Virus record (IMG/VR): IMGVR_UViG_3300032038_000022
Span: 1 to 64,000 of that record
Source: a virus
Lineage: Duplodnaviria; Caudoviricetes
Direction: 5' to 3' (one strand)
Length of the DNA: 64,000 nt
Below, piece after piece: positions 1 to 64,000 of this stretch (positions are counted from its first letter, which is position 1; every line of letters begins with the position of its first letter). The position numbers and the translations under genes were made by a program. The notes below the pieces were generated by a model, which did no database searches, was not told the DNA's origin, and worked only from the letters and a program-made list of their open reading frames with translations.

Positions 1-72
1 TCAAATAGAGCCAAAAGAAGAGACTCAAATAGAGCCAAAAGAAGAGACTCAAATAGAGCCAAAAGAAGAGAC
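1..72 (+). repeat. 3 x 24-bp tandem repeat TCAAATAGAGCCAAAAGAAGAGAC (encodes QIEPKEET), truncated by window start
   Basis: Exact copies at 1-24, 25-48 and 49-72, no spacers, in frame with the downstream ORF. Confidence 0.95.
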
Positions 73-403
73 AGAGCGTCTTGTCACTGTAACTAGGTAT
101 AATCCAGTGATTAACCAGTGTGACGAAGATCCTCTTATTACAGCAGATAATAGTGAGATTGACCTGAGAAAACTTAAAAATGAGGAACTTAGGTGGGTAG
201 CAATTAGTAGAGATCTTTTAGGAGAATTCTCTTATGGAGATACAATAAAGCTAGCCTGTCAGGCTGATCCTAGTATTAATGGTACTTATACAATTCACGA
301 CTGTATGAATAAGAGGTGGAGAAATAGAGTAGATATCTTAACACATATTGAATCTAATCATGGATGTGGAAAGTGGGAAGACGTAAAATTAACAAAATTA
401 TAA
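2..403 (+). CDS. 3D-domain (cell-wall binding/lytic) protein, 5' truncated
   Basis: Frame open from window start; T-x-Y-N-P...QCD-DP-ITAD, VAISRDL, IHD, RVDIL pattern of 3D (three Asp) domains. Confidence 0.7.
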   Translation, partial: QIEPKEETQIEPKEETQIEPKEETERLVTVTRYNPVINQCDEDPLITADNSEIDLRKLKNEELRWVAISRDLLGEFSYGDTIKLACQADPSINGTYTIHDCMNKRWRNRVDILTHIESNHGCGKWEDVKLTKL

Positions 404-435
404 GAGAGGGAAATTAATCCTTCTCTTTTTATTTT
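402..435. terminator. Intrinsic terminator between convergent genes
   Basis: AAGAGAGGG-AAATTAAT-CCTTCTCTT followed by a T tract. Confidence 0.7.
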
Positions 436-521
436 ATTTTTATTACACCATTAATATTAAGTACGCTTAATATCAGTATACGCTCAATAATTGCTAATAT
501 CCCTATCAGTCTAATATATTT

Positions 522-740
522 TTATTTCTTAGTAGGTTTTCCTCCTCCTGTTACTATTCCCCAACCTAAAAGTGGCATTAAACCGAGGAGAATATATAAG
601 ATAATTTTCATTGTACTTGGAATATCTGTTCCATCTGTTAACAATTCTTTCCACAAAAATCCGTATACTGCAAGAAATCCAACTATAAAAATTAACTTAC
701 CGATTCCGATATTTTCTAACTTCATTTTTTCTTCTTTCAT
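522..740 (-). CDS. Small two-TM membrane protein
   Basis: Two hydrophobic segments; ATG at 740 preferred over TTG at 764. Confidence 0.6.
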   Translation of the reverse strand: MKEEKMKLENIGIGKLIFIVGFLAVYGFLWKELLTDGTDIPSTMKIILYILLGLMPLLGWGIVTGGGKPTKK

Positions 741-744
741 ACAT

Positions 745-1152
745 TTATAAGGATTTCTGCCCAAAATCTAATCCTGTACTATCGAACATACTTTTCAATT
801 CCTCATAAATTTCATATTTCATTGTTCCTTGCTTAGGCATTTCTGGATCAAGGAGAGTTGTATTCCTATTTTCCCAAAGCCATTTATTTAATTGAGATTC
901 CGTACTACCAAAAATCTCTTCAACTTCTTCCTCATCGTAGAACCACTCATCTAGGAATTCTACTTTATAATCTTCTAGCCTAAGATGTAATTTTAGTTCT
1001 AGTAATCTATCGCCATCTCGTATTCCTAAGAACTCTCCAAGAGGATTATGAAGAAGATATTGTTGTTTTCTAGTTTCAATATCATCAGTAAAACCTACTT
1101 TTACAACTTTTCTATTTCCTTTATAAGAACCACTTCCGAATAAGTATAACAT
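745..1152 (-). CDS. GIY-YIG-like (T5orf172/MUG113-type) nuclease domain protein
   Basis: LYL...KVGFT...R...NP...E..LH...EWF motif order. Confidence 0.7.
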   Translation of the reverse strand: MLYLFGSGSYKGNRKVVKVGFTDDIETRKQQYLLHNPLGEFLGIRDGDRLLELKLHLRLEDYKVEFLDEWFYDEEEVEEIFGSTESQLNKWLWENRNTTLLDPEMPKQGTMKYEIYEELKSMFDSTGLDFGQKSL

Positions 1153-1233
1153 AATAAAAAATTAAGGGTAATCCACATAACCCCTTATTTTACACAACCA
1201 TTTTAAATCACCTTTATTAACAGACTAAGAAGT

Positions 1234-1695
1234 TTATCTAGCTTCTATAATATTTGTATCAACGCGGGTCCACGTGGAGTCTCCCATTTTAATATTTTGT
1301 CCAATACCAAAACCTGGAGCTGCACCACCAATTACCCAAGGATTATTGTAAGGATTATTAAGAGCAGTATAACCAGGACCTACATAATACTGAGGTTGAG
1401 TATTATATAAAGATGCAGAACTACTTTTATCAAACATTCTTACAACACTCTCCGCTACCATTGTGATAGATTGAATGAGTGTAATAAATTTGCCAGTTAC
1501 ATCTTGAGTCTTTCTCAAACCTTCCACTACTTGGATACCAGTACTAACGGTTTCCTTTTCTTGTTGAGCCTCTTCTACTTCGCTCTTTTCACTACTCTCA
1601 CTGAAAATTTGTCCGATCCCTACAAATGCGGCAAAACCTGCTATCGCTGCTGCTGCAACTTTTAATCCAATTTTAATAAACTTTTTAAAATTCAA
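1234..1695 (-). CDS. Hypothetical protein with N-terminal membrane anchor
   Basis: ORF track; hydrophobic N-terminus. Confidence 0.6.
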   Translation of the reverse strand: MNFKKFIKIGLKVAAAAIAGFAAFVGIGQIFSESSEKSEVEEAQQEKETVSTGIQVVEGLRKTQDVTGKFITLIQSITMVAESVVRMFDKSSSASLYNTQPQYYVGPGYTALNNPYNNPWVIGGAAPGFGIGQNIKMGDSTWTRVDTNIIEAR

Positions 1696-1841
1696 AATTT
1701 ACTAATTTAGCCTGTTAAAATTTTAATCATTCGTTAAATTGTTCTTCTTTAAAATTTTTCTGTGACTTCATATTGGTAAACCTTACCGTAAATAAGGAAA
1801 AGAAAGGGAAGCCGACCCATAGCTTTCCCTCTCTCCAGAAT

Positions 1842-2210
1842 TTATTTTTCCGCCTCCTCTTCTATTTCTTCTTTCGGAATACAAAATTCTGTATCATCAA
1901 CTTCCTCTGACATCACTCTTCCTGGATGTGATGATTTGTTATCATGATCCTTTAATTCCGGAACTTTAACATTCACACCAGCTCCAAAAATAAATCCACC
2001 TGTACACAGGATAAACACGCCCAGATCGGTGAGATTAGTTTCAACATGACCATTAGTAATAACATCATAAATTAAAATGAATGGAATTACTATAGCCACC
2101 AAAATACTTCCAGTAATAGCAGAAATGAGTAAAGCAAACAATTTAGTGCTATTCTCACTCATAATCTTAGGAAATGTTCCTAAATACGCAATAATACTTT
2201 TTAACTTCAT
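1842..2210 (-). CDS. Two-TM membrane protein with acidic tail (holin-like possible)
   Basis: Two TM segments; ATG at 2210 (MKLKS) preferred. Confidence 0.55.
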   Translation of the reverse strand: MKLKSIIAYLGTFPKIMSENSTKLFALLISAITGSILVAIVIPFILIYDVITNGHVETNLTDLGVFILCTGGFIFGAGVNVKVPELKDHDNKSSHPGRVMSEEVDDTEFCIPKEEIEEEAEK

Positions 2211-2316
2211 AAGCTTATGTTCGAAGAGGAAGAAGAAAAAGGAAACTAAGCCACACAACAAACTCACCCTTTTTCTTTCACGTATAAGGCTCTCGAATGA
2301 ATTTTAACGCAAAAAT

Positions 2317-2327
2317 CCTTATTAATG
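2317..2327 (+). promoter_or_regulatory. CCTTA-N4-TG promoter box
   Basis: CCTTATTAATG 2 nt before ATG 2330; same motif recurs before many genes. Confidence 0.65.
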
Positions 2328-2329
2328 TG

Positions 2330-2722
2330 ATGAAAGATTTTATAGAAGAACAAATAGAATTAGGTTACTTAAGTAGAGATAATAAGCCTAAAATACTAGA
2401 ATCAACGGCAATCGAGAGAATAAAAGAAAATTGGAAACCATATGATCCAGAGGTAGAGTGGCTAAAAACCATAGTATGTGCTCAATTAACAACAAAACAT
2501 TATGCAGTAGCTATTCTTTCACCAAAACATAAAAAGAATTTATTATACCTTTCAATTACACTTTGGAATATATTCATTCTGGGGATTGTAGCTTCAGTAT
2601 ACTATTTCATAGGATATCAAATAGCATTATGTATTTATTTTGGTTGGAATATATTTCTATCAATAGGAATAAAAAAAGTTGTTAGGTATAGAAATCTTAT
2701 AGACTTATATAAATCAATATGA
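2330..2722 (+). CDS. Hypothetical membrane protein
   Basis: Two C-terminal TM segments; start moved to ATG 2330 after the promoter box. Confidence 0.6.
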   Translation: MKDFIEEQIELGYLSRDNKPKILESTAIERIKENWKPYDPEVEWLKTIVCAQLTTKHYAVAILSPKHKKNLLYLSITLWNIFILGIVASVYYFIGYQIALCIYFGWNIFLSIGIKKVVRYRNLIDLYKSI

Positions 2723-3333
2723 AAACTTATATACAAATAACTGGAGGGAGAGGTCCAGTAGAATGTAGTAGAGCTGTAGTTTTAATACTAAAGAAATTTA
2801 TAGCTGATGCAATAAATAAAGGGATAGAATTAACCTTAGTGGATCATGAAGATCATAATACAGAAGATAATTGTATGCTCTCTGTAATTTTAAGCACTAA
2901 AGAAAATGTAGAATCTTTGAAATCTGAATGGGAAGGTACTATCTTATGGGTGGCTACATCAAATCCTTTCAGACCAAAACACAAAAGAAAGAATTGGTTT
3001 GTTGGTATAAACTTCTTTTCTGAAGCAGATACCATTGATATAAAAGAGGAAGATATTTCTTATGAAACTTGCAGATCTAGCGGTCCTGGAGGACAAAACG
3101 TAAATAAGGTTGAAACAGCCGTTAGAGCTATTCATAAACCAACTGGCATTAGTGTTTTAGCAGAAGATGAGAGATCACAGGTAAGAAATAAATCATTAGC
3201 AAAGGAACGACTAATTCTTAAACTTTCAGCTATTAACGAAGAGAAAAAAGCTGAACATGAAAGGAAAATATGGATGAGTCATAATTTTGTTTTGAGAGGA
3301 AATCAAGTAAAGAAATTTGTTGGACCATTATAA
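2719..3333 (+). CDS. prfH: Peptide chain release factor H
   Basis: QITGGRGPVEC, W..T.NPFRP.HKRKNWFVG, RSSGPGGQNVNKVETAVRA; ~200 aa, no RF1/RF2 domain 1. Confidence 0.9.
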   Translation: MKTYIQITGGRGPVECSRAVVLILKKFIADAINKGIELTLVDHEDHNTEDNCMLSVILSTKENVESLKSEWEGTILWVATSNPFRPKHKRKNWFVGINFFSEADTIDIKEEDISYETCRSSGPGGQNVNKVETAVRAIHKPTGISVLAEDERSQVRNKSLAKERLILKLSAINEEKKAEHERKIWMSHNFVLRGNQVKKFVGPL

Positions 3334-3448
3334 ATCTAATTTATATTATAATAAAATGGATAGTATATGCAATTTTAATAATTGTATTGTGTAAAATTAG
3401 GGGAGACACCAGAAATAAAATTGGTGATAAAGTCCTCTGATTTCTTTT

Positions 3449-3459
3449 CCTTAATTATG
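3449..3459 (+). promoter_or_regulatory. CCTTA-N4-TG promoter box
   Basis: CCTTAATTATG 2 nt before ATG 3462. Confidence 0.65.
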
Positions 3460-3461
3460 AT

Positions 3462-4544
3462 ATGAGTAGTAAACAAGAATTAGATAAGCTTAAGATTAGA
3501 TTTACAAAGGATAATAAAATTCCTATTGATGTATTTGAAGAAGAATATTGGGATTTTTATATTTCACTTTATGAAAATACCCATCAATCAAGAACTAAGT
3601 GGCTTTCTCTTTTAGAGGGAATAGAAAAGGAGTATCCATCTGTTCAATCATTTTTGGATGCGTTTTACAAAAGAAGAGAGGCAATGCTTCAAAATTTATG
3701 GTCCAAGACAAATAAAGACGGAAAGAATCTAATGGAACTTTTTAACTCTGGTGAAAGAAAAATAAGCTCTAGGGATAATATTATTTCATCTTTCTATAAT
3801 AATGAACAAGAGTGGTTAAAAAATACACAAAAGAAAGATGTATATAATCCTGAGCATGTTGGAGAGTGGTTCTTGAGCATTGATTTAAGAAAAGCAAATT
3901 TCCAGGCAATGTTATGGTACAATCCAGAATTCTTTATTGGAAAGTCTCTTAAGCTCGGACAAAGCATAGATGATTTATACTATGAATGGATTTCTAAGTT
4001 TGAAGTAAGAGGAGAAGAAACACTGAATTCTTATATTCGAGAGTCAAAGTACTTTAGAGAAGTTATCTTTGGAAATTTGAATCCAGATAGAGCAATTCGA
4101 ATTGAAAAGTGGATGATCGCTCATGTATCAGAAAAAGTTAAAGTGATTTTAGATACTAGTGAAGTTCAATATAAGTTTATGCAACATGGATCAGATGAAA
4201 TTGTAATTAAGGTTGATGATTATAAGAAAATACTTAACCTCTTACCAATCTTAAAACAACAAGTAACAGATGCTCCAGAAGTTGGTCCAGTAGATGTTAA
4301 GGTAGAATTATATCAATTGGAGGATCTTTGTCTGGAATCTAACAATGGACATAAAGTTGAAGCTTATAGAAAGAATCATCACGATGGAAAATTTGTGCTG
4401 AAAAAAGTTCATAAACACTATTATGCACAAGTTTATGAGATTTGTTATGGAATTCAACCAGATGAACAAGAGCGTGACTTAATATTTTATTCTGAAAATG
4501 AGCCAGCAAAATTCCTGCACAGAATTAAAAAAGTTGTTTATTAG
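3462..4544 (+). CDS. Hypothetical protein with polymerase-palm-like acidic motifs
   Basis: FLSIDLRKANFQ and GSDEIVI motifs; 360 aa. Confidence 0.5.
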   Translation: MSSKQELDKLKIRFTKDNKIPIDVFEEEYWDFYISLYENTHQSRTKWLSLLEGIEKEYPSVQSFLDAFYKRREAMLQNLWSKTNKDGKNLMELFNSGERKISSRDNIISSFYNNEQEWLKNTQKKDVYNPEHVGEWFLSIDLRKANFQAMLWYNPEFFIGKSLKLGQSIDDLYYEWISKFEVRGEETLNSYIRESKYFREVIFGNLNPDRAIRIEKWMIAHVSEKVKVILDTSEVQYKFMQHGSDEIVIKVDDYKKILNLLPILKQQVTDAPEVGPVDVKVELYQLEDLCLESNNGHKVEAYRKNHHDGKFVLKKVHKHYYAQVYEICYGIQPDEQERDLIFYSENEPAKFLHRIKKVVY

Positions 4545-5190
4545 TGAGTTTGATACTAATACCTACATAAGAGAAGAAAATGGCGGTTATATATCTTGCT
4601 GGATAAAAAGCTGTACAAGACTTCCTTTAAAATCTTGGTTAGTTAGTAGTCATATACCCTCAATAAACTTTTCATTTGTAAGACAGCAACAAAAGTCAAC
4701 CGGTATAGAATTGACTAATGAATCTTATTATATATCGGAACAACTATTGGATAGAGGCATCAAGGATGTTCTAATATTTAAAGATCTATTATTGCCGATA
4801 TTTAAAGAGATTAATGACCTATATAACGAATCCTGCTCAGTTTCAAAATTAAAATGTAATTTAAAGCCTGGTGACGAGTTTGGAAAATTAATAAAATTTG
4901 AAACAGCCTATATTACTATGAATAGATGTAGTGCTCAGGGAAATGAAAGAGGCTATCAATTATTCATAGCACATAGACAGAAAGGGACTTACGGTTTATT
5001 ATTTAATCAATATCTAACTAAGAAAAATACTAATTTAGCTATATCTTCTTCACTAATAAATTGCCCTGGGGATTATAACTTAGGAGATACTATGCCAATT
5101 TATGAATGTGACTTAAATCGTACATTGTCTTTGATCGAGAGAATCGAGAATTTACGAAAAACTATAATATTAAAACGATATAAGATATGA
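4498..5190 (+). CDS. Hypothetical protein
   Basis: 230-aa ORF coupled to neighbours. Confidence 0.6.
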   Translation: MSQQNSCTELKKLFISEFDTNTYIREENGGYISCWIKSCTRLPLKSWLVSSHIPSINFSFVRQQQKSTGIELTNESYYISEQLLDRGIKDVLIFKDLLLPIFKEINDLYNESCSVSKLKCNLKPGDEFGKLIKFETAYITMNRCSAQGNERGYQLFIAHRQKGTYGLLFNQYLTKKNTNLAISSSLINCPGDYNLGDTMPIYECDLNRTLSLIERIENLRKTIILKRYKI

Positions 5191-5453
5191 AATATTATTT
5201 TACATTTCTATGTGATGAAGGTCCTAATGATGGAAAATTTCATATCGAAGAAGGAACCTATGAAGAAGCTAGAGAGAAAATGATAGAAAAATTTGGAACT
5301 AATTGGGGATTTCAATATGATGAAGATGAATGGATTATAAAGAAATCGAGAAATCCAAAAATGTTTATCTCTTCTTGTATAATTCAAGGTTTAAATCCTG
5401 ATGAATATGATGAATTAACACAAGCAGAGTTGTTTGGACTAGAGGAGATATAG
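5187..5453 (+). CDS. Hypothetical phage protein
   Basis: MKYYFTF...GTYEEAREKM..KFG..W.FQY; ATGA overlap. Confidence 0.7.
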   Translation: MKYYFTFLCDEGPNDGKFHIEEGTYEEAREKMIEKFGTNWGFQYDEDEWIIKKSRNPKMFISSCIIQGLNPDEYDELTQAELFGLEEI

Positions 5454-5573
5454 TCTAATCCATAAAGAAACATTAATTAAAGAGGAATTTAATAAGTATG
5501 TCAAAGCCTTATATATGTATAAATAATAAATACCTGGAGTTAGAAATAGCCCTAGGTTTTAAATTTTAATTAC

Positions 5574-6050
5574 ATGGAAAGAGAATTTATAACGTATGGG
5601 ATTCACATAGATCCCGAAAAGTTTAACAGAATTTCAAATGGGAGACATATGTACCTAAACAAACCGAGTGGTGGATTGTGGTGCAGCCCCGTAAATTCTA
5701 TTTGTAGTTGGAAAGACTGGTGCATCGGAGAAAATTATAATGTAGACAGTCTAAAAACATGGACAAAGTTCAAGTTAAAAGAGACAGCTAATATTTTAGT
5801 AATAGATTCATTGGTAGACTTAGTAAGAGTATCAAAGAAGTATCCATTAATACCACCTCGTCCTATAACTTTTGATAGATTAATAAATTTTGAGGATATA
5901 GAGAAAGATGGGTATGATGGAGTTCTTCTTACTGAGTGTGGTAACAGCCAATGTCACCTTACTGAAATTAGTATTGACCTGAATGCTTGGGATTGTGAAA
6001 GCATGGTTCTATTTAACTTAGAACATATTGAAATTGAGGAGATGGTATAA
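5574..6050 (+). CDS. Conserved hypothetical phage protein
   Basis: KPSGGLW.S...W.DWC...YDG...WDCES pattern; own promoter box at ~5507. Confidence 0.7.
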   Translation: MEREFITYGIHIDPEKFNRISNGRHMYLNKPSGGLWCSPVNSICSWKDWCIGENYNVDSLKTWTKFKLKETANILVIDSLVDLVRVSKKYPLIPPRPITFDRLINFEDIEKDGYDGVLLTECGNSQCHLTEISIDLNAWDCESMVLFNLEHIEIEEMV

Positions 6051-6069
6051 GCCACCTCTTCTTTTTATA

Positions 6070-6129
6070 ACCCTTGAAATCCTTAGAAATGTAAGAGGAT
6101 TCTAGGAAACCCTGAAATCCTTATATGTG
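6070..6129 (+). promoter_or_regulatory. Tandem promoter boxes upstream of the RNA cluster
   Basis: Two copies of CCC(T)TGAAATCCTTA-N4-TG; the second is CCTTATATGTG at 6119-6129. Confidence 0.6.
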
Positions 6130-6130
6130 A

Positions 6131-6195
6131 GTAATAGCCTGCATAGAACCCGCATGGGACGTGCTAGAGGACGAAAGAAATCGAAAAGTTATTAC
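6131..6195 (+). ncRNA. Putative structured RNA
   Basis: GTAATAGC/GTTATTAC closing stem with internal CCC-GCAT-GGG hairpin; begins right after the promoter box. Confidence 0.35.
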
Positions 6196-6224
6196 AAAAT
6201 TAATAGACACAACCAAGTACAGAA

Positions 6225-6297
6225 TCTAGGACATAGTTCAAGCGGGTCAGAACATTCATGAAAATGAAAGACCGAGGTTAGACTCCTCGTGACTAGA
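6225..6297 (+). ncRNA. tRNA-like RNA with a GAAA tetraloop in place of the anticodon loop
   Basis: D arm GTTC/GAAC, arm TTCAT-GAAA-ATGAA, T arm CGAGG-TTAGACT-CCTCG, imperfect acceptor TCTAG..CTAGA. Confidence 0.6.
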
Positions 6298-6319
6298 GAA
6301 AGTACAAGACACATAAAAT

Positions 6320-6392
6320 CGCGAAGTGTTGTAACTGGTTAGCATATAACTCTCATAAGGTTAAGATTCTAGTTCGAGTCTAGACTTCGCGA
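6320..6392 (+). tRNA. tRNA with CAT anticodon (elongator Met or Ile2)
   Basis: Acceptor CGCGAAG/CTTCGCG, anticodon arm TAACT-CTCATAA-GGTTA, T arm TCTAG-TTCGAGT-CTAGA; no encoded CCA. Confidence 0.88.
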
Positions 6393-6408
6393 CAAAAGAG
6401 TAACATAT

Positions 6409-6478
6409 CAGTCAGTAGCTTAATTATAAAGCCCATCAGGAGTTGATGGAGATGTTGGTGTAAATCCATCCTGATTGA
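6409..6478 (+). ncRNA. tRNA-like RNA with non-canonical anticodon and T loops
   Basis: Acceptor CAGTCAG/CTGATTG, D arm GCTT/AAGC, arm CCATCA-GGAGT-TGATGG, T arm GTTGG-TGTAAAT-CCATC. Confidence 0.6.
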
Positions 6479-6482
6479 CTAG

Positions 6483-6557
6483 AGGCGTTTCTCATGGGCA
6501 ACCGAAATTAGAGAGTAAAAGAGATTTGATTACATCGTAACCAATGATCTAACGTCT
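6483..6557 (+). ncRNA. Putative multibranch structured RNA in the leader of the 6627 gene
   Basis: AGGCGTT/AACGTCT closing stem, TCTC/GAGA arm with GG-GCAA-CC GNRA hairpin, AGAT-TTG..CAA-ATCT arm. Confidence 0.35.
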
Positions 6558-6626
6558 ACGCAAGAAATATAATTCTGAAAAGAATTATGTTTAAATTTTA
6601 ATCGACACAAATAAAAATAACAGAAT

Positions 6627-7256
6627 ATGGAAATAACGATAACTAGAGCATTGTCAGAACTTAAACTTCAACAGAAGAAGTATGATAAGAAAGTAGAAGA
6701 ATTGCAAGTTATAGCTATAAAGCAGGGAACAAAGCTTCGTCGACCATTTACGGCGCAAACACCGAAAGACTTCTCAGAAAAGTCTAAATCAGCATATCAA
6801 AGTCTTATGTCCATTATGGATAGAATCATTATGATTAAGACTAGGATTGATGAATCTAATGCTACGACGAAGATTAAGATTGGTCAGGTTGAAATGACCG
6901 TTCAGCAAGCATTGGTTGAAAAGAAATTTATAACGCTGAAGAAGTCCTTGCTTAGAAAACTCCAAGACCTGAAAGCAACCAATAATCAAGATCTTGAAAT
7001 TGCAGAACTAGAGCTTACTAGATCAGCAGAGGATTTTCGTAAGGTATTCGCAGGTAATGGAAATAATAAATCAGAAGCAGATATCGAAACAGCAGTTGAA
7101 AACTATAAGAAGTCTGAAGAGATTTCAGTAGTAGATGCTATTGGTATTGATGATGAGATTGCAAGACTCGATGCATACATTGATGAGTTTGAATCAAATG
7201 TAGACTTTGTTCTGTCTGAAAGTAACAGTAAGACATGTATCGTGATTGATGATTAA
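6627..7256 (+). CDS. Coiled-coil protein resembling the DIP1984/septicolysin-like family
   Basis: ITRALSELK N-terminus, I..SN.TT.I..G..EMTV..A middle, VD..LSESN.KT.I C-terminus; family recalled, not searched. Confidence 0.6.
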   Translation: MEITITRALSELKLQQKKYDKKVEELQVIAIKQGTKLRRPFTAQTPKDFSEKSKSAYQSLMSIMDRIIMIKTRIDESNATTKIKIGQVEMTVQQALVEKKFITLKKSLLRKLQDLKATNNQDLEIAELELTRSAEDFRKVFAGNGNNKSEADIETAVENYKKSEEISVVDAIGIDDEIARLDAYIDEFESNVDFVLSESNSKTCIVIDD

Positions 7257-7259
7257 TAT

Positions 7260-7535
7260 ATTGTGATACCTAGTCGAAAGATGCTGAACATAGCGCCCTT
7301 CGATTTATAGGTTAATAGATCAATTTACTAATGAAACAGTATTTATGGTTCAAAGGTTAAAGATCAAAAGCTGAAAGATGAAGGATAAAAGCTTATTTTG
7401 CTCAATAATGAGTGGTTCAAGATTAAAGACTCAGGTCTTAAAGCTTAATCAAATCCACGAATTAGTTCATCACGAAAGTGTAGGGGAAGCAGTTATGCCC
7501 CAGAATCTTGTACGTGGCTGACTAGGTAGCACAAT
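7260..7535 (+). ncRNA. ~276-nt putative ncRNA with long closing stem and periodic AAAG repeats
   Basis: ATTGTGATACCTAGTC (7260-7275) pairs with GACTAGGTAGCACAAT (7520-7535); CCACG/CGTGG inner stem; CAC-GAAA-GTG hairpin; about ten 7-8-nt AAAG-type units. Confidence 0.7.
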
Positions 7536-7540
7536 TTTAT

Positions 7541-7577
7541 AAACCCTTTGTAAGAGATTACATCGGGTTTCTTTTCA
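7541..7577 (+). terminator. Intrinsic terminator
   Basis: AAACCC..TGTAA-GAGA-TTACA..GGGTTT followed by CTTTT. Confidence 0.65.
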
Positions 7578-7824
7578 TTCCCTCAATTCCTTACATATGT
7601 ATGATTATTAAGAAAAGTGAAGATATAGTAGCATTTAATTGGCTATGTATAATTAATGAATATAATCCAGAAGAAGTAGAAGAAATAGAGATATGCAAAA
7701 GAAAATAGAGCAAGAAAAAGATGTTAAAATAGTGAGTGCTGTTTATACCTTCGTCGTTGATATAGCAAGGGTTCTACAAGGAAAAGGTTAGAATTCCTTT
7801 TCTTTCTTTTCCTTATTTGTGAAA

Positions 7825-8568
7825 ATGAAAATAAAAAGAATTATAATAGACGGTCTCTTAGATGGAGAGAAAAATATATGTCTAAACTTAAAAGACAATG
7901 TTAATATTTTAGCTGGTTATAATGGATCGGGAAAAACTGAGACTTTGCATAATATTATTGGAGTTCTAAAATCGGCACTAGAGGAAACAATATTTGAACC
8001 TCATATCCCTGTTACTGGCAAAATCCGAATTGAATTTAATGAGGACTTAGAGGTAGTATGGACACCTGGTTCAATTGCTAAGATTGAGTATACTAGGGAA
8101 CTTCACGATGCTAAAGGATACATAAAGAAAAACTTAAGTATTTTTAATCATTGGGCAGATGAGTATTGGGATCCTGATGAAATAATTGAAGAAGTTAAAC
8201 AAAATATAAGAAACTATGATCTTGACTTGAAGCAAGAATTTTTTCAAGATATCTTTAATGATAAAAGTTTTGAAATCTTAGAGGTCGAGGGAAAATTCTG
8301 TATATCTAAACAAGATACAAATAGACTCTTAAAAATTGATGACTTAAGTATTGGGGAATTACTCTTACTATTAATCATGACTAGACCTGGTATCGATCAA
8401 AATGGAATTTATGTCTTAGATACACCAGAATTTCATATTTGTCTAGATTATCAATATGAATTAATAGATAATCTTCAAAAATATTATCCTAACCTACAAC
8501 TCATTCTTAGTACACATTCACCAAGTTTACTAGGCAAAGGATGGGGTGATACTGTAATTCATATATGA
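7825..8568 (+). CDS. ABC-type (AAA_21/AAA_15-like) ATPase with atypical Walker B
   Basis: GYNGSGKT, LSIGE, YVLDTPE, STHSP; promoter box at 7811-7821. Confidence 0.8.
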   Translation: MKIKRIIIDGLLDGEKNICLNLKDNVNILAGYNGSGKTETLHNIIGVLKSALEETIFEPHIPVTGKIRIEFNEDLEVVWTPGSIAKIEYTRELHDAKGYIKKNLSIFNHWADEYWDPDEIIEEVKQNIRNYDLDLKQEFFQDIFNDKSFEILEVEGKFCISKQDTNRLLKIDDLSIGELLLLLIMTRPGIDQNGIYVLDTPEFHICLDYQYELIDNLQKYYPNLQLILSTHSPSLLGKGWGDTVIHI

Positions 8569-8837
8569 AAAAGACAATGTTACAACAAAAAGCATCTATG
8601 TGTAAGAAAGCATGGAATAATGCAATATATAAAATTCATGCTTTAGAACATGAGATAGAATTAAGAATAGAAAAACGCAATAAGGATAAAGCATCTGGTA
8701 AGGATACTAGTAATCTTCAAGAAGATATTAATAGACATAAGTTGGCCAAGAAAATATGGCACGCAAGATGTAAAGATTGGAAAAAGAAAACATTAATTGT
8801 AAATAAACAAGCGAGCAATGAGAAACAAGGTTATTAA
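8565..8837 (+). CDS. Basic helical hypothetical protein
   Basis: ATGA overlap; resembles the next ORF. Confidence 0.6.
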   Translation: MKKTMLQQKASMCKKAWNNAIYKIHALEHEIELRIEKRNKDKASGKDTSNLQEDINRHKLAKKIWHARCKDWKKKTLIVNKQASNEKQGY

Positions 8838-9072
8838 AAATCAGAGAGCATCTAGGTACAAGAGATGTTGGCTTAATGCAGCAGCGACAGCTACTCAATT
8901 AAATCTTAAAATCAAGCTCCTAACAGCTACTTTAAAAGCAAGTAGAGAGTCGTTGACTAAAGATGAAGTTCAAAATATTCTAAAGAGACGAGTAGCATTA
9001 AGATTGGAACTTAAACAAGCTCACAAACAATGTAAGAAGTATAAAATTGAATTTAAAATTAATAATGAATAG
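8818..9072 (+). CDS. Basic helical hypothetical protein
   Basis: QRASRYKRCWLNA versus QKASMCKKAWNNA in the previous ORF. Confidence 0.6.
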   Translation: MRNKVIKNQRASRYKRCWLNAAATATQLNLKIKLLTATLKASRESLTKDEVQNILKRRVALRLELKQAHKQCKKYKIEFKINNE

Positions 9073-9117
9073 AGGGACTATATGTCCTTCTTTCTTTTCA
9101 AAGCCTTATAAATAGAT

Positions 9118-10296
9118 ATGAGTAAAATAAAAGAATTATTAGAGAGAAAGGTTAGATTAAATCTAGCTGATGTAAAAGAGCTTACAAAGCTTATTGAAGG
9201 AAAAGTAGATGTAGGGGAATTATTCACCTATGTAAAAGATCTTATTGGAGAAATAGATTTGACAACTTCTATTAGTGATCAAATAAGTCTTATAAATGCA
9301 CAAGGTACCCTTCTAAATAAAATTCTTGGATTAGGGCTTACAGATGAACAGAAGGATAAACTTCTTGTAGAATTTAAAAATAAAGCATATAAAATAACCA
9401 AGGCTAGGAAGGATGCATATACTGCTGATCCAATAGCTACTGGAAAACTTCCTCAGGTATGTTCGGTGAGATATGATGAAGGAAGAGTAATTACAGAACA
9501 ATTCCTCCTAGAAAAAGAGGCAATTTTTGGACAAAAGAATCTCTTATTGGTTATTGATATGCAAAATGACTTTGCTTCTCATGATGGTTCATTATATGTT
9601 ATAGGAGGAGAAGAAGCCAATGCAAATCTAATTTCTTTCATTAGACTAAATAGAGAAAAGATTAGTGAAATCCTATTGACTAGGGATGATCATTATCATA
9701 CACAAATTGGAATGAGTCATGCTTGGCTAGACAAAAATAATAGATTGGTAGATCCTTTTACTAAGATTACAGCTTTACAAGTAGAAAAGGGAGAATATAA
9801 GCCTAGATATATGGAAAAACAGTATGCTATTACCTACTTAAAAGCTATAGAAGCAAAGGGGGCACAGCATACACTTTGGCCTAACCACTGTATACATGGA
9901 TCTCATGGACAACAGTTCAGTGGGGAATTAATTCAGGTACTACAAGAGTGGTCGGAGGTACATAATGGACTTCATTACAAAACAATTGATAAGGGCTATA
10001 GAGATGAAGCCGAGATGTATAGTGTATTCTCCTATGCTGATGATTCACTTCCTGAATTTAGGAAAAACCTATTAGATAATATAGCTAGTGCTGGATTTGA
10101 TAAAATCTTTATTGCAGGATTAGCAAAAGATATTTGTGTTGCGGAATCAGTAAAAGACCTAGTTAAGGATGGACGATTTAAGAATAAACTTGTATTCCTG
10201 AATCACTGTATGGCAAGTATTAATAACAAAGCTACTAGTCTTAAAATTTACGATACAGCAATTAAAGACTATGGAGCTCAATACTATAAGGAGTAG
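9118..10296 (+). CDS. pncA: Nicotinamidase (isochorismatase family) with ~135-aa N-terminal extension
   Basis: LLVIDMQNDF, D.H, WPNHC, K, AGLAKDICV catalytic motifs. Confidence 0.8.
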   Translation: MSKIKELLERKVRLNLADVKELTKLIEGKVDVGELFTYVKDLIGEIDLTTSISDQISLINAQGTLLNKILGLGLTDEQKDKLLVEFKNKAYKITKARKDAYTADPIATGKLPQVCSVRYDEGRVITEQFLLEKEAIFGQKNLLLVIDMQNDFASHDGSLYVIGGEEANANLISFIRLNREKISEILLTRDDHYHTQIGMSHAWLDKNNRLVDPFTKITALQVEKGEYKPRYMEKQYAITYLKAIEAKGAQHTLWPNHCIHGSHGQQFSGELIQVLQEWSEVHNGLHYKTIDKGYRDEAEMYSVFSYADDSLPEFRKNLLDNIASAGFDKIFIAGLAKDICVAESVKDLVKDGRFKNKLVFLNHCMASINNKATSLKIYDTAIKDYGAQYYKE

Positions 10297-10331
10297 AAAT
10301 ACTCCTTTTCTTTTTAAAGCCTTATCTATGT

Positions 10332-10481
10332 ATGAGTAAATTATGTTTAAAAGAAAAATGGTATAATATACCAGATAATTCAAAAATTAAAGTAAAAGAA
10401 AATATAATCTTTGTAGATAATAAAGATATGCGAGAGAGAAATGATTTAGAAATAGAATCCAGAAAAAATTATATCAATTGA
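10332..10481 (+). CDS. 49-aa ORF, possibly the N-terminus of the downstream gene via a frameshift
   Basis: ATG 1 nt after CCTTATCTATG (10320-10330); MSKLCLKEKWYNIPDNSK...; A_AAA_AAT near 10463. Confidence 0.45.
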   Translation: MSKLCLKEKWYNIPDNSKIKVKENIIFVDNKDMRERNDLEIESRKNYIN

Positions 10482-11380
10482 TTGGTCTAGTAACCGCACC
10501 AAATTTACCCCAACCGAAGAAAATGGCAAAAAAATTAATTTTTGATCAGATTAAAGAGGCAGAAGCTAGATTTAAAGCTAAGACTCTTTCTACTGGAGCA
10601 GAAAAGTTTATAGTAGCTGCGAAAAAACTCTTTAGTCATACAATTTCTTTTATAGATTACTTGGATTTTGAGGATATTATTGATAATAATTCTTTGGAAA
10701 TTACACCAGAAGTAGAATCAAGCTTACAAAATAATCCAAGATTTAATAGTTTTAGGTATAGAGAATTGTTTAATACACGACTTATAGGATCTAATGAAGG
10801 TTTATTAGGAGACTATATTGAAAAACAATCTATCCCTAGGGAAATACGCCCTAGTCTTGTGATGTTTGATTCTGATGGGGATTGGAGATGGTCTGCTGAA
10901 AGACTCTGCTTGACAACTCTTGATAACCTAAGAGAAATTTGCAATGGTGCTGACCTAAGATTTCTTTGTAAGTTAAATACAAAAGTAAAAATTAGTGGAG
11001 GAACTGCTGATGATAAAAGAAGAGTTAAAGATTTCCTAGAAAACGGTATCATCAAAAAAAGCTGTGGCTTCGGGTATGTTAACTATTGTACACAAGGTAT
11101 AGACCATAGCGAATACTCAAAGGAGAGAGGTTGCCAAGTTATTAAACTCTACTTTGCTGGAGTATCAATATATGGTCGACTTAGTTCAGTGCCATCAAAT
11201 ACACGCTTTGATTTTGCAATGACTGGTGATAGATTAGCTCCCGATATTGTAATGAATGCGGGAAGTTTTAAATTTAGTCCTACTCCTTTTGGGGTTGTTA
11301 TATATGGGACACATGAACCAGTTATATATGAAGGATTAGATAAGATTTATTATGATTATAGTGATGAAGAGGTAGAATAA
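10478..11380 (+). CDS. Hypothetical protein (start uncertain)
   Basis: 300-aa ORF; alternatives are ATG 10523 or fusion with the 10332 ORF. Confidence 0.7.
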   Translation: MIGLVTAPNLPQPKKMAKKLIFDQIKEAEARFKAKTLSTGAEKFIVAAKKLFSHTISFIDYLDFEDIIDNNSLEITPEVESSLQNNPRFNSFRYRELFNTRLIGSNEGLLGDYIEKQSIPREIRPSLVMFDSDGDWRWSAERLCLTTLDNLREICNGADLRFLCKLNTKVKISGGTADDKRRVKDFLENGIIKKSCGFGYVNYCTQGIDHSEYSKERGCQVIKLYFAGVSIYGRLSSVPSNTRFDFAMTGDRLAPDIVMNAGSFKFSPTPFGVVIYGTHEPVIYEGLDKIYYDYSDEEVE

Positions 11381-11438
11381 AATCTACCCTTCTTTTCCTT
11401 ACCTATGTATGTATTTAACAATTAAAAAATATTAAATT

Positions 11439-12284
11439 ATGGGTGGTGGAAGCTATTCTTATTTAAAATCGGCAACTAGAGCTAAGAGTTATGAATCTAG
11501 TTCAATTAGTCAGACATTTACGTCGAAGACTATGCCAGAAGAGATGAATATTAAAGGTAAAGATCGTGAATCTTGCGATAGTACTGAGCATCCAGAATCA
11601 TTTCCTATCATTTTGGCACTTGATGTAACCGGTTCGATGGGAAAAATTCCATACTACCTAATCTCTAATGCCTTTCCAAAAATTATGAAAGTAATTATGG
11701 AACAAGGAATTAAAGATCCACAGGTATGTTTTATGGGAATTGGAGATCACTACTATGATCGAGCACCTATTCAAGTTGGACAGTTTGAATCAAGCGATGA
11801 ACTACTAGATAAGTGGTTAAAACTAACCTGGCTTGAAGGACGAGGTGGAGGTAATTGGCACGAGTCTTATACCTTGGCACATTATTACGCAGCTAATCAC
11901 ATTAAGACAGATTCTTTTGATAAAAGAGGAAAGAAAGGAGTCTTGATTACAATTGGGGATGAACCTTGTAACCCTAAACTGGAAAGCGAAAGTATAGAAA
12001 GACAGTTTGGTGATAAAGATGTTCCTACTATGGAAGCTAAGGACCTTATTGCAGCTGCGCAACAAAAATGGAATGTATTTCATATTAATATAGTAGACCA
12101 TGCTGGCATTCGCGTAAAAAGTGAGGCTAGTTGGGAAACACTACTAGGAGATAATGTAATTCATAGTCAGGACAGTGAAGGGAAAGATATAGCCGGAATT
12201 ATCTCTGGCTTGATTCTAGAATCCTATGGCATTGCTGATGCTATGAATAAAGATGCATTAATTGATTATATTAATTCATTATAA
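11439..12284 (+). CDS. vWA-like domain protein
   Basis: MGGGSYS start, LALDVTGSMG MIDAS motif, GRGGGN..ESY, IGDE. Confidence 0.8.
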   Translation: MGGGSYSYLKSATRAKSYESSSISQTFTSKTMPEEMNIKGKDRESCDSTEHPESFPIILALDVTGSMGKIPYYLISNAFPKIMKVIMEQGIKDPQVCFMGIGDHYYDRAPIQVGQFESSDELLDKWLKLTWLEGRGGGNWHESYTLAHYYAANHIKTDSFDKRGKKGVLITIGDEPCNPKLESESIERQFGDKDVPTMEAKDLIAAAQQKWNVFHINIVDHAGIRVKSEASWETLLGDNVIHSQDSEGKDIAGIISGLILESYGIADAMNKDALIDYINSL

Positions 12285-12323
12285 ACTAAAAATCGGTAGG
12301 TCTATAACGGGCCTACTTTTATT

Positions 12324-12641
12324 ATGACAAAATTATTTAATGAATTGGAAAAGGGAGATACATTTTATGTACTCGATGTAGATGAACTAGAGGTGGAAGA
12401 ATATATCTTTGTAGAATCATACTTTTATGGGAAGACATTTTTGATTATATTAACGACAAAACGACGATTTAAAATTAAAATTGATCCATTAACAGTAGGA
12501 AAAACTGAAATAAAAACTAAAGATAATTATTTTTATCTCTTTACATCTAAGAAAGACGCTCTAGCTAAAAGAAAAGAGTTGATCTGGGAGAAAATAGGTA
12601 AACTTAAAAAGGAAATTCAAAAACTTCAAGAAAAACTATGA
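12324..12641 (+). CDS. Hypothetical protein
   Basis: FNELEKGDTFY N-terminus, similar to the 12942 gene. Confidence 0.7.
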   Translation: MTKLFNELEKGDTFYVLDVDELEVEEYIFVESYFYGKTFLIILTTKRRFKIKIDPLTVGKTEIKTKDNYFYLFTSKKDALAKRKELIWEKIGKLKKEIQKLQEKL

Positions 12642-12985
12642 AAATTGTCTACCTTGAATTAGATATGTATACTTATGCAGAGACTCCGGAACTAAGAGCT
12701 TTTATAGAAGAAGTTGATAAAGGAGGATCTGAAGTAAGCGTAAACTATAATAGAAGATATAGTGAGGAATTGTATACCGATATTCTATATGTAACAACTA
12801 CAGATGAATATATAAAGGAGAGACACTTAGAAGAAGCTTATAAGGAAGATTACTTTTTAGATCCAAATAATCCAGCAGATTATGATTATATAAAAGAAAA
12901 TTTTCCAGAATATAACCCAAACCTGATTGGAACAGATGAAAATGGCAAAATCTTACAAACAGTTCAAAGATCTGAAACCTGGTGA
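12638..12985 (+). CDS. Acidic hypothetical protein
   Basis: ATGA overlap. Confidence 0.6.
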   Translation: MKIVYLELDMYTYAETPELRAFIEEVDKGGSEVSVNYNRRYSEELYTDILYVTTTDEYIKERHLEEAYKEDYFLDPNNPADYDYIKENFPEYNPNLIGTDENGKILQTVQRSETW

Positions 12986-13331
12986 TACTATATTCAAATG
13001 GGACGATAAGTTTAATATAATAAAAGAGGAGATTGAACAAATTCATCGAATTGGTAAATATACAGTTATATTCGTTCTTAAAGGAGAAATTAATCCATGC
13101 ACTGGAAAAATCTTTGTTACAAACTCACTTGGAGTTGGAGAAGTATCTATCCTTAACGGAAATCAATTTGATGAGTTTATGATGAATTTTGTAACCGAAG
13201 AAAGATTCTATACAACTGAGGAAGAGTGTAGAGAAGAAATGCAAACATTTATCTTTAGACAAATTCAAAGTATGGAAGATAAAGCTAAACACCTAAGAGA
13301 ATTATACGAAAAGAAAGAAGGGAGAAATTAA
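12942..13331 (+). CDS. Hypothetical protein
   Basis: FKDLKPGDTIF; ATG 12942 preferred. Confidence 0.65.
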   Translation: MAKSYKQFKDLKPGDTIFKWDDKFNIIKEEIEQIHRIGKYTVIFVLKGEINPCTGKIFVTNSLGVGEVSILNGNQFDEFMMNFVTEERFYTTEEECREEMQTFIFRQIQSMEDKAKHLRELYEKKEGRN

Positions 13332-15391
13332 TCTCCTTTCTTTTTTATTATTTCTATACCATTAACCCACTTACCAGACTGATTTTTTATTGTTGTAGAC
13401 TTAATTTCAAACCACTGTTCTAGATCTGTTGCTTTTGGTGTAGAGTTATATCCTAAGTTTTTATAAATCTTTCCTAATTTTTCTTTAATCTCTGATTTTG
13501 TATATTTTGATCCAGTTATAAAAGTTGCTGTAATCTCTTTAGTAATCTTAGGTTTAATGTATTGATTTTCATAACGTATTTTAAACTCTTTTTCTAAGTC
13601 TAACTTGCGATATTCTTTGCTCTTAATCTCCTTTACTGTAAATATAGTTAAATAATTCCTATAATCATCGGGAATAAGAGATAATATAATATTAAATTCA
13701 GTTTCATCTAGTATAGACCTTTGATCACATAAATATTTCATCTTGTCCGGAAAATTAGTAAATGCATTATTAAAATTACTTATTGTTGCATCTATTCTAT
13801 TTTTAGAAGAAGATGTACTATATTTCTCCCCTAGTCTAGAAAAGACACTAAAACGATCTTTGTAGTCATATTCTTGTATCTCAAAAGTCCTAAGTTCTGC
13901 TATCTGCATTAATTTATTAAATACTGGAATTATACTAGAGCCTGAATGATGATTTACTGCCACATAATCTCTTTTATAATTCGAATTTTTAGCATCAATT
14001 TCATATTTCTCTGCTAAAGATCCCCTAATCTCATCAGATGATGATTCAGAATAAGCTTGTAAAAGATTTTTAGTTTGTTTATCTTTTCTATTCATGTAGT
14101 CTATGAATTCTTGTTTAGAATTCTTATCATATCGTAAGGTAATATATAAATCAGCACTATTCTTCCATGGATTTTCATCTAATCTCTGTCTACCTAAAAT
14201 CTGTGGAAGATCCATTGAAATGTCCACTGATAAAGAATCAATATTAGCATTACTGAATATAAAACTTCTTGCGTTGGTGGAGTAAAAATCAGCACCTAAG
14301 TATACTGTTCTTGTACAGAAGGTAAACATTTTTCTCGGCTCATTTATTTTTGGAACTTTGCCTATATACTTAATTCCATCCTTTACCTTTCCACCAAATG
14401 CATGTCTAATTTGTTTCTCATTCTCTTTTGTATCAGCACATAAAACATTACATTGATCAATTGTAAGATTAGACCCTTTTATTGCTTTAGTAATATCTTT
14501 AACTGAATTAACATATATTACAGCTTCTTTGCTTTCTATTTGTTGAAGTAAACCATTTTCATCAGTATACTTATAAGTTTCAAACTTACCAGAAAGATAT
14601 GTTTGTATTATTTTCTTTATATTTGCTTGTATTGTATTCCCCTTGCCGCAATACTTTACATTTAAATTAGGTTTTATAATACAATCCCTATTCTCACTCT
14701 CCCAATCAAGTTCAAAATAAGGTAGATCTTTAAAATAATCTAACATTTCCAGATACTTAGTTAGCATTGGTGTAGCTGAAACGTAGCATACATGAGAAAG
14801 ATCCTTAACTTGCTCTACAAATTCTAATTCAGTATCTGACTTGAATTTGGCGTCAGTAAAAATGCTCTGAAATTCATCAATAACCACATAGAAGTCCTTA
14901 ATATCCTCCCCTAATACCTCTTTAACATGTCTGAAAGAATCATAAGTTACTAGGATTTTACAAGGTCTTCCTGGATTAAATGGAGAGGGTTGACAAGAAT
15001 AATAATAATCTAATATCCCCTGTTTTAGTTTCATTATTCTAGCTTTTTTATCATTGTCAGAGATCAGGCCAAGATTGCTTAATAAAATATTTCCATTATT
15101 TTTAGAAATTTTATCAATACTTAAGTCTTTTTCAAAATTAATTTGGTTCTCTACTTCATTTCTTACATAATAAACTTCTCCTTGGTGTTGGTCTTCCTTA
15201 TTCTCTAGTAGTATTCGTCTTGGACTGCATAAGATTACATTTTGAGAGTTTCTAATACAATACTCCGTTAGGCCACAACCAGTTAAAACTTTATTTAGAA
15301 TACATGGTTCACCAAAATTGAATAAATTAAATTCTTTCCAATCACTGATGTACCTAATTCCATTAGGCACAATTAATTTCTCTATCTTCAT
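13328..15391 (-). CDS. SF2-helicase-like / origin-binding-like protein, copy 1
   Basis: TGCGLTE (degenerate Walker A), DEFQ, SATP, TRTVYLGADFY, QILGRQR; start aligned to copy 2 (IVPNGIRYISDW). Confidence 0.75.
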   Translation of the reverse strand: MKIEKLIVPNGIRYISDWKEFNLFNFGEPCILNKVLTGCGLTEYCIRNSQNVILCSPRRILLENKEDQHQGEVYYVRNEVENQINFEKDLSIDKISKNNGNILLSNLGLISDNDKKARIMKLKQGILDYYYSCQPSPFNPGRPCKILVTYDSFRHVKEVLGEDIKDFYVVIDEFQSIFTDAKFKSDTELEFVEQVKDLSHVCYVSATPMLTKYLEMLDYFKDLPYFELDWESENRDCIIKPNLNVKYCGKGNTIQANIKKIIQTYLSGKFETYKYTDENGLLQQIESKEAVIYVNSVKDITKAIKGSNLTIDQCNVLCADTKENEKQIRHAFGGKVKDGIKYIGKVPKINEPRKMFTFCTRTVYLGADFYSTNARSFIFSNANIDSLSVDISMDLPQILGRQRLDENPWKNSADLYITLRYDKNSKQEFIDYMNRKDKQTKNLLQAYSESSSDEIRGSLAEKYEIDAKNSNYKRDYVAVNHHSGSSIIPVFNKLMQIAELRTFEIQEYDYKDRFSVFSRLGEKYSTSSSKNRIDATISNFNNAFTNFPDKMKYLCDQRSILDETEFNIILSLIPDDYRNYLTIFTVKEIKSKEYRKLDLEKEFKIRYENQYIKPKITKEITATFITGSKYTKSEIKEKLGKIYKNLGYNSTPKATDLEQWFEIKSTTIKNQSGKWVNGIEIIKKKGD

Positions 15392-15496
15392 AATATATAA
15401 TTTTAAAATATTAAGAGAAACCCTAGAATACTTCACCTTTATTATTGTTCTCTAGTTTTTCTCTTTCATACATAAGGACTTGAGAGGATCTAGAAG

Positions 15497-15650
15497 GCAA
15501 AATCTCATTTATTTTTTTCCCATTTTAAAAATAATCCTATAAAGGAGAGAAAGATATAAAAAATAAATGAACTTTTTCTACCTTATTCCCTCACTCCACT
15601 TCGTTCCGTTCGGTCAATGATAAAGTTCTAGGAGTCTTATTCAATAGCGT
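15497..15650. mobile_element. Conserved non-coding end of helicase-like cassette, copy 1
   Basis: GCAAAA, then inverted repeat TCATTTATTTTTT/AAAAAATAAATGA, then 40-mer at 15579-15618 (37/40 identical to 46734-46773), then GTCTTAT.CAA.AGC. Confidence 0.5.
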
Positions 15651-16039
15651 AGCTGCCAAAGCGTTAAACGAAGAGGGTTAAACGAGGGACGGACTTTGTC
15701 CCGAGTCCCGATGAGTAGCTTTGGAATGCTTCTTACACAGAGCCGGGGTGGGAGCGTTAAGTGGAATGAGGAATGAAGTGACGAATGTAGCAAGCGAGTG
15801 GCGGATGGAATCCGGGCAGGCCGGATTAATAAAAGACATTAGAAACTCTCAACGGTCAAGAAAAAAAATAGAGAGTCTTATACTCTATTTATATAATATT
15901 TAACTAATAAGACTCTCCACTAGCGACTGCTAATAATCAACGATCCTTTATCCAAATATAAGTATCTATTATTTATTATCATTAATTATATTAATTTTAT
16001 TATCATTTAGGATCTACCACCATATTTTATTTAATATGT

Positions 16040-18361
16040 TTATGGCTGATTATTAGTATCCACCCTGTCTTCGAGGACAGTTTTGTAGTAGGAAGAACTA
16101 TTATTCTCTTTAGTTCTTTCCATGTGTTCAAGGGTAAGTTGGTTACCAAACTTATCGATGAACTCTAGAAACTTACTTCGACTCATGGCGCCATGTTCTC
16201 CAAGATAAAGGCCCATTTTTCTAATAAGTTTTTTCTCAGAGAATAAGTTTTTGTAAGTTTCATCTTTTAACTCATCCCATCTAGTTCTCATAGCTTCTTC
16301 TAGAGTACATTCATGGTTCTTATAGATTAGTTTTGAGTGTAATCCAAAGCCTGAAGACATACCGTTTCCGGTTTCCTCTACTTCGAAGTTAGAGAATGAC
16401 ATAGGTTCAAAATATCCGACTCTTAGTACTGCTAAGGATAGTGATTTCCATGCTGATCTAATATCGTTACTAGATCCTAAGAGGCACCTTTCTGGTCTAT
16501 CGCCTCCATAGATTAATTGTTCAGCAAGGTATCCGCCAAAAGATATCATAATATCATTATCTACATCAGCTTTACATTCTATTTCTCCTTCTTTTTCAGG
16601 ATCATAAGTACTACAGAACCCACCTTTATCAGTAGACACTGCCACTATATTTTGTGGTGCTTTGCCTGTAAGAAGTGCCATCATAATAGCATGTCCGGAT
16701 TCATGAACTCCGCTAATAAATCGTGTAGCTCTTGATGTAGGATTCCTAAGTGACCCAAGTTGTAATTTATAATCATATTCTACTACCCTTCCGTCTTGGA
16801 ACGTAAGTATTATTGTAGTTGTAGGTACTTTAAACTCACGGTCTGTCCAATCAGATTTATCTTTAATATCAATACTAACCCTAGTATCATCTTCTTTCAT
16901 ATTGATTAATATTTCAGAGAAATATGGGGTTAGCATTGATCCAATAGTAGTAAAGATGGGTCGTACACCTTGAGTAGGATATACACCTTCCGCATAGAGT
17001 AGGTTATAAATTTCTTCACTAACAATTACTTCTAGATTAGGAGCAACAGTTTTAAAGTCTTTTATAATTCTCTCTACTTCCAGTCTAATAATTTTTTCGA
17101 AGTGAACTTTCTTCATCGTTGGATACTTGATCATATTATTTCCTATTCTAGCGATTTGTTCTGCTCTAAAGCGCTGTGTTAGTGCTTCTTTGATATCAGA
17201 GACAGTTACTTTGCTAGTAATATCATTAAATATGTCAGCGTCCATATCAGGATTAAGTTCATCTTCGACGCCAAAAGCTTCATCAAGATTTCCAATAATA
17301 AATACCAGACATCTTGAACAGTTGAGAGTCTTAGGAGAATTACAAATCTTAGTTACATTTTTTAAGATTTTGTAAACTTCAAGGACAGTCTCAGCTGAAT
17401 AAAGATCTTGAATAGTTTTTTTACTTAGTTCAAAATCAACAGAATTCAGTCGTTTTACTATAGTTTTAATCTGGCTAATAGGAACTAGTTTTAGAGGTCT
17501 ATAAGGATCTTTTTTCTTTTTACTTGTATCCTCTTCTAGTTCTTCCATAGAAGATCGATTTATAATATGACTTTCTTCTTCATCTTCACCATCGTAATCA
17601 ACCTCTTCCTGTTCATTAGGTTTTGCTGTTTCGCCTGTAGGGATATTAATTTTTCTTTCAAGACTTGGAATTTCACGCCATGGATAGACGTAACATCCAA
17701 TATTCTCTAAGATTTCCTTAATATCATTTGGGTCAGTAATTACATTTTCTTTTACCCTAATTCCAGGATATTTTTTTGCGAAAGGTTCCAGATCTTCCAA
17801 GAATGAACAGAACTTATTATAGTCATAATTATAAGTATCTGTTAGATCAAGGTTGCCATCATCAATAATTTTCCAAATGGGTCTTAAGCTACTTTTAACT
17901 ACTTCCTCATGTTGTTCATTAAGTGTTCTGGCATACTGAAACTCATCAAAAATGTATACAAGATCTTGAGCCATATCCTCATTTGCTTTTCCAAGAGAGC
18001 TAGGATCTTCTGAATCAACCCCAAGAATTTCACAGGTTTGATTAATAATACTATTAATACTATTATTATCAGACCCTGCTTCTCGTCCACAGTCAAAATA
18101 GAGGGTTTTGTTATTAATTTTCAATAATTCTGTTAATCTTTTCACAACAGAGCTTTTACCAGTACCAGTCATTCCAAATAGACTTACGATAACTGGTCTT
18201 TTTATAACCTCTGGAGTTATATACCAAGGTTTCACTGATTTCATAATCTCATCAATAACGTCATCCAGTCCTACAAATTCTTTTTTAAGGATTTCTGTAG
18301 CGGACTTTAGAGTATTAATTCGATCCTGTCGTGAAAGTTGAATCTCTTCTTTCTCTAACAT
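16040..18361 (-). CDS. Clp-like AAA+ ATPase fused to an FtsH/M41-type zinc protease domain
   Basis: GMTGTGKS, IFDEFQ, RFRAEQIARIG, GVRP; C-terminal HESGH...GGYLAE...GS..D; no TM segment. Confidence 0.8.
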   Translation of the reverse strand: MLEKEEIQLSRQDRINTLKSATEILKKEFVGLDDVIDEIMKSVKPWYITPEVIKRPVIVSLFGMTGTGKSSVVKRLTELLKINNKTLYFDCGREAGSDNNSINSIINQTCEILGVDSEDPSSLGKANEDMAQDLVYIFDEFQYARTLNEQHEEVVKSSLRPIWKIIDDGNLDLTDTYNYDYNKFCSFLEDLEPFAKKYPGIRVKENVITDPNDIKEILENIGCYVYPWREIPSLERKINIPTGETAKPNEQEEVDYDGEDEEESHIINRSSMEELEEDTSKKKKDPYRPLKLVPISQIKTIVKRLNSVDFELSKKTIQDLYSAETVLEVYKILKNVTKICNSPKTLNCSRCLVFIIGNLDEAFGVEDELNPDMDADIFNDITSKVTVSDIKEALTQRFRAEQIARIGNNMIKYPTMKKVHFEKIIRLEVERIIKDFKTVAPNLEVIVSEEIYNLLYAEGVYPTQGVRPIFTTIGSMLTPYFSEILINMKEDDTRVSIDIKDKSDWTDREFKVPTTTIILTFQDGRVVEYDYKLQLGSLRNPTSRATRFISGVHESGHAIMMALLTGKAPQNIVAVSTDKGGFCSTYDPEKEGEIECKADVDNDIMISFGGYLAEQLIYGGDRPERCLLGSSNDIRSAWKSLSLAVLRVGYFEPMSFSNFEVEETGNGMSSGFGLHSKLIYKNHECTLEEAMRTRWDELKDETYKNLFSEKKLIRKMGLYLGEHGAMSRSKFLEFIDKFGNQLTLEHMERTKENNSSSYYKTVLEDRVDTNNQP

Positions 18362-18508
18362 ATCATTGTTTTTTAAAATTTTTCATACATAGTTAAGGTT
18401 CTGAAGCCCTGATGACCTTATTTTTGTAATAAATGACAACAAAAGACTTACGAGAAAATTAAAAATAATGAGAAAATATTATTATGATATAAAACAAATA
18501 AAATAATT

Positions 18509-19291
18509 ATGGTAATTGAAGTTTTAAGACAGAAGTATAAAGTTGGTTGTAGAAGAGGTATTAATAAGATTGAGAAAAAGTATCTCTTAGCTGAACTTAA
18601 TATGATTATTGAATGGAAGTATTGCTCATTCCCTAAAAAACTTGATGAAAGCAAAGTAGAGAAGGATGAAGATGGTAATGTTATTAAGCCTGAAGGTGGC
18701 TTTCCTGAAGATTTATACATAGAGGATAGAGAGTTCTTAGGTCATGAGCCAGAATTAAAACCCGGAGACTGTTTCTTGTTTGAGGGACAAGTTATTGCAG
18801 TAGACGAAGATGATAGATTAGTTCTTATTACTTCAGAAACTGGTAGTTGTGCTTTACAGCGGGTATGGGAAGACATTATTGAACCTGAAATTGATATGAT
18901 ATTTAATGATTTTCCAATTAATGATGTAGAGTGGGAAGAGTGTCCTAAAGATCAGATCCCCGCTAATTATGAAGTAGTAACGCCATCTTATAAATACTAT
19001 AAGATATGGAAGGATCACTTTGTAGCGGGCAGATTTGAAGATAATGATGATCTATGCATTAAATGTGAAATAGATACTGATGATCTTATCATGCCAACTA
19101 CTATTTATATGCGTAAATGGAATGTGAGATATGATCCAAATGATTTCATGGACGAAAATCAGGCAAAAGATATTATGACACAAGTAATCTCTTGGTTCTA
19201 TCAGTATGAAAATAGAAAGGTTTACAACAAACCTAAAACTGCTGAAGACATACAACAGGAGCAACAACTTAAAGCTTCTTTGAATCCATAG
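18509..19291 (+). CDS. Acidic hypothetical protein
   Basis: 260-aa ORF with promoter box at ~18416 and terminator at ~19300. Confidence 0.75.
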   Translation: MVIEVLRQKYKVGCRRGINKIEKKYLLAELNMIIEWKYCSFPKKLDESKVEKDEDGNVIKPEGGFPEDLYIEDREFLGHEPELKPGDCFLFEGQVIAVDEDDRLVLITSETGSCALQRVWEDIIEPEIDMIFNDFPINDVEWEECPKDQIPANYEVVTPSYKYYKIWKDHFVAGRFEDNDDLCIKCEIDTDDLIMPTTIYMRKWNVRYDPNDFMDENQAKDIMTQVISWFYQYENRKVYNKPKTAEDIQQEQQLKASLNP

Positions 19292-19339
19292 AAAATAAAA
19301 AAAGGATAGAGTAATTAAATACTCCGTCCTTTTTATTTT

Positions 19340-19945
19340 TCATGAGCAGCAGATTATCAATGGTATAATAGAATTAGCTACTGATAGGAGAATAACAGCT
19401 ATGACGGTCATAATATATGCCTTTCCCCAAAAAGTATCCTTAGCGCCTTCATTGAATATAATGTCATTGGAAACTGCAGGGGCGCAAATACATACAATGA
19501 TAAGTATTGGTAGAATTACTAGCATTGGTATATACCATCCCCAGCCCCTTATTGGAAACCATTCATCGGGGTTACTTCTATCATTTGTATCATCAAGTTC
19601 ATCCAAGGTGATATACATTGTCAATGTTTTTACTCCTTGTTTTATCTGTTTCTCTTCAAAATAAGTGAGATTGTGTGTTGTATAAGTAAAATTGCCTTTT
19701 CTTAGAATATATTCTGTATTCAAACCATAATCTCTTCGATTTATTGAGTCTACTACCTCAAAAGTAAATTTCTTTGGAGTATTATAATCAATAATATCTT
19801 GTCTGTTTAAAATATATTTCCAGCATATTCCAGTATGAATAACTAAGAAGAGGAGAGCAACATAGATATAAGACATTGCTTCTACCTTATCACTATCCCT
19901 AAAAATACTACTAGGCCAGCCAATACTCATTTTAGAATCTTTCAT
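19340..19945 (-). CDS. Three-TM membrane protein
   Basis: Hydrophobic segments. Confidence 0.7.
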   Translation of the reverse strand: MKDSKMSIGWPSSIFRDSDKVEAMSYIYVALLFLVIHTGICWKYILNRQDIIDYNTPKKFTFEVVDSINRRDYGLNTEYILRKGNFTYTTHNLTYFEEKQIKQGVKTLTMYITLDELDDTNDRSNPDEWFPIRGWGWYIPMLVILPILIIVCICAPAVSNDIIFNEGAKDTFWGKAYIMTVIAVILLSVANSIIPLIICCS

Positions 19946-20145
19946 ATAGCTCTTTTTATGCTATCATATTTACCATACCTGTCAATACAAAATGCTATAG
20001 CTTCTTCTTCTGTAGGTTTATTGTAATGAACTGGTTTTAGGTCTGCTTTTAATTTAACACTAATGTCCCAAACTACTATTGGTTTTCCATTTACATCTGG
20101 TTCTATTTGTTCAGTAATCCAGATACTAGGATATTCTTTTGCCAT
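19942..20145 (-). CDS. Hypothetical protein
   Basis: ATGA overlap with the next gene. Confidence 0.6.
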   Translation of the reverse strand: MAKEYPSIWITEQIEPDVNGKPIVVWDISVKLKADLKPVHYNKPTEEEAIAFCIDRYGKYDSIKRAI

Positions 20146-20198
20146 AATGTATAAAAGTAAGGGCCCAGTTCATCTCTGAACCAGACCTGATTAATGGT

Positions 20199-20684
20199 TT
20201 ATAGTCCAACAATATTAGTTAATTGTATGTCTACCTTTTCTACGAACTTTTTTACATTCGTAGCATATCCGAGAGCAGTAGTTATAATTTGTTCAGCCTG
20301 TTCCTTCTTTTCTTCAGGAATTTTATCCAGAGCCTCATATATTTCTTCCTTAGAGATACCATGTCCAGTTGTACTATTATCATATATCTTAAAAATCTCT
20401 TCTACCTGTTCGTAATAGGGAGATGTTTCATGATTATGATTTTCTTCCGGTATATCTTGCTGCTCTGTATCCAATCCGAAAAAACTTTTTAATACAGCTA
20501 CTGCTTCATCTGCAGACGGACAAGTTTTCAAAATATTTTCTACAAAGTCCACCTTTTCTTCAGGGGTTTTTACACCTTTGTTAATCTCATCAACGGTCTT
20601 TTTATAAAACTCTTTACCGTTTTTTACTATAGCTTTTCTAGCTATACCTGCTACATTTAAAATTCTATTAATTCCTTTCTTCAT
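20199..20684 (-). CDS. Hypothetical protein
   Basis: ATG 2 nt after promoter box CCTTATATGTG (20687-20697). Confidence 0.75.
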   Translation of the reverse strand: MKKGINRILNVAGIARKAIVKNGKEFYKKTVDEINKGVKTPEEKVDFVENILKTCPSADEAVAVLKSFFGLDTEQQDIPEENHNHETSPYYEQVEEIFKIYDNSTTGHGISKEEIYEALDKIPEEKKEQAEQIITTALGYATNVKKFVEKVDIQLTNIVGL

Positions 20685-20751
20685 AACACATATAAGGAAA
20701 ATAAAGGCAGGACCACTTCTGTGTAATCCCGCCCATTATATTGGAGAGCAT

Positions 20752-21093
20752 TTATTCTGCTGGTTTCTCGTCAGTTGTTTCCTCTTTTTTATTACGCTTG
20801 ATATTCGCCTGTATACTGAACCGATTGGTATTGATGATCTTGATACATGCTAGATACTCGTCTAGCTTTTCTTCATCGTCCTCATCTTCCCATCCGCTTA
20901 CAGGTAACGCACCGAGGAAAGCAAATAATTCTTTGTTACTGTCCTTTTCCATCCAGGCAGAAATTTTTGCCCTTTTCACGTCTACTAAAGCCTTTGCGGC
21001 TTTCTCATAAATACTAACGGCTATAATGCCGCCGACTATTGAGGCTACTGCCCATGCACCAAACCTCAATCCTTCTTTTACAAATGTCTTCAT
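20752..21093 (-). CDS. Hypothetical protein with N-terminal anchor
   Basis: ORF with its own promoter box. Confidence 0.7.
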   Translation of the reverse strand: MKTFVKEGLRFGAWAVASIVGGIIAVSIYEKAAKALVDVKRAKISAWMEKDSNKELFAFLGALPVSGWEDEDDEEKLDEYLACIKIINTNRFSIQANIKRNKKEETTDEKPAE

Positions 21094-21127
21094 TTTCTTC
21101 TTCTTTTAAAAAAATTTGTTTTGCATT

Positions 21128-21170
21128 TCATATATAAGGCTTTGAAACTAATTTGGAACGGTAAAAAAGA
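21128..21170 (-). repeat. 43-bp promoter module, copy A
   Basis: 41/43 identical to 21575-21617; contains CCTTATATATG. Confidence 0.85.
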
Positions 21171-21177
21171 AAAGGGA

Positions 21178-21486
21178 TTAACCCTCTTCTTTACTAGATT
21201 TTATCCTAATGAATCTTAAAATCACAGAATCCCTAATTGTTACTATCGTATCTAACATGATTAGGGCCCATCCCAGTGTATTCCAAAATCCAGTTCCATA
21301 TAGGATTAACCAATAGATTACTAAGCTGGATATAATTGCAATCGTCCAACTTAGAATTGTTACAACTGTATCCTGAACCTCGTAAGCAGCCTTTAACATT
21401 GGATTTTTAGTTCTAATGTTATCCATTGTACAAATAATACTGCTGATTAGGTTCACGATAACTGCGATAATTGCTATTGTCTCCAT
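21178..21486 (-). CDS. Three-TM membrane protein
   Basis: Hydrophobic; lies between the two 43-bp modules. Confidence 0.7.
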   Translation of the reverse strand: METIAIIAVIVNLISSIICTMDNIRTKNPMLKAAYEVQDTVVTILSWTIAIISSLVIYWLILYGTGFWNTLGWALIMLDTIVTIRDSVILRFIRIKSSKEEG

Positions 21487-21574
21487 ATTTTTCTATTTAT
21501 TTTAATTGTTAATATTCTGAAAAAAAATAAAATAAATCTCCTTTTCTAATATTACTTAAGGAGTTATTCTTTTC

Positions 21575-21617
21575 TCATATATAAGGCTTTGAAACTAGTT
21601 TGGGACGGTAAAAAAGA
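21575..21617 (-). repeat. 43-bp promoter module, copy B
   Basis: See copy A. Confidence 0.85.
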
Positions 21618-21639
21618 GGGATATTTCACCCTCCTTTTA

Positions 21640-22518
21640 TTAAATTTCGCTAAGAGCCTGTTCAATTTGAGCCACATAATCCCTAAATTTCTCAGTATTT
21701 CTTAGATCTTGAGTTCTTTTTACCCCATAATCTATATCAATAATTTTATGGACAGCGCAAGGCCACGGTTTTAAAACAACTACTCTATTTGAAATCAAAG
21801 CTGCTTCTGTAACATCATGAGTTACATTAATAATAGTTGGATCAAGCTTTGAATTATAATAGATGTTCAATAAAGCATTCTGAATTTCTCGTTTCGAAAA
21901 GATGTCAAGCGCTCCAGTAGCTTCATCTAAGAGAAGAATCTGATCTCCCCTGATAAGACTTCTAGCAATAGCAACTCTCTGTAATTGTCCTCCTGATAGA
22001 GTATTTCCAGCCCATTTATGCTCATGACCTTCCAAACCAACTAAGCGAATCATATTCATAACTTTTTGATGAATTTCTTCACTACTGAGTTTTCCTTCCA
22101 TTTCAAGAGGCAAAGCTATGTTTTGGTATACAGTTTTCCAAGGAAGTGATGAATATCTTTGAAATACCATAGGAACTACAGTATCTTCGGTATATTCTTT
22201 TCCATACATATAAACTTTACCACTCTGTGGCTTTTTCAGTCCAGAAATAATTTTGAGCATCTCAGACTTGCCACAGCCACTAGGTCCACATATACTAATA
22301 AGCTGGCCCTCTTCTTTAAAATCTGGAATAGAGAAATTTAAATCTTTAAAAAGATGCTTTACTTCTCCATTAGATCCCTTGAATGCTACATTTACTCCGA
22401 CAAAGTCAATAACATTCGTAGACTCATGCCTAGAAAATTCTTGCTCTACCATCATTGGAGCTTCTATTTCCTGTTGAACATTAGATTGTTCTTCTACTTT
22501 CTTTTTAAATATGCTCAT
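21640..22518 (-). CDS. ABC transporter ATP-binding subunit (NitT/TauB/SsuB type)
   Basis: GPSGCGKS, VFQ, LSGGQLQRVAIARSL, LLLDEA, VTHD. Confidence 0.95.
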   Translation of the reverse strand: MSIFKKKVEEQSNVQQEIEAPMMVEQEFSRHESTNVIDFVGVNVAFKGSNGEVKHLFKDLNFSIPDFKEEGQLISICGPSGCGKSEMLKIISGLKKPQSGKVYMYGKEYTEDTVVPMVFQRYSSLPWKTVYQNIALPLEMEGKLSSEEIHQKVMNMIRLVGLEGHEHKWAGNTLSGGQLQRVAIARSLIRGDQILLLDEATGALDIFSKREIQNALLNIYYNSKLDPTIINVTHDVTEAALISNRVVVLKPWPCAVHKIIDIDYGVKRTQDLRNTEKFRDYVAQIEQALSEI

Positions 22519-23363
22519 GATTTATAAAAGATACTTTTTTTATTATACTTAAATGGGAACAGAATTGTAAACAGTTTACCAAAGAGATAGTCTTGTAAAC
22601 ATCCAATTACAATAACTAATACTAGAAGTGCATAAGCTGCTGGCATACATGACTGTCGTATCATTGTATTAATAAGTGCGCCAATACCGCTTATTCCACC
22701 ATCTTTATAGAGGAGTTCTGCAATGACTACATATGACCAAGATACTGCTAAAAGATTTCGTATAGAATCAGCAATATTACTTGTTACATATGGCCAATAT
22801 ACATACTTAAATTTCTGCCAATTAGTTGCCCCAAGTGTTCGTAGAGTCTGTAGGTATACATTATCTTCATTTACGGGATTTTGTAGGTCGTTAACTTTGT
22901 TAGCTACTTCAGGCAGTATATAAATTAACAGTGCAAACGCTAAGAATGCTTCTTTCATGCCAGTTGTAAGACCAAAGATAGCAATAAAGATACCACTAAT
23001 AGCCGGAACTGGTAGAAATCGTACAGAATTTATATATCTTCCAAGAACTACGTTAAAAGCTGGGTACAGAGCTATTATAAATCCCAACGGTAATGAGATT
23101 AATATAGCCCAAACATACGACATTAAGTTTAACTTAATACTATACCAAGCATTAGCCGCTAGATGATTTTCTGTAAATAAACTTCCAAAACTTGTTATTA
23201 CATCAATTGGATTAGGAAGAATCTTTGCAGGAATTACTCCAAAGTATGATATTAGCCACCATACTCCCAAAATGACTATGATTCCAATTGCTGAAATCAT
23301 TGGGGTTAATTTTCCAAAATCACTGGAACCACCCATCTTAAATAATTTTACTTTAGTTTCCAT
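22515..23363 (-). CDS. ABC transporter permease (TauC/SsuC type)
   Basis: LPNP.DV, RFLP..A, TLGATNWQ (EAA-like loop), W..V..AEL, GIG; ATG 23363 preferred. Confidence 0.9.
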   Translation of the reverse strand: METKVKLFKMGGSSDFGKLTPMISAIGIIVILGVWWLISYFGVIPAKILPNPIDVITSFGSLFTENHLAANAWYSIKLNLMSYVWAILISLPLGFIIALYPAFNVVLGRYINSVRFLPVPAISGIFIAIFGLTTGMKEAFLAFALLIYILPEVANKVNDLQNPVNEDNVYLQTLRTLGATNWQKFKYVYWPYVTSNIADSIRNLLAVSWSYVVIAELLYKDGGISGIGALINTMIRQSCMPAAYALLVLVIVIGCLQDYLFGKLFTILFPFKYNKKSIFYKS

Positions 23364-23520
23364 TTTGTACTTTAATTTCAAGACCTGAATTTTCTAAGAA
23401 GTCACAGATTTTATCACTAGTCTTCCAGGCTTTATTATCTCTAGCCTCTTTTCTTAGACCTATGATATAATTTACAACTCCTTCAAAATATATTATACAT
23501 AATAATATTTGTTGTTTCAT
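23353..23520 (-). CDS. 55-aa protein resembling the C-terminal anticodon-binding domain of cysteinyl-tRNA synthetase (absent from the ORF track)
   Basis: MKQQILLCIIYFEGVVNYIIGLRKEARDNKAWKTSDKICDFLENSGLEIKVQNGN; fills the operon gap and overlaps the permease start. Confidence 0.7.
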   Translation of the reverse strand: MKQQILLCIIYFEGVVNYIIGLRKEARDNKAWKTSDKICDFLENSGLEIKVQNGN

Positions 23521-23575
23521 AGTTTATAAAATTAGGTAAGGAGATAATATTTTCTACTACCTCCCTACCATTAAC

Positions 23576-25120
23576 TTATTCATTGATTAACTTAAAGTCA
23601 GTTGTTCTGTAAGTCTGATCTGGACCAACACTTCCAGCTGCTTTAGCATGAGCACTTCCATTACCAACAATTACAAATCTATTCGGGTCACAGCCACATT
23701 CCGAAGTTAGATAATCTGCTACTGCCTTAGCTCGTCTTTGAGACAAAGGTTTGTTAATTTCATCAGAGCCAGTATTATCAGTATTACCTTCAATTCGAAT
23801 TCGTGCATTACTAAATTGTTTTACTAGGAGTTTGAACTCTCGATCAATAATACTTTTTGCGTTATTATCAAGAATATCAGAACCAACAGCAAACTCAATA
23901 GTTACCGATTTATTTGAAATTGCAGCTGCCTCTTCCAATTTTTCAGTTGGAGCACTAAAAGTTTTTTGTTTTTCAGCACTTTGATCACCCTTTACAGATG
24001 TTGGATCTTCCATTAATCCCTCGATTATTGATGTAGTACTTGCTTTATTCCAGGATACTGGATGTTCGCAAAGTCCGAGGTCATCATAAGTTCTTGCCAT
24101 CTTAGAATACAATTCTTCACCTTTTACTCCTGTATATGAACTTCTAAGTCCAAAGAAATTAGCTTCATCCTCAAGAGTTACATAGTGAATATTCTTAGAA
24201 CCAGCAATAGCAAATTCCTCGTTTGTATCATAAGACTTAGCAAATGCTTTAGCGGCTTGTCGAACAGCAGTAGGATCAGTATTCATCTTAACATTAGCCA
24301 TTAGAAGAGCAGATATAAGTTTTTGAACTTTATCCTTATTTTCTTCTAGGTAGCTTTGTTTAGCAATTAAGCCATCACAGATAATGTTAGATGCTTGTTT
24401 TGTACTAACAAGAACTTTTCCAATACCTGCCTGTACAATATCTTGATCATCTGGACTATATACTACAGCACCATCACATTGTCCACTCTTGAATACTTGA
24501 GCAGCGGCAAGACCATCAGAAACAACTTTAATATTGACTTTTTTCGGATCAATAGTTGAACTAAGGTTTACTTTATCATATCCAATGCCACTTGTTTCAA
24601 GTGTATTAAGAAGTAGAGTATGAGAAGCTGTACCTTCCGAGCAAGCAATAACCTTTCCAACAAGATCACTAACTTTCATAATATTCTTGTTTACTACAAG
24701 TGCATCTGCTCCACGGCTCCAATTACTTATGTTAAAGAATCTAGCGTCAGATATTTCAGAATTTTCTCCCATCTCTACAGGCAAAGCATCAACAGTACAG
24801 TAAATGATATCAATATTACCGTTCTTGAATGCTATACGACCTGCTTGGAAGTCATCCTGAATTACAATCTTAAGCTTGAGACCATACTCTTTGTATAAAA
24901 TACAGTCTTCATTAGGTTCCAATCCATTATTCAAATACATGAATGGAAGGAATCCAGCATAAGTGTTAGTACCTACAGTGATTACATCCCCGTTATCAAA
25001 AAGGGAAAGATCTTTTGAATTGCTGTTCTTAAAAACTCCTGTTGCATTGAGAATTACTCCAGCAACAATGGCTACTAATGCAATACCTGCAATCTTCACC
25101 CAAGGTTGAACTTTTTTCAT
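23576..25120 (-). CDS. ABC substrate-binding protein (NMT1/SsuA-like) fused to an OmpA-like peptidoglycan-binding domain
   Basis: WSRGAD, GTASH; C-terminal RIEGNTDNTG...N..LS.RRA.AV...R; N-terminal anchor. Confidence 0.88.
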   Translation of the reverse strand: MKKVQPWVKIAGIALVAIVAGVILNATGVFKNSNSKDLSLFDNGDVITVGTNTYAGFLPFMYLNNGLEPNEDCILYKEYGLKLKIVIQDDFQAGRIAFKNGNIDIIYCTVDALPVEMGENSEISDARFFNISNWSRGADALVVNKNIMKVSDLVGKVIACSEGTASHTLLLNTLETSGIGYDKVNLSSTIDPKKVNIKVVSDGLAAAQVFKSGQCDGAVVYSPDDQDIVQAGIGKVLVSTKQASNIICDGLIAKQSYLEENKDKVQKLISALLMANVKMNTDPTAVRQAAKAFAKSYDTNEEFAIAGSKNIHYVTLEDEANFFGLRSSYTGVKGEELYSKMARTYDDLGLCEHPVSWNKASTTSIIEGLMEDPTSVKGDQSAEKQKTFSAPTEKLEEAAAISNKSVTIEFAVGSDILDNNAKSIIDREFKLLVKQFSNARIRIEGNTDNTGSDEINKPLSQRRAKAVADYLTSECGCDPNRFVIVGNGSAHAKAAGSVGPDQTYRTTDFKLINE

Positions 25121-25140
25121 TTTGTTCTTGTTTTAAATTG

Positions 25141-26184
25141 TTAATCAAAATATGAACTATTATCACTACTTTGTTGTCTAGGGGATGAAGCAAATTCTGG
25201 CATTGCTGAGTTCTGGAAGTTTACTCCAAAATTCCCTTTATCCGGTAAAGATTTCCAGTGTGCTTCAGAGAAGATTCCCTCTTGCTGCTCATATTTAGCA
25301 AGGATAAGATTAGCCTTATCAGACATAGCTGCATTATCAGCATCTGCTTGAGAAAGAATTCCATTAGTCTCATCAATCATTCCTTCAATCTCCCCAAGAT
25401 TAAAAGTAATTTCATTTTCCATGATTTCACAAGCCATTTCGAAGTCGCTCATAATATCAGGGTCACCATTAAGGGCTGATTTAATACTTCTAAAGGTTTT
25501 TCCGGTCTGTTTAATTTCTTCGTACTCTTCTTTCATAAGTTGAACTTTTTCTTGATTTAGTCCAACATTAAAAGTAGCATACTGTTGAAGTTTTACAAGA
25601 GCCTCTAACCATTTTTTAGAAGTAGATAGTCTTTGAGTTCTCTCTTTAAGTGCTTTTTCATACATTACAATTAAGCCATTAGTTTGAGTTGCAAAGCTAG
25701 CTTGGCCCATTTTTTCATAACGTTTCTTTTTAGAGAGTGCCTCATCGAGTTTATCTTTAGTTTCAGATACACGACGTTCATTCTTCTTAATCAGTCCACG
25801 TACCTTTGTAACATTCTCATCAACCTCTTTAATACGTTTCTGAAGATCTTTAATATAATCCTCTAGAATAGCCACTGGATCAATATTTATAAAAAATCCA
25901 GTAATCTTTCGCATAATGATGAAATAGGCTAAACCAAATGTATGCCAAAATTTCTTACTTGTTAAGATATAACCAAGAATTCCTATTGCAAGAAGCATAA
26001 GAATCAGGTACAGTACATTTGATGCTAGAGTGATCATAATTGGTAAAAGGTGCCAAAGGAGAAATAATCCTCCGCCGACAGCCAAACCAGCACAAATCAT
26101 TCCCAACGTTCCTCCAGGTTTTTCCCATGGAGATTTTCTGCTAATATTTTCATTATTAACAGGAATTAAGCCATTATTTTCCAT
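25141..26184 (-). CDS. Two-TM protein with long coiled coil (PspA-like)
   Basis: TM pair, DPVAILE..I.DL, long helical region. Confidence 0.65.
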   Translation of the reverse strand: MENNGLIPVNNENISRKSPWEKPGGTLGMICAGLAVGGGLFLLWHLLPIMITLASNVLYLILMLLAIGILGYILTSKKFWHTFGLAYFIIMRKITGFFINIDPVAILEDYIKDLQKRIKEVDENVTKVRGLIKKNERRVSETKDKLDEALSKKKRYEKMGQASFATQTNGLIVMYEKALKERTQRLSTSKKWLEALVKLQQYATFNVGLNQEKVQLMKEEYEEIKQTGKTFRSIKSALNGDPDIMSDFEMACEIMENEITFNLGEIEGMIDETNGILSQADADNAAMSDKANLILAKYEQQEGIFSEAHWKSLPDKGNFGVNFQNSAMPEFASSPRQQSSDNSSYFD

Positions 26185-26186
26185 AA

Positions 26187-26855
26187 TTATTCATTAATAT
26201 AGTTGTTTATTTTTTCTTTATCTTTTGCTAAGATATTAAGCATATAACCAAGAGTAGCATTAAATTTAGCTTCCTTTAAGTCATAGTCTTCTTTATTTTT
26301 CTTTATCTTAGCATTTTTAGAATCTCTTTCTTGTTTTTTAGCTGCCAATTCAGCCTCAAGCTTAGAGATTTCTTCCCCTAATTTATCAACCTCCTGTTGT
26401 TCTTGTACAACATTAAGGTTACGTTTCTTTTGTAATTCTTGCATTCCTACCTTACGCTCACCTTCAAGAACGCCAGTATAATGATCGATTGCTCCTAAAA
26501 TACTCATCTTAGAAATCTTAGCATCCGGGAAAAATCTCTTCATACTAAGATATTGTTGAGCATATCGTTTCTTTTCATCTGGTTCCATAGAGACTAGGTC
26601 TTCAGATTCAGCAGCTTCTTTAAGCTCAAGATAATCAGGACCTGGAATATTCTCAGCTTTTAGTTTAGCTTCAAATTTTTCCAAGAGTGACTCATCTACT
26701 AACTCTAAGCCAGTATCAGTACCAGTGGGTGAAGGAGTAATGCTTTGTTGGGGAACTACTACAACATTTTGTTGTTTTTCTTCTTTTTGTTCTACGCTAC
26801 TATTTTCTTCTTCTACAAAAATAGTCTTCTTAAGTGCATTTAAAAAACTTCCCAT
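26187..26855 (-). CDS. Coiled-coil hypothetical protein, first gene of the ABC operon
   Basis: NIPGPDYLE motif; ATG 26855 (the track start lies inside promoter box 26873-26883). Confidence 0.7.
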   Translation of the reverse strand: MGSFLNALKKTIFVEEENSSVEQKEEKQQNVVVVPQQSITPSPTGTDTGLELVDESLLEKFEAKLKAENIPGPDYLELKEAAESEDLVSMEPDEKKRYAQQYLSMKRFFPDAKISKMSILGAIDHYTGVLEGERKVGMQELQKKRNLNVVQEQQEVDKLGEEISKLEAELAAKKQERDSKNAKIKKNKEDYDLKEAKFNATLGYMLNILAKDKEKINNYINE

Positions 26856-26908
26856 ATTAATTTCTTTATTTTCATACATAAGGTTTTAAGGCAAACTCTT
26901 ATATATGT

Positions 26909-27754
26909 ATGGAAGAATTTAAATCATTAAAAGAAAAGTTCGATTTTTATCGAAATAAAACTGATTATAAGATTGAAAAGAAGTCTTATACGATGGTAAT
27001 GCTTGATGGTCGTAGTTTTAGTAAAATGATAAAAAATAAGTATCATCTTCCGTTCGATGATATTTTTATTAACATGATGAATGAAACTGCGGCTTATGTA
27101 TGTAAGGGAGTTCAGGGTTGTAAGATAGCTTACGTACAAAGTGATGAAATGACATTTGTGATAACAGACTTTGAAAATCCTGATGCAGACATATTCTTTG
27201 GAGGCAGACTAGTTAAAATGTTAAGTATTATTCCAGGAATTGCAACTGGATATTTTAACAAACTAGCAATGATGAATTTAATTCCTAAGGATAAAGAAGC
27301 TGGTAATATTCTATGTTCATCTGACGATATTTATCAAATGTTAGAGTCTTATACTCCAATTCAATTTGATGCTAAGGTATGGCAGGTTCCAAGTCTTAAT
27401 GATGTATTTGCTACTATTCTCTATCGTCAAAATGATTGTATAAGAAATAGTAAAGCTCAAGTTGCACAAAAATATTTCTCTCATAGTCAATTAAAAAATC
27501 TCCCAGTAGACGAACAAATAAAATTAACTAAGGAAAAATTTAATGTTGACTGGGAAAATGATTTTGATGATGGGAAAAAATTCGGTAGATTTATTTGGAA
27601 AGAAACTGAACAGAGGACGAATGAACATTGCCTAGAACCTTTTGAAAGAAGTGTATGGAAGTCTCATTATGCATGGCCTCTACATGATCCAGAGGGTAAG
27701 CAAAGATTCCTAGATCTTGGGATAATTCCAGACATTGATGGCCTAGAAAAGTAG
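26909..27754 (+). CDS. tRNA-His guanylyltransferase Thg1-like protein
   Basis: LDGRSFS, YVQSDE, FGGR..K, FDAK, RQ.DC.RNS. Confidence 0.9.
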   Translation: MEEFKSLKEKFDFYRNKTDYKIEKKSYTMVMLDGRSFSKMIKNKYHLPFDDIFINMMNETAAYVCKGVQGCKIAYVQSDEMTFVITDFENPDADIFFGGRLVKMLSIIPGIATGYFNKLAMMNLIPKDKEAGNILCSSDDIYQMLESYTPIQFDAKVWQVPSLNDVFATILYRQNDCIRNSKAQVAQKYFSHSQLKNLPVDEQIKLTKEKFNVDWENDFDDGKKFGRFIWKETEQRTNEHCLEPFERSVWKSHYAWPLHDPEGKQRFLDLGIIPDIDGLEK

Positions 27755-27836
27755 TGAAACCCTTATATATGTAATAAAGATTAACTAAAGAGTAGTCAGA
27801 GTATAAACTTTGATGCTCTTTTTAAATTTTTAAAAT

Positions 27837-28127
27837 ATGGGAACAATAGTATTATTAGCGTCAGCACCGTTCATATTAGCTGGTTTTGGTATTGCTGGAA
27901 TTACCAAATCAATAATGAACTATGACGAAAAAGAAAGAGAAAGAGAGGCTACCCAAAGAGAGGTAGCTATAAGAGATGAAGACGACGATTTCAAGTTTCC
28001 TACTGCAAAAGAAGCAATTGAGACGGTTTTTGAAGCAACTGATGAGGTTGAACAAGGTATCAAAAAAGCTGGTAAAGCAGGTTTAAAGGCACTTGGAAAG
28101 TTTTTCAAAGCATTAGGGGAGGAGTAA
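27837..28127 (+). CDS. Small anchored hypothetical protein
   Basis: Own promoter box at ~27762 and a terminator. Confidence 0.65.
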   Translation: MGTIVLLASAPFILAGFGIAGITKSIMNYDEKEREREATQREVAIRDEDDDFKFPTAKEAIETVFEATDEVEQGIKKAGKAGLKALGKFFKALGEE

Positions 28128-28168
28128 ATTCTTCCCTTTTTATTTTATTAAAAAAAAGAATGAGGAAC

Positions 28169-28973
28169 TTAATCCTCATTTTTAATACAAAAGTAAAATC
28201 TAGTCATAAAACGTTCTTCTGGAAGAAATGAATAATCTCTTGTAGATTTATGTTTAGTATATTCTGTAAAGTTCATTACACCTTTACCAAAAACAAAATA
28301 GCACATATTACCAAAACCTTCAACCAATATATTTTTAAATAAAGAGGCTATTCGTTTTTCTTTCCTTCCTTCTGCATAAAGACTTCCAGGGTTATACTTA
28401 GTACTGACAAGCCAAACTTCCTCTAATTTCTTTTTATCATTTGAATAATAAACCCAAAGCTTTCCAATGCAAACAGGATTATCTTCTTCAGGTGATCTTG
28501 AAAATTTTTTCCAAAGTTTAAATTTGTTGTATTTTACATTATCTCTATCCCAAAGAACGTCTTCTTGTGTATTCTTTTTTTCTTGGAAGATAACAGAGAA
28601 CATTTTGGTGATTTACATAATAAAGACCACCTCTTTCAATAATATTATGTCCTCCTCTTTCTTCCCAATACTCTACTTCTCTAGTTTTTTCTTTAAATTT
28701 TTTCTCTATATCATATTTTTGTACAATTTCATTTGGAATATTCTGTATAAACTCTTTGTAAATTTTATCAATATTTCTTCCAATATTCCCTCGTATAAAA
28801 GTTTTAATTAAAGAATACCACTTAAATTTATAGAGAGTATCATAATAACTACTAGGCTGAAATATGCCCATTCGTACATGTTTTACATCTGGATCATTTA
28901 ACCTTGCACGTTCAAAATGATGAAATGCTTTCGGTCTCTTTTGCTTCTTTGTTGATTTATATTTTATACTCAT
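28169..28973 (-). pseudogene. Hypothetical gene probably split by a one-base indel in an A7 tract (ORFs 28545-28973 and 28169-28603)
   Basis: Removing one A at ~28575-28581 gives ...LCYLPRKKNTQEDVLWDR... Confidence 0.45.
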
Positions 28974-29067
28974 TTTTATACAAATTAGATTTTCAATACG
29001 TCTTCCAGATTTTTATAAACGTTTCTTTAATAATTCGTAGATAAGGCTTTTGAGATCCTTACGAAGT

Positions 29068-29078
29068 CCTTATATTTG
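29068..29078 (+). promoter_or_regulatory. Promoter box matching the Bacteroidota -7 element TAnnTTTG
   Basis: CCTTATATTTG 2 nt before ATG 29081. Confidence 0.7.
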
Positions 29079-29080
29079 TT

Positions 29081-30001
29081 ATGAAAGAAAATATAAATAA
29101 TATGAAGCGACTAAAAATAGTAAAACGGGATGGGTTACCTGAAACCAATAGTAGCTCGTCTCATTCAGTTGTAGTAAGTGATAAAGAATTTTCTTTACAG
29201 GATATTTCTTCTGAATTAATTCCTGAAGATAATGGTAAGATTATGATTCATGGTCATAGTTTTAATTGGGAATGGGAGAAATATAATGATGTAATAACTA
29301 AAACTCAGTACGCAATTGCGGCATCTATTTACGATGATGAAAAGATAGAGAGAATTAAAAAGGTTTTTAAAGAATTTTCTGGTTATGATTTAGAAATAGA
29401 GGATGAAAATGATAGTGATAAATTGAGATCTATATTCTCAATAGATCATAATTCTAGTGACATCTTTAATGATTTCTTACAGACAGATGAAACATTAAAA
29501 AATTTTATCTTTAATCCTCAATCATGGTTATTCTTAGGAAATGACAATAGTGAATCTCCAGTAGGATTTTACAAGGTTTATAATATTAATAATTATAAGA
29601 ATCCTGCAGCAATTGCTAGTGTAGATTTTGGAGATGAAATTGGACGTATTGATTTTGAATTATTTAGTTATCCAGGTGGAATTCTTCAAGACTTAGAGGA
29701 CGGAGATAATCAAGATCTTTTAGCATCTCTTTGTATAAGTAATGGCAAAGTAACTAGTTTAAGACTTGTTAAAGATGCTGAAATGTATTTCTTCAGACGT
29801 TATTGCTGTATTGAAAGAGATGGAAAATACTATGTTAGATTCATGACGAAGGAAACTAAACAACTTCAACAGGATGTTCTTAGAGCCTCTAATTGGAATT
29901 TTGATCAAGGAGAGAAATTTATTCTTAGTCGTGAATATGGTAAAGATTATGTTGAATTTCCTATAGAAATATACGATAATGAGTTCGGCAAATTGGATTA
30001 A
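29081..30001 (+). CDS. ETNSSS-motif protein (radical SAM partner)
   Basis: R.G..ETNSSSSHS, IDH.S, FIFN..S....GNDN. Confidence 0.75.
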   Translation: MKENINNMKRLKIVKRDGLPETNSSSSHSVVVSDKEFSLQDISSELIPEDNGKIMIHGHSFNWEWEKYNDVITKTQYAIAASIYDDEKIERIKKVFKEFSGYDLEIEDENDSDKLRSIFSIDHNSSDIFNDFLQTDETLKNFIFNPQSWLFLGNDNSESPVGFYKVYNINNYKNPAAIASVDFGDEIGRIDFELFSYPGGILQDLEDGDNQDLLASLCISNGKVTSLRLVKDAEMYFFRRYCCIERDGKYYVRFMTKETKQLQQDVLRASNWNFDQGEKFILSREYGKDYVEFPIEIYDNEFGKLD

Positions 30002-30908
30002 TGGAAATTATTTTGTAAGAATAGATACTGATGGAACAAAATCTAGGAGAGCTCTTAGAGTTGGAGAAAAACTAATTCCTAATTTTCCAGAGTCCCTAGA
30101 TATAAAATTAACGAATAAATGTTCTATTGGTTGTCCATTTTGTCATGAAAATAGTAATCCTCAGGGGAAAGTTTGTGATCCTGATAAATTAATAAAAGTT
30201 CTCGATCAACTTCCTAGAGTACCTATCGAATTCGCATTTGGTGGGGGAGATGTTTTTGAATCTCAAGATGAATTAAAAAAGATTCTAGAGTGGTCTGAGA
30301 ATAATGGTTATTTAAATAGAGTTACTATTAACTATCGAGACCTAGAGATTCGCCAGAAAGAAGAATTAGAAAAACTTTTTATTGAAACCCAAGCACATAG
30401 ACTAACTATTGGACTTAGTCTCTCAAATTGGAATAAAGAGATTGAAGAAAAGATTAAAGAATTCGAATTCTTCTTTGATAGAGTAGTATTTCATATTATT
30501 ACAGGTGTATTTCCGATTGAGAAGCTAGAATCTTTATTAGATAATGATATAGCTCCAGTTTTAGTATTAGGTTATAAAAATTTTGGCCGAGGTAAGTTCT
30601 ATACTCCTAAACAGATGGATATATGGAAGGATACTATAAAACAAAGAATTTTCAAATATCGATTAGGAGTAAAGACTGGGGTATTAGCATTTGATAATTT
30701 AGCTATTGAGCAGCTAGGAATTAAAGAAAGCCTTTTTCAAGAGGAGTGGGATAGAACATATCAAGGAAATGAATTTTCATGCTCAATGTATGTAGATGCA
30801 GTTGAAGAAATGTTCGCACCTACTAGTAGAAGCACTGAAAGAGTATCTTGGAATAGCATAGGAATAGTTGAATATTTTCAAAAAGGAAAACAAGACTATG
30901 AAAATTGA
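29979..30908 (+). CDS. Radical SAM protein
   Basis: CSIGCPFC (CxxxCxxC), GGG, FDNLAIEQL, MYVDAV. Confidence 0.9.
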   Translation: MSSANWINGNYFVRIDTDGTKSRRALRVGEKLIPNFPESLDIKLTNKCSIGCPFCHENSNPQGKVCDPDKLIKVLDQLPRVPIEFAFGGGDVFESQDELKKILEWSENNGYLNRVTINYRDLEIRQKEELEKLFIETQAHRLTIGLSLSNWNKEIEEKIKEFEFFFDRVVFHIITGVFPIEKLESLLDNDIAPVLVLGYKNFGRGKFYTPKQMDIWKDTIKQRIFKYRLGVKTGVLAFDNLAIEQLGIKESLFQEEWDRTYQGNEFSCSMYVDAVEEMFAPTSRSTERVSWNSIGIVEYFQKGKQDYEN

Positions 30909-31464
30909 ATTAGTTACGAAAGAAAGATATGACAAACTTTTAGGAATGAAAGGAGACTATGTAAAAATGAAGGTCTTTCCTGATTTTATAAAAGGACCTG
31001 AAGAAGTAGTTAAAAGCTGGCAATATTATGCAATAGGTAATAGAGTTTTCGGGTACCTAAGTGAGTTTAATACTCTCTGTATTCCAGCTAAGTATGATAT
31101 TGAGGATACTCTAGAACTACTTAGATCGTCTAATATTGATCTAGAAGCATGGATGGTAGAGTCTTGTAATGAAGAAGACTTAGACTTCAATCCAGATCAG
31201 GTTAATTGCTCTTTTCATCAAAGAGGTAGTTATGGTGTTCCTAATAGAAAAATATCTCCTGGATATTACAAAATTACCAATACGATAACTAAAGAGGTAA
31301 TATATGCTAGTGTTGAGAGTGATTGGGGAGATAATGTAATAAAATATAAACTAAAGAAAAACTTAGATACATCTGAATCAGATATTTATCTAATGGATAA
31401 TCTAATAAGTTTGTTGTTGTATGAAAAAGGATACAAAAATAAAAGACTTAGTGAAGAGGGTTAA
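30898..31464 (+). CDS. Hypothetical protein
   Basis: Coupled ORF; ATG 30898 preferred. Confidence 0.65.
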   Translation: MKIELVTKERYDKLLGMKGDYVKMKVFPDFIKGPEEVVKSWQYYAIGNRVFGYLSEFNTLCIPAKYDIEDTLELLRSSNIDLEAWMVESCNEEDLDFNPDQVNCSFHQRGSYGVPNRKISPGYYKITNTITKEVIYASVESDWGDNVIKYKLKKNLDTSESDIYLMDNLISLLLYEKGYKNKRLSEEG

Positions 31465-31837
31465 TGATACTCTTAGATATTATGAGAAAGAATATATTGA
31501 ATTGAAACGTACTCCAACAACTGAAAAAGAGGTTTGTACATCTTTTGAACATTATATTGAAGTAAGATTTAATATGGAATGTTGTAAGATACCAGAACTC
31601 TTAGACTTAGAAAATTTAACCGGCGGACATTTATTCTCTTGTACATCTATTACAAATCCAGATGAAGCAAGACGAAGATTTAGTTCAGCAACAGTAGAAC
31701 TTCTAAGCCCAGAAGAAGTGGAGAATGCAGATGAATCTCTTAGAGATGCCTTGGAGGTTGTAAAAAAATACTTAGGAGGCACTAAGATTAGTTTTAATAG
31801 TGTTAAACAAAGAATAAAAATTACAATTGATGAGTAG
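31421..31837 (+). CDS. Hypothetical protein
   Basis: Coupled ORF. Confidence 0.6.
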   Translation: MKKDTKIKDLVKRVNDTLRYYEKEYIELKRTPTTEKEVCTSFEHYIEVRFNMECCKIPELLDLENLTGGHLFSCTSITNPDEARRRFSSATVELLSPEEVENADESLRDALEVVKKYLGGTKISFNSVKQRIKITIDE

Positions 31838-33389
31838 TTGGATATTAGCTCAAGATATTATAGCTTTAGTTAATAATAAAAACCATAAGCTATATATTAC
31901 CAGAAAAGGAAGTAAATCTCTTTTTCAGGCTATTGAACGATTAAAGAAACGACAGAAGGATGTAGAATCATTCATTGAAATGGAAATTAAAAATTCCTTC
32001 TTAGTTAGGCTTGGAAATAATATGTCTATGGAAGTCAAAAATAAAGATCTTCCTGACGATAAGTGGTATACTCTCAGAAATGAATTAGATTCTAATGAAA
32101 ATGTATGGGAAATGCTCACTAATGTAGATAATAATAGAGGTGATTTTGGAGATATTGAATTTGAGATTGCTACTAGTGATTTAATCAAAGATAGAGTGGT
32201 CCTAGTAACATCTAGTATGCCTTCATATCAAAAATTACAGAATCAAATGAAACGAGTTCTTTTCTATGATATTTATTCTAAAACAAAGAAATGGACTCCA
32301 GGTCATAGATTCTTCTCTAAAACTAGCACATATTATTGCATAGCACAAGTTAAAAGTAGGAGAAGTGGTATTGACTCAGTCTATCTCTCAAAAGATGATA
32401 TGGTAGATGCATGGATTGTTACAGAAGAACTAGAAGGTCAGAAAACTTGTAAAGAAGTATTAGAAACAAAAAGTTTTGGACCTGAAAGAAGTGATCTTAG
32501 AATAATTTATACTGCCGGATTAATGGTAGATGACGGAGAATTTCTCAAAAATGACATTGGAGATGATATTATGACTTATTATCCCAAAATGGTAGAAAAT
32601 GCAAAAAAGAGATTTCCTACTAGTCAAGAAGTTATGGGAATGAGATCATTCTTAGATATCTTTACAGTCCAAAGTGAGGGTCATGAGGATTTAAGCCAAG
32701 TTGATATAAATCTAATAGTAGATATTAAAGACCGCATTAAAGAATCTATGTACATCACAATGATCCAAAATTATTATGGTTATTCTTGCTTAAGAGATAA
32801 AAGCAAAGTAGATGACGTTGCAGCAGATAACTTGTTAAAACTCTTTTACAATAGAGATAACATGATGGATGGAAATAGTAAACGTTCATTATATTACAAA
32901 CTCCTATTCTTAGATCTCGGGCTTGATGATCCTAAAGATATAGCAAAAAAAGTTATTAAAGATTTTGATATAAAGGATATAACTGATAACTTTAGTGGAT
33001 ATGTAAATTATGCCTCAAAATATTTATATAACAATTTATACTCAGATGGTATAGTAATTATAACTCAACGTAAGACAAGTAGCCGTTATATGATGCCTTT
33101 TACTAAATTAGGGGACAAGTTTGGGGCAGATCTATGTGATACAATTCGAAAGATTTGTTCAGAGCGAGATCAATGTAATGGTTCTAATTGTGATATATAT
33201 GAAGTTTACAATTCTGGAACTAGGATTGCACCCAAAGAATGGATAGCAACTACAATAACGCTTGAGGATATATTAAATTATTTTGGAGGAAATCTTGCAA
33301 ACATCCCCGAAAACCTTAAATTTGATATAATGAAATGCAAATTTCAAAAAGTAGAATTAGCTTACGATAAAGGAGAAAAACTCGCATGA
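31827..33389 (+). CDS. Hypothetical protein
   Basis: 520-aa ORF. Confidence 0.75.
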
Positions 33390-33664
33390 AACAAGGAAAC
33401 TTACAAGTCGAAGGTGTGGTAGAGCAAGAATTGGGTAATTCTATGTTTAGAGTAAAACTAGATAATCCCGGAATGCCTATAATTCTATGCACGATTTCTG
33501 GGAAGATTCGAAAAAATTATATAAGAATCCTAGTTGGTGATAAAGTTAAAGTTGAAATGACGCCATATGATTTAACAAAAGGGCGAATTGTTCAGCGCAT
33601 TAATTCAGTTGTAATAACTCCTATTAATAATAGTAATAACAATAAAAACAAAAAGAAAAAATGA
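33386..33664 (+). CDS. infA: Translation initiation factor IF-1
   Basis: VEGVV...[10 protein letters not shown]...[32 protein letters not shown]. Confidence 0.97.
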
Positions 33665-34335
33665 AAAAATACTGTATTAAGAATAGTTTAATTGGTAATT
33701 ATTACCCTATGTATCTGAATAATATTAACCTTGGTCGTTCAGCATATCTGTATCAGATAACTACACCAGGGCTCAGTGAGAAACTTGTTCCATTAATATC
33801 AATTAATAAAGTAGGAGAAATTACCTCAGAGGGAGACTACTCTGCTACAGAAAATAATATGATGAGTAGTGATATACTAGCAACTCTCATTCATAGCAGA
33901 GATGAAATTGAAACAAAGGGTATGGAATACCTTTCAGGACTCTTTAAAAAGGATAATCCTGTACTATACTTTAGAGGTAAAGAAGACTTTCCAGCAATAG
34001 AGATGGGTATGGATAATAACATGCAAAAATCTATCATTGTGAATCTTCGTGATGAGCTTCGATGGAGATGTTATCGATTCTATGCTGGACGGTATGTTGA
34101 TATACTTTGGTCTCCTACACAGTTTGCTGTATTTAAGATTTGTGGAAATAGGGAAGAGATCTGGCTTGAACCAGTAGCTGTTTATGAAAATACAGATCTT
34201 GGACTCCACAATCCTAAAGAATTTGTAGATAGTAGCTGGCAGACTGAGAAGTTTTCTGGAAAAACAAAGACGTCTGACTTAAATCGATATATTAAACGAC
34301 TTGAGTGGACAGCATTTGATAAGAAAACAATTTAA
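33661..34335 (+). CDS. Hypothetical protein
   Basis: ATGA overlap with infA. Confidence 0.7.
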
Positions 34336-34430
34336 ATGAACAAGAGAGGTGGCTTAGGTCATCTTTCTTTTTTCTTGTACGTCTGAATGGGGTGGGAAAT
34401 TCCTTATAAGTGTATAAAAATTTAACGATT

Positions 34431-36563
34431 ATGCAACATATTAGTAAATTATTGAATGAGCAATTTAAGAAGATTGCAAACGGTAATGAGTTATTCCGAA
34501 GCAAAGTAAGTGGTATTGAACTTTGGAATGAGTATATGAAAGGTTTTGGTAAGGATCCAGTATTTAGAAATCCTGACTTCTCTGTCCACAATTGTTCAAC
34601 CTGCAATAACTTTATCCGTCGATATGGAAATATTGTAGGTCTTGATGAAAATTATAATATCATAACTATGTTTGATATTAGCAATTGTCCTGCAGAGTAC
34701 AAAGCTAGTTTTGAAGCAATGGCTAATATGCTTAAGGCAGCTCCTATTGTAGATTCATTTGTAGAAACATTCGATGAATTGCAGAATCTTCCTTATGAAA
34801 GATGTAAGAAGAATGCCCCTGAATTCCTCCTAGGATTACCTAAAAATGCAAAAGTATATACAGAGGAGGAAGCTAATAAATTCCCAGGTGTAGTAAAATC
34901 CGGTGAAAGTCGAGTATTTTATCATCTTTATGTAAGTTGCCCTAGCCTTTATATTGATACCTCTGGTTCAAGTGTAGCAGCATTAATGGGCAAACGAAGA
35001 GATAAATATAGTGTCTTTAAAAGATGTATGGAAGAAATTCCAGTAGATACCTATGAATTAGTAAGGGATCTTATAAACCAAGGATCTTTGTTAGATGGTA
35101 CTGCTCACTTATCTAAAGTTGAAGCAATGATACCTTTAAAGAAAGAGTATGATCGAATTCCATCGGACAAACAAGATAACTGGTGTTGGTCTAAATCTGA
35201 TTTCGGATTGGCTAAATTTAAGAACGAACTCATTGGTGTACTATGTACTGAATTAGCAGAGGGAAAAGACTTAAATGAAGCTTGTAAAGAGTGGAATATA
35301 CGTATTGATCCGACTAACTATATGAAGGCGAAAGCTCCTATTACTGCAGCGCAAATTAAAACCGCGCAGGAGTTTATTGAACAGAATGGTTTTGAAGAGA
35401 GCTTTACTCGTAGGTGCGCCACACTAGATGATATTAAAGCTGCTGATATTCTTCATATTAATAGTGGAGATGGTAAGATTCAGAAAGTCTCTATCTTTGA
35501 TGAAATGAAGAAAGCTGTATCATCTCGTCATAAAAGATCAGAATTTGATAAGGTGGAAAAAGTAACAATTGATAAATTCATGAATGATATTCTTCCAACC
35601 TGTACAAGTATTGAACTTTTCTTGCAATCCAGTCAGAAAGGAAATTTTGTAACGCTGACAACATCAGAAAACAAAGATTCAAAGCCAATTATGAAGTGGT
35701 CAAATAACTTCAGTTGGACATTTAACGGAAACCTGGCTGGTAAATCCCAAATTAAACAGGCAGTTAAGGCAGCTGGTGGATTCGTAGATGCTCCTTTCCG
35801 ATTCTCTATTATGTGGAATGAAGATTGGGAGAACAATCGAGTTAGTACTGACCTTGATGCTCATGCTATTGAACCAACGGGAACAGAGATTTATTATTCA
35901 ACTTACAAAGGACATCAAACTCCAGTATGTGGAGGTATGCTTGATATTGACATGATTCGTCCAGCAAAGACAGGTGTTGAGAATATCTTCTGGACTGATA
36001 TGAAAAGAGTTAAAGATGGGGCATATAAGTTCTTTATCCATAACTATGCTGGAGAACCCTGCACAGCAAAAGCAGAAATTGCTATTGGTGAAAGCATCTT
36101 CCAATATTTTGTAAGCACACCTATTGCTACAAATGCGCGAATAGATATCGCTACTGTTTATATAAAAAATGGTGAACTCGATCATATTGATCAGTCTAAA
36201 TGGTTGACTAATAGCGATGGATTTAGTGAAGAGATATATGGCCTTCATACTGGCGAATTCCAGAGAGTTAACCTAATGTGTCTTAGCCCGAACTACTGGC
36301 AAGAACATGGAGTTGGTAATAAACTATACTTCTTCATGCTTGACCATTGTAAAGCTCCTGGAAAGCTTCGTGCATTCCATAATGAGAATCTTATTCCAGA
36401 ACTTCTTCAACACCGTAAGGTATTAGATGTTTTAGGAAATACACTACAAGTTGAATCTATTGATGGTCAACTTAGTGGCCTTGGATTTGATTCAACGGTC
36501 CATGACGAAATAATCCTTCGTTTAGGAGGAACACATAAACGTATAATTAAAGTCGAAATTTAA
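34431..36563 (+). CDS. Large conserved phage protein with HNCxxC and a TerD/YfaP-like acidic module
   Basis: HNCSTC; DLDAH..EP, GGMLDID, GVENIFW; ATG 34431 after promoter box 34402-34412. Confidence 0.7.
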   Translation: MQHISKLLNEQFKKIANGNELFRSKVSGIELWNEYMKGFGKDPVFRNPDFSVHNCSTCNNFIRRYGNIVGLDENYNIITMFDISNCPAEYKASFEAMANMLKAAPIVDSFVETFDELQNLPYERCKKNAPEFLLGLPKNAKVYTEEEANKFPGVVKSGESRVFYHLYVSCPSLYIDTSGSSVAALMGKRRDKYSVFKRCMEEIPVDTYELVRDLINQGSLLDGTAHLSKVEAMIPLKKEYDRIPSDKQDNWCWSKSDFGLAKFKNELIGVLCTELAEGKDLNEACKEWNIRIDPTNYMKAKAPITAAQIKTAQEFIEQNGFEESFTRRCATLDDIKAADILHINSGDGKIQKVSIFDEMKKAVSSRHKRSEFDKVEKVTIDKFMNDILPTCTSIELFLQSSQKGNFVTLTTSENKDSKPIMKWSNNFSWTFNGNLAGKSQIKQAVKAAGGFVDAPFRFSIMWNEDWENNRVSTDLDAHAIEPTGTEIYYSTYKGHQTPVCGGMLDIDMIRPAKTGVENIFWTDMKRVKDGAYKFFIHNYAGEPCTAKAEIAIGESIFQYFVSTPIATNARIDIATVYIKNGELDHIDQSKWLTNSDGFSEEIYGLHTGEFQRVNLMCLSPNYWQEHGVGNKLYFFMLDHCKAPGKLRAFHNENLIPELLQHRKVLDVLGNTLQVESIDGQLSGLGFDSTVHDEIILRLGGTHKRIIKVEI

Positions 36564-36569
36564 AAAATT

Positions 36570-36977
36570 ATGTACAAGAAAGCGATTCAAATGAAGCTGA
36601 GATTTCCTTCTCAAAGGGGACTTCTCACTGTAGAACAAGTGTATGATCTGAAGCTCTCTCAGTTAGAGCCTATGATTAAGAGTGCTTTGGCAGAGGTTAA
36701 GTCAAAGACTGGTGATGCAGATTCAGAATTATCATTCCTAGAAGGTAAAACTGAAACTAAAGAAGTAGAAGAAATCAAACTTAGATTTGATATTCTTAAG
36801 GATATTTATCTTACCAAGCAAGCTGAAATCAAAGCAGAGCGCGAGGAAGTTAATACTAATGAGGAGATTAAAAAGCTCGAAGCCGCCCTTGCTCGTAAGA
36901 AAGACAAGGAACTGGAAGAAATGTCTGCTGATGATCTCGAAAAGAAAATTCTTGAACTTAAGAGCAAGAAGAAGTAA
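36570..36977 (+). CDS. Conserved helical phage protein, partner of the preceding gene
   Basis: A..MKLRFPS.RG.L.VEQ..DL motif. Confidence 0.75.
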   Translation: MYKKAIQMKLRFPSQRGLLTVEQVYDLKLSQLEPMIKSALAEVKSKTGDADSELSFLEGKTETKEVEEIKLRFDILKDIYLTKQAEIKAEREEVNTNEEIKKLEAALARKKDKELEEMSADDLEKKILELKSKKK

Positions 36978-37033
36978 AACCTTTCATGGGGAGTCTCTTA
37001 TAGGCTCCTCCTTTTATTTTCCTTACTTATGAT

Positions 37034-37765
37034 ATGATTATAAAAGAAATTAAAATAGGAAACTTATGTGAAAATCATAAGATGTTAAATTGGAATTTGG
37101 ACAATAATATAAATTACGTAACAGGTCCAAATGGTTATGGAAAAACAATATTATTTAATACTATATTCTATCTATATCTAGCTGCAGTATATAACCGGAA
37201 TGAGTCTCAATATCTTAATTCCGATATAATCAATTATCTAAAAATTACTCTTAATAATAACGCCTGGATAGAGTGGTCTAAGGATGGAGGTATTAAGAAA
37301 GATGGGTTTTTAGATGATCTTATGCTTCTTGGATATAGTTCAGAGGAAGCAAGGTATCAACCAGAAGATGGATATGAAACTATTTTAAACTGCAAAAATA
37401 AAAATTTTATTGTTATTAAAGAATTTCTTAAAACCTTAAGCAGTAATTTAGATTTCGTAGTAGATCCTAGCAATAAAAATAAATACATGTTTGTAGACTC
37501 TAAGGGAAAAGAAATACCTATCCAACATTTAAGTTTTGGATATCTTTCAATTATGTATATACTAGCCGCTCTATTCCCTGATCGTGAGTTAATTTTTATG
37601 ATGGATACTCCTGAATTAAGCCTACATGTCCTATGGCAAGAGGTATTGATAAAATATATGAGAATGATTAATACCAAAGCACAATTAATTATTATGACTC
37701 ATAGCCCAGCAATCATTGGATCAGAGTACGATAAAACCTTTGACTTATATGAACAGGCGCAATAA
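37034..37765 (+). CDS. ABC-type (AAA_21-like) ATPase with atypical Walker B, paralog of 7825
   Basis: GPNGYGKT, LSFG, FMMDTPELSLH..WQ, THSP; promoter box 37021-37031. Confidence 0.85.
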   Translation: MIIKEIKIGNLCENHKMLNWNLDNNINYVTGPNGYGKTILFNTIFYLYLAAVYNRNESQYLNSDIINYLKITLNNNAWIEWSKDGGIKKDGFLDDLMLLGYSSEEARYQPEDGYETILNCKNKNFIVIKEFLKTLSSNLDFVVDPSNKNKYMFVDSKGKEIPIQHLSFGYLSIMYILAALFPDRELIFMMDTPELSLHVLWQEVLIKYMRMINTKAQLIIMTHSPAIIGSEYDKTFDLYEQAQ

Positions 37766-37780
37766 TTCCTTATTAATGTC

Positions 37781-38209
37781 ATGAAAAAATTAATAATGAA
37801 ATTATTGGGGAAAAGAAAAACTAGTTTAGGCTTTAAAGTAAAAGACCTAGAAATATTTCCCTCTAAGCGAAAATATCTTGCAGCACAACATGACTATTCT
37901 ATGTTAGGACGGGATATTGTTTTTAAAGACGAAGGAGAAACTAGAATGGGTGTTGTTGTTAAAGATTATATATCATCAGATCTTTCTAGACACTATACTA
38001 CTATAAATCGAGTAACAGGAGAAGAAAGTGATGTAGATATACACAATGTATTTAAAGTTGAGGGTATGGTTGATGAAACTAATATTACAGCTAAATCTGG
38101 AGATATACTTAGTAATATAAAAGAATATTGCACAAAAGTATGTTTTATGGAATGTAGCATTGACTGTCCTTTAAATAAATATAAATTTAAGAAAAATGGC
38201 AATATTTAA
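37781..38209 (+). CDS. Hypothetical protein with C-terminal Cys cluster
   Basis: YC..VC..EC...CPL; promoter box 37768-37778. Confidence 0.7.
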   Translation: MKKLIMKLLGKRKTSLGFKVKDLEIFPSKRKYLAAQHDYSMLGRDIVFKDEGETRMGVVVKDYISSDLSRHYTTINRVTGEESDVDIHNVFKVEGMVDETNITAKSGDILSNIKEYCTKVCFMECSIDCPLNKYKFKKNGNI

Positions 38210-38888
38210 GTGGAATGAAACCTCATATGAGTATTTTAAAGAAATACTTATAGGCTTTGCAAAAGAAGAGGATTACGCTAAGAATAAAGTTCTAGAAGTT
38301 CAAGATCCATTAGGCATAAAAGTAGGAGCAAATCTTAGAAGAACTTTTTTTGGAAAGAAAATTAATATCTTTGATTTTGAGTCCTATAATAAAAATCACG
38401 TTGAACTTCTTAAGAAAATGCAGAACATGATTCCTGATATGATGTTAGATATAGTTAATGGTGACACAATGGGAATGTGTAACTTAGATCCAGTGAACGG
38501 ACCAAAAATATCCCCTATCTTAACAAAGGATAGAGGAATGGATCTTGTTTGGTCTTCTATGTTTGGTGAAACAGCCTTAGAAACTAAAATGACTAAAATG
38601 ATTGCTGAAAAAGCTCCTTGTATCATGTGGTATTTAAGGGACAAGTATGGAAATCGCTTAATGGATATAAGTCCAAATAGTGCTAGGAAATATTCTAATC
38701 AAGAAAGAATGGTTAGATTTAGAACTATTAACTTTGATACATGGAAACAAATGGTTGAAGACTGGATGATAGAAGGAAAAGATTTAACAGAGTACATAAA
38801 GGATGACTTACAAGCTAAAGATATCGCGGTCATTCCAAAATTTGCAGAATTATTAATAGATATGAAAAAAATCTTGGGATCTTTATAG
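38196..38888 (+). CDS. Hypothetical protein
   Basis: 230-aa ORF. Confidence 0.7.
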   Translation: MAIFKWNETSYEYFKEILIGFAKEEDYAKNKVLEVQDPLGIKVGANLRRTFFGKKINIFDFESYNKNHVELLKKMQNMIPDMMLDIVNGDTMGMCNLDPVNGPKISPILTKDRGMDLVWSSMFGETALETKMTKMIAEKAPCIMWYLRDKYGNRLMDISPNSARKYSNQERMVRFRTINFDTWKQMVEDWMIEGKDLTEYIKDDLQAKDIAVIPKFAELLIDMKKILGSL

Positions 38889-38937
38889 GTCCTGAGGTTT
38901 TCATTTCCTTATCTTTGTATAAAAATATATAAAAGAA

Positions 38938-40071
38938 ATGGCAAACGATATTGTAAAGAAGAACAAAGATGTAACAGAGGTTAGACCTTTAGAAAGTTAC
39001 AGTCAAGAAGAAATAGAAAAATACGAAAAAATAACTAGATCATTAGATATTACCAAACCTAATTCTGTTTTGATGTATGGTTCAGAGTTAAGTAACGTGG
39101 CTGAACAAGCAGCAGATGAATTACTTAAAGCTACTAGAAGATCAAATGCAGGTGATGTTGGTGAACAACTTGGACAACTTCTTTCTAAGCTTGGAGAAGT
39201 TAAGTTAAATGATCCAGGTCAAGCTCAAGGATGGAAAAGAAAACTAATAAAATATATTCCATTCTTAAAACCGGTTCTAGATGACTACGAAAAATTTACA
39301 AGTCGATATGATACAGTAAAAGATAGTTTTGATAAAATTAAAGAAGAGGTAAACATTATCAAAACTGAAATTCAAGAAGGAACATCTGAAACAGAGCTTT
39401 TATACAAATCAATATCTAAATATAAAGATGATATTGAGGAATTAATAGAGGCTGGTCAATATAAACTGGCAACTATTGATAAACAACTTAATGAAATGGA
39501 TGATAATGATCCTGAAAAGCAAAAGTTAACTATCTTTAGAAATACCTTAAATAATGATATTTTCCAAAAGATTGAACAAAAATATCTCCTTCAGAGTAGT
39601 ATGGCTCAAATTGTAACTATGACCGCTGATGATGCAATGATTTGTCAAAAGGCACAAAGAGTCGTAGGAACAACAATACCTCTGATGAAACAGAAAGCTC
39701 AGGTTGCTATTAAAGCCCTTAAACTGAGATATTATTGTGATGTATTCGATGGGATTGATCAAACAGCTGATGCCTTAATGAAGAGTGCATCTAAAGCCGT
39801 TGAATCTGTTACGGTCGATATTGCTAATCAGGCTGTTCGTGACGATATTAAGTTCGAAACCTTGATTGAAGAAATGAATGCTAATATCAGAACTGTTGAA
39901 CAACTTAATCAAATTCTTAGGGAAACAGGAACTAGGAGATTGGAGCAAGTTAAGGAACTTGAACAGAAATCTACAGAAATGAAGAAAGTCTATGGAAAAA
40001 CTATTCAAACTGCCGACGAACAGAAGAAACTCTTTGGCAATGGGCATGTAGAAGTAAAAGAATTGAAATGA
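38938..40071 (+). CDS. Toxic anion resistance protein TelA/KlaA family
   Basis: YG.E..N.A...L...R....GDVGE.L..L...L; TTIPL.K; all-helical, 377 aa. Confidence 0.8.
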   Translation: MANDIVKKNKDVTEVRPLESYSQEEIEKYEKITRSLDITKPNSVLMYGSELSNVAEQAADELLKATRRSNAGDVGEQLGQLLSKLGEVKLNDPGQAQGWKRKLIKYIPFLKPVLDDYEKFTSRYDTVKDSFDKIKEEVNIIKTEIQEGTSETELLYKSISKYKDDIEELIEAGQYKLATIDKQLNEMDDNDPEKQKLTIFRNTLNNDIFQKIEQKYLLQSSMAQIVTMTADDAMICQKAQRVVGTTIPLMKQKAQVAIKALKLRYYCDVFDGIDQTADALMKSASKAVESVTVDIANQAVRDDIKFETLIEEMNANIRTVEQLNQILRETGTRRLEQVKELEQKSTEMKKVYGKTIQTADEQKKLFGNGHVEVKELK

Positions 40072-41126
40072 TTTATTATAAAGATCTAGGAAAGACAGTA
40101 AGAGTATCCTTTACGGAAAAAGGAGAATACTTGATTACAAGAAAAAGAAGACTCGCCACTGGAGTGTGTAGACAAATTTCAGTCGTGGATCCAAATGACT
40201 ATTGTAAAAACCTAGATTATGAAATAGAAAATTTCGGAATTGCTACTATAGATCATGATGATATTGTTCCTGGATGTCTTTATGTCTTAGGAAACAAAAA
40301 TAGTATAACATCAATACTAAGTTCATGTATCTATCGAGCAGTAAAGGAAGTAACTTGGGCAAATAACAGACACTCTATAGTATTTGAAAAGGTTATGGAC
40401 GATACTGAGGACATTCCCGGAGTACCCGTCGCTAATCATCTAAGTGAGAGTGATTGCAACTTTTTAGGAGTTAAATTTGCTCCTGGTCTCATTATAATGC
40501 CTACTGAAATGGGATGGAAAAGAGTAAATGAGAATTATCATGGAGGAATTACTTCTAATGACCTAAGTACATACCCAGAATCTAGAATAAAAGGCTGTAC
40601 TAATAGTATAAGATATATGATGATTCGATTGGGAGGCTTTAAAAGTGAAAACGACTTCAACATAATAGAGACACCCGAAGGAACTTCTATTGACCTAACA
40701 CTATTTATGATAAGCCTAAAAGTAAAAGTGACAGAAGAAATAGTATCTTTGGCTGGCTATACTGGATTTAATCTAGATGAAGACATTCCATTTACAGTTG
40801 TAAGAAATGATTATGGTAAATCTATTAGACAAAGTAAACATCACATTGTCGACAATAATGGATATATTACATTGATTCTAGACCTAACAAAGAATGGTAA
40901 AGGTGTTAGTGTATCTTCAATGAAAGGAAAAAATGTTGAATCATTATTCAGAATAACTTGGGATGAAACATTTTCAGTAAGAACAAAAGATGGCTTTTCA
41001 GTAATCACTGAAGCATTAAAAGAAACTAGTAAGTATTGTCCTGACTATCCAACGAATATATTCTATAAAAGAAATAATCGATTCTGGAGAAAAGTCATAA
41101 ACGGACATATTACTGGTGGGTGGTAA
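40068..41126 (+). CDS. Hypothetical protein
   Basis: 352-aa coupled ORF. Confidence 0.7.
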   Translation: MIYYKDLGKTVRVSFTEKGEYLITRKRRLATGVCRQISVVDPNDYCKNLDYEIENFGIATIDHDDIVPGCLYVLGNKNSITSILSSCIYRAVKEVTWANNRHSIVFEKVMDDTEDIPGVPVANHLSESDCNFLGVKFAPGLIIMPTEMGWKRVNENYHGGITSNDLSTYPESRIKGCTNSIRYMMIRLGGFKSENDFNIIETPEGTSIDLTLFMISLKVKVTEEIVSLAGYTGFNLDEDIPFTVVRNDYGKSIRQSKHHIVDNNGYITLILDLTKNGKGVSVSSMKGKNVESLFRITWDETFSVRTKDGFSVITEALKETSKYCPDYPTNIFYKRNNRFWRKVINGHITGGW

Positions 41127-41171
41127 AAATAAAAGGAGAGAGAAATAAACTCTCTTCCTTATTTTTGATTA

Positions 41172-41539
41172 TGATAAAATTAGTTATATTAATGTTTATT
41201 TGTCATGTGATAGATGACTTTGTATTTCAACCAATATGCTTAAGTAAACTAAAACAAAAGAAATTTTGGTTAGAAAATACTAATAACCAGTTATATAAAA
41301 ATGATTATAAAATGGCTCTGGTTATTCATTCATTTTCTTGGTCTGGCATGATTCTGCTTCCGTGGATAATCTTTGCTAAAGATTGGATAATAATGATCAT
41401 GTTCTTTATCAATGGAATTATTCATTACATAGTAGATAATGCAAAAGCAAATAAGCTTGCAATTAATTTAATTCAAGATCAATTCATTCACATTTGTCAA
41501 ATTATTTTTACTTTTATTATACTATGGACAACACTGTAA
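41172..41539 (+). CDS. DUF3307-like membrane protein
   Basis: H..DDF..Q, L.IH, IHY.VD..K, QDQ..H. Confidence 0.8.
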
Positions 41540-41763
41540 GATTTGTAATAGAGGTTAAGAAACTAAGTAAGACGGAAAAATATGACTGCTCAAACTGTAA
41601 ATTTAGAAATATTCATGGAGATTGCGGAATTCAATTAGTCGATGTTCTGTTAGAAGGCGGCATAGATCTCTTTGATTGTGAAAAATTTAATCTAAACTCT
41701 ATTAAACTTATAGAGAAGTTTGGATATCATGATTATATAGAAATTGATGATGGAAATAGCTGA
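41524..41763 (+). CDS. Small Cys-containing hypothetical protein
   Basis: C.NC.F...C; ATG 41524 preferred. Confidence 0.5.
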   Translation: MDNTVRFVIEVKKLSKTEKYDCSNCKFRNIHGDCGIQLVDVLLEGGIDLFDCEKFNLNSIKLIEKFGYHDYIEIDDGNS

Positions 41764-42106
41764 AATATATAAGATTTGTGAATGTAGTGCAGGAAAATAT
41801 GTAAGTTTCTTTAAAAAAGAGCCAGTTTTCTTAGTAGGAGCAGTAGTGAAAGAGAATTATTATTATATCGTAATTAACAAAAACCTAGAATTACTTTTTA
41901 AATCCTGCTTATTAGGAAAATTTGAAATTATTGGAACTGATAAAGGAGAATTAAACTGGACTCTTCCATGGACTAGGTTTATAGGACAGTTAGGAAAAGA
42001 AGAAAAAGAAAAACTAGAAACTAATATTAAAACTAAATTAATACGTGAGATTTCTAAATTTGGAAATTTCTTTATAAATACCGTTAAAAAAATCATTAGA
42101 TGCTAA
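41744..42106 (+). CDS. Hypothetical protein (may extend to ~42212 across an A7 tract)
   Basis: ORF track; the +1 frame after 42086 stays open to the next terminator. Confidence 0.55.
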   Translation: MMMEIAEIYKICECSAGKYVSFFKKEPVFLVGAVVKENYYYIVINKNLELLFKSCLLGKFEIIGTDKGELNWTLPWTRFIGQLGKEEKEKLETNIKTKLIREISKFGNFFINTVKKIIRC

Positions 42107-42219
42107 ACAAATTTCTAAATGGCAATATGACAAAGCGACCTGGAAAGTTATAGATAGAATGATTAAACATCCTGAAAAAAGTATAATCTGGTTTACATTA
42201 GATGAAAAATAAAGAGACT

Positions 42220-42907
42220 TTAATAGGTCCCTTTTATTTTTGCTCTTTTCCAATTCTTAGTCCAATGTTCATCCGTAACAACATGATTTGGTCTAACATA
42301 CTTAAAGACATTATTCCTAAAATTGGATGTACTAAACTCATTTATATTTCTAACTACAATGCCTTCCATAGTACATTTTTCTCCCGTTATAGGATTATAA
42401 GAATCAAAAATACTACTAGATCGTGAAATCTCTAATACTTTTTCTTCCACTTCTATTGGAGAAAATATACCTAATACTGGAACACATGGAAATCCAAAGT
42501 ATTCTGCATACCACCGAACTTCATTCCAACTTAGCCATAAATCTTTATCATTATCCCTAACAGCAAACATATAAAATAATGATGAAAGATTTTTTATATT
42601 CAATACTATGAATTCCTTCTAAATTTTCTCCAAAAAGTTCAATATTTTCAGGTAAATCGAATTGTTTAAGAGTCCACTGCTGTCTAATCCATGATGTCCA
42701 AGGTGTTGTTGTAGGGGCTGCATGCGATCTAGCATAAACGCCATTTCTCGATAAACATGTATCTTCACCATCTAACTTCTCAGTAAATACTAACTGGTTT
42801 ATAGATTGACAATCCTTTATCCAATTATGATTTATTCTATCATCCTTTGTAGCTCCTGGACTAAAGGGAAAATGATAAGTTCTTCCATATTTATCAGTTT
42901 GTGGCAT
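42220..42907 (-). pseudogene. RNA ligase (Rnl2-like family) split by a one-base insertion in an A6 tract
   Basis: KY.RT.H.P.SPG...DD, TEKLDG, GEN...HSIEY in the first ORF; F..FAV, VPVL, EGIVVR, KYVR..HV.TD.HW in the second. Confidence 0.85.
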
Positions 42908-43967
42908 TTGGAATAGTAAATTTATGTAAAACTCTTACCTGTTCTTCTAAGGAATCAATAGTATTCGCATAAATTAAAAAACCGTGATTCTTTAGATTAA
43001 TTGCCCCACAATCTGAATCTCCAATCATCCTAATAACTTCATCAGCCTCACGAACATCACCACAGAGGTAATACTTATCAGTCATCTTAGCATTGTCAAT
43101 AAAAGCATGACCGTGAATCAAAAAGTTAATTTTTGGACATCCTTGATAAATTCTAAGTTGTGTTGGAGAATCTACACTAGGTTTAATATCTACAGGTTTA
43201 AGATTCACAAAAGTTGGAAAATATTCATCTCCATCCCTATAAATGATCATATCTCCAAAAGTCAAACTTTCTTTATCACTATTCCTAGGACTTACAAAAA
43301 TATGATTCTTATTATCTCTCATTGAGGGAAATAATTTTTGACATCTAGTACTAATATTCCCAAAGAATCTATCTCCGCAACTCTTTTTAACGACATCAGC
43401 TAGGTTTTTATTTATTCTTATCAATCTCGAAATAAGCATGACTTGACAAGAATTAGCTCTTAATTCTAATGCTGCAGACATTGCTTCCTTAACATCCGTA
43501 ATTAAAGTTGTACTAATTCTTTTTGCATCCTTCGTAAAAATATAAAACCTGAGAATTGCTAAACATAACTCCTCAATATCATCTCCATCATACCATATAT
43601 TATTAAGTGCATCAACAAGAGTAAATGTATAATAACCTGGTATACTATTTCGAATCTCAATTACAGCATTACCATGCATCTTAAAAATTCTTGATATCGA
43701 TTCAGCCCTTTTATATCCTGCTCTCATAACCTTTGAACATATAAGAACAGATCCAATTCTTTTCTTTGGATAATGCTTCTCTTCTTCATTAGGGATGTTA
43801 GGAATCCATAATACTAGGTCACCACATAATTCTGATGGTAGGTCTTTTAGTAAACCACCATTAATACATACTACTTCGTCTCCTCCTAAGATTTCTCTAA
43901 TCTGTCTTACAATTCCTGATTCCTTCGGTTCGGAACCAAAATTACCTCCTATTATTTGATACGTCAT
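42894..43967 (-). CDS. Class II aldolase/adducin-domain protein with N-terminal extension
   Basis: GNIS.R, PSVD......IY, IHGH, L.NHG. Confidence 0.7.
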   Translation of the reverse strand: MTYQIIGGNFGSEPKESGIVRQIREILGGDEVVCINGGLLKDLPSELCGDLVLWIPNIPNEEEKHYPKKRIGSVLICSKVMRAGYKRAESISRIFKMHGNAVIEIRNSIPGYYTFTLVDALNNIWYDGDDIEELCLAILRFYIFTKDAKRISTTLITDVKEAMSAALELRANSCQVMLISRLIRINKNLADVVKKSCGDRFFGNISTRCQKLFPSMRDNKNHIFVSPRNSDKESLTFGDMIIYRDGDEYFPTFVNLKPVDIKPSVDSPTQLRIYQGCPKINFLIHGHAFIDNAKMTDKYYLCGDVREADEVIRMIGDSDCGAINLKNHGFLIYANTIDSLEEQVRVLHKFTIPNATN

Positions 43968-44515
43968 AATCCAAGTTTATTTAATATTGGTTCAACTCCT
44001 CTGCGAATAATCTCCTCATAAGCTTTCCACTTATCACGAGCTACTTCATATTCTAAAGTTTCTCTAGTATCAAGTTGAGACTCAAGTTTAGAATAAGCAC
44101 AACACTCCCAGTCAATAACAAGAGCTTGCCAATCCATTTTATCCCAACCCCTAGTTAATCCATATTCTAAGTGATGACAATTATGAAGACGATGAAATGA
44201 TTGAACCTTTTTGTAGTCTCCTCTATACCATAACTTCAGCCAAGGCTTCTCAATATCGTGTAAAAGATACTTTGGACGCCAAATACCATTGTTAAGAGCA
44301 ACTACCTGATATGAACACCAATGAGCAAACCAATACCTAAAGGAACTTCGATCTGCTTTAGTAAACATTTTATATGATTTGAATTTTCTTCTAAACTCAA
44401 CCTCTCCAGAACAAGTGATTACTTTATCTCCTGATTCTGCTGATATAATTCCATCACCTTTCTCTTTTCTAATAAAAAATTTTGGTAATTCTTTTCTTCT
44501 TATTATATATTTCAT
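43964..44515 (-). CDS. HD-like metal-binding protein (DUF5662-like)
   Basis: H...HDIEKP...H...N.HH...DW; promoter box 44518-44528. Confidence 0.6.
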   Translation of the reverse strand: MKYIIRRKELPKFFIRKEKGDGIISAESGDKVITCSGEVEFRRKFKSYKMFTKADRSSFRYWFAHWCSYQVVALNNGIWRPKYLLHDIEKPWLKLWYRGDYKKVQSFHRLHNCHHLEYGLTRGWDKMDWQALVIDWECCAYSKLESQLDTRETLEYEVARDKWKAYEEIIRRGVEPILNKLGL

Positions 44516-44545
44516 ATCACAAATAAGGAAAAGAAAGAGGAGAAA

Positions 44546-46555
44546 TTAATCTCCCTTCTTTTTTATTATCTCAAAACCATGAATTCTTTTACCATTTTCA
44601 GACAACAATACAGACTTTAATTCAAACCACTGTTCTAGATCTGTTGCTTTTGCTGTCTTTTTATAACCTAAAGATGAATACAACGTTGATAAGTTTTGTT
44701 TTATACTGTCTTTACTTAATCTATCACCAATATTAAACATCTTGTATACCTCAACATTAATTAATAGTGGATTAAAAGATACTACATTAAGTTCTTTGTT
44801 AAGTAAATTAATATTATACCCTAAACTTCTACATCTATCCGGACCAATGACAGTATAATATTCCCTAAAGTGCTTTTCTGAAATTTGACCAAGTATATAA
44901 TCTATATTAGAGGATTGATAATTACATAAGTACTTTAATTTATCATAAAGATTAGGCAAAGACTCATATATTATCATAAAGTTTTTCACTTCTTCATCCC
45001 TGGAGCTAAGAGATTGTATATTGGTATCTAGTGCACTGAATACACTAAAACGGTCTTTATAATCTATCTGTTGTATGTCATATGCCCTCTGTTCAGCTAT
45101 TAAGACAAGATTATTCTGCAATGGTTGAAATAACCATAAATTACTCTCAGGATTAAAGACTCGATTTACAGAAACATAATCATCTTTATAACTACTATTA
45201 TTAGCGTCCTTTTCATATTTCTCCGCTAAATCCTCTTTAGTATATTCTGGACTATATGAATAAGCATCTAATAGATTTTGCGTTTTCTTTAACTTCTTTT
45301 TAATCTCATCATCAAACTGTTCCTTCGCCTTTTGCTTATCCAATGCTATAGGTTTGTAATAAAATTCTGCACTATTCTTCCATGGGTTTTCTATTAATCT
45401 CTGTCTACCTAAAATCTGTGGTAAGTCTAAGGAAATATCAACAGCAAGTGTTTCAATATTAGCATCACTTATTACAAATGTTCTGGCACATGTAGAGTAA
45501 AAATCAGCTCCTAAGTATACTGTTCGAGTGCAAAAAGTGAAGGTTTTATGTTTCTCACCTCTAAGAGGTACCTTACCAATAGTGAATTTCTTACCAATTT
45601 TACGTGTTATTCTCTTCTGGTTTTCAGGTGTATTAGCACATAATATGTTTACATCTTCAGGTAATAATCCACTTTTCTTAATAATACAGCAGATATTATT
45701 AACGGAATTGACATAAAACACTGCTTCTTTACTTTCTACACATTCCGCTTTACCATTAGAACCAATACGATAGAACTTCTCGTATTGTCCATTTTTATAC
45801 TTCTCGATAATCTCTTTTGCTGTAGTAAATACACTTTTTGAATGTCTTACTATTAAATTAGGTTTCATAACACGATTAGGATCTTTTATACACCAATCTA
45901 GTTCAAAATAAGGTAGATCTTTAAACTCATCAAGACGATCTAAATACTCTTCCATCATCGGTGTTGCTGAAACGAAACATACCCTTTGAATTCCCTGAAC
46001 GTAAGACATAAATTTAAGCTCTGTTGAGGCTTTGAATCTACTGTCTGTAAAAATGCTCTGAAATTCATCAATAATAATACGAAATATAGAAAGTTCTGAA
46101 TGATATGCTAAAATATCTCTTACTAAGTTAAATGAATCATAAGTAACTAGAATTTTAGCAGGTTTTCCCATAGATCTTCTGGACTTAATATATTCCATAA
46201 TCATTATTGTCAATTTATTAAAGAATTCCTTCTTCTGTTCTTCTGTTGGTACAAAAGTATCTGGCTTAAATACAGACTTACCCCTAATTGATAGATCCCT
46301 TCCAGCATCTATAATTCTCTCATAATCATTCACTACATAAAACACGTCCCCTAGATGTTGTTCACTTTTGTTCTGTAATAAAATCTTACGCGGTGAACAT
46401 AAAACTACATTTTCATTATTCATAATAGCCCATTCAGTAAAACCACAACCAGGAATTTGTTTGTCTAGTATGTGTGGAAAGTTAGGTAGAGAAAAATTTA
46501 ACCACTCAGAAATATATCTAATTCCCGCTGGCACTTCTATTATTTGTTTTTTCAT
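44546..46555 (-). CDS. SF2-helicase-like / origin-binding-like protein, copy 2
   Basis: PGCGFTE, DEFQ, SATP, TRTVYLGADFY, QILGRQR; C-terminal KATDLEQWFE...EIIKKKGD shared with copy 1. Confidence 0.75.
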   Translation of the reverse strand: MKKQIIEVPAGIRYISEWLNFSLPNFPHILDKQIPGCGFTEWAIMNNENVVLCSPRKILLQNKSEQHLGDVFYVVNDYERIIDAGRDLSIRGKSVFKPDTFVPTEEQKKEFFNKLTIMIMEYIKSRRSMGKPAKILVTYDSFNLVRDILAYHSELSIFRIIIDEFQSIFTDSRFKASTELKFMSYVQGIQRVCFVSATPMMEEYLDRLDEFKDLPYFELDWCIKDPNRVMKPNLIVRHSKSVFTTAKEIIEKYKNGQYEKFYRIGSNGKAECVESKEAVFYVNSVNNICCIIKKSGLLPEDVNILCANTPENQKRITRKIGKKFTIGKVPLRGEKHKTFTFCTRTVYLGADFYSTCARTFVISDANIETLAVDISLDLPQILGRQRLIENPWKNSAEFYYKPIALDKQKAKEQFDDEIKKKLKKTQNLLDAYSYSPEYTKEDLAEKYEKDANNSSYKDDYVSVNRVFNPESNLWLFQPLQNNLVLIAEQRAYDIQQIDYKDRFSVFSALDTNIQSLSSRDEEVKNFMIIYESLPNLYDKLKYLCNYQSSNIDYILGQISEKHFREYYTVIGPDRCRSLGYNINLLNKELNVVSFNPLLINVEVYKMFNIGDRLSKDSIKQNLSTLYSSLGYKKTAKATDLEQWFELKSVLLSENGKRIHGFEIIKKKGD

Positions 46556-46656
46556 AATTATTATTGTTTTTTTTAAATTTACTCTTATAGATAACCTAGC
46601 CTCAAAACTCGCCTAGGTTAACATTCAAACATAAGGCTTTCAATACTGAAATATGA

Positions 46657-46806
46657 GCAAAAGTGTACCATTTTATTAGCAAATTTTCGGAAAATGTAAA
46701 GAATACTTATATCTTCAAAAAATGGTACATCTTTACCTTATTCCATCACTCCACTTCGCTTCGTTCGGTCAATATCACAATCTATCTCTGGGTCTTATAC
46801 AAGAGC
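46657..46806. mobile_element. Conserved non-coding end of helicase-like cassette, copy 2
   Basis: GCAAAA, then inverted repeat TGTACCATTTT/AAAATGGTACA, then 40-mer at 46734-46773, then GTCTTATACAAGAGC. Confidence 0.5.
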
Positions 46807-47062
46807 TTTAATTAAAGATGAAACCCCGACAACGACCGAGTTTTTTGAGGTCGTATTAGGGGTGGAATCTAAATAATATGTTTCCTTAGGCGCGAAAAAA
46901 TAGTACAGAAAAAAGAAGATATAACCTTTTGGTATTATATCTTCTCCAAGTGTTCGCCAGTTAGTTTTAACTTAGTCTCGTATGAATGGTTGATAGTATT
47001 CCTCTGGCTATAGAAATTTCTATCTTTCACTATTAAGGATTTAGAAAGAAGGAAAATTAAAG

Positions 47063-47133
47063 TTGGAGTACCAGGATTCGAACCTGGAAGTACAGAACCA
47101 AAATCTGTTGTGTTACCATTACACTATACTCCA
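47063..47133 (-). tRNA. tRNA-Gln(TTG)
   Basis: TGGAGTA/TACTCCA acceptor, ACAGA-TTTTGGT-TCTGT, CCAGG-TTCGAAT-CCTGG. Confidence 0.95.
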
Positions 47134-47153
47134 AAATAGTTATTATTTCATAT

Positions 47154-47684
47154 CTAAGGATTTTGATCCTTTTCAATTCCCTTTATTATCAATAGTCTTA
47201 TAAGTTTATTAAAAGAACTTAGATAGTTGTTTTTCTCATTATTCTTTATCCAGTATAATAATATATCTTTTTCTATCCAAATTTTGTTTTTAAAAAGTGA
47301 TTTTTCAGTTAATATTATTGTTCTAAAAGACCCAAAGAATAGAGGAAACTTAAGATATTCATCTCTTATTAATCTTTTCCATTCAGGTAATTTAGTCCCT
47401 TTCCTTCTTCCTCTTCCACTCCACCATATAGAACAAGTACACTCAAATCTATGACATCCGTTTCTATCAAGTTCTATATCATTAGTCAGCCATCTATTTA
47501 GGTATCGATAGGGGTTACCCTTTAATTTCTTTTTAATCCATTCCATGCTAAACTTCTTAGGACAATTAAATTTATTTATTATTTTTAGCAGATCTGAATC
47601 ACTAAGTCTAAGGGTAAAGGGAATTCTTAAAGTAATGTCAGTATAATTTTTAGAATTCTTATTATATTTATAATATATCCACAT
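47154..47684 (-). CDS. Basic hypothetical protein
   Basis: 176-aa ORF. Confidence 0.55.
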   Translation of the reverse strand: MWIYYKYNKNSKNYTDITLRIPFTLRLSDSDLLKIINKFNCPKKFSMEWIKKKLKGNPYRYLNRWLTNDIELDRNGCHRFECTCSIWWSGRGRRKGTKLPEWKRLIRDEYLKFPLFFGSFRTIILTEKSLFKNKIWIEKDILLYWIKNNEKNNYLSSFNKLIRLLIIKGIEKDQNP

Positions 47685-47921
47685 AATAATAAAATTAAGT
47701 AGACTATAAAAATCTAAGTCTACTATTTTAAGGAATTAAGGTCCAATATTTATTTTTCCAGTCTTCAAAAGACGTTTCATTCTCCAAGTAAGATTATAGA
47801 GATCTATGTATATGGGAAGGGATTCCGATATCATATTTCCTATATTTTTTTTAAATTAAAAGGGTGTGGCTCGGACCTATCTCACTCCGAATAGAGTTCT
47901 CGTTCAATTTGGCCAATCGAG

Positions 47922-47940
47922 CTCACACCAGAAGATAAAT
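47922..47940. repeat. 19-bp direct repeat CTCACACCAGAAGATAAAT, copy 1 of 3
   Basis: Exact copies at 47922-47940, 49187-49205 and 50516-50534. Confidence 0.9.
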
Positions 47941-47950
47941 AGCTGAAGGG

Positions 47951-49024
47951 TTAAAGTGCAAAAAACGCCCTAACTCGACAGGTAGCAGTCGTATCAGACT
48001 TAGTGTAGGTGTATAAGTGACCGCTATACGTATGCACGTTCCTAACACTCGTAGAAGAGTTCCCAGTACTGGACCAACACCAGTGGCCATAAGCAGTATC
48101 TCGACCCATTTCAATTGCGATTGAATTACCCCAAACACTCTTAACAGCATTCAGACCAGCATTAATTGCTCCATATCTAGCAGTTATAAATGCTAATTCT
48201 CCGCACGCAGGAAGATACCAATCACCAACATTAGTACCAGTTGTATGGAATCGATAACAAGTCATAGCTGCCGGATAATTTCCAGAAGCTCCTGTATTTT
48301 CTATACTGCTTGCAGTCTTCCAATCAGTACCACTAACTGCAGCTAAGATTTTGTCAGTATTACTTCTTCCGTCAAAATCATTAGTAGCCATATTATCAGC
48401 ATAGTAAATTATATTTTTACTTCCATCTGGTAGGATAGGATTAGGTCCAAATCTTATTTCCCCATCAGAACCAATTGAAGAATCATAGTTACCAAAGTAA
48501 TAATCTCCAGATGGATCTATAGTACCAGTGTCATTAAAGGCAGTGTCACTAGGTATTCTTACCCAATCAGTTGCTCCACCGAGTTCACCAGTTTTTCCAT
48601 TTACATAATTTACTAAGCTATAATTTTTAAGATTTGCAACATCTACATTTGGACCCCATCTAAGATTTAGGTTATCACTTACATTACCATTACTTGTTGA
48701 TGTTGTTCCAACTTCGGGAGTTGTACAGCTCATATTTACAAGAGACATAATACGTGTAGTGTAATCTGGAGAATAGTTATATGGGACTGCAACAACTCCA
48801 ATTGGTGTCAAATGTGCATAATGAAATCCATTATTCTTATAGCTACCTGAACTCATGAATTCTATACTTTGTGTTTTAGAGTTATATAATGCTACGTCAC
48901 CAAAGGATGTTTTTGGGTATGGATTATAGTAGCACTTTCCCTCCACTAAGTCAATACCTGGAGTTGATATTTTATCAGCTTTACTCCAAGCATCTTTTGT
49001 ATCAAAACTTCTTAAATAATTCAT
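47951..49024 (-). CDS. DUF1566/CLec-fold putative receptor-binding protein, copy 1 (DGR-target-like)
   Basis: FDG..NT, WYLPA.GEL, WSS, VRAF; start MNYLRS as in copy 2. Confidence 0.8.
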   Translation of the reverse strand: MNYLRSFDTKDAWSKADKISTPGIDLVEGKCYYNPYPKTSFGDVALYNSKTQSIEFMSSGSYKNNGFHYAHLTPIGVVAVPYNYSPDYTTRIMSLVNMSCTTPEVGTTSTSNGNVSDNLNLRWGPNVDVANLKNYSLVNYVNGKTGELGGATDWVRIPSDTAFNDTGTIDPSGDYYFGNYDSSIGSDGEIRFGPNPILPDGSKNIIYYADNMATNDFDGRSNTDKILAAVSGTDWKTASSIENTGASGNYPAAMTCYRFHTTGTNVGDWYLPACGELAFITARYGAINAGLNAVKSVWGNSIAIEMGRDTAYGHWCWSSTGNSSTSVRNVHTYSGHLYTYTKSDTTATCRVRAFFAL

Positions 49025-49040
49025 AATTTTCAATAGAATA

Positions 49041-49205
49041 TTCACCATTCTTTGTAATGATGATCTTATTTCCGTATAGTATATTATATTCCTTGCGTTT
49101 GAAAATCTTATTTTCTTCTGCGAAAAACTTCTTTATGTCCATTACCCTAATAAAAGATTTATATAGAGATTAACAAAGCATATCATCTCACACCAGAAGA
49201 TAAAT
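49041..49205. repeat. ~165-bp near-identical direct repeat of 50370-50534
   Basis: Contains a copy of the 3' end of the 50471-50968 gene and most of the 57-aa ORF. Confidence 0.9.
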
Positions 49206-49215
49206 AGTTGAAGGG

Positions 49216-50283
49216 TTAAAGTGCAAAAAACGCCCTAACTCGATAGTCAGCATCCGTAACGAATTTAGTGTCGGGACACACGTAACCAAGACTCGTATTC
49301 ACTTCCCAAGCAGCCAAACCAGAGAACCCAGAACTAGACCAATAACAGTCGCCATAAGCAGTATCTCGACCCATTTCAATTGCGCTTGAACTACCCCAAA
49401 CACTCTTAACAGCATTCAAACCAGCATTAATCGCTCCATATCTAACAGTTATAAATGCTAATTCTCCGACTGCAGGAAGATACCAATCACCAACATTAGT
49501 ACCAGTTGTATGGAATCGATAACAGGTCATAACTGCCGGATAATTTCCAGGAGTTGCTGTATTTTCTATACTACTTGCTGTCTTCCAATCAGTACCACTA
49601 ACTGCAGTTAAGATTTTGTCAGTATTACCTCTTCCATCAAAATCATTAGTAGCCTTATTATCAGCATAGTAAATTATATTTTTACTTCCATCTGGTAGGA
49701 TAGGATTAGGACCAAAGGGCATATCCTCATCAGTACCAGTTGAAGAATCATAGTTAAGAGAGTAATAATCTCCAGATGGATCTATAGTACCAGTGTCATT
49801 AAAGGCAGTGTCACTAGGAAGTCTTACTGAATCAAACTCTCCCTGTAGTTCACCGGTATTTCCATTGACATAATTATTTACGGTATAATGTTTAAGAATA
49901 TCTACATTTGAACCCCAGCTAAGATTTAGGTTATCACTTACGTCACCATCACTTGTTGCTGTTGTTCCAACCTCAGGAGTTGTACAGCTCATATTTACAA
50001 GAGACATAATACGTGTAGTGTAATCTGGAGAATAGTTATATGGAACTGCAACAACTCCAATTGGTGTCAAATGTGCATAATGAAATCCATTATCCTTATA
50101 GCTATCTGCACTCATGAATTCTATACTTTGTGTTTTAGAGTTATATAATGCTATATCACCAAAAGATGTTTCTGGATATGGATTATAGTAGCACTTTCCC
50201 TCCACTAAGTCAATACCAGGAGTTGATATTTTATCAGCTTTACTCCAAGCATCTTTTGTATCAAAACTTCTTAAATAATTCAT
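49216..50283 (-). CDS. DUF1566/CLec-fold putative receptor-binding protein, copy 2 (DGR-target-like)
   Basis: Near-identical to copy 1 except internal patches and the C-terminal ~38 codons. Confidence 0.8.
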   Translation of the reverse strand: MNYLRSFDTKDAWSKADKISTPGIDLVEGKCYYNPYPETSFGDIALYNSKTQSIEFMSADSYKDNGFHYAHLTPIGVVAVPYNYSPDYTTRIMSLVNMSCTTPEVGTTATSDGDVSDNLNLSWGSNVDILKHYTVNNYVNGNTGELQGEFDSVRLPSDTAFNDTGTIDPSGDYYSLNYDSSTGTDEDMPFGPNPILPDGSKNIIYYADNKATNDFDGRGNTDKILTAVSGTDWKTASSIENTATPGNYPAVMTCYRFHTTGTNVGDWYLPAVGELAFITVRYGAINAGLNAVKSVWGSSSAIEMGRDTAYGDCYWSSSGFSGLAAWEVNTSLGYVCPDTKFVTDADYRVRAFFAL

Positions 50284-50297
50284 AATTAGTTTTAATT

Positions 50298-50471
50298 TTA
50301 ATCATTATAAACCTGGCCGAGTTCCCAATCTTTAGGTTTATCAATGATTTCATAATTATCAATAGAGTCTTCACCATTCTTTGTAATGATGATCTCATTT
50401 CCGTATAGTATATTATACTTCTTGCGTTTAAAAATCTTATTTTCTTCTGCGAAAAACTTCTTTATGTCCAT
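50298..50471 (-). CDS. 57-aa hypothetical protein (absent from the ORF track)
   Basis: MDIKKFFAEENKIFKRK...ELGQVYND; TAATG coupling to the upstream gene. Confidence 0.6.
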   Translation of the reverse strand: MDIKKFFAEENKIFKRKKYNILYGNEIIITKNGEDSIDNYEIIDKPKDWELGQVYND

Positions 50472-50968
50472 TACCCTAATAAAAGATTTATATAGAGATT
50501 AACAAAGCATATTATCTCACACCAGAAGATAAATTTAACTTTATCTAATTCTATGATTAGGTTTTCTTTATTCACTGTTTTTATAAATATTATTATAAAA
50601 GTTATTATTGGGATTACCCATAACATCATCCACCAAGGGTTTCTATAGAATATCACCCAGAGTTGTGAAAATATTCCTGCTATACTAGCTCCTATTATGT
50701 GAATTGTTTTCTCATAATCCCTTACTCTAGGAGCAGCACCTACTAATATTAATCCAAATATTCCAGCAAATGGTATTATTTGCGTATATGGTGTTATATC
50801 CATACAAGTTGGTAGCACTAAGAGAGCACTGGTCCATAATACTAGAGTGAATATAGGTCCCCATTTTATTTCATAATAGGATTGTGAAAGAGAGCTTGGA
50901 ATTCCATATTTTATACAAACCCAAAGAGTATAGGCACTTAGTATCGCCAGAGATATGATCACGTTCAT
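50471..50968 (-). CDS. Multi-TM membrane protein of the tail locus
   Basis: GIP.SLS.SYY, VGAAP, IH..GA pattern. Confidence 0.75.
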   Translation of the reverse strand: MNVIISLAILSAYTLWVCIKYGIPSSLSQSYYEIKWGPIFTLVLWTSALLVLPTCMDITPYTQIIPFAGIFGLILVGAAPRVRDYEKTIHIIGASIAGIFSQLWVIFYRNPWWMMLWVIPIITFIIIFIKTVNKENLIIELDKVKFIFWCEIICFVNLYINLLLG

Positions 50969-50971
50969 GAC

Positions 50972-51655
50972 TTAGATCTCAAAATTAAGTTTTTCTGGAT
51001 ATCCAACTGTGTAATCATACTGCCATAGTTCATCGATAGTTTCTAGGGCAAGTACATTTTTCTTATGTTCTGCTGTTTTATTGAAGCAAGTAAGGGCATA
51101 AATCTCAAGAGCTCCAAGCATTTGGATAGCAAGATCGCAGTTAATAGTAATAGGGGTTGTACCAAGCCAGAGAGTTATTTCTTCTACGCCAGCTGCTTTT
51201 TGGATATTAGTACTATTCATGAGACCAACTCGTGTATCTTTATCAAGCCAGACTTCTTCTCCATTAAGATAAAATGAGTTTACAGAATCACTTATATCAT
51301 ATTCAGTAATTTCTTTAAGAACCTGATCTTTCATTAAATCAATTGCAGTAATAACAGCTGTTTTAAGTCTTTTAGTCTCAATATATTTTGACTCATAGGT
51401 TCTATATTCAACCTCTACTTCCTTTTCGACTGGGATGGTAATAATTTCCTCTTTTTTCTCACCAGTTTCAGGATCAGTTACTGTAATAGTCTTTTCTTCA
51501 TATTCTATTACAGTAATAGTTTCAGTACGTCTTTCATCCTCATGTTCAGTTACATCAAAGTAAACCCTCCACGTATTATACTGTCCATAGGTTCTTACCA
51601 GTTGGAGTTCTTCTTGAGGATGCGAAGCATAATCGATATTATAATTTTTTATCAT
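50972..51655 (-). CDS. DUF4376-like tail-associated protein
   Basis: I..YD.SD.VNSF.LNG..VWLDK.TR.GL...LE.YA..C...T..H...YD...GYP. Confidence 0.8.
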   Translation of the reverse strand: MIKNYNIDYASHPQEELQLVRTYGQYNTWRVYFDVTEHEDERRTETITVIEYEEKTITVTDPETGEKKEEIITIPVEKEVEVEYRTYESKYIETKRLKTAVITAIDLMKDQVLKEITEYDISDSVNSFYLNGEEVWLDKDTRVGLMNSTNIQKAAGVEEITLWLGTTPITINCDLAIQMLGALEIYALTCFNKTAEHKKNVLALETIDELWQYDYTVGYPEKLNFEI

Positions 51656-52203
51656 GATGTCGTAAGTTTATTTATTTGTTCCTGAAGGTTTTCTATTTGG
51701 TTTCTCATATCATTTAGAACTGTAGCTGTGGCAATTTGATCTTCTTTAATGGCTCTTTCTAGGTCTGTTATAGCGGCAGTAATAATTTTTTGCATAGACT
51801 CAATTCCAATATCCTCAATAATTTGATTAAGTCTTGCTATAGCCTCTTCCATAGAAGAATTAACTTGAGATTCAATAGTAGGACCAATAGAGGCAATTGA
51901 AGAGTTAATTTCATCTATATCGATTTCACTTCTATTAATTTTATCAAACTCAAGATGTACTAAGACATCTGCGACAGCATCTTCTTTTTCTTTTTGTTCA
52001 TTTGCTAGTTCTGTTAATGCAGCCGTAAGTATTCTTTGAACTTCGCTAGAGAAACCACAGTAGAAATATTGTCCATGAGAATAGATATATTGTTTATCCA
52101 GGACGAAAACGATAGACGTATCACCTATACCTCCTGCAGCTAATTCTGTTTTAAAGGTTGCTTCGGTTTGATAACATAAAAATTTATTTTGTATTTCTTC
52201 CAT
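51652..52203 (-). CDS. Tail-associated coiled-coil protein
   Basis: NKFL...SIVFV N-terminus shared with 52253; Q..LTAA.T.L repeats. Confidence 0.65.
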   Translation of the reverse strand: MEEIQNKFLCYQTEATFKTELAAGGIGDTSIVFVLDKQYIYSHGQYFYCGFSSEVQRILTAALTELANEQKEKEDAVADVLVHLEFDKINRSEIDIDEINSSIASIGPTIESQVNSSMEEAIARLNQIIEDIGIESMQKIITAAITDLERAIKEDQIATATVLNDMRNQIENLQEQINKLTTS

Positions 52204-52252
52204 ATCTATTCTTTTAAGAAGGGGACCCTATTATGGATCCCCTGTTTATTTT

Positions 52253-54499
52253 TTAAGATCCTTCGTACCAATCAATTTCATTGCTAAGAATGGTTTGTAG
52301 CTTTTTATAATCTGAACCAATATTAATCCAGATATCACCATTCTCTCTCACCTCGATAGCATTACTTCTGTCTGCAGTGCCTGAGCCATTACCTATAGAG
52401 AAAACCGTATTAGCAGATGCAACGGCACCAGTAACAGAGTTGTTATATTTACCAATAGCAACTTCACCTTCGTGTGTAGTATTTAATCCTTCACTTTTCA
52501 AGGATACACCTCCAGTTTTAGATGTTCCATTAGTATAAGCAAATGGGCTACCTACGTTAAGATTATCAATTTTCTTTTCTACCTTACCAAATGCAGTTTG
52601 AACAGAATCACCAGCAGCTATATCAGCCCCAGTTGAAGCTTTAGCATAACCTGTAGCGATATTAATATCATCGGCTTCTACTGTAATATTTTGGTTTGTT
52701 TGAGATTGACCATTAACCGTAATATTGTCTGCATATGTCTTTGCAGCGTTTTCAGCGGCCTCGGCTACTTTTTCAGAATGACCTACAACAGTAGTTTCTC
52801 CATCAACGGCTGTGAATGTACCAACATAAGCAGCGCTAGCAATATCGTTTTCACTTACAGTTACAACCTGGTGACCGTCAGTGGCATCAGTAGTAACACC
52901 TACTTGAACATGACCAGTATTTTTAGCCTTTACAACAGTTTTTGCATCAGCTGCTTTTTTATCAGCATAAGCTTCAGCATAACCAACAACAGTCGTCTCA
53001 CCAAGTGCAGCGGTACCTGTAGGAAGTGTACCAACTAGAGAAGCAGATGCAATGTCATCTTCACTTACAGTATAACTATCAGGAGTTGCTCCAGTTCCGG
53101 CAGTTTTAGTAATTCTTACATGACCAGTAGATTTTTCAGTAATCTTAGTACGAGCAGATGTGATTTCATTCTGTAAAGATGAAGTAAGATCAGTTTTCAC
53201 GAGAGAACCACTTACAACAGTCGCACTAATGACATTGCTTGAGCTAATTGCAAGTTGTATTTTTGCAGCATTTTTCTCTACGGTATGATCTTTATAAAGA
53301 CTGTTAACAGGGATATAAAGAAGATTTGCAGTAGTATCAGCATTAGAAATTGTAAGTTTGATATACTTTTCACCAGAAGTCAAACCTGCAGAGTCAGAAC
53401 TAGCGCTAGTACCTTTCTTTTCAGTACCACTAGCTGTAATAACTTCACCTGAGCTAATGACCATATCTTTAGCGATATTGAGAGTAGCTACGGTATTAGT
53501 TCCCTGCTTGATTACATAATCTGTGCCATCAGCTGAGATAGTGCTGACTACGGTATTGTTCTTGTAAACCTTAACTTCACCTGCTTTTCCATTATCGTAG
53601 ATCTTCTGGAAGATTTCAGCTAGAACATCTTGAACATTTGTATTTGTAGTATCTGGTGTAGTAACAGAAGGGCCGTCAAGGTTTTGGGGTGTATATGATA
53701 CGTAATCAGATTTTACATTACCCTCATTTACATCAATCACACCGTTAGCCTCACTGACACTAGTAACGGCTCTACCTTCGATATGCTTACTTGAAGGGAT
53801 GGTATAGTCCATTGCATCAATAGCATTTTGTCTAGCAGTAGTTTCTATTTCTACATTCTTTTGAACCTTAGCAATAGCTCCGGCAATAGTATCATTAGTA
53901 CTAATAGTTTGAGCGGTTGAGCCAGTATTTGCTTTGTAGTCTAAGAGTTTGGCTGTATCAACATTGGCAACGGTAGTTTTACTATTAGCAGCAGTTGGAT
54001 CTACAAGTTTACCATCTTTCAGTTCAATACCAGTAAAGTACTTGTCAGAACCTGTGGCAATATCGCTATTTAGAGATCCTACTTTAGCCTTTATCTGATT
54101 TTCAAGTTTAGCAAGAGCTGTTGCAATAGTATCACCTTGGGCAATAGCAGTAGAATCAGAGCCTATAGAATAAGTTCCAAGTTTAGCCTGTCCAAGATCA
54201 GTAATATCAATACTAGTAATTTTACCATCGACTTCATTTATGGTCAATGTAACACCTCTAGCTGCAGCGTTAGTATTAGTCAAGTTTGTAACATCAAGAG
54301 CAGCGATAGCTTGTGAAATTTCAGCAACGGCATCAGTATCAAATCGTACGCCATGAGTTTCAATAAAGTGTACTTCTTCAAGACCTTCAGATGCATTAGC
54401 AGCCTGACCGACAAATACAATAGAAGTATTTTGAATTTCGCTAAGGGCGGCTTCATAACTTGCTACTGTAGAAAAATAGAGAAATTTATTTCCAATCAT
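52253..54499 (-). CDS. Tail fibre-like protein
   Basis: T/A/S/G-rich; D(T/S)I..A..K repeats; C-terminal AIGKYN...FSIGNG...RSNA.E...NG. Confidence 0.75.
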   Translation of the reverse strand: MIGNKFLYFSTVASYEAALSEIQNTSIVFVGQAANASEGLEEVHFIETHGVRFDTDAVAEISQAIAALDVTNLTNTNAAARGVTLTINEVDGKITSIDITDLGQAKLGTYSIGSDSTAIAQGDTIATALAKLENQIKAKVGSLNSDIATGSDKYFTGIELKDGKLVDPTAANSKTTVANVDTAKLLDYKANTGSTAQTISTNDTIAGAIAKVQKNVEIETTARQNAIDAMDYTIPSSKHIEGRAVTSVSEANGVIDVNEGNVKSDYVSYTPQNLDGPSVTTPDTTNTNVQDVLAEIFQKIYDNGKAGEVKVYKNNTVVSTISADGTDYVIKQGTNTVATLNIAKDMVISSGEVITASGTEKKGTSASSDSAGLTSGEKYIKLTISNADTTANLLYIPVNSLYKDHTVEKNAAKIQLAISSSNVISATVVSGSLVKTDLTSSLQNEITSARTKITEKSTGHVRITKTAGTGATPDSYTVSEDDIASASLVGTLPTGTAALGETTVVGYAEAYADKKAADAKTVVKAKNTGHVQVGVTTDATDGHQVVTVSENDIASAAYVGTFTAVDGETTVVGHSEKVAEAAENAAKTYADNITVNGQSQTNQNITVEADDINIATGYAKASTGADIAAGDSVQTAFGKVEKKIDNLNVGSPFAYTNGTSKTGGVSLKSEGLNTTHEGEVAIGKYNNSVTGAVASANTVFSIGNGSGTADRSNAIEVRENGDIWINIGSDYKKLQTILSNEIDWYEGS

Positions 54500-54516
54500 A
54501 TTTATTTTATTTAGTT

Positions 54517-55137
54517 TTAGTTTTTACCCTCGTACCAATTAAACTCATTGAACTTAGCTGTAACGGTACTATTCATTATAGGATTCTCTGATACATCAGA
54601 AAACGAAGCATCAACTCTTAGGTCTACGGCTCCATTAGTTTTTGTTTGAACAGTTCCATTTACCTTTATAGTATGTATCATTTTCCCTTCCAGTTCTTTT
54701 AGTTTTGCAGTTACTATTTTATTTTGAACTGGATTTTCAGAAGTTTCATCAAGTTCAGAGTCTATGGTTAGAATAACAACTTTATTCCAGGATTCATATC
54801 GATAAACTAAGAAGACTATTTCCCCCTTATTGATAACTATCCCTCCGAAGTTTGTATATGTTCCTTCTGTTCCAGTAATATAAAAAACATCATTTTGGGG
54901 AATTCCCGGATCTGTTTCTATATTAGCAATACCTAAGAACACTGAACCTTGTGAAACATTCAATGGTATAAGTTTTAATGACTTAGCTTCGTGGATGCCG
55001 TCTCCGATTACAAGAGAATCATAACCCTTTTCACTTGAGTCTATCAGACATAGTTCGCCCTTTTTTAGAATTGCAGTAGATGCATTAAGATCATCAAGCG
55101 TTCCTTTTAATAGAGTTACTCTTTGTTTTTCCGGCAT
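54517..55137 (-). CDS. Tail fibre-associated protein
   Basis: L..GEL......IGDG N-terminal module; SENPVQNK and SENPIMNS repeats. Confidence 0.65.
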   Translation of the reverse strand: MPEKQRVTLLKGTLDDLNASTAILKKGELCLIDSSEKGYDSLVIGDGIHEAKSLKLIPLNVSQGSVFLGIANIETDPGIPQNDVFYITGTEGTYTNFGGIVINKGEIVFLVYRYESWNKVVILTIDSELDETSENPVQNKIVTAKLKELEGKMIHTIKVNGTVQTKTNGAVDLRVDASFSDVSENPIMNSTVTAKFNEFNWYEGKN

Positions 55138-55142
55138 AGCTT

Positions 55143-55490
55143 TTAATTAACGTTAAATATAGTTACACCATTTAATACTATTTTCTTAAGGAGTTTTGTT
55201 TCTCCATCAAGAATTAAGTATAGTTTATTAATCTCTGGGGTTTCTGGTTCTTCAGTTACCCACTCAATTCCAGTACAGGTTTGTGATCTTTGAACAGTAT
55301 CATCTACACTTATCACCTTTTCACCTGTTTTACTGTCATTAATAGAAACTCCATCACCTTCAATAATTTCCTCGCCTTGAAGAGCGTTATTATAAAGATC
55401 ATTAAGGGCTGATTCAATTTTATTGAGATTTCGGGCATTTACAGGAGTTCTATTATCTACCCATTTAGTTTTGTTATAAGAACTTTTCAT
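55143..55490 (-). CDS. Virion/tail protein
   Basis: Y.KT.W.D..TPVNA.NLNKIE baseplate/fibre N-terminal motif. Confidence 0.65.
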   Translation of the reverse strand: MKSSYNKTKWVDNRTPVNARNLNKIESALNDLYNNALQGEEIIEGDGVSINDSKTGEKVISVDDTVQRSQTCTGIEWVTEEPETPEINKLYLILDGETKLLKKIVLNGVTIFNVN

Positions 55491-56065
55491 TTAAGATCTT
55501 TTAGGTTACCACAATCTACATATCCTACTTGTAAGCCTTCATCACCTACTACTATACTAGAATTATCAGTTAAGACATCAGCTTCTAATACCCACGCATC
55601 AGTAACTTCATCTCTTATAGAAGATATTTCTATTGAATTTGATTTCTTTCCAGTTATTATTAGATTTTGAGTAATACAGATCCATATCCCAGAGTGATAC
55701 ACGTATACAACATCTCCTCCTCCAGGAGTATGAATAACAGCCATTTCTCCTTCTTTAGGTTCCCTGCCAAAAGAGTATCTATTTAGCGCCTCTTTATCAC
55801 TTTCTTCTGGGCTTAATTTAGTAATATCATAAATTTTTATTCCACTACTAGGTCCACCTTCTCCAGAGTCATAGTTAATAGTATAATCTCCTTTTTCTTC
55901 ACTCTTATAAAGAGCTAAAATAACTTCAAAAGAATCTCCTTTTTTGTATTTGATAGCTACGTTTTCGGCGTAATATCTTGCAGTTTTGTTTAATTTTTTG
56001 ATAGCCTCGTCCCGTGTTTCAAAAACCTCAGTAAAACGAGTATATCTAAATTTGTCTCTTGCCAT
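55487..56065 (-). CDS. Hypothetical virion protein
   Basis: Operon context; VDCG C-terminus. Confidence 0.6.
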   Translation of the reverse strand: MARDKFRYTRFTEVFETRDEAIKKLNKTARYYAENVAIKYKKGDSFEVILALYKSEEKGDYTINYDSGEGGPSSGIKIYDITKLSPEESDKEALNRYSFGREPKEGEMAVIHTPGGGDVVYVYHSGIWICITQNLIITGKKSNSIEISSIRDEVTDAWVLEADVLTDNSSIVVGDEGLQVGYVDCGNLKDLK

Positions 56066-56070
56066 AATCT

Positions 56071-56481
56071 TTAGTCTAATTCAGGTCCATCTCCACAATT
56101 ACAATCACAATCACAATCTGTCGTAGGTTTCTTAATCTCATCTCTCGTTCTGCCATAAAGTCCTTGTCCATATCCACATATAGATTGTCCACAACAGAAT
56201 TCACCACAAATAGAATCTTTATAAAGTGTCAAATCCACACCAGTAACTTCTAGGTCTTTCCAAGCAAACACTCTATCTACTCCATCTAGGTGAATAGAAG
56301 AAATACATTTTCCATACGAATTTAATCTGAATTTTATATCAGAGATAGTATAGATTTTAGAATCATCAAAGGAGAATAGACTTGATACGGGTAGAGATTT
56401 GATATGTACAGAAGCCCCGATAAGAGAATTATGGTCCCAGACTCCAGCAGGACTTGTTACGGCAATTCTTCTACTTTCCAT
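56071..56481 (-). CDS. Hypothetical virion protein with Cys-rich tail
   Basis: ICGEFCCGQSICG, DCDCDCNC. Confidence 0.6.
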   Translation of the reverse strand: MESRRIAVTSPAGVWDHNSLIGASVHIKSLPVSSLFSFDDSKIYTISDIKFRLNSYGKCISSIHLDGVDRVFAWKDLEVTGVDLTLYKDSICGEFCCGQSICGYGQGLYGRTRDEIKKPTTDCDCDCNCGDGPELD

Positions 56482-56484
56482 GTA

Positions 56485-57780
56485 TTATTCCCCCTCATTT
56501 GTTGTAGAATTAGGATCAATATAGTTTACAAAATCAGCAACTTTATTGAGTTTAGTAAAAACTTCATCAATTCGAGTTAAGATATCAGTTACAGCAGTAG
56601 TTATTACCACTTCCCTAGCATCGGCATCTTCTTTAAGTTCTGAAAGACTAGCAGCTACTATTTTTTGAAGACCCTCAATTGAGTCTACAGTTACTTTATC
56701 AGTATTAGACATTAATCCGTGCCCTTCTTGAGTAGCAACAGGCATTTCTACATAAGATTCAGAACCATCACCATGAATTAACGTAGTTTGTGCTCCATTA
56801 TAAGAGATATCAGCGATATAAGTAGATGTAATTTTTTGTCCGTCACCATCATGTACTGCACTATTTACGTCTTTATCAATATCTGCAGTATTGTCAACAT
56901 TTTCGAGACCGATCTGCTCTTGAGTTACCAAGTGTGGATTTTCAGTATTAATAACGTGATTATTGAGAGCACTAAAAGAAGCACCTAGTTCATCATTAGT
57001 TGGAAGATTTGTAAGGTGCTCAATTTCCGTATTTAAAACGAGCGAATAACCTTCTCTTTTATCAACCTTTCTATTTAAAGCTTCATTTTGTGCAGTAGAA
57101 ACTGGTTTTTCAACATCACTTGTGTTATCAACTCTATCTAATCCAATATCATCTTTAGTAAGAACTAAATCCCCATCAGCTAAAGGATGACCATTGATAT
57201 CAATATCTCTAGTAACCATTACATCCCTAACATCATTAATGGCAGTTGCAACAGCTAAATTAATATCATCTAATGCTTCTTTTAATTCAGTAATAGCAGC
57301 AGTTAGAACTTTTTGAGCTTCTTTTACTTCTTCCTTTTCAGCTTTAGTATTTCCTAAATTTTCAATAGATTCCCCAAGACTAGTTGTTGTTGTTTCTAGA
57401 GCTGTAATCTTTGTTGATAGATTTGTATTTAGAGTATCAATTTTTGTATTAAGTGTATTATTAAAAAGCGATAAAGTTGTAGCTACTGTTGTTTCTTCAT
57501 CTCTAAATTTTTGTAAAATGACTTTATTTTGAACTGGATTTTCAGAGGATTCGTTCAGTGCGGTGTCTACTATAAGTCTCCATTTTCCCGTAGTACTATC
57601 AATACTATTAGAGGCGGAGAACTTATATCGTTTTCCATCAGCTAAGCATAGGGAAATATGTCCTTCATCTATACTAGTTTCTGGATAACTTTTCATTTCA
57701 TCCAAGGTATTAAAAGTGTCCCTAGAAAAATTAGGTTTTTTACCTTGATAATTAAAATTATCACCTATTTTTAAAGCCAT
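56485..57780 (-). CDS. Tail fibre-like protein
   Basis: IGL..VDNT.D..K repeats, SENPVQNK, AT....GLMS..DK. Confidence 0.75.
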   Translation of the reverse strand: MALKIGDNFNYQGKKPNFSRDTFNTLDEMKSYPETSIDEGHISLCLADGKRYKFSASNSIDSTTGKWRLIVDTALNESSENPVQNKVILQKFRDEETTVATTLSLFNNTLNTKIDTLNTNLSTKITALETTTTSLGESIENLGNTKAEKEEVKEAQKVLTAAITELKEALDDINLAVATAINDVRDVMVTRDIDINGHPLADGDLVLTKDDIGLDRVDNTSDVEKPVSTAQNEALNRKVDKREGYSLVLNTEIEHLTNLPTNDELGASFSALNNHVINTENPHLVTQEQIGLENVDNTADIDKDVNSAVHDGDGQKITSTYIADISYNGAQTTLIHGDGSESYVEMPVATQEGHGLMSNTDKVTVDSIEGLQKIVAASLSELKEDADAREVVITTAVTDILTRIDEVFTKLNKVADFVNYIDPNSTTNEGE

Positions 57781-57785
57781 AGTAA

Positions 57786-58742
57786 TTAACTATAAATTTG
57801 TTTAAATCCACTAATAGTAGTTGGTTCAATTAATGTATATACATAATAGTCTACTCCATCAATATTAAGCTCAGTTTTTGTATATGAATTTATATATTCG
57901 AAACCGTTAGCATCTTTAATGGAGTTCAAAGTGCTAAAGTATTTAGGATAAGCATAGAAAACTCTACCACTTGTTGGGGAAGATGCATCTAGATTAATTT
58001 CACTCCATGTAGAATTACGGCTTCCTTGTTTTAGTTTTGTTGTTGTTTTAATATCCTCTACACTTGGTATCCAAGAACTTCCAACAATTCCTCTATAACA
58101 AGGATCGACAAAAACTACCGATAAACTTTTTGAATTATAAATTCCTTCATACGTTCCAGTGATTATATAGGTTTCCGTAGAGTATGAATTTTCAGTAGTA
58201 ATTATTGTTTTTCCAGTAGTTCCTGAAACATCTACTAATGATCCTGCCCTACCAAAAAGAACTTTAGAATCAGTTGTGACATTTCTTCCTCGTCTACTAA
58301 TCTCCCAAGTAAAGTTTAAAGTTGTTTCGGTTTTTGTATACTCTAAAGTACTACAATTGAGACTAATAGTAACTGGGAATACAGATTCCTGCAATTCTTG
58401 AATTACCCCAGAATCAACTTCTCTCCAGCCATTTTCATTATCAAAGGAAAAATTAGAACTAAAATATTCCCAGACTTGAAGATTTCCATTAGATCCTATA
58501 AATTTAGCTTTTACACCGGGAACTTTAACTGAGTCTTCTAGATTATCTACAAGAGTGGTTATAGCAGTTAGGAGAGTATATTTTTCTCCTTCCCCAAGTG
58601 GCCAGAGAACATCTAAGTTATATTCTTCTAAGAGAAGGGTAAGTTTTTTCCTAGATTGAGTATGCATTATAGCATCAGTCAATGTACCAGGATATATATA
58701 TTCTCCCTCCTCTGTAAAAATAAAAATGTTATTCTCTTCCAT
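57786..58742 (-). CDS. Virion structural protein
   Basis: YAYP...L.SIKD.NGF...YYVY C-terminal domain. Confidence 0.6.
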   Translation of the reverse strand: MEENNIFIFTEEGEYIYPGTLTDAIMHTQSRKKLTLLLEEYNLDVLWPLGEGEKYTLLTAITTLVDNLEDSVKVPGVKAKFIGSNGNLQVWEYFSSNFSFDNENGWREVDSGVIQELQESVFPVTISLNCSTLEYTKTETTLNFTWEISRRGRNVTTDSKVLFGRAGSLVDVSGTTGKTIITTENSYSTETYIITGTYEGIYNSKSLSVVFVDPCYRGIVGSSWIPSVEDIKTTTKLKQGSRNSTWSEINLDASSPTSGRVFYAYPKYFSTLNSIKDANGFEYINSYTKTELNIDGVDYYVYTLIEPTTISGFKQIYS

Positions 58743-59340
58743 AATTGTATTCTATATTGAAATAATCACAGATTCCTTTAATAATTATTTCGCACAATGT
58801 TTCTTTACCATTATCACTTAAAAGGTAATTAACATCATCTTTATTATCCATGAATAGATTTTCTACTAGGATAGCTGGCATTGAAGTTTTCTGCAAGACT
58901 GTAAATTTAGCTGTCCAATATTTATGATTTGGATCTGGGACTCTAACTTTTATTCCTCGTATACCGGCTTCAATAGCCATTAGTGATGCAAGTTTTTTGG
59001 AATTAGAGCTTGCTGTAGGACTAATAAAAACTGACCAGCCTCTAGCATTCATCCATTTTCCATTTCCAGCTGCATTTACGTGGGGACTTATAAAAATTGA
59101 TTTTCCATTATGTGCTTTAGCAAAGGCATTAGCTCTTTTACATCTATTTAGTAAACCAATTTCTTTTCCATTATCCTCACTAGGAGGACTTGTTCTTACG
59201 TGCTCGATTCCAATTTCATCGAGTCTTTTCTCAATCATACCTATAAGTTCTCGTGACCAAAGGTATTCCAGAAGTTTTCCATCAGGACTTCTTTTACCTG
59301 CAACTAATTTTTGATGTGCGGGATCTAAGATTACTAACAT
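58729..59340 (-). CDS. N-acetylmuramoyl-L-alanine amidase (Amidase_3), endolysin
   Basis: ILDPAH, E, ISPHVNA, ARGW, PAILVENLFMDN. Confidence 0.92.
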   Translation of the reverse strand: MLVILDPAHQKLVAGKRSPDGKLLEYLWSRELIGMIEKRLDEIGIEHVRTSPPSEDNGKEIGLLNRCKRANAFAKAHNGKSIFISPHVNAAGNGKWMNARGWSVFISPTASSNSKKLASLMAIEAGIRGIKVRVPDPNHKYWTAKFTVLQKTSMPAILVENLFMDNKDDVNYLLSDNGKETLCEIIIKGICDYFNIEYNYGRE

Positions 59341-59343
59341 ATA

Positions 59344-60489
59344 TTACTTAATTTCGATTACTATTGAACTACCTGTTTGAATAAATCCAGTTCTGAGTTG
59401 AACGTAAGGGATAACAACCCCTCTCTCATTAATTATATTTATATTTGTCTGATTAAAATCTGAATTATAAAACCCTCCGACATACGTATTATAAGAAGTT
59501 TTCCAGAAAGTTTCCGGCACTAAGATATAAGCATACTTACCTCCTGAACAGTCAAATGAGTTTGCTGACATTGTTCCAGTTTCAGTATACCAAGAAGTAA
59601 ATTCACTAAGGGAAGTATAAGAGATATTATTTCCTAAACTTTCACTAGATGAAGTTCCGATGAAATACTTATACCCAAATTTAATATATGCATTCGTCGT
59701 AGCTGAATTTTTATTATTTAGCCAAGAAGTGATAGTAAAGGTATAAGTTTTATTCGTATTACTTTCTAACCCTTCTTTACCAACCCATCTATTTAATTCA
59801 GTTGTTCCGATAATAGGGGCAGTAACTGTGGATCTGATAGAAGTACATTCTTCTCCTTTTTTATTTAATGTCCAAGTTATTTCTGGAAGTATCCAAGATC
59901 CAGCAGGTATCCAATAAGTTTCTGAAGTGCCTTTAGGATTTTGTTGTAAGGATACTCGTTCATTTTCTATTAATGTCTCCATTAAAATAATATCTTGCTC
60001 ATTAATAATTCCATCTTCATTAAAGTCACAATCATCTGAGTAAGTATTATTTGTAATGTGATTAATAATATTTTCTGTAAAGTCTTGTTTTACATTATCA
60101 AGTTCTCCCGTTCCTGTATAAGCCGGTCCTATGACAGCAGCAATACTAGGAGGGAACAGTTTATTCTCGAGTTCATCAACAGTTTCCTGAAGGGTGTCCA
60201 CTGTGGCATTTATATCATCAGCATAATCTTTAACGGCGCCAACAGAAATAGCACGTTGGTAACTATCCGAATCAATAGAGTCACTAACTCTTGTAAACCA
60301 ATGTCCAGTTTCTTCATTCTCTCTGGAACTGTCGTAAATATACCAAATTCCATCAATACATGTTTCAAAACCTTCAGGTATGGGAGTATCCCAATTCTTT
60401 AAGTCAGATGATCTTTTACATTGATTTTGACGAGAATCTAAGAATTCCTCACCTTTATATGAAAAGTTTGTTGCAATAATTGCTGACAT
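59344..60489 (-). CDS. Virion structural protein containing a dockerin/EF-hand-like loop
   Basis: NF.YKG..FLDSR N-terminus; DFNEDGIINEQD; ATG 60489 preferred. Confidence 0.65.
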   Translation of the reverse strand: MSAIIATNFSYKGEEFLDSRQNQCKRSSDLKNWDTPIPEGFETCIDGIWYIYDSSRENEETGHWFTRVSDSIDSDSYQRAISVGAVKDYADDINATVDTLQETVDELENKLFPPSIAAVIGPAYTGTGELDNVKQDFTENIINHITNNTYSDDCDFNEDGIINEQDIILMETLIENERVSLQQNPKGTSETYWIPAGSWILPEITWTLNKKGEECTSIRSTVTAPIIGTTELNRWVGKEGLESNTNKTYTFTITSWLNNKNSATTNAYIKFGYKYFIGTSSSESLGNNISYTSLSEFTSWYTETGTMSANSFDCSGGKYAYILVPETFWKTSYNTYVGGFYNSDFNQTNINIINERGVVIPYVQLRTGFIQTGSSIVIEIK

Positions 60490-60554
60490 ATTATTTAATT
60501 TATAAAAATAGAGAGGACTTCCTATCAAAAGGTAAATCCTCCCTAAAAATTATT

Positions 60555-63500
60555 TTAATTACCACTAGTACCTAAATTGTAGTTCGTAGATAGATCAATA
60601 TACTGTTCCTTTGCATGTTCGTTGCTATAACCGTAGTATAGATATCGAATCCAAGAACTCTTAATTGAAGTTTGTACAGATTCTGGGAAATTATTATTCC
60701 AGGATATCTTCTCATTTATAGTCTCTTCCTGATAGGTACCTGATGTAATATTAATACGATTTGTCTTAGTATCTTTAATAGGACTAACAGCTTTATAACA
60801 GAATGCACCAGCAATATCTGTAAGTTTATTAGTACTAAAAATTCCTGAGATTGAATAAGTATTTTCATCTTGATCATCGTATCTACAAGCAGCGAAGATT
60901 CCTCTAATATCCAAACTATTATTTTTAAGTGAATTAAAAACTCCGAGAAATGGATTATTGCCAAAGTAAACTCCTTGGAATGTACCATTTAGTGTTGTAA
61001 TCTTTGGAGCATAGGAGAAGAAATCTTTAGGGATTAAGTAAGTTTCTTCTTCTCCTTTGTTATCCTCATCCAACTTAGCTAAGCTTGAAAGACCTTTACA
61101 ATTATAGAAGAATTCACTAAAGTCTCTAACCTCATTAAGATAGACTAGAAGATATGGACAAATACGACCACGCATCCAGCTACTTATATCAATACCATTT
61201 GTAGCTTCACCACTTCCACACCACTTAAACATACCAATTACATTAGCTGATTCAGTGCTTGTGTTTTTCATATACGATAGAAGATCTGGAGCACAGAAGA
61301 AATTAAGAGTGGAACCTTTCTTCTCGCTGTTACTTCTTGCTGGAGTAAGGTCTGTGCTAATATCTTCATAGCAGAATACTTGATCAATATTAGTGTCTCC
61401 TAGGAAAGCCTTAAGTTTATCTTGTTTTCCATCATAAATTTTGGAAATATCAACTAAGACTGTTTCTTGTTTGGAATCTTTTCTTATTTTCCACATACCG
61501 CTCTCTTTCGAGATTGTATATTTGAATGGTATATATGAAGTATTTACATACTCGATATTTTCCCAAGGAGTTCCTTCAGTAGTTGTAGTTGGTGTCAAGC
61601 GATCAATTAAGTTTTGAGCATTACCATAAGTCGTGACGTAATTTACATCATATTTTTCAATACTACCACATCCATAGAATGCTTGAAATGCGTAACGAAT
61701 CTTTCTATTGTAATTAGCAAAGTAAACTGTCTTTATGTGACTTGAGTCGTTAAAATCAAATTCCTTTTTTGTTTTCCAAGTAATAACTCCTTCAGCATTC
61801 TTTGTATATGCCTCATCTGGATCGTCTGTTCCGTAATAAACTTTTGACGTTTTAACATGTCCATGATAGAATAATTTAGCAGGAATTTGACCCTCTAATT
61901 GTGAATTATTATTATTGGATACATCGTGGTAGAATATCTGAGTAATATTCTCAAGCTTAGTACAATCTTTAAAACCTTCAGAAATTAGTTTATAAGGGAT
62001 ATTACAGTTTTTAAGAAATGCTGCTACATTCCTCAATTGCCTACATTCAGAGAATAAATCTCCTGGGAATTCAAATGGAGTAATACCAGCATAATCCCCT
62101 CCATCAATAAGTTGTATATCTTGGAATAATCCAGGACAATTAACTAAGACGTCTTTACATGGATCAAAAATCTTGTATGGGAATTCACTTTGATTAATAT
62201 ATTTCCTTAAACCACTACCATTAAATCCAGTTATAGTGTTGGGATTACCTGTCCAATTATCTACAGTTATGTTAGTAAATCCACCATTATTATCTACTGT
62301 ATCGTGATAACCTATATTCTGTAAATTAGTGAATCCGTTAAACATTCCAGAGGTAATAGGGAATTTAACTTTTCCATCTCTATCCCAATGGTTATAATCG
62401 GTACTTGCATTGGAAACTTTAAACGAATTAGATATTGTATCCAAATTTCTTTTGTTGCTGAATATTTTTTGGAGATCAATTGTTCCTCTACCATAGCTGG
62501 TATTAAATGAGTTTATTACGGTTGTTACTCCAGTTAAAATCTTTAAGGTATCATAATTTAGGTAGGATGGTGAACAAATAGCGTTAATTGATGTGAGCTT
62601 TGGCAGATCCTTAAAGAAATCAGTCATGTTACCCATCTTTTGTATAACTGAATCATTATGCGAAGATATTTGCTCTTCTAGCGAATTAACTCTACTATAA
62701 TCTAATGAATCAATCTCATCATAAATATATGGAAAATCTTGATAACTTATATTAGTTAAATACGGATAAGTTGGATGAGTTGTATCATTCTTACGTCTAA
62801 AGAAGAAACGACTGATATAACCACCCACATCAAATAATCTAGCAAAACTTGTTAAATTAACCAGAGGACTAATAAGACCATTATCAATAGTTACATTACC
62901 TTCAGCATCATGATCAGGACATGGAAATTTAGTATTATCAGAGCCCGTAATCATTTCACTAATGCTGGTAATACTAGAGCATCCATAGAACATATAACGA
63001 TTAGGTTGATTGCCTTCATTAAATGCAAATCTCTTTTCTCCACTATTATTACCCCAGAATGATCTATAACCTAATTGATCAACCTTCATATTACTTAAGG
63101 CTAATGCATTAAGAATATAGTAAATATCAAACTGTGTACAAGACGTATCGTTGCAGATCTGGTCAAGAACTTTTTTCTTTCTATCAAATTGAATATTAGT
63201 TACATTATCACCATCCTTCCACCAACCCGATGATGTATTATAGAAGATCGGATTAGATACATTAGGATCTTGATTATTATTATAACTAATGAGTCCATTA
63301 AGTTTTGCTACTATAGTATCATGATCATCAGAAGTTCCAATATTTGACAGAATTTCAAGTGGCATAAGAACTACACCATTACTTCTAGTTTTAGCACTAT
63401 TACCCCATGCCTCAGACGTTTTACCATGAATAGAGAATCTTGTTAGACCTTTGAAGCAAGAGTCACAACCTATAATTAAATTACCATATACCCTCTCAAG

Positions 63501-64000
63501 ATACGTACAGTTTTCAAAAGGGGTGTAAATCGGAATAGGTCTAAGTCGATTATTAGCAAAACGAATTTTAGTTACGACAGGATTATTTCTAATAGTAACA
63601 CTACTTAAACTTGTCATAGGAGATAAGTCAAGTAATGTCGAATCTGTATTAGGAATGTTATTATATGTAATACTAGAAAGTTTAGCAGAATCAATATTAA
63701 AGGTAGTAAGTTTATCACAAGTTCCATTTATAGTAAGACTCTTCAGGTTTGAACATCCTCCAAGATTGAGAGTTACCAAGTTTGTAGCATTAATAATTAC
63801 ATTTTCAAGATTATTTGCTGAATTCTCAGAACTAACTGCCAAAGAAGTAATGTATGGTCCGTCAACAGTTATTTTCTTAAGTTTTGTACAAGTTTCTATA
63901 GTAACTCTTTCAAAATTAGTAAGCGTAAGTTCTTCAAGTGCACTATCTGCAATAGTGAGACTAGCATTCCTTTTTTCTTTTGCATCTAGAGTAAGATATT
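60555..64000 (-). CDS. Very large leucine-rich-repeat (BspA/DUF285-like) virion protein, 5' truncated
   Basis: Frame open to the window end; repeated F..C..L..I...F and L..L.L..C..L units. Confidence 0.75.
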   Translation of the reverse strand, partial: YLTLDAKEKRNASLTIADSALEELTLTNFERVTIETCTKLKKITVDGPYITSLAVSSENSANNLENVIINATNLVTLNLGGCSNLKSLTINGTCDKLTTFNIDSAKLSSITYNNIPNTDSTLLDLSPMTSLSSVTIRNNPVVTKIRFANNRLRPIPIYTPFENCTYLERVYGNLIIGCDSCFKGLTRFSIHGKTSEAWGNSAKTRSNGVVLMPLEILSNIGTSDDHDTIVAKLNGLISYNNNQDPNVSNPIFYNTSSGWWKDGDNVTNIQFDRKKKVLDQICNDTSCTQFDIYYILNALALSNMKVDQLGYRSFWGNNSGEKRFAFNEGNQPNRYMFYGCSSITSISEMITGSDNTKFPCPDHDAEGNVTIDNGLISPLVNLTSFARLFDVGGYISRFFFRRKNDTTHPTYPYLTNISYQDFPYIYDEIDSLDYSRVNSLEEQISSHNDSVIQKMGNMTDFFKDLPKLTSINAICSPSYLNYDTLKILTGVTTVINSFNTSYGRGTIDLQKIFSNKRNLDTISNSFKVSNASTDYNHWDRDGKVKFPITSGMFNGFTNLQNIGYHDTVDNNGGFTNITVDNWTGNPNTITGFNGSGLRKYINQSEFPYKIFDPCKDVLVNCPGLFQDIQLIDGGDYAGITPFEFPGDLFSECRQLRNVAAFLKNCNIPYKLISEGFKDCTKLENITQIFYHDVSNNNNSQLEGQIPAKLFYHGHVKTSKVYYGTDDPDEAYTKNAEGVITWKTKKEFDFNDSSHIKTVYFANYNRKIRYAFQAFYGCGSIEKYDVNYVTTYGNAQNLIDRLTPTTTTEGTPWENIEYVNTSYIPFKYTISKESGMWKIRKDSKQETVLVDISKIYDGKQDKLKAFLGDTNIDQVFCYEDISTDLTPARSNSEKKGSTLNFFCAPDLLSYMKNTSTESANVIGMFKWCGSGEATNGIDISSWMRGRICPYLLVYLNEVRDFSEFFYNCKGLSSLAKLDEDNKGEEETYLIPKDFFSYAPKITTLNGTFQGVYFGNNPFLGVFNSLKNNSLDIRGIFAACRYDDQDENTYSISGIFSTNKLTDIAGAFCYKAVSPIKDTKTNRINITSGTYQEETINEKISWNNNFPESVQTSIKSSWIRYLYYGYSNEHAKEQYIDLSTNYNLGTSGN

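What the first reader, a model, noticed from the sequence alone, without database searches (positions are those of the whole stretch)
6627..7577. Coiled-coil gene followed by a ~276-nt closed-stem RNA with periodic AAAG repeats: candidate protein-RNA system
Seen: 3 nt after the stop codon, a 16-nt arm (7260-7275) pairs with 7520-7535 with one mismatch, enclosing ~245 nt with no listed ORF. Inside are two tracts of 7-8-nt units: GTTCAAAG GTTAAAG ATCAAAAG CTGAAAG ATGAAGG ATAAAAG (7348-7391) and GTTCAAG ATTAAAG ACTCAGG TCTTAAAG (~7415-7443). A small CTCA/TGAG hairpin separates them. A CCACG/CGTGG subdomain carries a GAAA tetraloop and a GGGG/CCCC hairpin, and a separate terminator follows. Known: evenly spaced short RNA repeats are read by ring-shaped oligomers (TRAP) or act as antitoxin repeats (type III TA). 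Inference: the 209-aa protein, which I recall as resembling the oligomeric DIP1984-like family, binds this RNA one repeat per subunit, forming an RNP with an unknown role such as counter-defence, a toxin/antitoxin pair or a protein sponge.
Basis: partly seen in the sequence, partly recalled or inferred. Interest (0 to 1): 0.88.

Follow-up and report, generated by a model that had tools for sequence, protein, structure and literature searches.

The report
Heptad-repeat RNA with partner protein
Directly behind a small helical-protein gene, this large phage encodes a real, doubly knotted 276-base non-coding RNA carrying about ten evenly spaced 7-base units. The same gene-plus-RNA pair recurs in phage T5, many other large phages and some bacterial chromosomes, matches no catalogued RNA family, and has no known function.

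Summary
The RNA at 7260-7535 is closed by a 17-pair stem. It holds an H-type pseudoknot, two tracts of 7-nt units (consensus n-U-n-A-A-a-g) and a structured 3' domain. It starts 3 nt after the stop of a 209-aa gene.

The pair is conserved:
- 64 of 78 viral loci with a homologous gene carry the RNA signature downstream, against 6 upstream and 1 on the reverse strand. Most of the 14 misses show the RNA by eye.
- All five Gram-positive phages examined have it, as do T5 (after T5.085), BF23 and 4MG.
- 47 of 61 bacterial loci have it, some among ordinary chromosomal genes.
- The closing stem and helix P5 are 98.4% paired, with 217 double-change cells (0 of 500 shuffles reach this).
- No other neighbouring protein is conserved. 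tRNA genes often flank the RNA or sit inside it.

The protein is a distant DIP1984-like helical bundle, and a symmetric homodimer is predicted. No Rfam family, reverse transcriptase, RtcB or toxin-antitoxin signature fits.

Most likely this is an undescribed ribonucleoprotein. Binding, expression and function are untested here. Earlier notes of this scan report the same system on eight other genomes.

The parts
6627..7256 (+). Partner protein gene, 209 aa. Member of PHROG 1491 (mis-annotated 'tail fiber protein'; T5.085 family). Distant DIP1984/DUF6847-like helical bundle.
   Evidence: ORF. phrog_1491 E 4e-48, full length. Weak hits to NF038048 and PF20935. AF2 pLDDT 92. Only fold relative is 3kdq. 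3428 clusters at 50% identity in the family.
7260..7276 (+). P1, 5' arm of the closing stem. It ends in ..CG; the last G forms an invariant G.U.
   Evidence: 10 of 11 pairs show changes on both sides; G.U in 38/38.
7278..7286 (+). P2 5' strand (AAGAUGCUG). A long-range helix to 7501-7509 that crosses P5, forming a second pseudoknot. Probable.
   Evidence: Cognate score 5.9 against non-cognate 4.4. Covarying columns 15/590 and 17/588 of A7.
7297..7321 (+). H-type pseudoknot. S1 is 7297-7299 with 7309-7311. S2 is 7302-7308 with 7315-7321. Loop 3 is UUA.
   Evidence: Seen in most relatives, with S1 variants CCC/GGG, CCG/CGG, CCUC/GAGG and GUCC/GGAC. S2 cognate score 6.1 against non-cognate 3.8.
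7322..7346 (+). Variable region. It is short here. In relatives it holds hairpins, whole tRNAs or circularly permuted tRNA-like modules.
   Evidence: A 22-nt indel falls here in close relatives.
7348..7391 (+). Heptad tract 1: six units of consensus n-U-n-A-A-a-g.
   Evidence: In the column profile the A at unit position 4 is 100% conserved and the U at position 2 is 82-97%.
7392..7414 (+). Spacer with a small hairpin (CUCA 7401-7404 / UGAG 7409-7412).
   Evidence: The hairpin is lengthened by a compensating change in L090 and L091.
7415..7454 (+). Heptad tract 2 (about four units), followed by the conserved AAUCAAAU lead-in to P5.
7455..7518 (+). 3' domain. P5 is CCACG 7455-7459 with CGUGG 7513-7517. 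It encloses hairpin CAC-GAAA-GUG (7471-7480), P6 GGGG/CCCC (7483-7486/7498-7501) and the P2 3' strand (7501-7509). The conserved C7518 follows.
   Evidence: P5 is 98.9% paired and 4 of 5 pairs show changes on both sides. P6 varies in sequence but keeps its pairing, judged by eye.
7519..7535 (+). P1, 3' arm of the closing stem. It begins UG.
7541..7575 (+). Terminator-like hairpin (AAACCC../..GGGUUU) followed by a T-run. It ends the gene-plus-RNA transcription unit.
   Evidence: Fold. Not found by the simple scan, whose loop limit it exceeds. Bacterial relatives have clear terminators at the same place.

Best explanation
The gene at 6627-7256 and the RNA at 7260-7535 are the two halves of a conserved, self-contained module. 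It is most likely a ribonucleoprotein.

Shown here:
- The RNA is a real structured RNA read from the + strand. It is closed by P1, tied by an H-type pseudoknot and a probable second long-range pseudoknot (P2 crossing P5), and ends in a conserved 3' domain.
- It presents about ten (here) to about thirteen 7-nt units, n-U-n-A-A-a-g. These are conserved in sequence, not in pairing.
- The protein gene is the RNA's only constant neighbour.

Inferred:
- Gene and RNA are co-transcribed. The gap is 3 nt and a terminator follows.
- The RNA is released as a stable species. In relatives a tRNA gene starts 3-50 nt after P1, so RNase P would cut there.
- Dimers of the elongated helical-bundle protein bind the RNA through their conserved polar tips (R7, K13, R66, K71, S77-N78, T81, K99, D193, S197-N200). 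The heptads would be the periodic docking sites, giving a multi-protein particle.

More speculative: its work concerns tRNA or translation-linked RNA biology. It sits in tRNA clusters. It tolerates or carries tRNAs and permuted tRNA mimics. From my own knowledge, its heptads resemble U33-N34-A35-A36-A37 anticodon loops. It is kept with the same heptad consensus in Gram-negative and Gram-positive phages and in bacterial chromosomes, so any outside target would have to be universal.
For: Structure:
- P1 and P5 are 98.4% paired, with 217 double-change cells. 0 of 500 shuffles reach this, and slid controls give 31-40% paired.
- The G.U at the top of P1 is present in 38 of 38 sequences. About 90 G.U cells against 10 mismatches fit an RNA read from the + strand.
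- Pseudoknot S2 scores 6.1 in cognate pairs against 3.8 in non-cognate pairs. P2 scores 5.9 against 4.4.

Linkage:
- The RNA signature lies downstream in 64 of 78 viral loci, against 6 upstream and 1 on the reverse complement.
- It is present in Bacillus, Lactococcus, Clostridium, Brevibacillus and Clostridioides phages.
- T5, BF23 and 4MG have matching unannotated gaps.
- It is present in 47 of 61 bacterial loci by the strict signature. The B. pumilus-group, L215, L219, L221, L240, L256 and L259 misses show it by eye; L264, a mis-parsed locus, does not.
- No other protein neighbour is shared by more than 7-8 loci.

Heptads: the A at unit position 4 is invariant with a 7-nt period, the U at position 2 is 82-97%, and 10-13 units is the commonest count.

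tRNA context: 29 of 60 loci hold tRNA genes. Several start 3-50 nt after P1, and five lie inside the RNA.

Protein: pLDDT 92. For the homodimer, ipSAE is 0.65 against 0.00 for the best of 3 controls. That mark was reached by 20 of 30 proteins solved as pairs of one chain and by 1 of 23 solved as single chains. The runs agree in at least 98% of contacts, and the partner's pLDDT is at least 89. The conserved residues lie outside that interface.

Close relatives keep the RNA core about 98% identical while the protein is 93-94% identical.
Against: - No tool here could test protein-RNA binding, and no RNA data could be obtained, so expression, ends and stability are unshown.
- The protein is mildly acidic overall (pI about 5.5), which is unusual for an RNA binder.
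- Genetic linkage could also arise if the protein only processes, stabilises or regulates the RNA.
- Knock-down of T5.085 gave no fitness defect in the laboratory (PMC11879866, supplementary file 16), so the module is dispensable there.
- One clade (L017, L019, L030, L032) has a different element downstream: (GGAAA)n closed by long perfect inverted repeats.
- The link to tRNA biology rests on context and resemblance only.
Confidence: 0.55

Rival explanations
1. The RNA is a decoy or sponge for a universal cellular factor. Candidates are the 30S subunit or S1-like proteins, an enzyme or nuclease that reads anticodon loops, or RNase P. The heptads and tRNA-like inserts would be the bait. The upstream protein would only fold, protect or load the RNA.
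For: - The heptad consensus is the same in phages of Proteobacteria and Firmicutes and in bacteria, so a universal ligand is possible.
- tRNAs and permuted tRNA mimics lie inside the RNA, and it sits in tRNA clusters.
- Tandem NTNAAAG heptamers also occur just upstream of start codons in unrelated viral contigs.
- The protein is acidic.
Against: - The only element that is always co-inherited is the protein.
- No host factor is identified.
- Lineage-restricted candidates do not fit the host range. From my own knowledge, RNase E is absent from Firmicutes.
- The tRNA-like inserts are optional, and this window lacks one.
Confidence: 0.2
2. The RNA is a self-assembling architectural RNA in the manner of ROOL and GOLLD, which are large phage RNAs near tRNAs that form multimeric cages. 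The protein would be an accessory.
For: - Size, ornate pseudoknotted fold, phage and tRNA-cluster context, and embedded tRNAs.
- The resemblance to GOLLD and ROOL is from my own knowledge. An earlier scan note (e1-5736630) raised it as well.
Against: - No Rfam match to ROOL or GOLLD.
- Those RNAs have no dedicated protein partner.
- Nothing here tests RNA-RNA assembly.
Confidence: 0.1
3. The element acts in cis, as a 3' UTR that stabilises or autoregulates the mRNA of the upstream gene.
For: It starts 3 nt after the stop codon, is probably co-transcribed, and a terminator follows.
Against: - 260-430 nt with two pseudoknots and a dozen sequence-conserved heptads is far more than a stabiliser needs.
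- In relatives it is followed within 3-50 nt by tRNAs, or holds tRNAs, which implies processing into a separate RNA.
- The RNA core is more conserved than the protein in close relatives.
Confidence: 0.07
4. A toxin-antitoxin pair of the type III kind, with repeat RNA neutralising a protein toxin. Alternatively, a DNA-level element such as iterons or an origin.
For: Short repeats lie next to a small gene.
Against: - The units are 7 nt, not about 35 nt, and lie downstream of the gene rather than upstream.
- The protein has no match in PADLOC and is a helical bundle, not a ToxN/AbiQ-like RNase.
- Copies are kept stably among housekeeping genes.
- Against a DNA element: the invariant G.U and about 90 G.U cells would be A.C mismatches on the other strand.
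Confidence: 0.04

Closest known systems
DIP1984 family / DUF6847 (NF038048, PF20935; crystal structure 3KDQ, function unknown)
   Same: Helical-bundle fold. It is the only sequence-profile and fold relative found.
   Different: Scores lie far below the family cut-offs. This protein is about 209 aa against about 150. Nothing is known of the function of DIP1984 itself, and no papers were found.
TRAP with the trp leader, and HutP with the hut leader (Bacillus): proteins that read evenly spaced short RNA motifs (from my own knowledge)
   Same: A row of evenly spaced, sequence-conserved, probably single-stranded short motifs. HutP sites also have a 7-nt period.
   Different: TRAP and HutP are beta-rich rings that act on mRNA leaders. 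Here the protein is an elongated helical dimer. The motifs sit in a closed, pseudoknotted stand-alone RNA encoded after the gene.
tmRNA-SmpB and Ro-Y RNA (YrlA) particles
   Same: An RNA closed by pairing of its two ends, with pseudoknots, a single-stranded central stretch and tRNA-like modules. A dedicated protein partner. Found in both bacteria and phages (Y RNA mimicry of tRNA: PMC4201824).
   Different: ARAGORN finds no tmRNA. There is no T-arm or CCA at the 3' end, no SmpB or TROVE protein, and no Rfam hit. The tRNA-like module is optional and absent from this window.
GOLLD and ROOL (large phage-associated RNAs near tRNA genes; from my own knowledge)
   Same: Large ornate RNAs of phages and prophages that lie in tRNA regions and sometimes embed tRNAs. 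Function unknown.
   Different: No sequence or structure match. This RNA is smaller, has heptad arrays and has an obligatory partner gene.
Repeat-motif sponge RNAs (CsrB/RsmZ for CsrA, CrcZ for Hfq/Crc; from my own knowledge)
   Same: Many copies of a short A-rich motif in one RNA of 250-400 nt.
   Different: Those motifs sit in hairpin loops without a strict period, and the bound protein is encoded elsewhere. Here the period is strict and the partner gene is adjacent.
Type III toxin-antitoxin systems (ToxIN, AbiQ/antiQ)
   Same: A repeat RNA next to a small protein gene, in a phage-related context.
   Different: Unit length, gene order and protein fold all differ, and there is no PADLOC match.

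Membership tests
PHROG 1491 (annotated 'tail fiber protein'; T5.085 family) | Full-length match to the family profile | tested here: met
   E 4.1e-48, residues 2-207 on profile positions 4-209 of 211. The name is probably wrong: the gene lies in early or tRNA regions and also in bacterial chromosomes.
DIP1984 family (NF038048) / DUF6847 (PF20935) | Score at or above the curated cut-off | tested here: not met
   22.8 bits against a cut-off of 70. 19.3 bits against 27. A remote relative only.
DIP1984 family (NF038048) / DUF6847 (PF20935) | Same fold as 3KDQ | tested here: inconclusive
   Foldseek's top hit is 3kdq_C, E 3.5e-3 and probability 1.00, but the TM-score is only 0.37/0.48. The profile against PDB gives E 0.0027.
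Any Rfam 15 family (including tmRNA, RNase P, Y RNA, ROOL, GOLLD, RAGATH-27, RAGATH-19) | Covariance-model match at the RNA | tested here: not met
   No hit at E up to 10 on 7257-7540. None in 26 related loci. RF03100 and RF03096 give only chance-level hits elsewhere in the record.
tmRNA | tRNA-like acceptor and T-arm formed by the two ends, 3' CCA, and a tag reading frame | tested here: not met
   ARAGORN finds no tmRNA in the window. The 3' arm is followed by UUUUAUAAA, not CCA.
Type III toxin-antitoxin (ToxIN-like) | Tandem antitoxin repeats of about 34-36 nt upstream of an endoribonuclease toxin gene | tested here: not met
   The units are 7 nt and lie downstream. No PADLOC family matches. 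The protein is a helical bundle.
TRAP-like ring reader of RNA repeats | Ring of 11-12 beta-sandwich subunits, each binding one triplet | tested here: not met
   The model is all-helical with a small sheet, and a two-fold symmetric dimer is predicted. Higher oligomers were not tested.
Retron non-coding RNA | Adjacent reverse transcriptase gene | tested here: not met
   No RVT_1 match in the 118.9-kb record. No conserved neighbour in 78 viral or 61 bacterial loci.
Ro-Y RNA / RtcB RNA-repair module | TROVE (Ro) or RtcB gene in the same operon | tested here: not met
   No RtcB in the record, and no such neighbour among the recurrent clusters. TROVE was not searched separately. In T5 the next gene, T5.084, carries a cyclic-phosphate processing receiver domain (PF20274, E 3e-15). 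That is a hint only.

The most novel reading that the evidence does not exclude
This is a previously unrecognised, widely distributed ribonucleoprotein of bacteria and large tRNA-rich phages. Its RNA would display a row of about a dozen anticodon-loop-like or codon-like heptads, plus optional permuted tRNA mimics, on a doubly pseudoknotted scaffold. With its dimeric partner protein it would act on the tRNA or translation apparatus, for example by titrating or guiding an enzyme or nuclease that reads anticodon loops. That would make it comparable in standing to tmRNA-SmpB or Ro-Y RNA.
Probability: 0.15. Interest if true: 0.92.

Novelty: categorically new. Interest (0 to 1): 0.82.

Why it matters
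If it holds, a whole protein-RNA particle has gone unnoticed in one of the oldest model phages. In T5 it would be T5.085 plus an unannotated 360-nt gap. It would also be present in hundreds of sequenced phages and in Bacillus and Sporosarcina chromosomes.

The protein family counts about 3,400 clusters at 50% identity and is routinely mislabelled 'tail fiber protein'. The RNA is absent from Rfam.

The system can be tested directly in T5 with E. coli and in Bacillus pumilus. It bears on why large phages carry tRNA clusters. It also offers a natural scaffold with strictly periodic protein-docking sites and a slot that accepts whole tRNAs.

Tried and rejected
- Sequencing-run look-up.
- Covariance model of the whole RNA. 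It was not built, because full-length alignments exceed 400 columns or about 190 model positions. Structure was tested instead with the count of structure pairs and cognate/non-cognate helix scores.
- MAFFT columns for P2 and P6. They slip register, so these helices rest on weaker evidence.
- All-against-all column covariation. It is swamped by G/U-rich columns.
- Scan of viral contigs for four consecutive TNAAAG units. It is not specific. Only 5 of 80 hits had the family gene upstream. Most of the rest are perfect tandem heptamers of another kind, so it cannot tell whether the RNA occurs without the gene.
- First protein-pattern scan with the single sequence. It found nothing; the alignment-based scan worked.
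- Nucleotide search of the phage collection. No match.
- Literature searches for DIP1984, DUF6847, T5.085, phrog_1491, and T5 stable or structured RNAs. They found no description. The catalogue of 10,006 viral candidate RNAs (PMC10690425) reports IMG/VR-derived candidates of 29-151 nt. It may contain fragments, which I could not check.
- RNase E decoy idea. Set aside because the same heptads occur in phages of Firmicutes.
- RNase P-like ribozyme and tmRNA-like readings. Set aside for lack of any model match.

Full report
**What is in the window.** A 209-aa ORF runs from 6627 to 7256. Three bases after its stop, 7260-7276 pairs with 7519-7535: 17 positions, one A.G mismatch and a terminal G.U. 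The enclosed 276-nt stretch holds only one listed ORF, of 47 aa (7378-7521). It lies across the 7-nt-periodic tract, which cannot keep a reading frame. As RNA the stretch folds to -80.7 kcal/mol, z = -3.16, and no shuffle out of 100 does as well. The window is part of a 118.9-kb viral record judged about one third complete. A tRNA-Met gene and a degenerate tRNA-like sequence lie just upstream.

**The protein.**
- It matches PHROG 1491 over its full length (E 4e-48). That family is annotated 'tail fiber protein'.
- It matches DIP1984/DUF6847 only weakly and below the cut-offs.
- A profile of 33 homologues finds 3KDQ (the DIP1984 structure) at E 0.0027.
- The AlphaFold model is confident (pLDDT 92). 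It is an elongated helical bundle whose N-terminus, 82-91 hairpin and C-terminus meet in a small sheet at one end.
- Its only fold relative is again 3kdq.
- Invariant residues (R7, K71, S77, N78, T81, K99, D193, S197-N200) cluster at that end.
- A symmetric homodimer is predicted. ipSAE is 0.65 against 0.00 for the best of three controls. That mark was reached by 20 of 30 proteins solved as pairs of one chain and by 1 of 23 solved as single chains. The runs agree in at least 98% of contacts, and the partner's pLDDT is at least 89. The interface uses the helices and leaves the conserved tips free.
- The family holds 3428 clusters at 50% identity, nearly all 200-220 aa.
- It is present in 723 phage records: T5-like, rV5-like, Vibrio, Pseudomonas, Klebsiella, Erwinia and Ralstonia jumbo phages, and Bacillus, Brevibacillus, Lactococcus and Clostridium phages.

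**The RNA is conserved with the gene.**
- In 80 viral loci found through the protein, most have an ORF-free gap of 300-700 nt after the gene.
- In that gap a long-range stem starts a few bases after the stop. Its 5' arm ends ..CG and is followed by AAAA. Its 3' arm starts UG and is preceded by GGC.
- A strict signature was defined as P5 pairing, then C[UA][GA], with at least seven UNAA within the 160 nt upstream. It is found downstream in 64 of 78 loci, upstream in 6, and on the reverse complement in 1. Most of the 14 misses show the RNA by eye.
- T5 (after T5.085), BF23 and 4MG have the matching unannotated gap.
- Five phages of Gram-positive hosts have the same architecture and the same heptads.
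- After reading earlier scan notes I also scanned bacterial genomes and found 61 loci. Of these, 47 carry the strict signature, and the B. pumilus-group, L215, L219, L221, L240, L256 and L259 misses show the RNA by eye; L264, a mis-parsed locus, does not.
- In the Bacillus pumilus group and in Sporosarcina the pair sits among ordinary chromosomal genes: an amino-acid permease, methyltransferases and a sigma factor.
- No other protein neighbour is shared by more than 7-8 loci in either set.

**Structure.**
- On a 38-sequence alignment, P1 (11 inner pairs) and P5 (5 pairs) are 98.4% paired. They have 217 cells changed on both sides and 14 of 16 pairs show such changes. No shuffle out of 500 reaches these values, and partners slid by 1-3 columns give 31-40% paired.
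- P1 helped to choose the sequences, so its score is partly circular. P5 did not, and it is 98.9% paired.
- The top pair of P1 is G.U in all 38 sequences. About 90 G.U cells against 10 mismatches argue for an RNA read from the + strand rather than a DNA element.
- An H-type pseudoknot follows P1. It reads CCC-NN-S2-NGGG-UUAA-S2'. S1 varies as CCC/GGG, CCG/CGG, CCUC/GAGG or GUCC/GGAC. S2 differs in almost every lineage yet stays complementary: cognate score 6.1 against 3.8 for non-cognate pairs.
- The A-rich joiner after P1 pairs with the stretch between P6 and the P5 3' strand. This helix, P2, crosses P5 and so forms a second pseudoknot. Its cognate score is 5.9 against 4.4, and two columns covary clearly. 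I rate P2 probable.
- In two relatives with 93-94% identical proteins, the RNA core is about 98% identical. Indels fall only in the variable region and the spacer. The window's single A.G mismatch in P1 is A-U or G.U there.

**The heptads.** In alignment columns the units read n-U-n-A-A-a-g. The A at position 4 is invariant in five of the six units profiled and 97% in the sixth, the U at position 2 is 82-97%, and the period is strictly 7 nt. A crude count most often gives 10-13 units per RNA, in two tracts. The window has about ten. The motif is conserved in sequence, not in pairing, so it is most likely read as single strand. From my own knowledge, the pattern resembles positions 33-37 of the anticodon loops of tRNAs that read UUN codons. 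It can equally be read as NAA codons. I could test neither reading.

**tRNA context.**
- 29 of 60 loci carry tRNA genes within 2.5 kb.
- In several loci a tRNA starts 3-50 nt after the 3' arm of P1. The RNA would then be released together with the tRNAs.
- In five loci a whole tRNA lies inside the variable region.
- Other relatives carry circularly permuted tRNA-like modules there. The order is T-arm, 3' acceptor strand (sometimes with ACCA), a loop, 5' acceptor strand, D-arm, and sometimes an anticodon arm.
- The window's RNA has only a short variable region.

**What it is not.**
- No Rfam 15 family matches the RNA in the window at E up to 10, nor in 26 related loci.
- RAGATH-27 and RAGATH-19, named in earlier scan notes for other members, give only chance-level hits elsewhere in this record.
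- ARAGORN finds no tmRNA.
- The record has no reverse transcriptase and no RtcB.
- The protein has no PADLOC match.
- Searches of the paper library found no description. A catalogue of short viral candidate RNAs (PMC10690425) might hold fragments.
- Knock-down of T5.085 gave no fitness defect in the laboratory (PMC11879866, supplementary file 16).

**Reading.** The firm result is a real, complex, conserved RNA that is genetically tied to one protein family across phages and bacteria. The most economical mechanism is a ribonucleoprotein in which protein dimers dock on the periodic heptads. This sets aside lineage-restricted candidates such as RNase E. Stable chromosomal copies among housekeeping genes speak against a purely anti-defence or toxin-antitoxin role. 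The tRNA context points, weakly, to tRNA or translation-linked RNA biology.

**Relation to earlier notes.** Earlier notes of this scan describe the same system on eight other genomes. I reached the anatomy and the phage distribution before reading them. They prompted the bacterial scan and the RAGATH and RtcB checks.

Noticed in passing
window 7819-8568 (+): The next gene encodes a 249-aa ABC-type ATPase. It matches a short AriA (PARIS) model of PADLOC over its full length (PDLC04164, E 2e-33), and matches PtuA models more weakly. The two small ORFs after it (8565-8837, 8818-9072) were not scanned against any family library, so whether a TOPRIM (AriB) partner follows is unknown. The same arrangement occurs in the close relative L090.
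   Followed up: partly
window 2719-3333 (+): A 204-aa protein with an RF-1 (peptidyl-tRNA hydrolase, GGQ-type) domain, E 1e-25. A translation-rescue-type gene about 3.3 kb upstream of the module.
   Followed up: no
window 6227-6393 (+): tRNA-Met (6320-6393), preceded by a degenerate tRNA-like sequence (6227-6296). Rfam scores the latter at 29.2 bits, right at threshold, with a shortened anticodon arm, and ARAGORN does not call it.
   Followed up: no
L020, L031, L040, L049, L054, L061, L063 (variable region of the RNA): Circularly permuted tRNA-like modules: T-arm, 3' acceptor strand (ACCA in L031 and L061), a loop, 5' acceptor strand, D-arm, and sometimes an anticodon arm. Whole tRNAs in normal order sit at the same place in L014, L056, L063, L067 and L072.
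   Followed up: partly
L017, L019, L030, L032 (downstream of the homologous gene): One clade has a different element in place of the RNA. Long, nearly perfect inverted repeats (up to 64 bp) enclose purine-rich (GGAAA)n arrays in L017 and L019. L030 and L032 carry the AAAGGAAACC-type palindromes but no such array.
   Followed up: no
L092-L171 (unrelated viral contigs): Perfect tandem heptamers such as GTTCAAA, AGTTAAA and AGCTGAA (4-15 copies) are common in intergenic regions of other viral contigs. They often lie directly upstream of a start codon and have no family gene nearby.
   Followed up: partly
L084 2582-2899 (T5.084, next gene after the RNA in T5): It encodes a cyclic-phosphate processing receiver domain (PF20274, E 3e-15). 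This is a possible link to RNA-end processing in T5-like phages only.
   Followed up: partly
L022 3904-5076 and six other loci; L087 1-163: A PIN-PhoH (PhoH2-type RNA helicase/RNase) gene is the most frequent protein neighbour. It is found in 7 of about 80 loci, and a PhoH gene lies near the module in Clostridium phage D-1873.
   Followed up: no
window 9118-10296 (+) and 16040-18361 (-): A 392-aa protein with a C-terminal isochorismatase-type domain, and a 773-aa AAA plus M41 peptidase (FtsH-like) protein. Both are unusual cargo for a phage.
   Followed up: no

Follow-up and report, generated by a model that had tools for sequence, protein, structure and literature searches.

Helicase-like paralogs of a giant phage and their adjoining non-coding boxes as candidate initiator/origin-like modules

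In this study, we analyzed a 64,000-nt stretch of viral DNA (the window), the opening 64 kb of a 118,859-bp record; this 119-kb fragment comes from a giant phage of the gut or rumen, about 370 kb in size. Our analyses suggested that a family of helicase-like genes, here called hel, might form together with the adjoining non-coding DNA a set of matched protein-site, initiator/origin-like modules, a reading to which we give about equal weight for and against. We observed the fold of the protein, the boxes, a concerted change of box and protein wing among relatives, and a restriction of each box to the locus it belongs to. An origin function of these modules is suggested by analogy with known replication systems.

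The record encodes three hel paralogs that are approximately 46% identical, two inside the window and a third, hel3, beyond it (record 102334-104370). Specifically, hel1 (13328-15391, minus strand) codes for an SF2 helicase-like protein of 687 aa with a C-terminal winged-helix tail and the wing STTIKNQSGKWVNG, and hel2 (44546-46555, minus strand) codes for a 669-aa paralog whose wing, LKSVLLSENGKRIH, spans residues 646-659. The former was defined by its open reading frame and by alignment to hel2 and to the N-termini of relatives, and starts at the ATG at 15391, not at the GTG at 15436. The two proteins are 46% identical across their full length and both carry SF2 motifs, as a first, sequence-only reading of this DNA had described. 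Genes neighboring hel in the record encode an FtsH-like protease, an aldolase-like protein, an RNA ligase and unknown proteins; topoisomerase II genes lie downstream of hel in two relatives (L164 and L165), which speaks for the origin-like reading. Metagenomes contain over 5,000 clusters of the protein family, annotated solely as "hypothetical", and a full-length homolog is encoded by the cultured Acinetobacter phage Phab24. Comparison of hel1 and hel2 with Pfam, PHROGs, NCBIfam and PADLOC profiles gave no family match, defence-system and NCBIfam profiles matched nothing, phmmer against PDB sequences returned nothing at E up to 1, and a locus search using a single protein gave no matches.

The hel protein consists of an SF2 motor with two tandem RecA-like domains, a helical middle and a C-terminal winged-helix domain of ~75 residues. 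In the predicted structures (pLDDT 81 for hel2), the core has a generic SF2 helicase fold, matched by Foldseek to BLM and RecQ1 (E 5e-9) and by VIA-align to Prp2 (Z 17.8), DinG (16.9) and DbpA (16.3). The motifs DEFQS (motif II), SATP (motif III) and QILGRQR (motif VI) were invariant in an alignment of 27 sequences. Motif I, in contrast, departs from the SF2 Walker A form GxGK(T/S) with its catalytic lysine: it reads GCGLTE in hel1 and GCGFTE in hel2, all 27 aligned members have PGCG(F/L/Y)TE, and Phab24 has GCGAT, so the loss of the lysine that had been noticed in the two paralogs extends to the whole family. Because this lysine is missing family-wide, the ATPase or helicase activity of hel is uncertain. 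An invariant lysine four residues before the P-loop (K32 of hel2) might stand in for it.

The tail showed the topology a1-b1-a2-a3-b2-b3 in both models, as assigned by DSSP. Its best VIA-align match was the DNA-binding domain of RFX1 (Z 6.0, rmsd 2.7 A, 66 residues, 8% sequence identity), and further matches included RFX5 (Z 5.0), NrS-1 (5.0), the phage P4 origin-binding domain (1ka8, 4.1), and Cdt1 and MCM8 (about 4). Nearly all of the top matches were winged helices, with modest Z scores of at most 6.0; Foldseek on the tail alone gave no significant E value, the consistent winged-helix list coming from VIA-align only. As modelled, the tail is a winged helix, in which helix 3 is conserved and the wing (a beta-hairpin) is hypervariable and box-matched. 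In relatives, the open reading frame directly 3' of hel encodes a T5orf172/MUG113 nuclease that ends in a hel-type tail, and the wing on these nucleases matches another hel allele; no nuclease partner sharing the tail was found in the window or the 119-kb record. The tail is a portable domain, and it most likely binds DNA, since the T5orf172 nucleases of relatives carry the same tail.

The non-coding modules comprise a GC-rich element with a 40-mer, an AT-rich spacer of 40-45 bp between copy-specific inverted boxes, one more copy of the box, and a conserved TTTTGC with a leader ahead of the gene. At hel1, the box module (15499-15576; 82% A+T, 99.4th percentile of A+T) contains inverted boxes with the core TCATTTATTTTTT around a 40-bp spacer, 15499-15517 being 89% complementary to 15558-15576 (19 nt, 40 nt apart). 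A promoter-like stretch lies before the gene on the minus strand (15467-15502; TTTTGC at 15497-15502, ~22 nt, then TATGTATG at 15467-15474). Upstream of the boxes are the minus-strand 40-mer (15579-15618), which contains the wider motif GAACGAAGTG, and the GC-rich structured element E1 (15619-15835, minus strand, 51% A+T). The 3' half of the 40-mer is the closing arm of E1, and the pairing of the 40-mer that had been proposed near 15760 was located at 15759-15778 (20 nt, 80% complementary). Farther upstream, a minus-strand hairpin, GAGAGTCTTAT...ATAAGACTCTC, followed by a T run (15871-15917) is the terminator of the FtsH-like gene; its word GAGTCTTAT reappears within E1 at 15632-15640.

At hel2, the promoter-like stretch (46626-46662, minus strand; TTTTGC at 46657-46662, ~23 nt, then TATGTTTG at 46626-46633) adjoins a box module (46659-46734, 76% A+T) with the inverted boxes TGTACCATTTT / AAAATGGTACA around a 44-bp spacer, 46659-46674 being 88% complementary to 46719-46734 (16 nt, 44 nt apart). 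The minus-strand 40-mer shared with the hel1 locus (46734-46773) leads to the GC-rich element E2 (46774-46893, minus strand), which is shorter than E1, differs in its centre, and has GTCTTATxCAAxAGC and the 40-mer in common with it. A third box, the direct copy TGTACTATTTTTT, lies upstream of E2 (46895-46907, minus strand), and tRNA-Gln(TTG) (47062-47133, minus strand) bounds the non-coding region upstream. The claims that each copy has its own inverted repeat with the pairing kept and that the two 40-mers agree at 37 of 40 positions both held (blastn-short E ~1e-9 for the latter), and the 25-nt core of the 40-mer has no third occurrence in the 118,859-bp record. Both genes also end in the same terminator-like hairpin, GGAGATTAATTTCTCC, across the TAA stop, as had been seen before: GGAGAT-TAA-TTTCTCC at 13321-13336 for hel1 and, read from sequence, 44539-44554 for hel2 (both minus strand). 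Exact boxes are confined to their cognate locus throughout the 119-kb record. Box modules of 76-82% A+T (92nd-99th percentile) adjoin elements of 51-59% A+T (0.4-6th percentile), and the repeated sites beside an AT-rich region, adjacent to a hel gene, have the layout of a box-type origin.

Comparison with relatives revealed that boxes and wing change together. The ~620 nt upstream of hel2 are 97% identical between the window and three relatives (L167, L168 and L170), in which both inverted boxes and the third box have been rewritten in concert from GTACCAT to GGAATAT: the inverted arms become GTGGAATATTTT / AAAATATTCCA in all three, and the third box becomes TGGAATATTTTTT in L167. The promoter-like stretch is invariant between the window and L167/L168, with the neighboring boxes differing. 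Relative to a 96% identical ortholog, 9 of the 25 protein differences of hel2 fall within the 14-residue wing (residues 646-659), and the 100-nt bin of the wing holds 24 nucleotide differences against ~5 on average. At hel1, a close ortholog (L171) has an identical wing and unchanged boxes. Across ~70 non-redundant relatives, like wing accompanies like box. For example, L060 and L055, with cores 68% identical, have the wing KNSSIYExGKK and the box AACAGAAC in common, the wing QWRENGK accompanies the box AAGTGGAA in both hel3 and L167, the box ACAACTT is common to L019, L057 and L009, and ATGCATA to L010, L011, L013 and L018. Conversely, pairs with 80-97% identical cores but unlike boxes have tails merely 16-60% identical; at core identities of 0.75-0.93, the box was shared by 1% of pairs with tail identity <0.7 and by 21% of those at 0.7-0.9. 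One exception was L148, where an L018-type upstream region stands with an L146-type tail, a mismatch of box and wing. With this one exception, the sites covary with the predicted DNA-binding domain of the putative initiator, which fits the earlier proposal that the protein may recognise its copy-specific inverted repeat: boxes and tail wing covary, and the tail is a predicted winged helix.

The tail scaffold, helix 3 included, would lie on the T/A tract present in every box, and the beta-hairpin of the wing would read the 6-8 variable box bases in an RFX1-like binding mode. RFX1 uses its wing instead of helix 3 to read the major groove; the hel tail, with its variable wing and conserved helix 3, would resemble it in using the wing as the specificity part, although RFX1 is a eukaryotic transcription factor and only those 8% of residues are identical. 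Protein on the inverted boxes may melt or remodel the AT-rich spacer of 40-50 bp, this melting could start DNA replication at the module, and the GC-rich hairpins might act as a single-strand priming signal or origin transcript. The same box binding may also control the promoter of hel itself, and the phage would carry several orthogonal initiator/origin pairs.

At the far end of the module stand the third box and the hairpin-forming GC-rich element, and the promoter-like TTTTGC touches the proximal box. Because the proximal box abuts this word, autoregulation alone could explain the linkage of box and gene: the boxes would be the operator of hel's own promoter, the motor would act elsewhere, such as in repair or recombination, and the AT-rich spacer and GC-rich element would be ordinary promoter-upstream and terminator DNA. 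We consider this unlikely. The distance of 0-2 nt between proximal box and conserved TTTTGC, in the window and in relatives, and the restriction of boxes to the gene's own locus agree with an operator, and plasmid initiators commonly autorepress via inverted repeats; however, a third box beyond a structured element of 120-260 nt is left unexplained, as are the two convergent box modules downstream of hel3, where there is no gene to control, and an operator does not account for why the GC-rich dyad element covaries and is so tightly linked, or why homing-type nucleases would have captured the tail. TTTTGC and CTTAT(G/A)TATG-like words reappear before the hel genes of distant relatives, and the conserved TTTTGC stretches are putative promoters. 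Their spacing does not suit a sigma-54 or sigma-70 promoter, and a Bacteroidota-type -33/-7 reading fits partly.

Outside the record, the 40-mer was found only at orthologs of hel1 and hel2; the exact 40-mer, allowing up to 5 mismatches, was absent from the loci of 80 relatives, and the wider motif was ~11-fold enriched upstream of relatives' hel genes. The GC-rich element (n = 78 in relatives) always lies 0-400 nt upstream of hel and nowhere else in the flanks. It is dyad-symmetric, and its hairpins covary, with 98% of cells paired compared with 42-58% when partners were slid, 9 compensatory pairs, and none of 500 shuffles matching the observed score. We count these findings in favor of the matched-module reading. 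An RNA-centred explanation is an alternative, in which the GC-rich element would be a separately transcribed structured RNA or long leader and hel an RNA- or R-loop-dependent ATPase acting on it, in the manner of DbpA on its cognate hairpin or of T4 UvsW on origin R-loops. Several observations point this way: wobbles in relatives favor the hel-sense strand (35 G-U vs 6 C-A cells), a C-to-T change in L135 preserves pairing on that strand only, E1 is ~94% conserved in L135/L083 although the neighboring protein is just 60% identical, a TAnnTTTTT word stands ahead of the element in several lineages, and in VIA-align the core matched DEAH- and DEAD-box RNA helicases best. Yet the wing covaries with the boxes rather than with the GC-rich element, which is identical in L164 and L165 while their boxes differ, DNA nucleases of relatives carry the tail as a fusion, and single-stranded DNA hairpins tolerate G-T wobble likewise. 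In addition, Rfam 15 contained no family at gathering threshold (chance-level miRNA-type matches appeared at E up to 10), by which known RNAs ahead of the genes, riboswitches and T-boxes included, were rejected, and folding energies were no better than those of shuffles (z scores -1.0 to 0, giving no thermodynamic support for structure). We regard an RNA-centred role as improbable, more so than autoregulation.

The third paralog departs from the simple layout. hel3 has no module upstream and two modules downstream, with different boxes and in convergent orientation; since both differ and both lie downstream, the pairing of gene and module is not strictly one-to-one. Downstream of hel3 there is also an inverted copy of the E1 core: 15630-15824 is 96% identical to record 101880-102075. 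A DGR template/variable repeat as the source of the differences between these copies was rejected, the changes not being adenine-specific; a DGR adjoins hel2 in L167, which is a separate matter. The turning points of the cumulative GC skew (13-14 kb, 26 kb and 42 kb) track gene orientation and fall elsewhere than the hel non-coding modules; as skew follows transcription, it is uninformative on origins.

The sequence-only reading had offered a selfish cassette as one of two options, and transposition is not supported. Under this explanation, gene and end sequences would relocate by an unrecognised transposition or homing mechanism. L017 and L019 are alignable only over the gene and ~490 nt upstream, L055 and L062 have flanks 95-97% identical with the hel gene and its upstream region as the most diverged part, the 205-nt E1 core is present twice, at 96% identity, in differing contexts, and T5orf172 homing-type nucleases adjoin the gene in relatives, often directly after it. 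Nevertheless, the duplications of the record's three paralogs must be old, because their identity is only ~46%, and the hel1 and hel2 loci are both syntenic among close relatives. Transposase, integrase, HUH and recombinase domains were absent by Pfam, PHROGs, NCBIfam and PADLOC, in agreement with what had been read from the letters; terminal repeats bracketing the gene were absent, the inverted repeats being upstream only; target duplications and empty sites were not found (an underpowered empty-site search using the aldolase-like neighbor gave no matches); and the record holds no nuclease partner sharing the tail. In relatives, the hel gene with its upstream region behaves as an exchangeable allele, and nuclease-driven recombinational allele exchange explains the mosaic pattern with no need of transposition. 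We hold a mobile cassette to be very improbable.

The matched protein-site reading can be compared with several known systems. First, the oriV of RSF1010 has an AT-rich region beside a GC-rich, hairpin-forming, strand-specific ssiA/ssiB element, and the hel modules likewise join an AT-rich region to a GC-rich hairpin-forming element; their sites, two inverted boxes and one direct box, differ from the tandem iterons of iteron-type origins. Second, HSV-1 UL9 (OBP) with oriS has an N-terminal SF2 motor and a C-terminal sequence-specific DNA-binding domain, as predicted for hel, and inverted recognition boxes around an AT-rich spacer. UL9 also binds the hairpin form of the origin, and its DNA-binding domain has ~316 residues (536-851) with an RVKNL motif that reads DNA (PMC12543377). 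The hel tail, in contrast, is a ~75-residue winged helix with a hypervariable wing and lacks such a large RVKNL domain; sequence similarity is not detectable, UL9 retains a canonical Walker A and is single-copy, and hel comes as several lysine-less paralogs, each with private boxes. The OBP structures 9HGI and 9HGJ were outside the best 50 of 993 chains aligned to the hel core by VIA-align, and distant kinship is possible. The earlier idea of duplicated origin/initiator modules of UL9 type is thus supported in its layout and in the covariation of box and wing, and the likeness to UL9 is one of functional analogy. Third, phage P4 alpha also joins a motor to a C-terminal winged helix for repeated sites of its own origin (1ka8, Z 4.1), but it is an SF3 helicase with a primase domain, no primase domain was seen in hel, and the structural match is weak; we assign hel to neither the UL9 nor the P4 alpha family. 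Fourth, ICP1 Odn is a T5orf172 nuclease that copied the origin-binding domain of an initiator, PLE RepA, whose DNA-binding domain covaries with the origin and is swapped as a module (PMC8263062). The tail-bearing T5orf172 nucleases of hel relatives resemble Odn in having captured the tail of a putative initiator, although RepA is a RepA_N protein of unrelated fold that bears the domain at the N-terminus of a non-helicase initiator, whereas the hel tail is C-terminal, and hel and its nuclease occur, unlike PLE and ICP1, within one phage lineage.

A bolder form of the origin reading is that each huge phage has several orthogonal origins, each fired by its own lysine-less SF2 paralog whose RFX-like wing reads a private word, with wing and word rewritten together, in genomes 97% identical elsewhere, under attack by T5orf172 nucleases that take over this tail. 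We regard it as possible but doubtful; for the origin reading in general, three to six or more origins per phage genome would be unusual to our knowledge. If the bolder form is true, wing and word would make up a protein-DNA recognition code that can be read and that evolves through an origin-directed arms race. The modules bear on how huge-phage genomes of 300-400 kb start replication; should they prove to be origins, no multi-origin, multi-initiator system would have been proposed for a phage before, and herpesvirus UL9 with oriS would gain a bacterial-virus counterpart. Whatever their function, the wing/box pairs amount to a natural library in which DNA-binding hairpins are matched to targets, with dozens of specificities on a single scaffold that could serve as orthogonal DNA-binding parts. 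The full-length homolog of Phab24 makes experiments feasible; the 0.9-kb region upstream of its gene, id070, holds TACACATA words.

At each hel paralog, a gene for a helicase-like protein of this Caudoviricetes phage, a protein wing (the beta-hairpin of the C-terminal tail) is matched to a copy-specific DNA word (the box), in an architecture that combines inverted boxes with an AT-rich spacer and a GC-rich structured element. Two paralogs lie on the minus strand of the window, hel1 (13328-15391) and hel2 (44546-46555), with 46% identity over their whole length, and a third, hel3, lies beyond it (record 102334-104370). The ATG at 15391 was taken as the hel1 start since it agrees with homolog N-termini, whereas a longer GTG ORF disagrees. 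The window is the first 64,000 bases of a 118,859-bp IMG/VR record that is 32% complete (CheckV), which puts the whole phage at roughly 370 kb; G+C content is ~32%, and the genes lack Shine-Dalgarno sequences. The relatives derive from metagenomes of gut and rumen type (contigs of 200-430 kb).

Sequence searches of Pfam, PHROGs, NCBIfam, PADLOC and PDB gave zero matches to the hel proteins; the family comprises more than 5,000 clusters, and single contigs of 300-400 kb carry several paralogs. The AlphaFold model (pLDDT 81) showed the core of a generic SF2 helicase, with VIA-align Z scores reaching 17.8. As the sequence-only reading had noticed, SF2 motifs occur without the Walker A lysine: motifs II, III and VI are invariant, and motif I is PGCG(F/L/Y)TE, with the lysine missing from every member. 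The last ~75 residues have a winged-helix topology. Modelled alone (pLDDT 88), this tail matched almost exclusively winged helices, including RFX1 (Z 6.0), RFX5 (5.0), NrS-1 (5.0), the phage P4 origin-binding domain (4.1), and Cdt1 and MCM8 (~4); because these values are modest, the tail is predicted to belong to the fold class and nothing narrower. Alignment of 28 tails showed that the scaffold and helix 3 (PKAxDLExYF) were conserved, while the wing was hypervariable in both sequence and length. A full-length homolog, likewise without the lysine, is encoded by the cultured Acinetobacter phage Phab24 (id070, annotated as hypothetical; L169, MZ477002.1; 25% identity, E 9e-32). A 0.9-kb divergent non-coding gap (39208-40138) with two direct and one inverted TACACATA words precedes it and also contains AAAAGCAAAA repeats; together, gene and gap could serve for experiments on the family.

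On the gene strand, the module runs from the terminator of an upstream gene or tRNA through a box copy, the GC-rich element, a 40-mer, a box, a 40-44 bp spacer, the inverted box, TTTTGC, ~22 nt, TATG(T/A)(T/A)TG and a short leader to the ATG. Each box is a specific word of 6-8 nt followed by a T run. Several features recognized by the sequence-only reading were confirmed, namely the copy-specific inverted repeats, a shared hairpin across the stop codons of hel1 and hel2, and the 40-mer, which is identical at 37/40 positions between 15579-15618 and 46734-46773, can pair with 15759-15778 at the hel1 locus, and has a core found only at these two sites in the record. The 40-mer is the 3' closing arm of the GC-rich element (E1 of hel1, 15619-15835; E2 of hel2, 46774-46893). 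The box modules fall in the 92nd-99th percentile of A+T among the record's 76-nt stretches, and E1 and E2 are among its most GC-rich stretches (0.4-6th percentile). Directly upstream of the hel1 module is a gene for a 773-aa AAA+/peptidase M41 (FtsH-like) protease (16040-18361).

Wing and box change together. In three loci of relatives (L167, L168 and L170), the hel2 ortholog is 96% identical and the upstream DNA 97% identical to the window, and the upstream differences cluster in the boxes: TGTACCATTTT/AAAATGGTACA is replaced by GTGGAATATTTT/AAAATATTCCA, and a third box (46895-46907) is altered the same way. Nine of the 25 protein differences fall within wing residues 646-659, where LKSVLLSENGKRIH becomes IKEIQWRENGKKIA. 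The hel1 ortholog (L171) retained both wing and box, and in hel3 the wing carries the motif QWRENGK and the box is AAGTGGAA, both as in L167. In a set of 69 non-redundant relatives, wings that were identical or nearly so paired with the same box across different paralog backgrounds (L060/L055; L019/L057/L009; L010/L011/L013/L018), and different-box pairs with cores 80-97% identical had tails just 16-60% identical. One mismatched locus, L148, looks like a recent recombinant.

Within the 119 kb of record searched, exact boxes were confined to the cognate locus, so the hel protein does not regulate many promoters. Autoregulation only, in which the protein would act on its own promoter and nothing else, accords with this confinement; at hel3, however, the upstream module is absent and two tandem modules with different boxes (AATGCAC and AAGTGGAAC) lie downstream. 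We favor a reading in which the hel protein would open the AT-rich spacer to start replication and would also control its own promoter. The sequence-only reading had proposed an origin/initiator module similar to UL9, and the matched wing and box, inverted boxes and AT-rich spacer are consistent with it; the module would work like UL9 with oriS (PMC12543377) or like P4 alpha, but the hel family appears to belong to neither.

In relatives, the ORF directly 3' of hel is often a T5orf172/MUG113 (GIY-YIG-type) nuclease whose C-terminal end is a hel-type tail with a wing fitting another hel allele (among others, L017:5025-6452, L080 type; L036:5019-6035, L060 type; L073:5008-6054, L026 type). Since it serves a DNA nuclease, the tail most likely binds DNA. 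Homing against rival alleles would require just such a wing. These proteins resemble ICP1 Odn, a T5orf172 nuclease that captured the origin-binding domain of an initiator; in that system, the initiator domain changes together with the origin, and exchange between lineages is modular (PMC8263062). The 119-kb record itself had no tail-bearing T5orf172 nuclease.

Folding energies of the GC-rich parts were not better than those of shuffled controls, so the case for structure must rest on comparison. Across a large clade of relatives, the element is a ~215-nt unit with dyad symmetry, in which two hairpin units lie inverted to each other on either side of an AT-rich centre; all 78 occurrences lay 0-400 nt upstream of hel genes, and the sampled flanks had none elsewhere. 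The covariation in its hairpins is real, with 98.2% of cells paired (42-58% in slid controls) and nine compensatory pairs (0/500 shuffles). Wobbles were biased to the gene-sense strand (35 G-U versus 6 C-A cells), so the element acts in single-stranded form, whether RNA or DNA. An RNA-centred module would suit this bias, and the tail on a DNA nuclease points the other way. The element of the window lineage differs in sequence, yet the motif GAACGAAGTG occurs both there and in distant lineages, with ~11-fold enrichment upstream of hel genes. E1 is ~94% conserved where the adjacent protein is only 60% identical, and its 205-nt core recurs inverted at 96% identity downstream of hel3, where record 101856-102330 holds it beside a diverged 40-mer and the two tandem modules. 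Between L164 and L165, boxes differ and the element is unchanged. Given such constancy while boxes change, the element serves one function in all modules; the element may provide an origin transcript/primer or an ssi-type single-strand priming signal.

The proposal of a selfish mobile cassette found no support as far as transposition is concerned. In relatives, the hel gene and ~490 nt of upstream DNA together act like an allele that can be exchanged: nothing else aligns between L017 and L019, and between L055 and L062, whose flanks are 95-97% identical, this part diverges most. The paralogs are old (46% identity), hel1 is syntenic in L171, and synteny with L167 extends over hel2 and 10 kb of context, except for the reverse transcriptase and Avd gene of a diversity-generating retroelement, which have been lost from the window. 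No recombinase, in line with the earlier reading, and no bracketing repeats, target duplications or empty-site alleles were seen at the hel loci. Recombination, perhaps nuclease-driven, explains the exchange better than transposition. At least 10 assemblies of ~360 kb (L025, L028, L035, L037-L042, L016/L121) place one paralog group no more than a few kb from the contig end, and one contig has a copy at either end, both facing inward; such positions could mark true genome ends or points where assembly broke at repeats.

The retroelement remnant occupies 47685-50283 (compared with L167:891-2815) and includes two genes with Lcl_C-like (C-type-lectin-type) ends (47951-49048 and 49216-50283). In L167, bAvd and the reverse transcriptase sit between the first of these and a 176-aa gene; in the window, ~60 nt of the reverse transcriptase 3' end remain (47739-47798), with a GC-rich hairpin right after the target gene. 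The RNA ligase gene (42220-42893), intact in L167 (228 aa), is split or frameshifted in the window, where a 127-aa ORF is followed by 290 nt still coding-like. A 560-nt non-coding stretch (7257-7818) with GC-rich pockets and a long-range inverted repeat (TGTGATACCTAGTC ... GACTAGGTAGCACA) matched nothing in Rfam at E up to 1 and could represent a structured RNA, intron-like or otherwise. Beyond the window, record 107326-107699 and 108156-108555, intergenic in a simple ORF map, read as coding-like and may hold frameshifts, a missed start or recoding.
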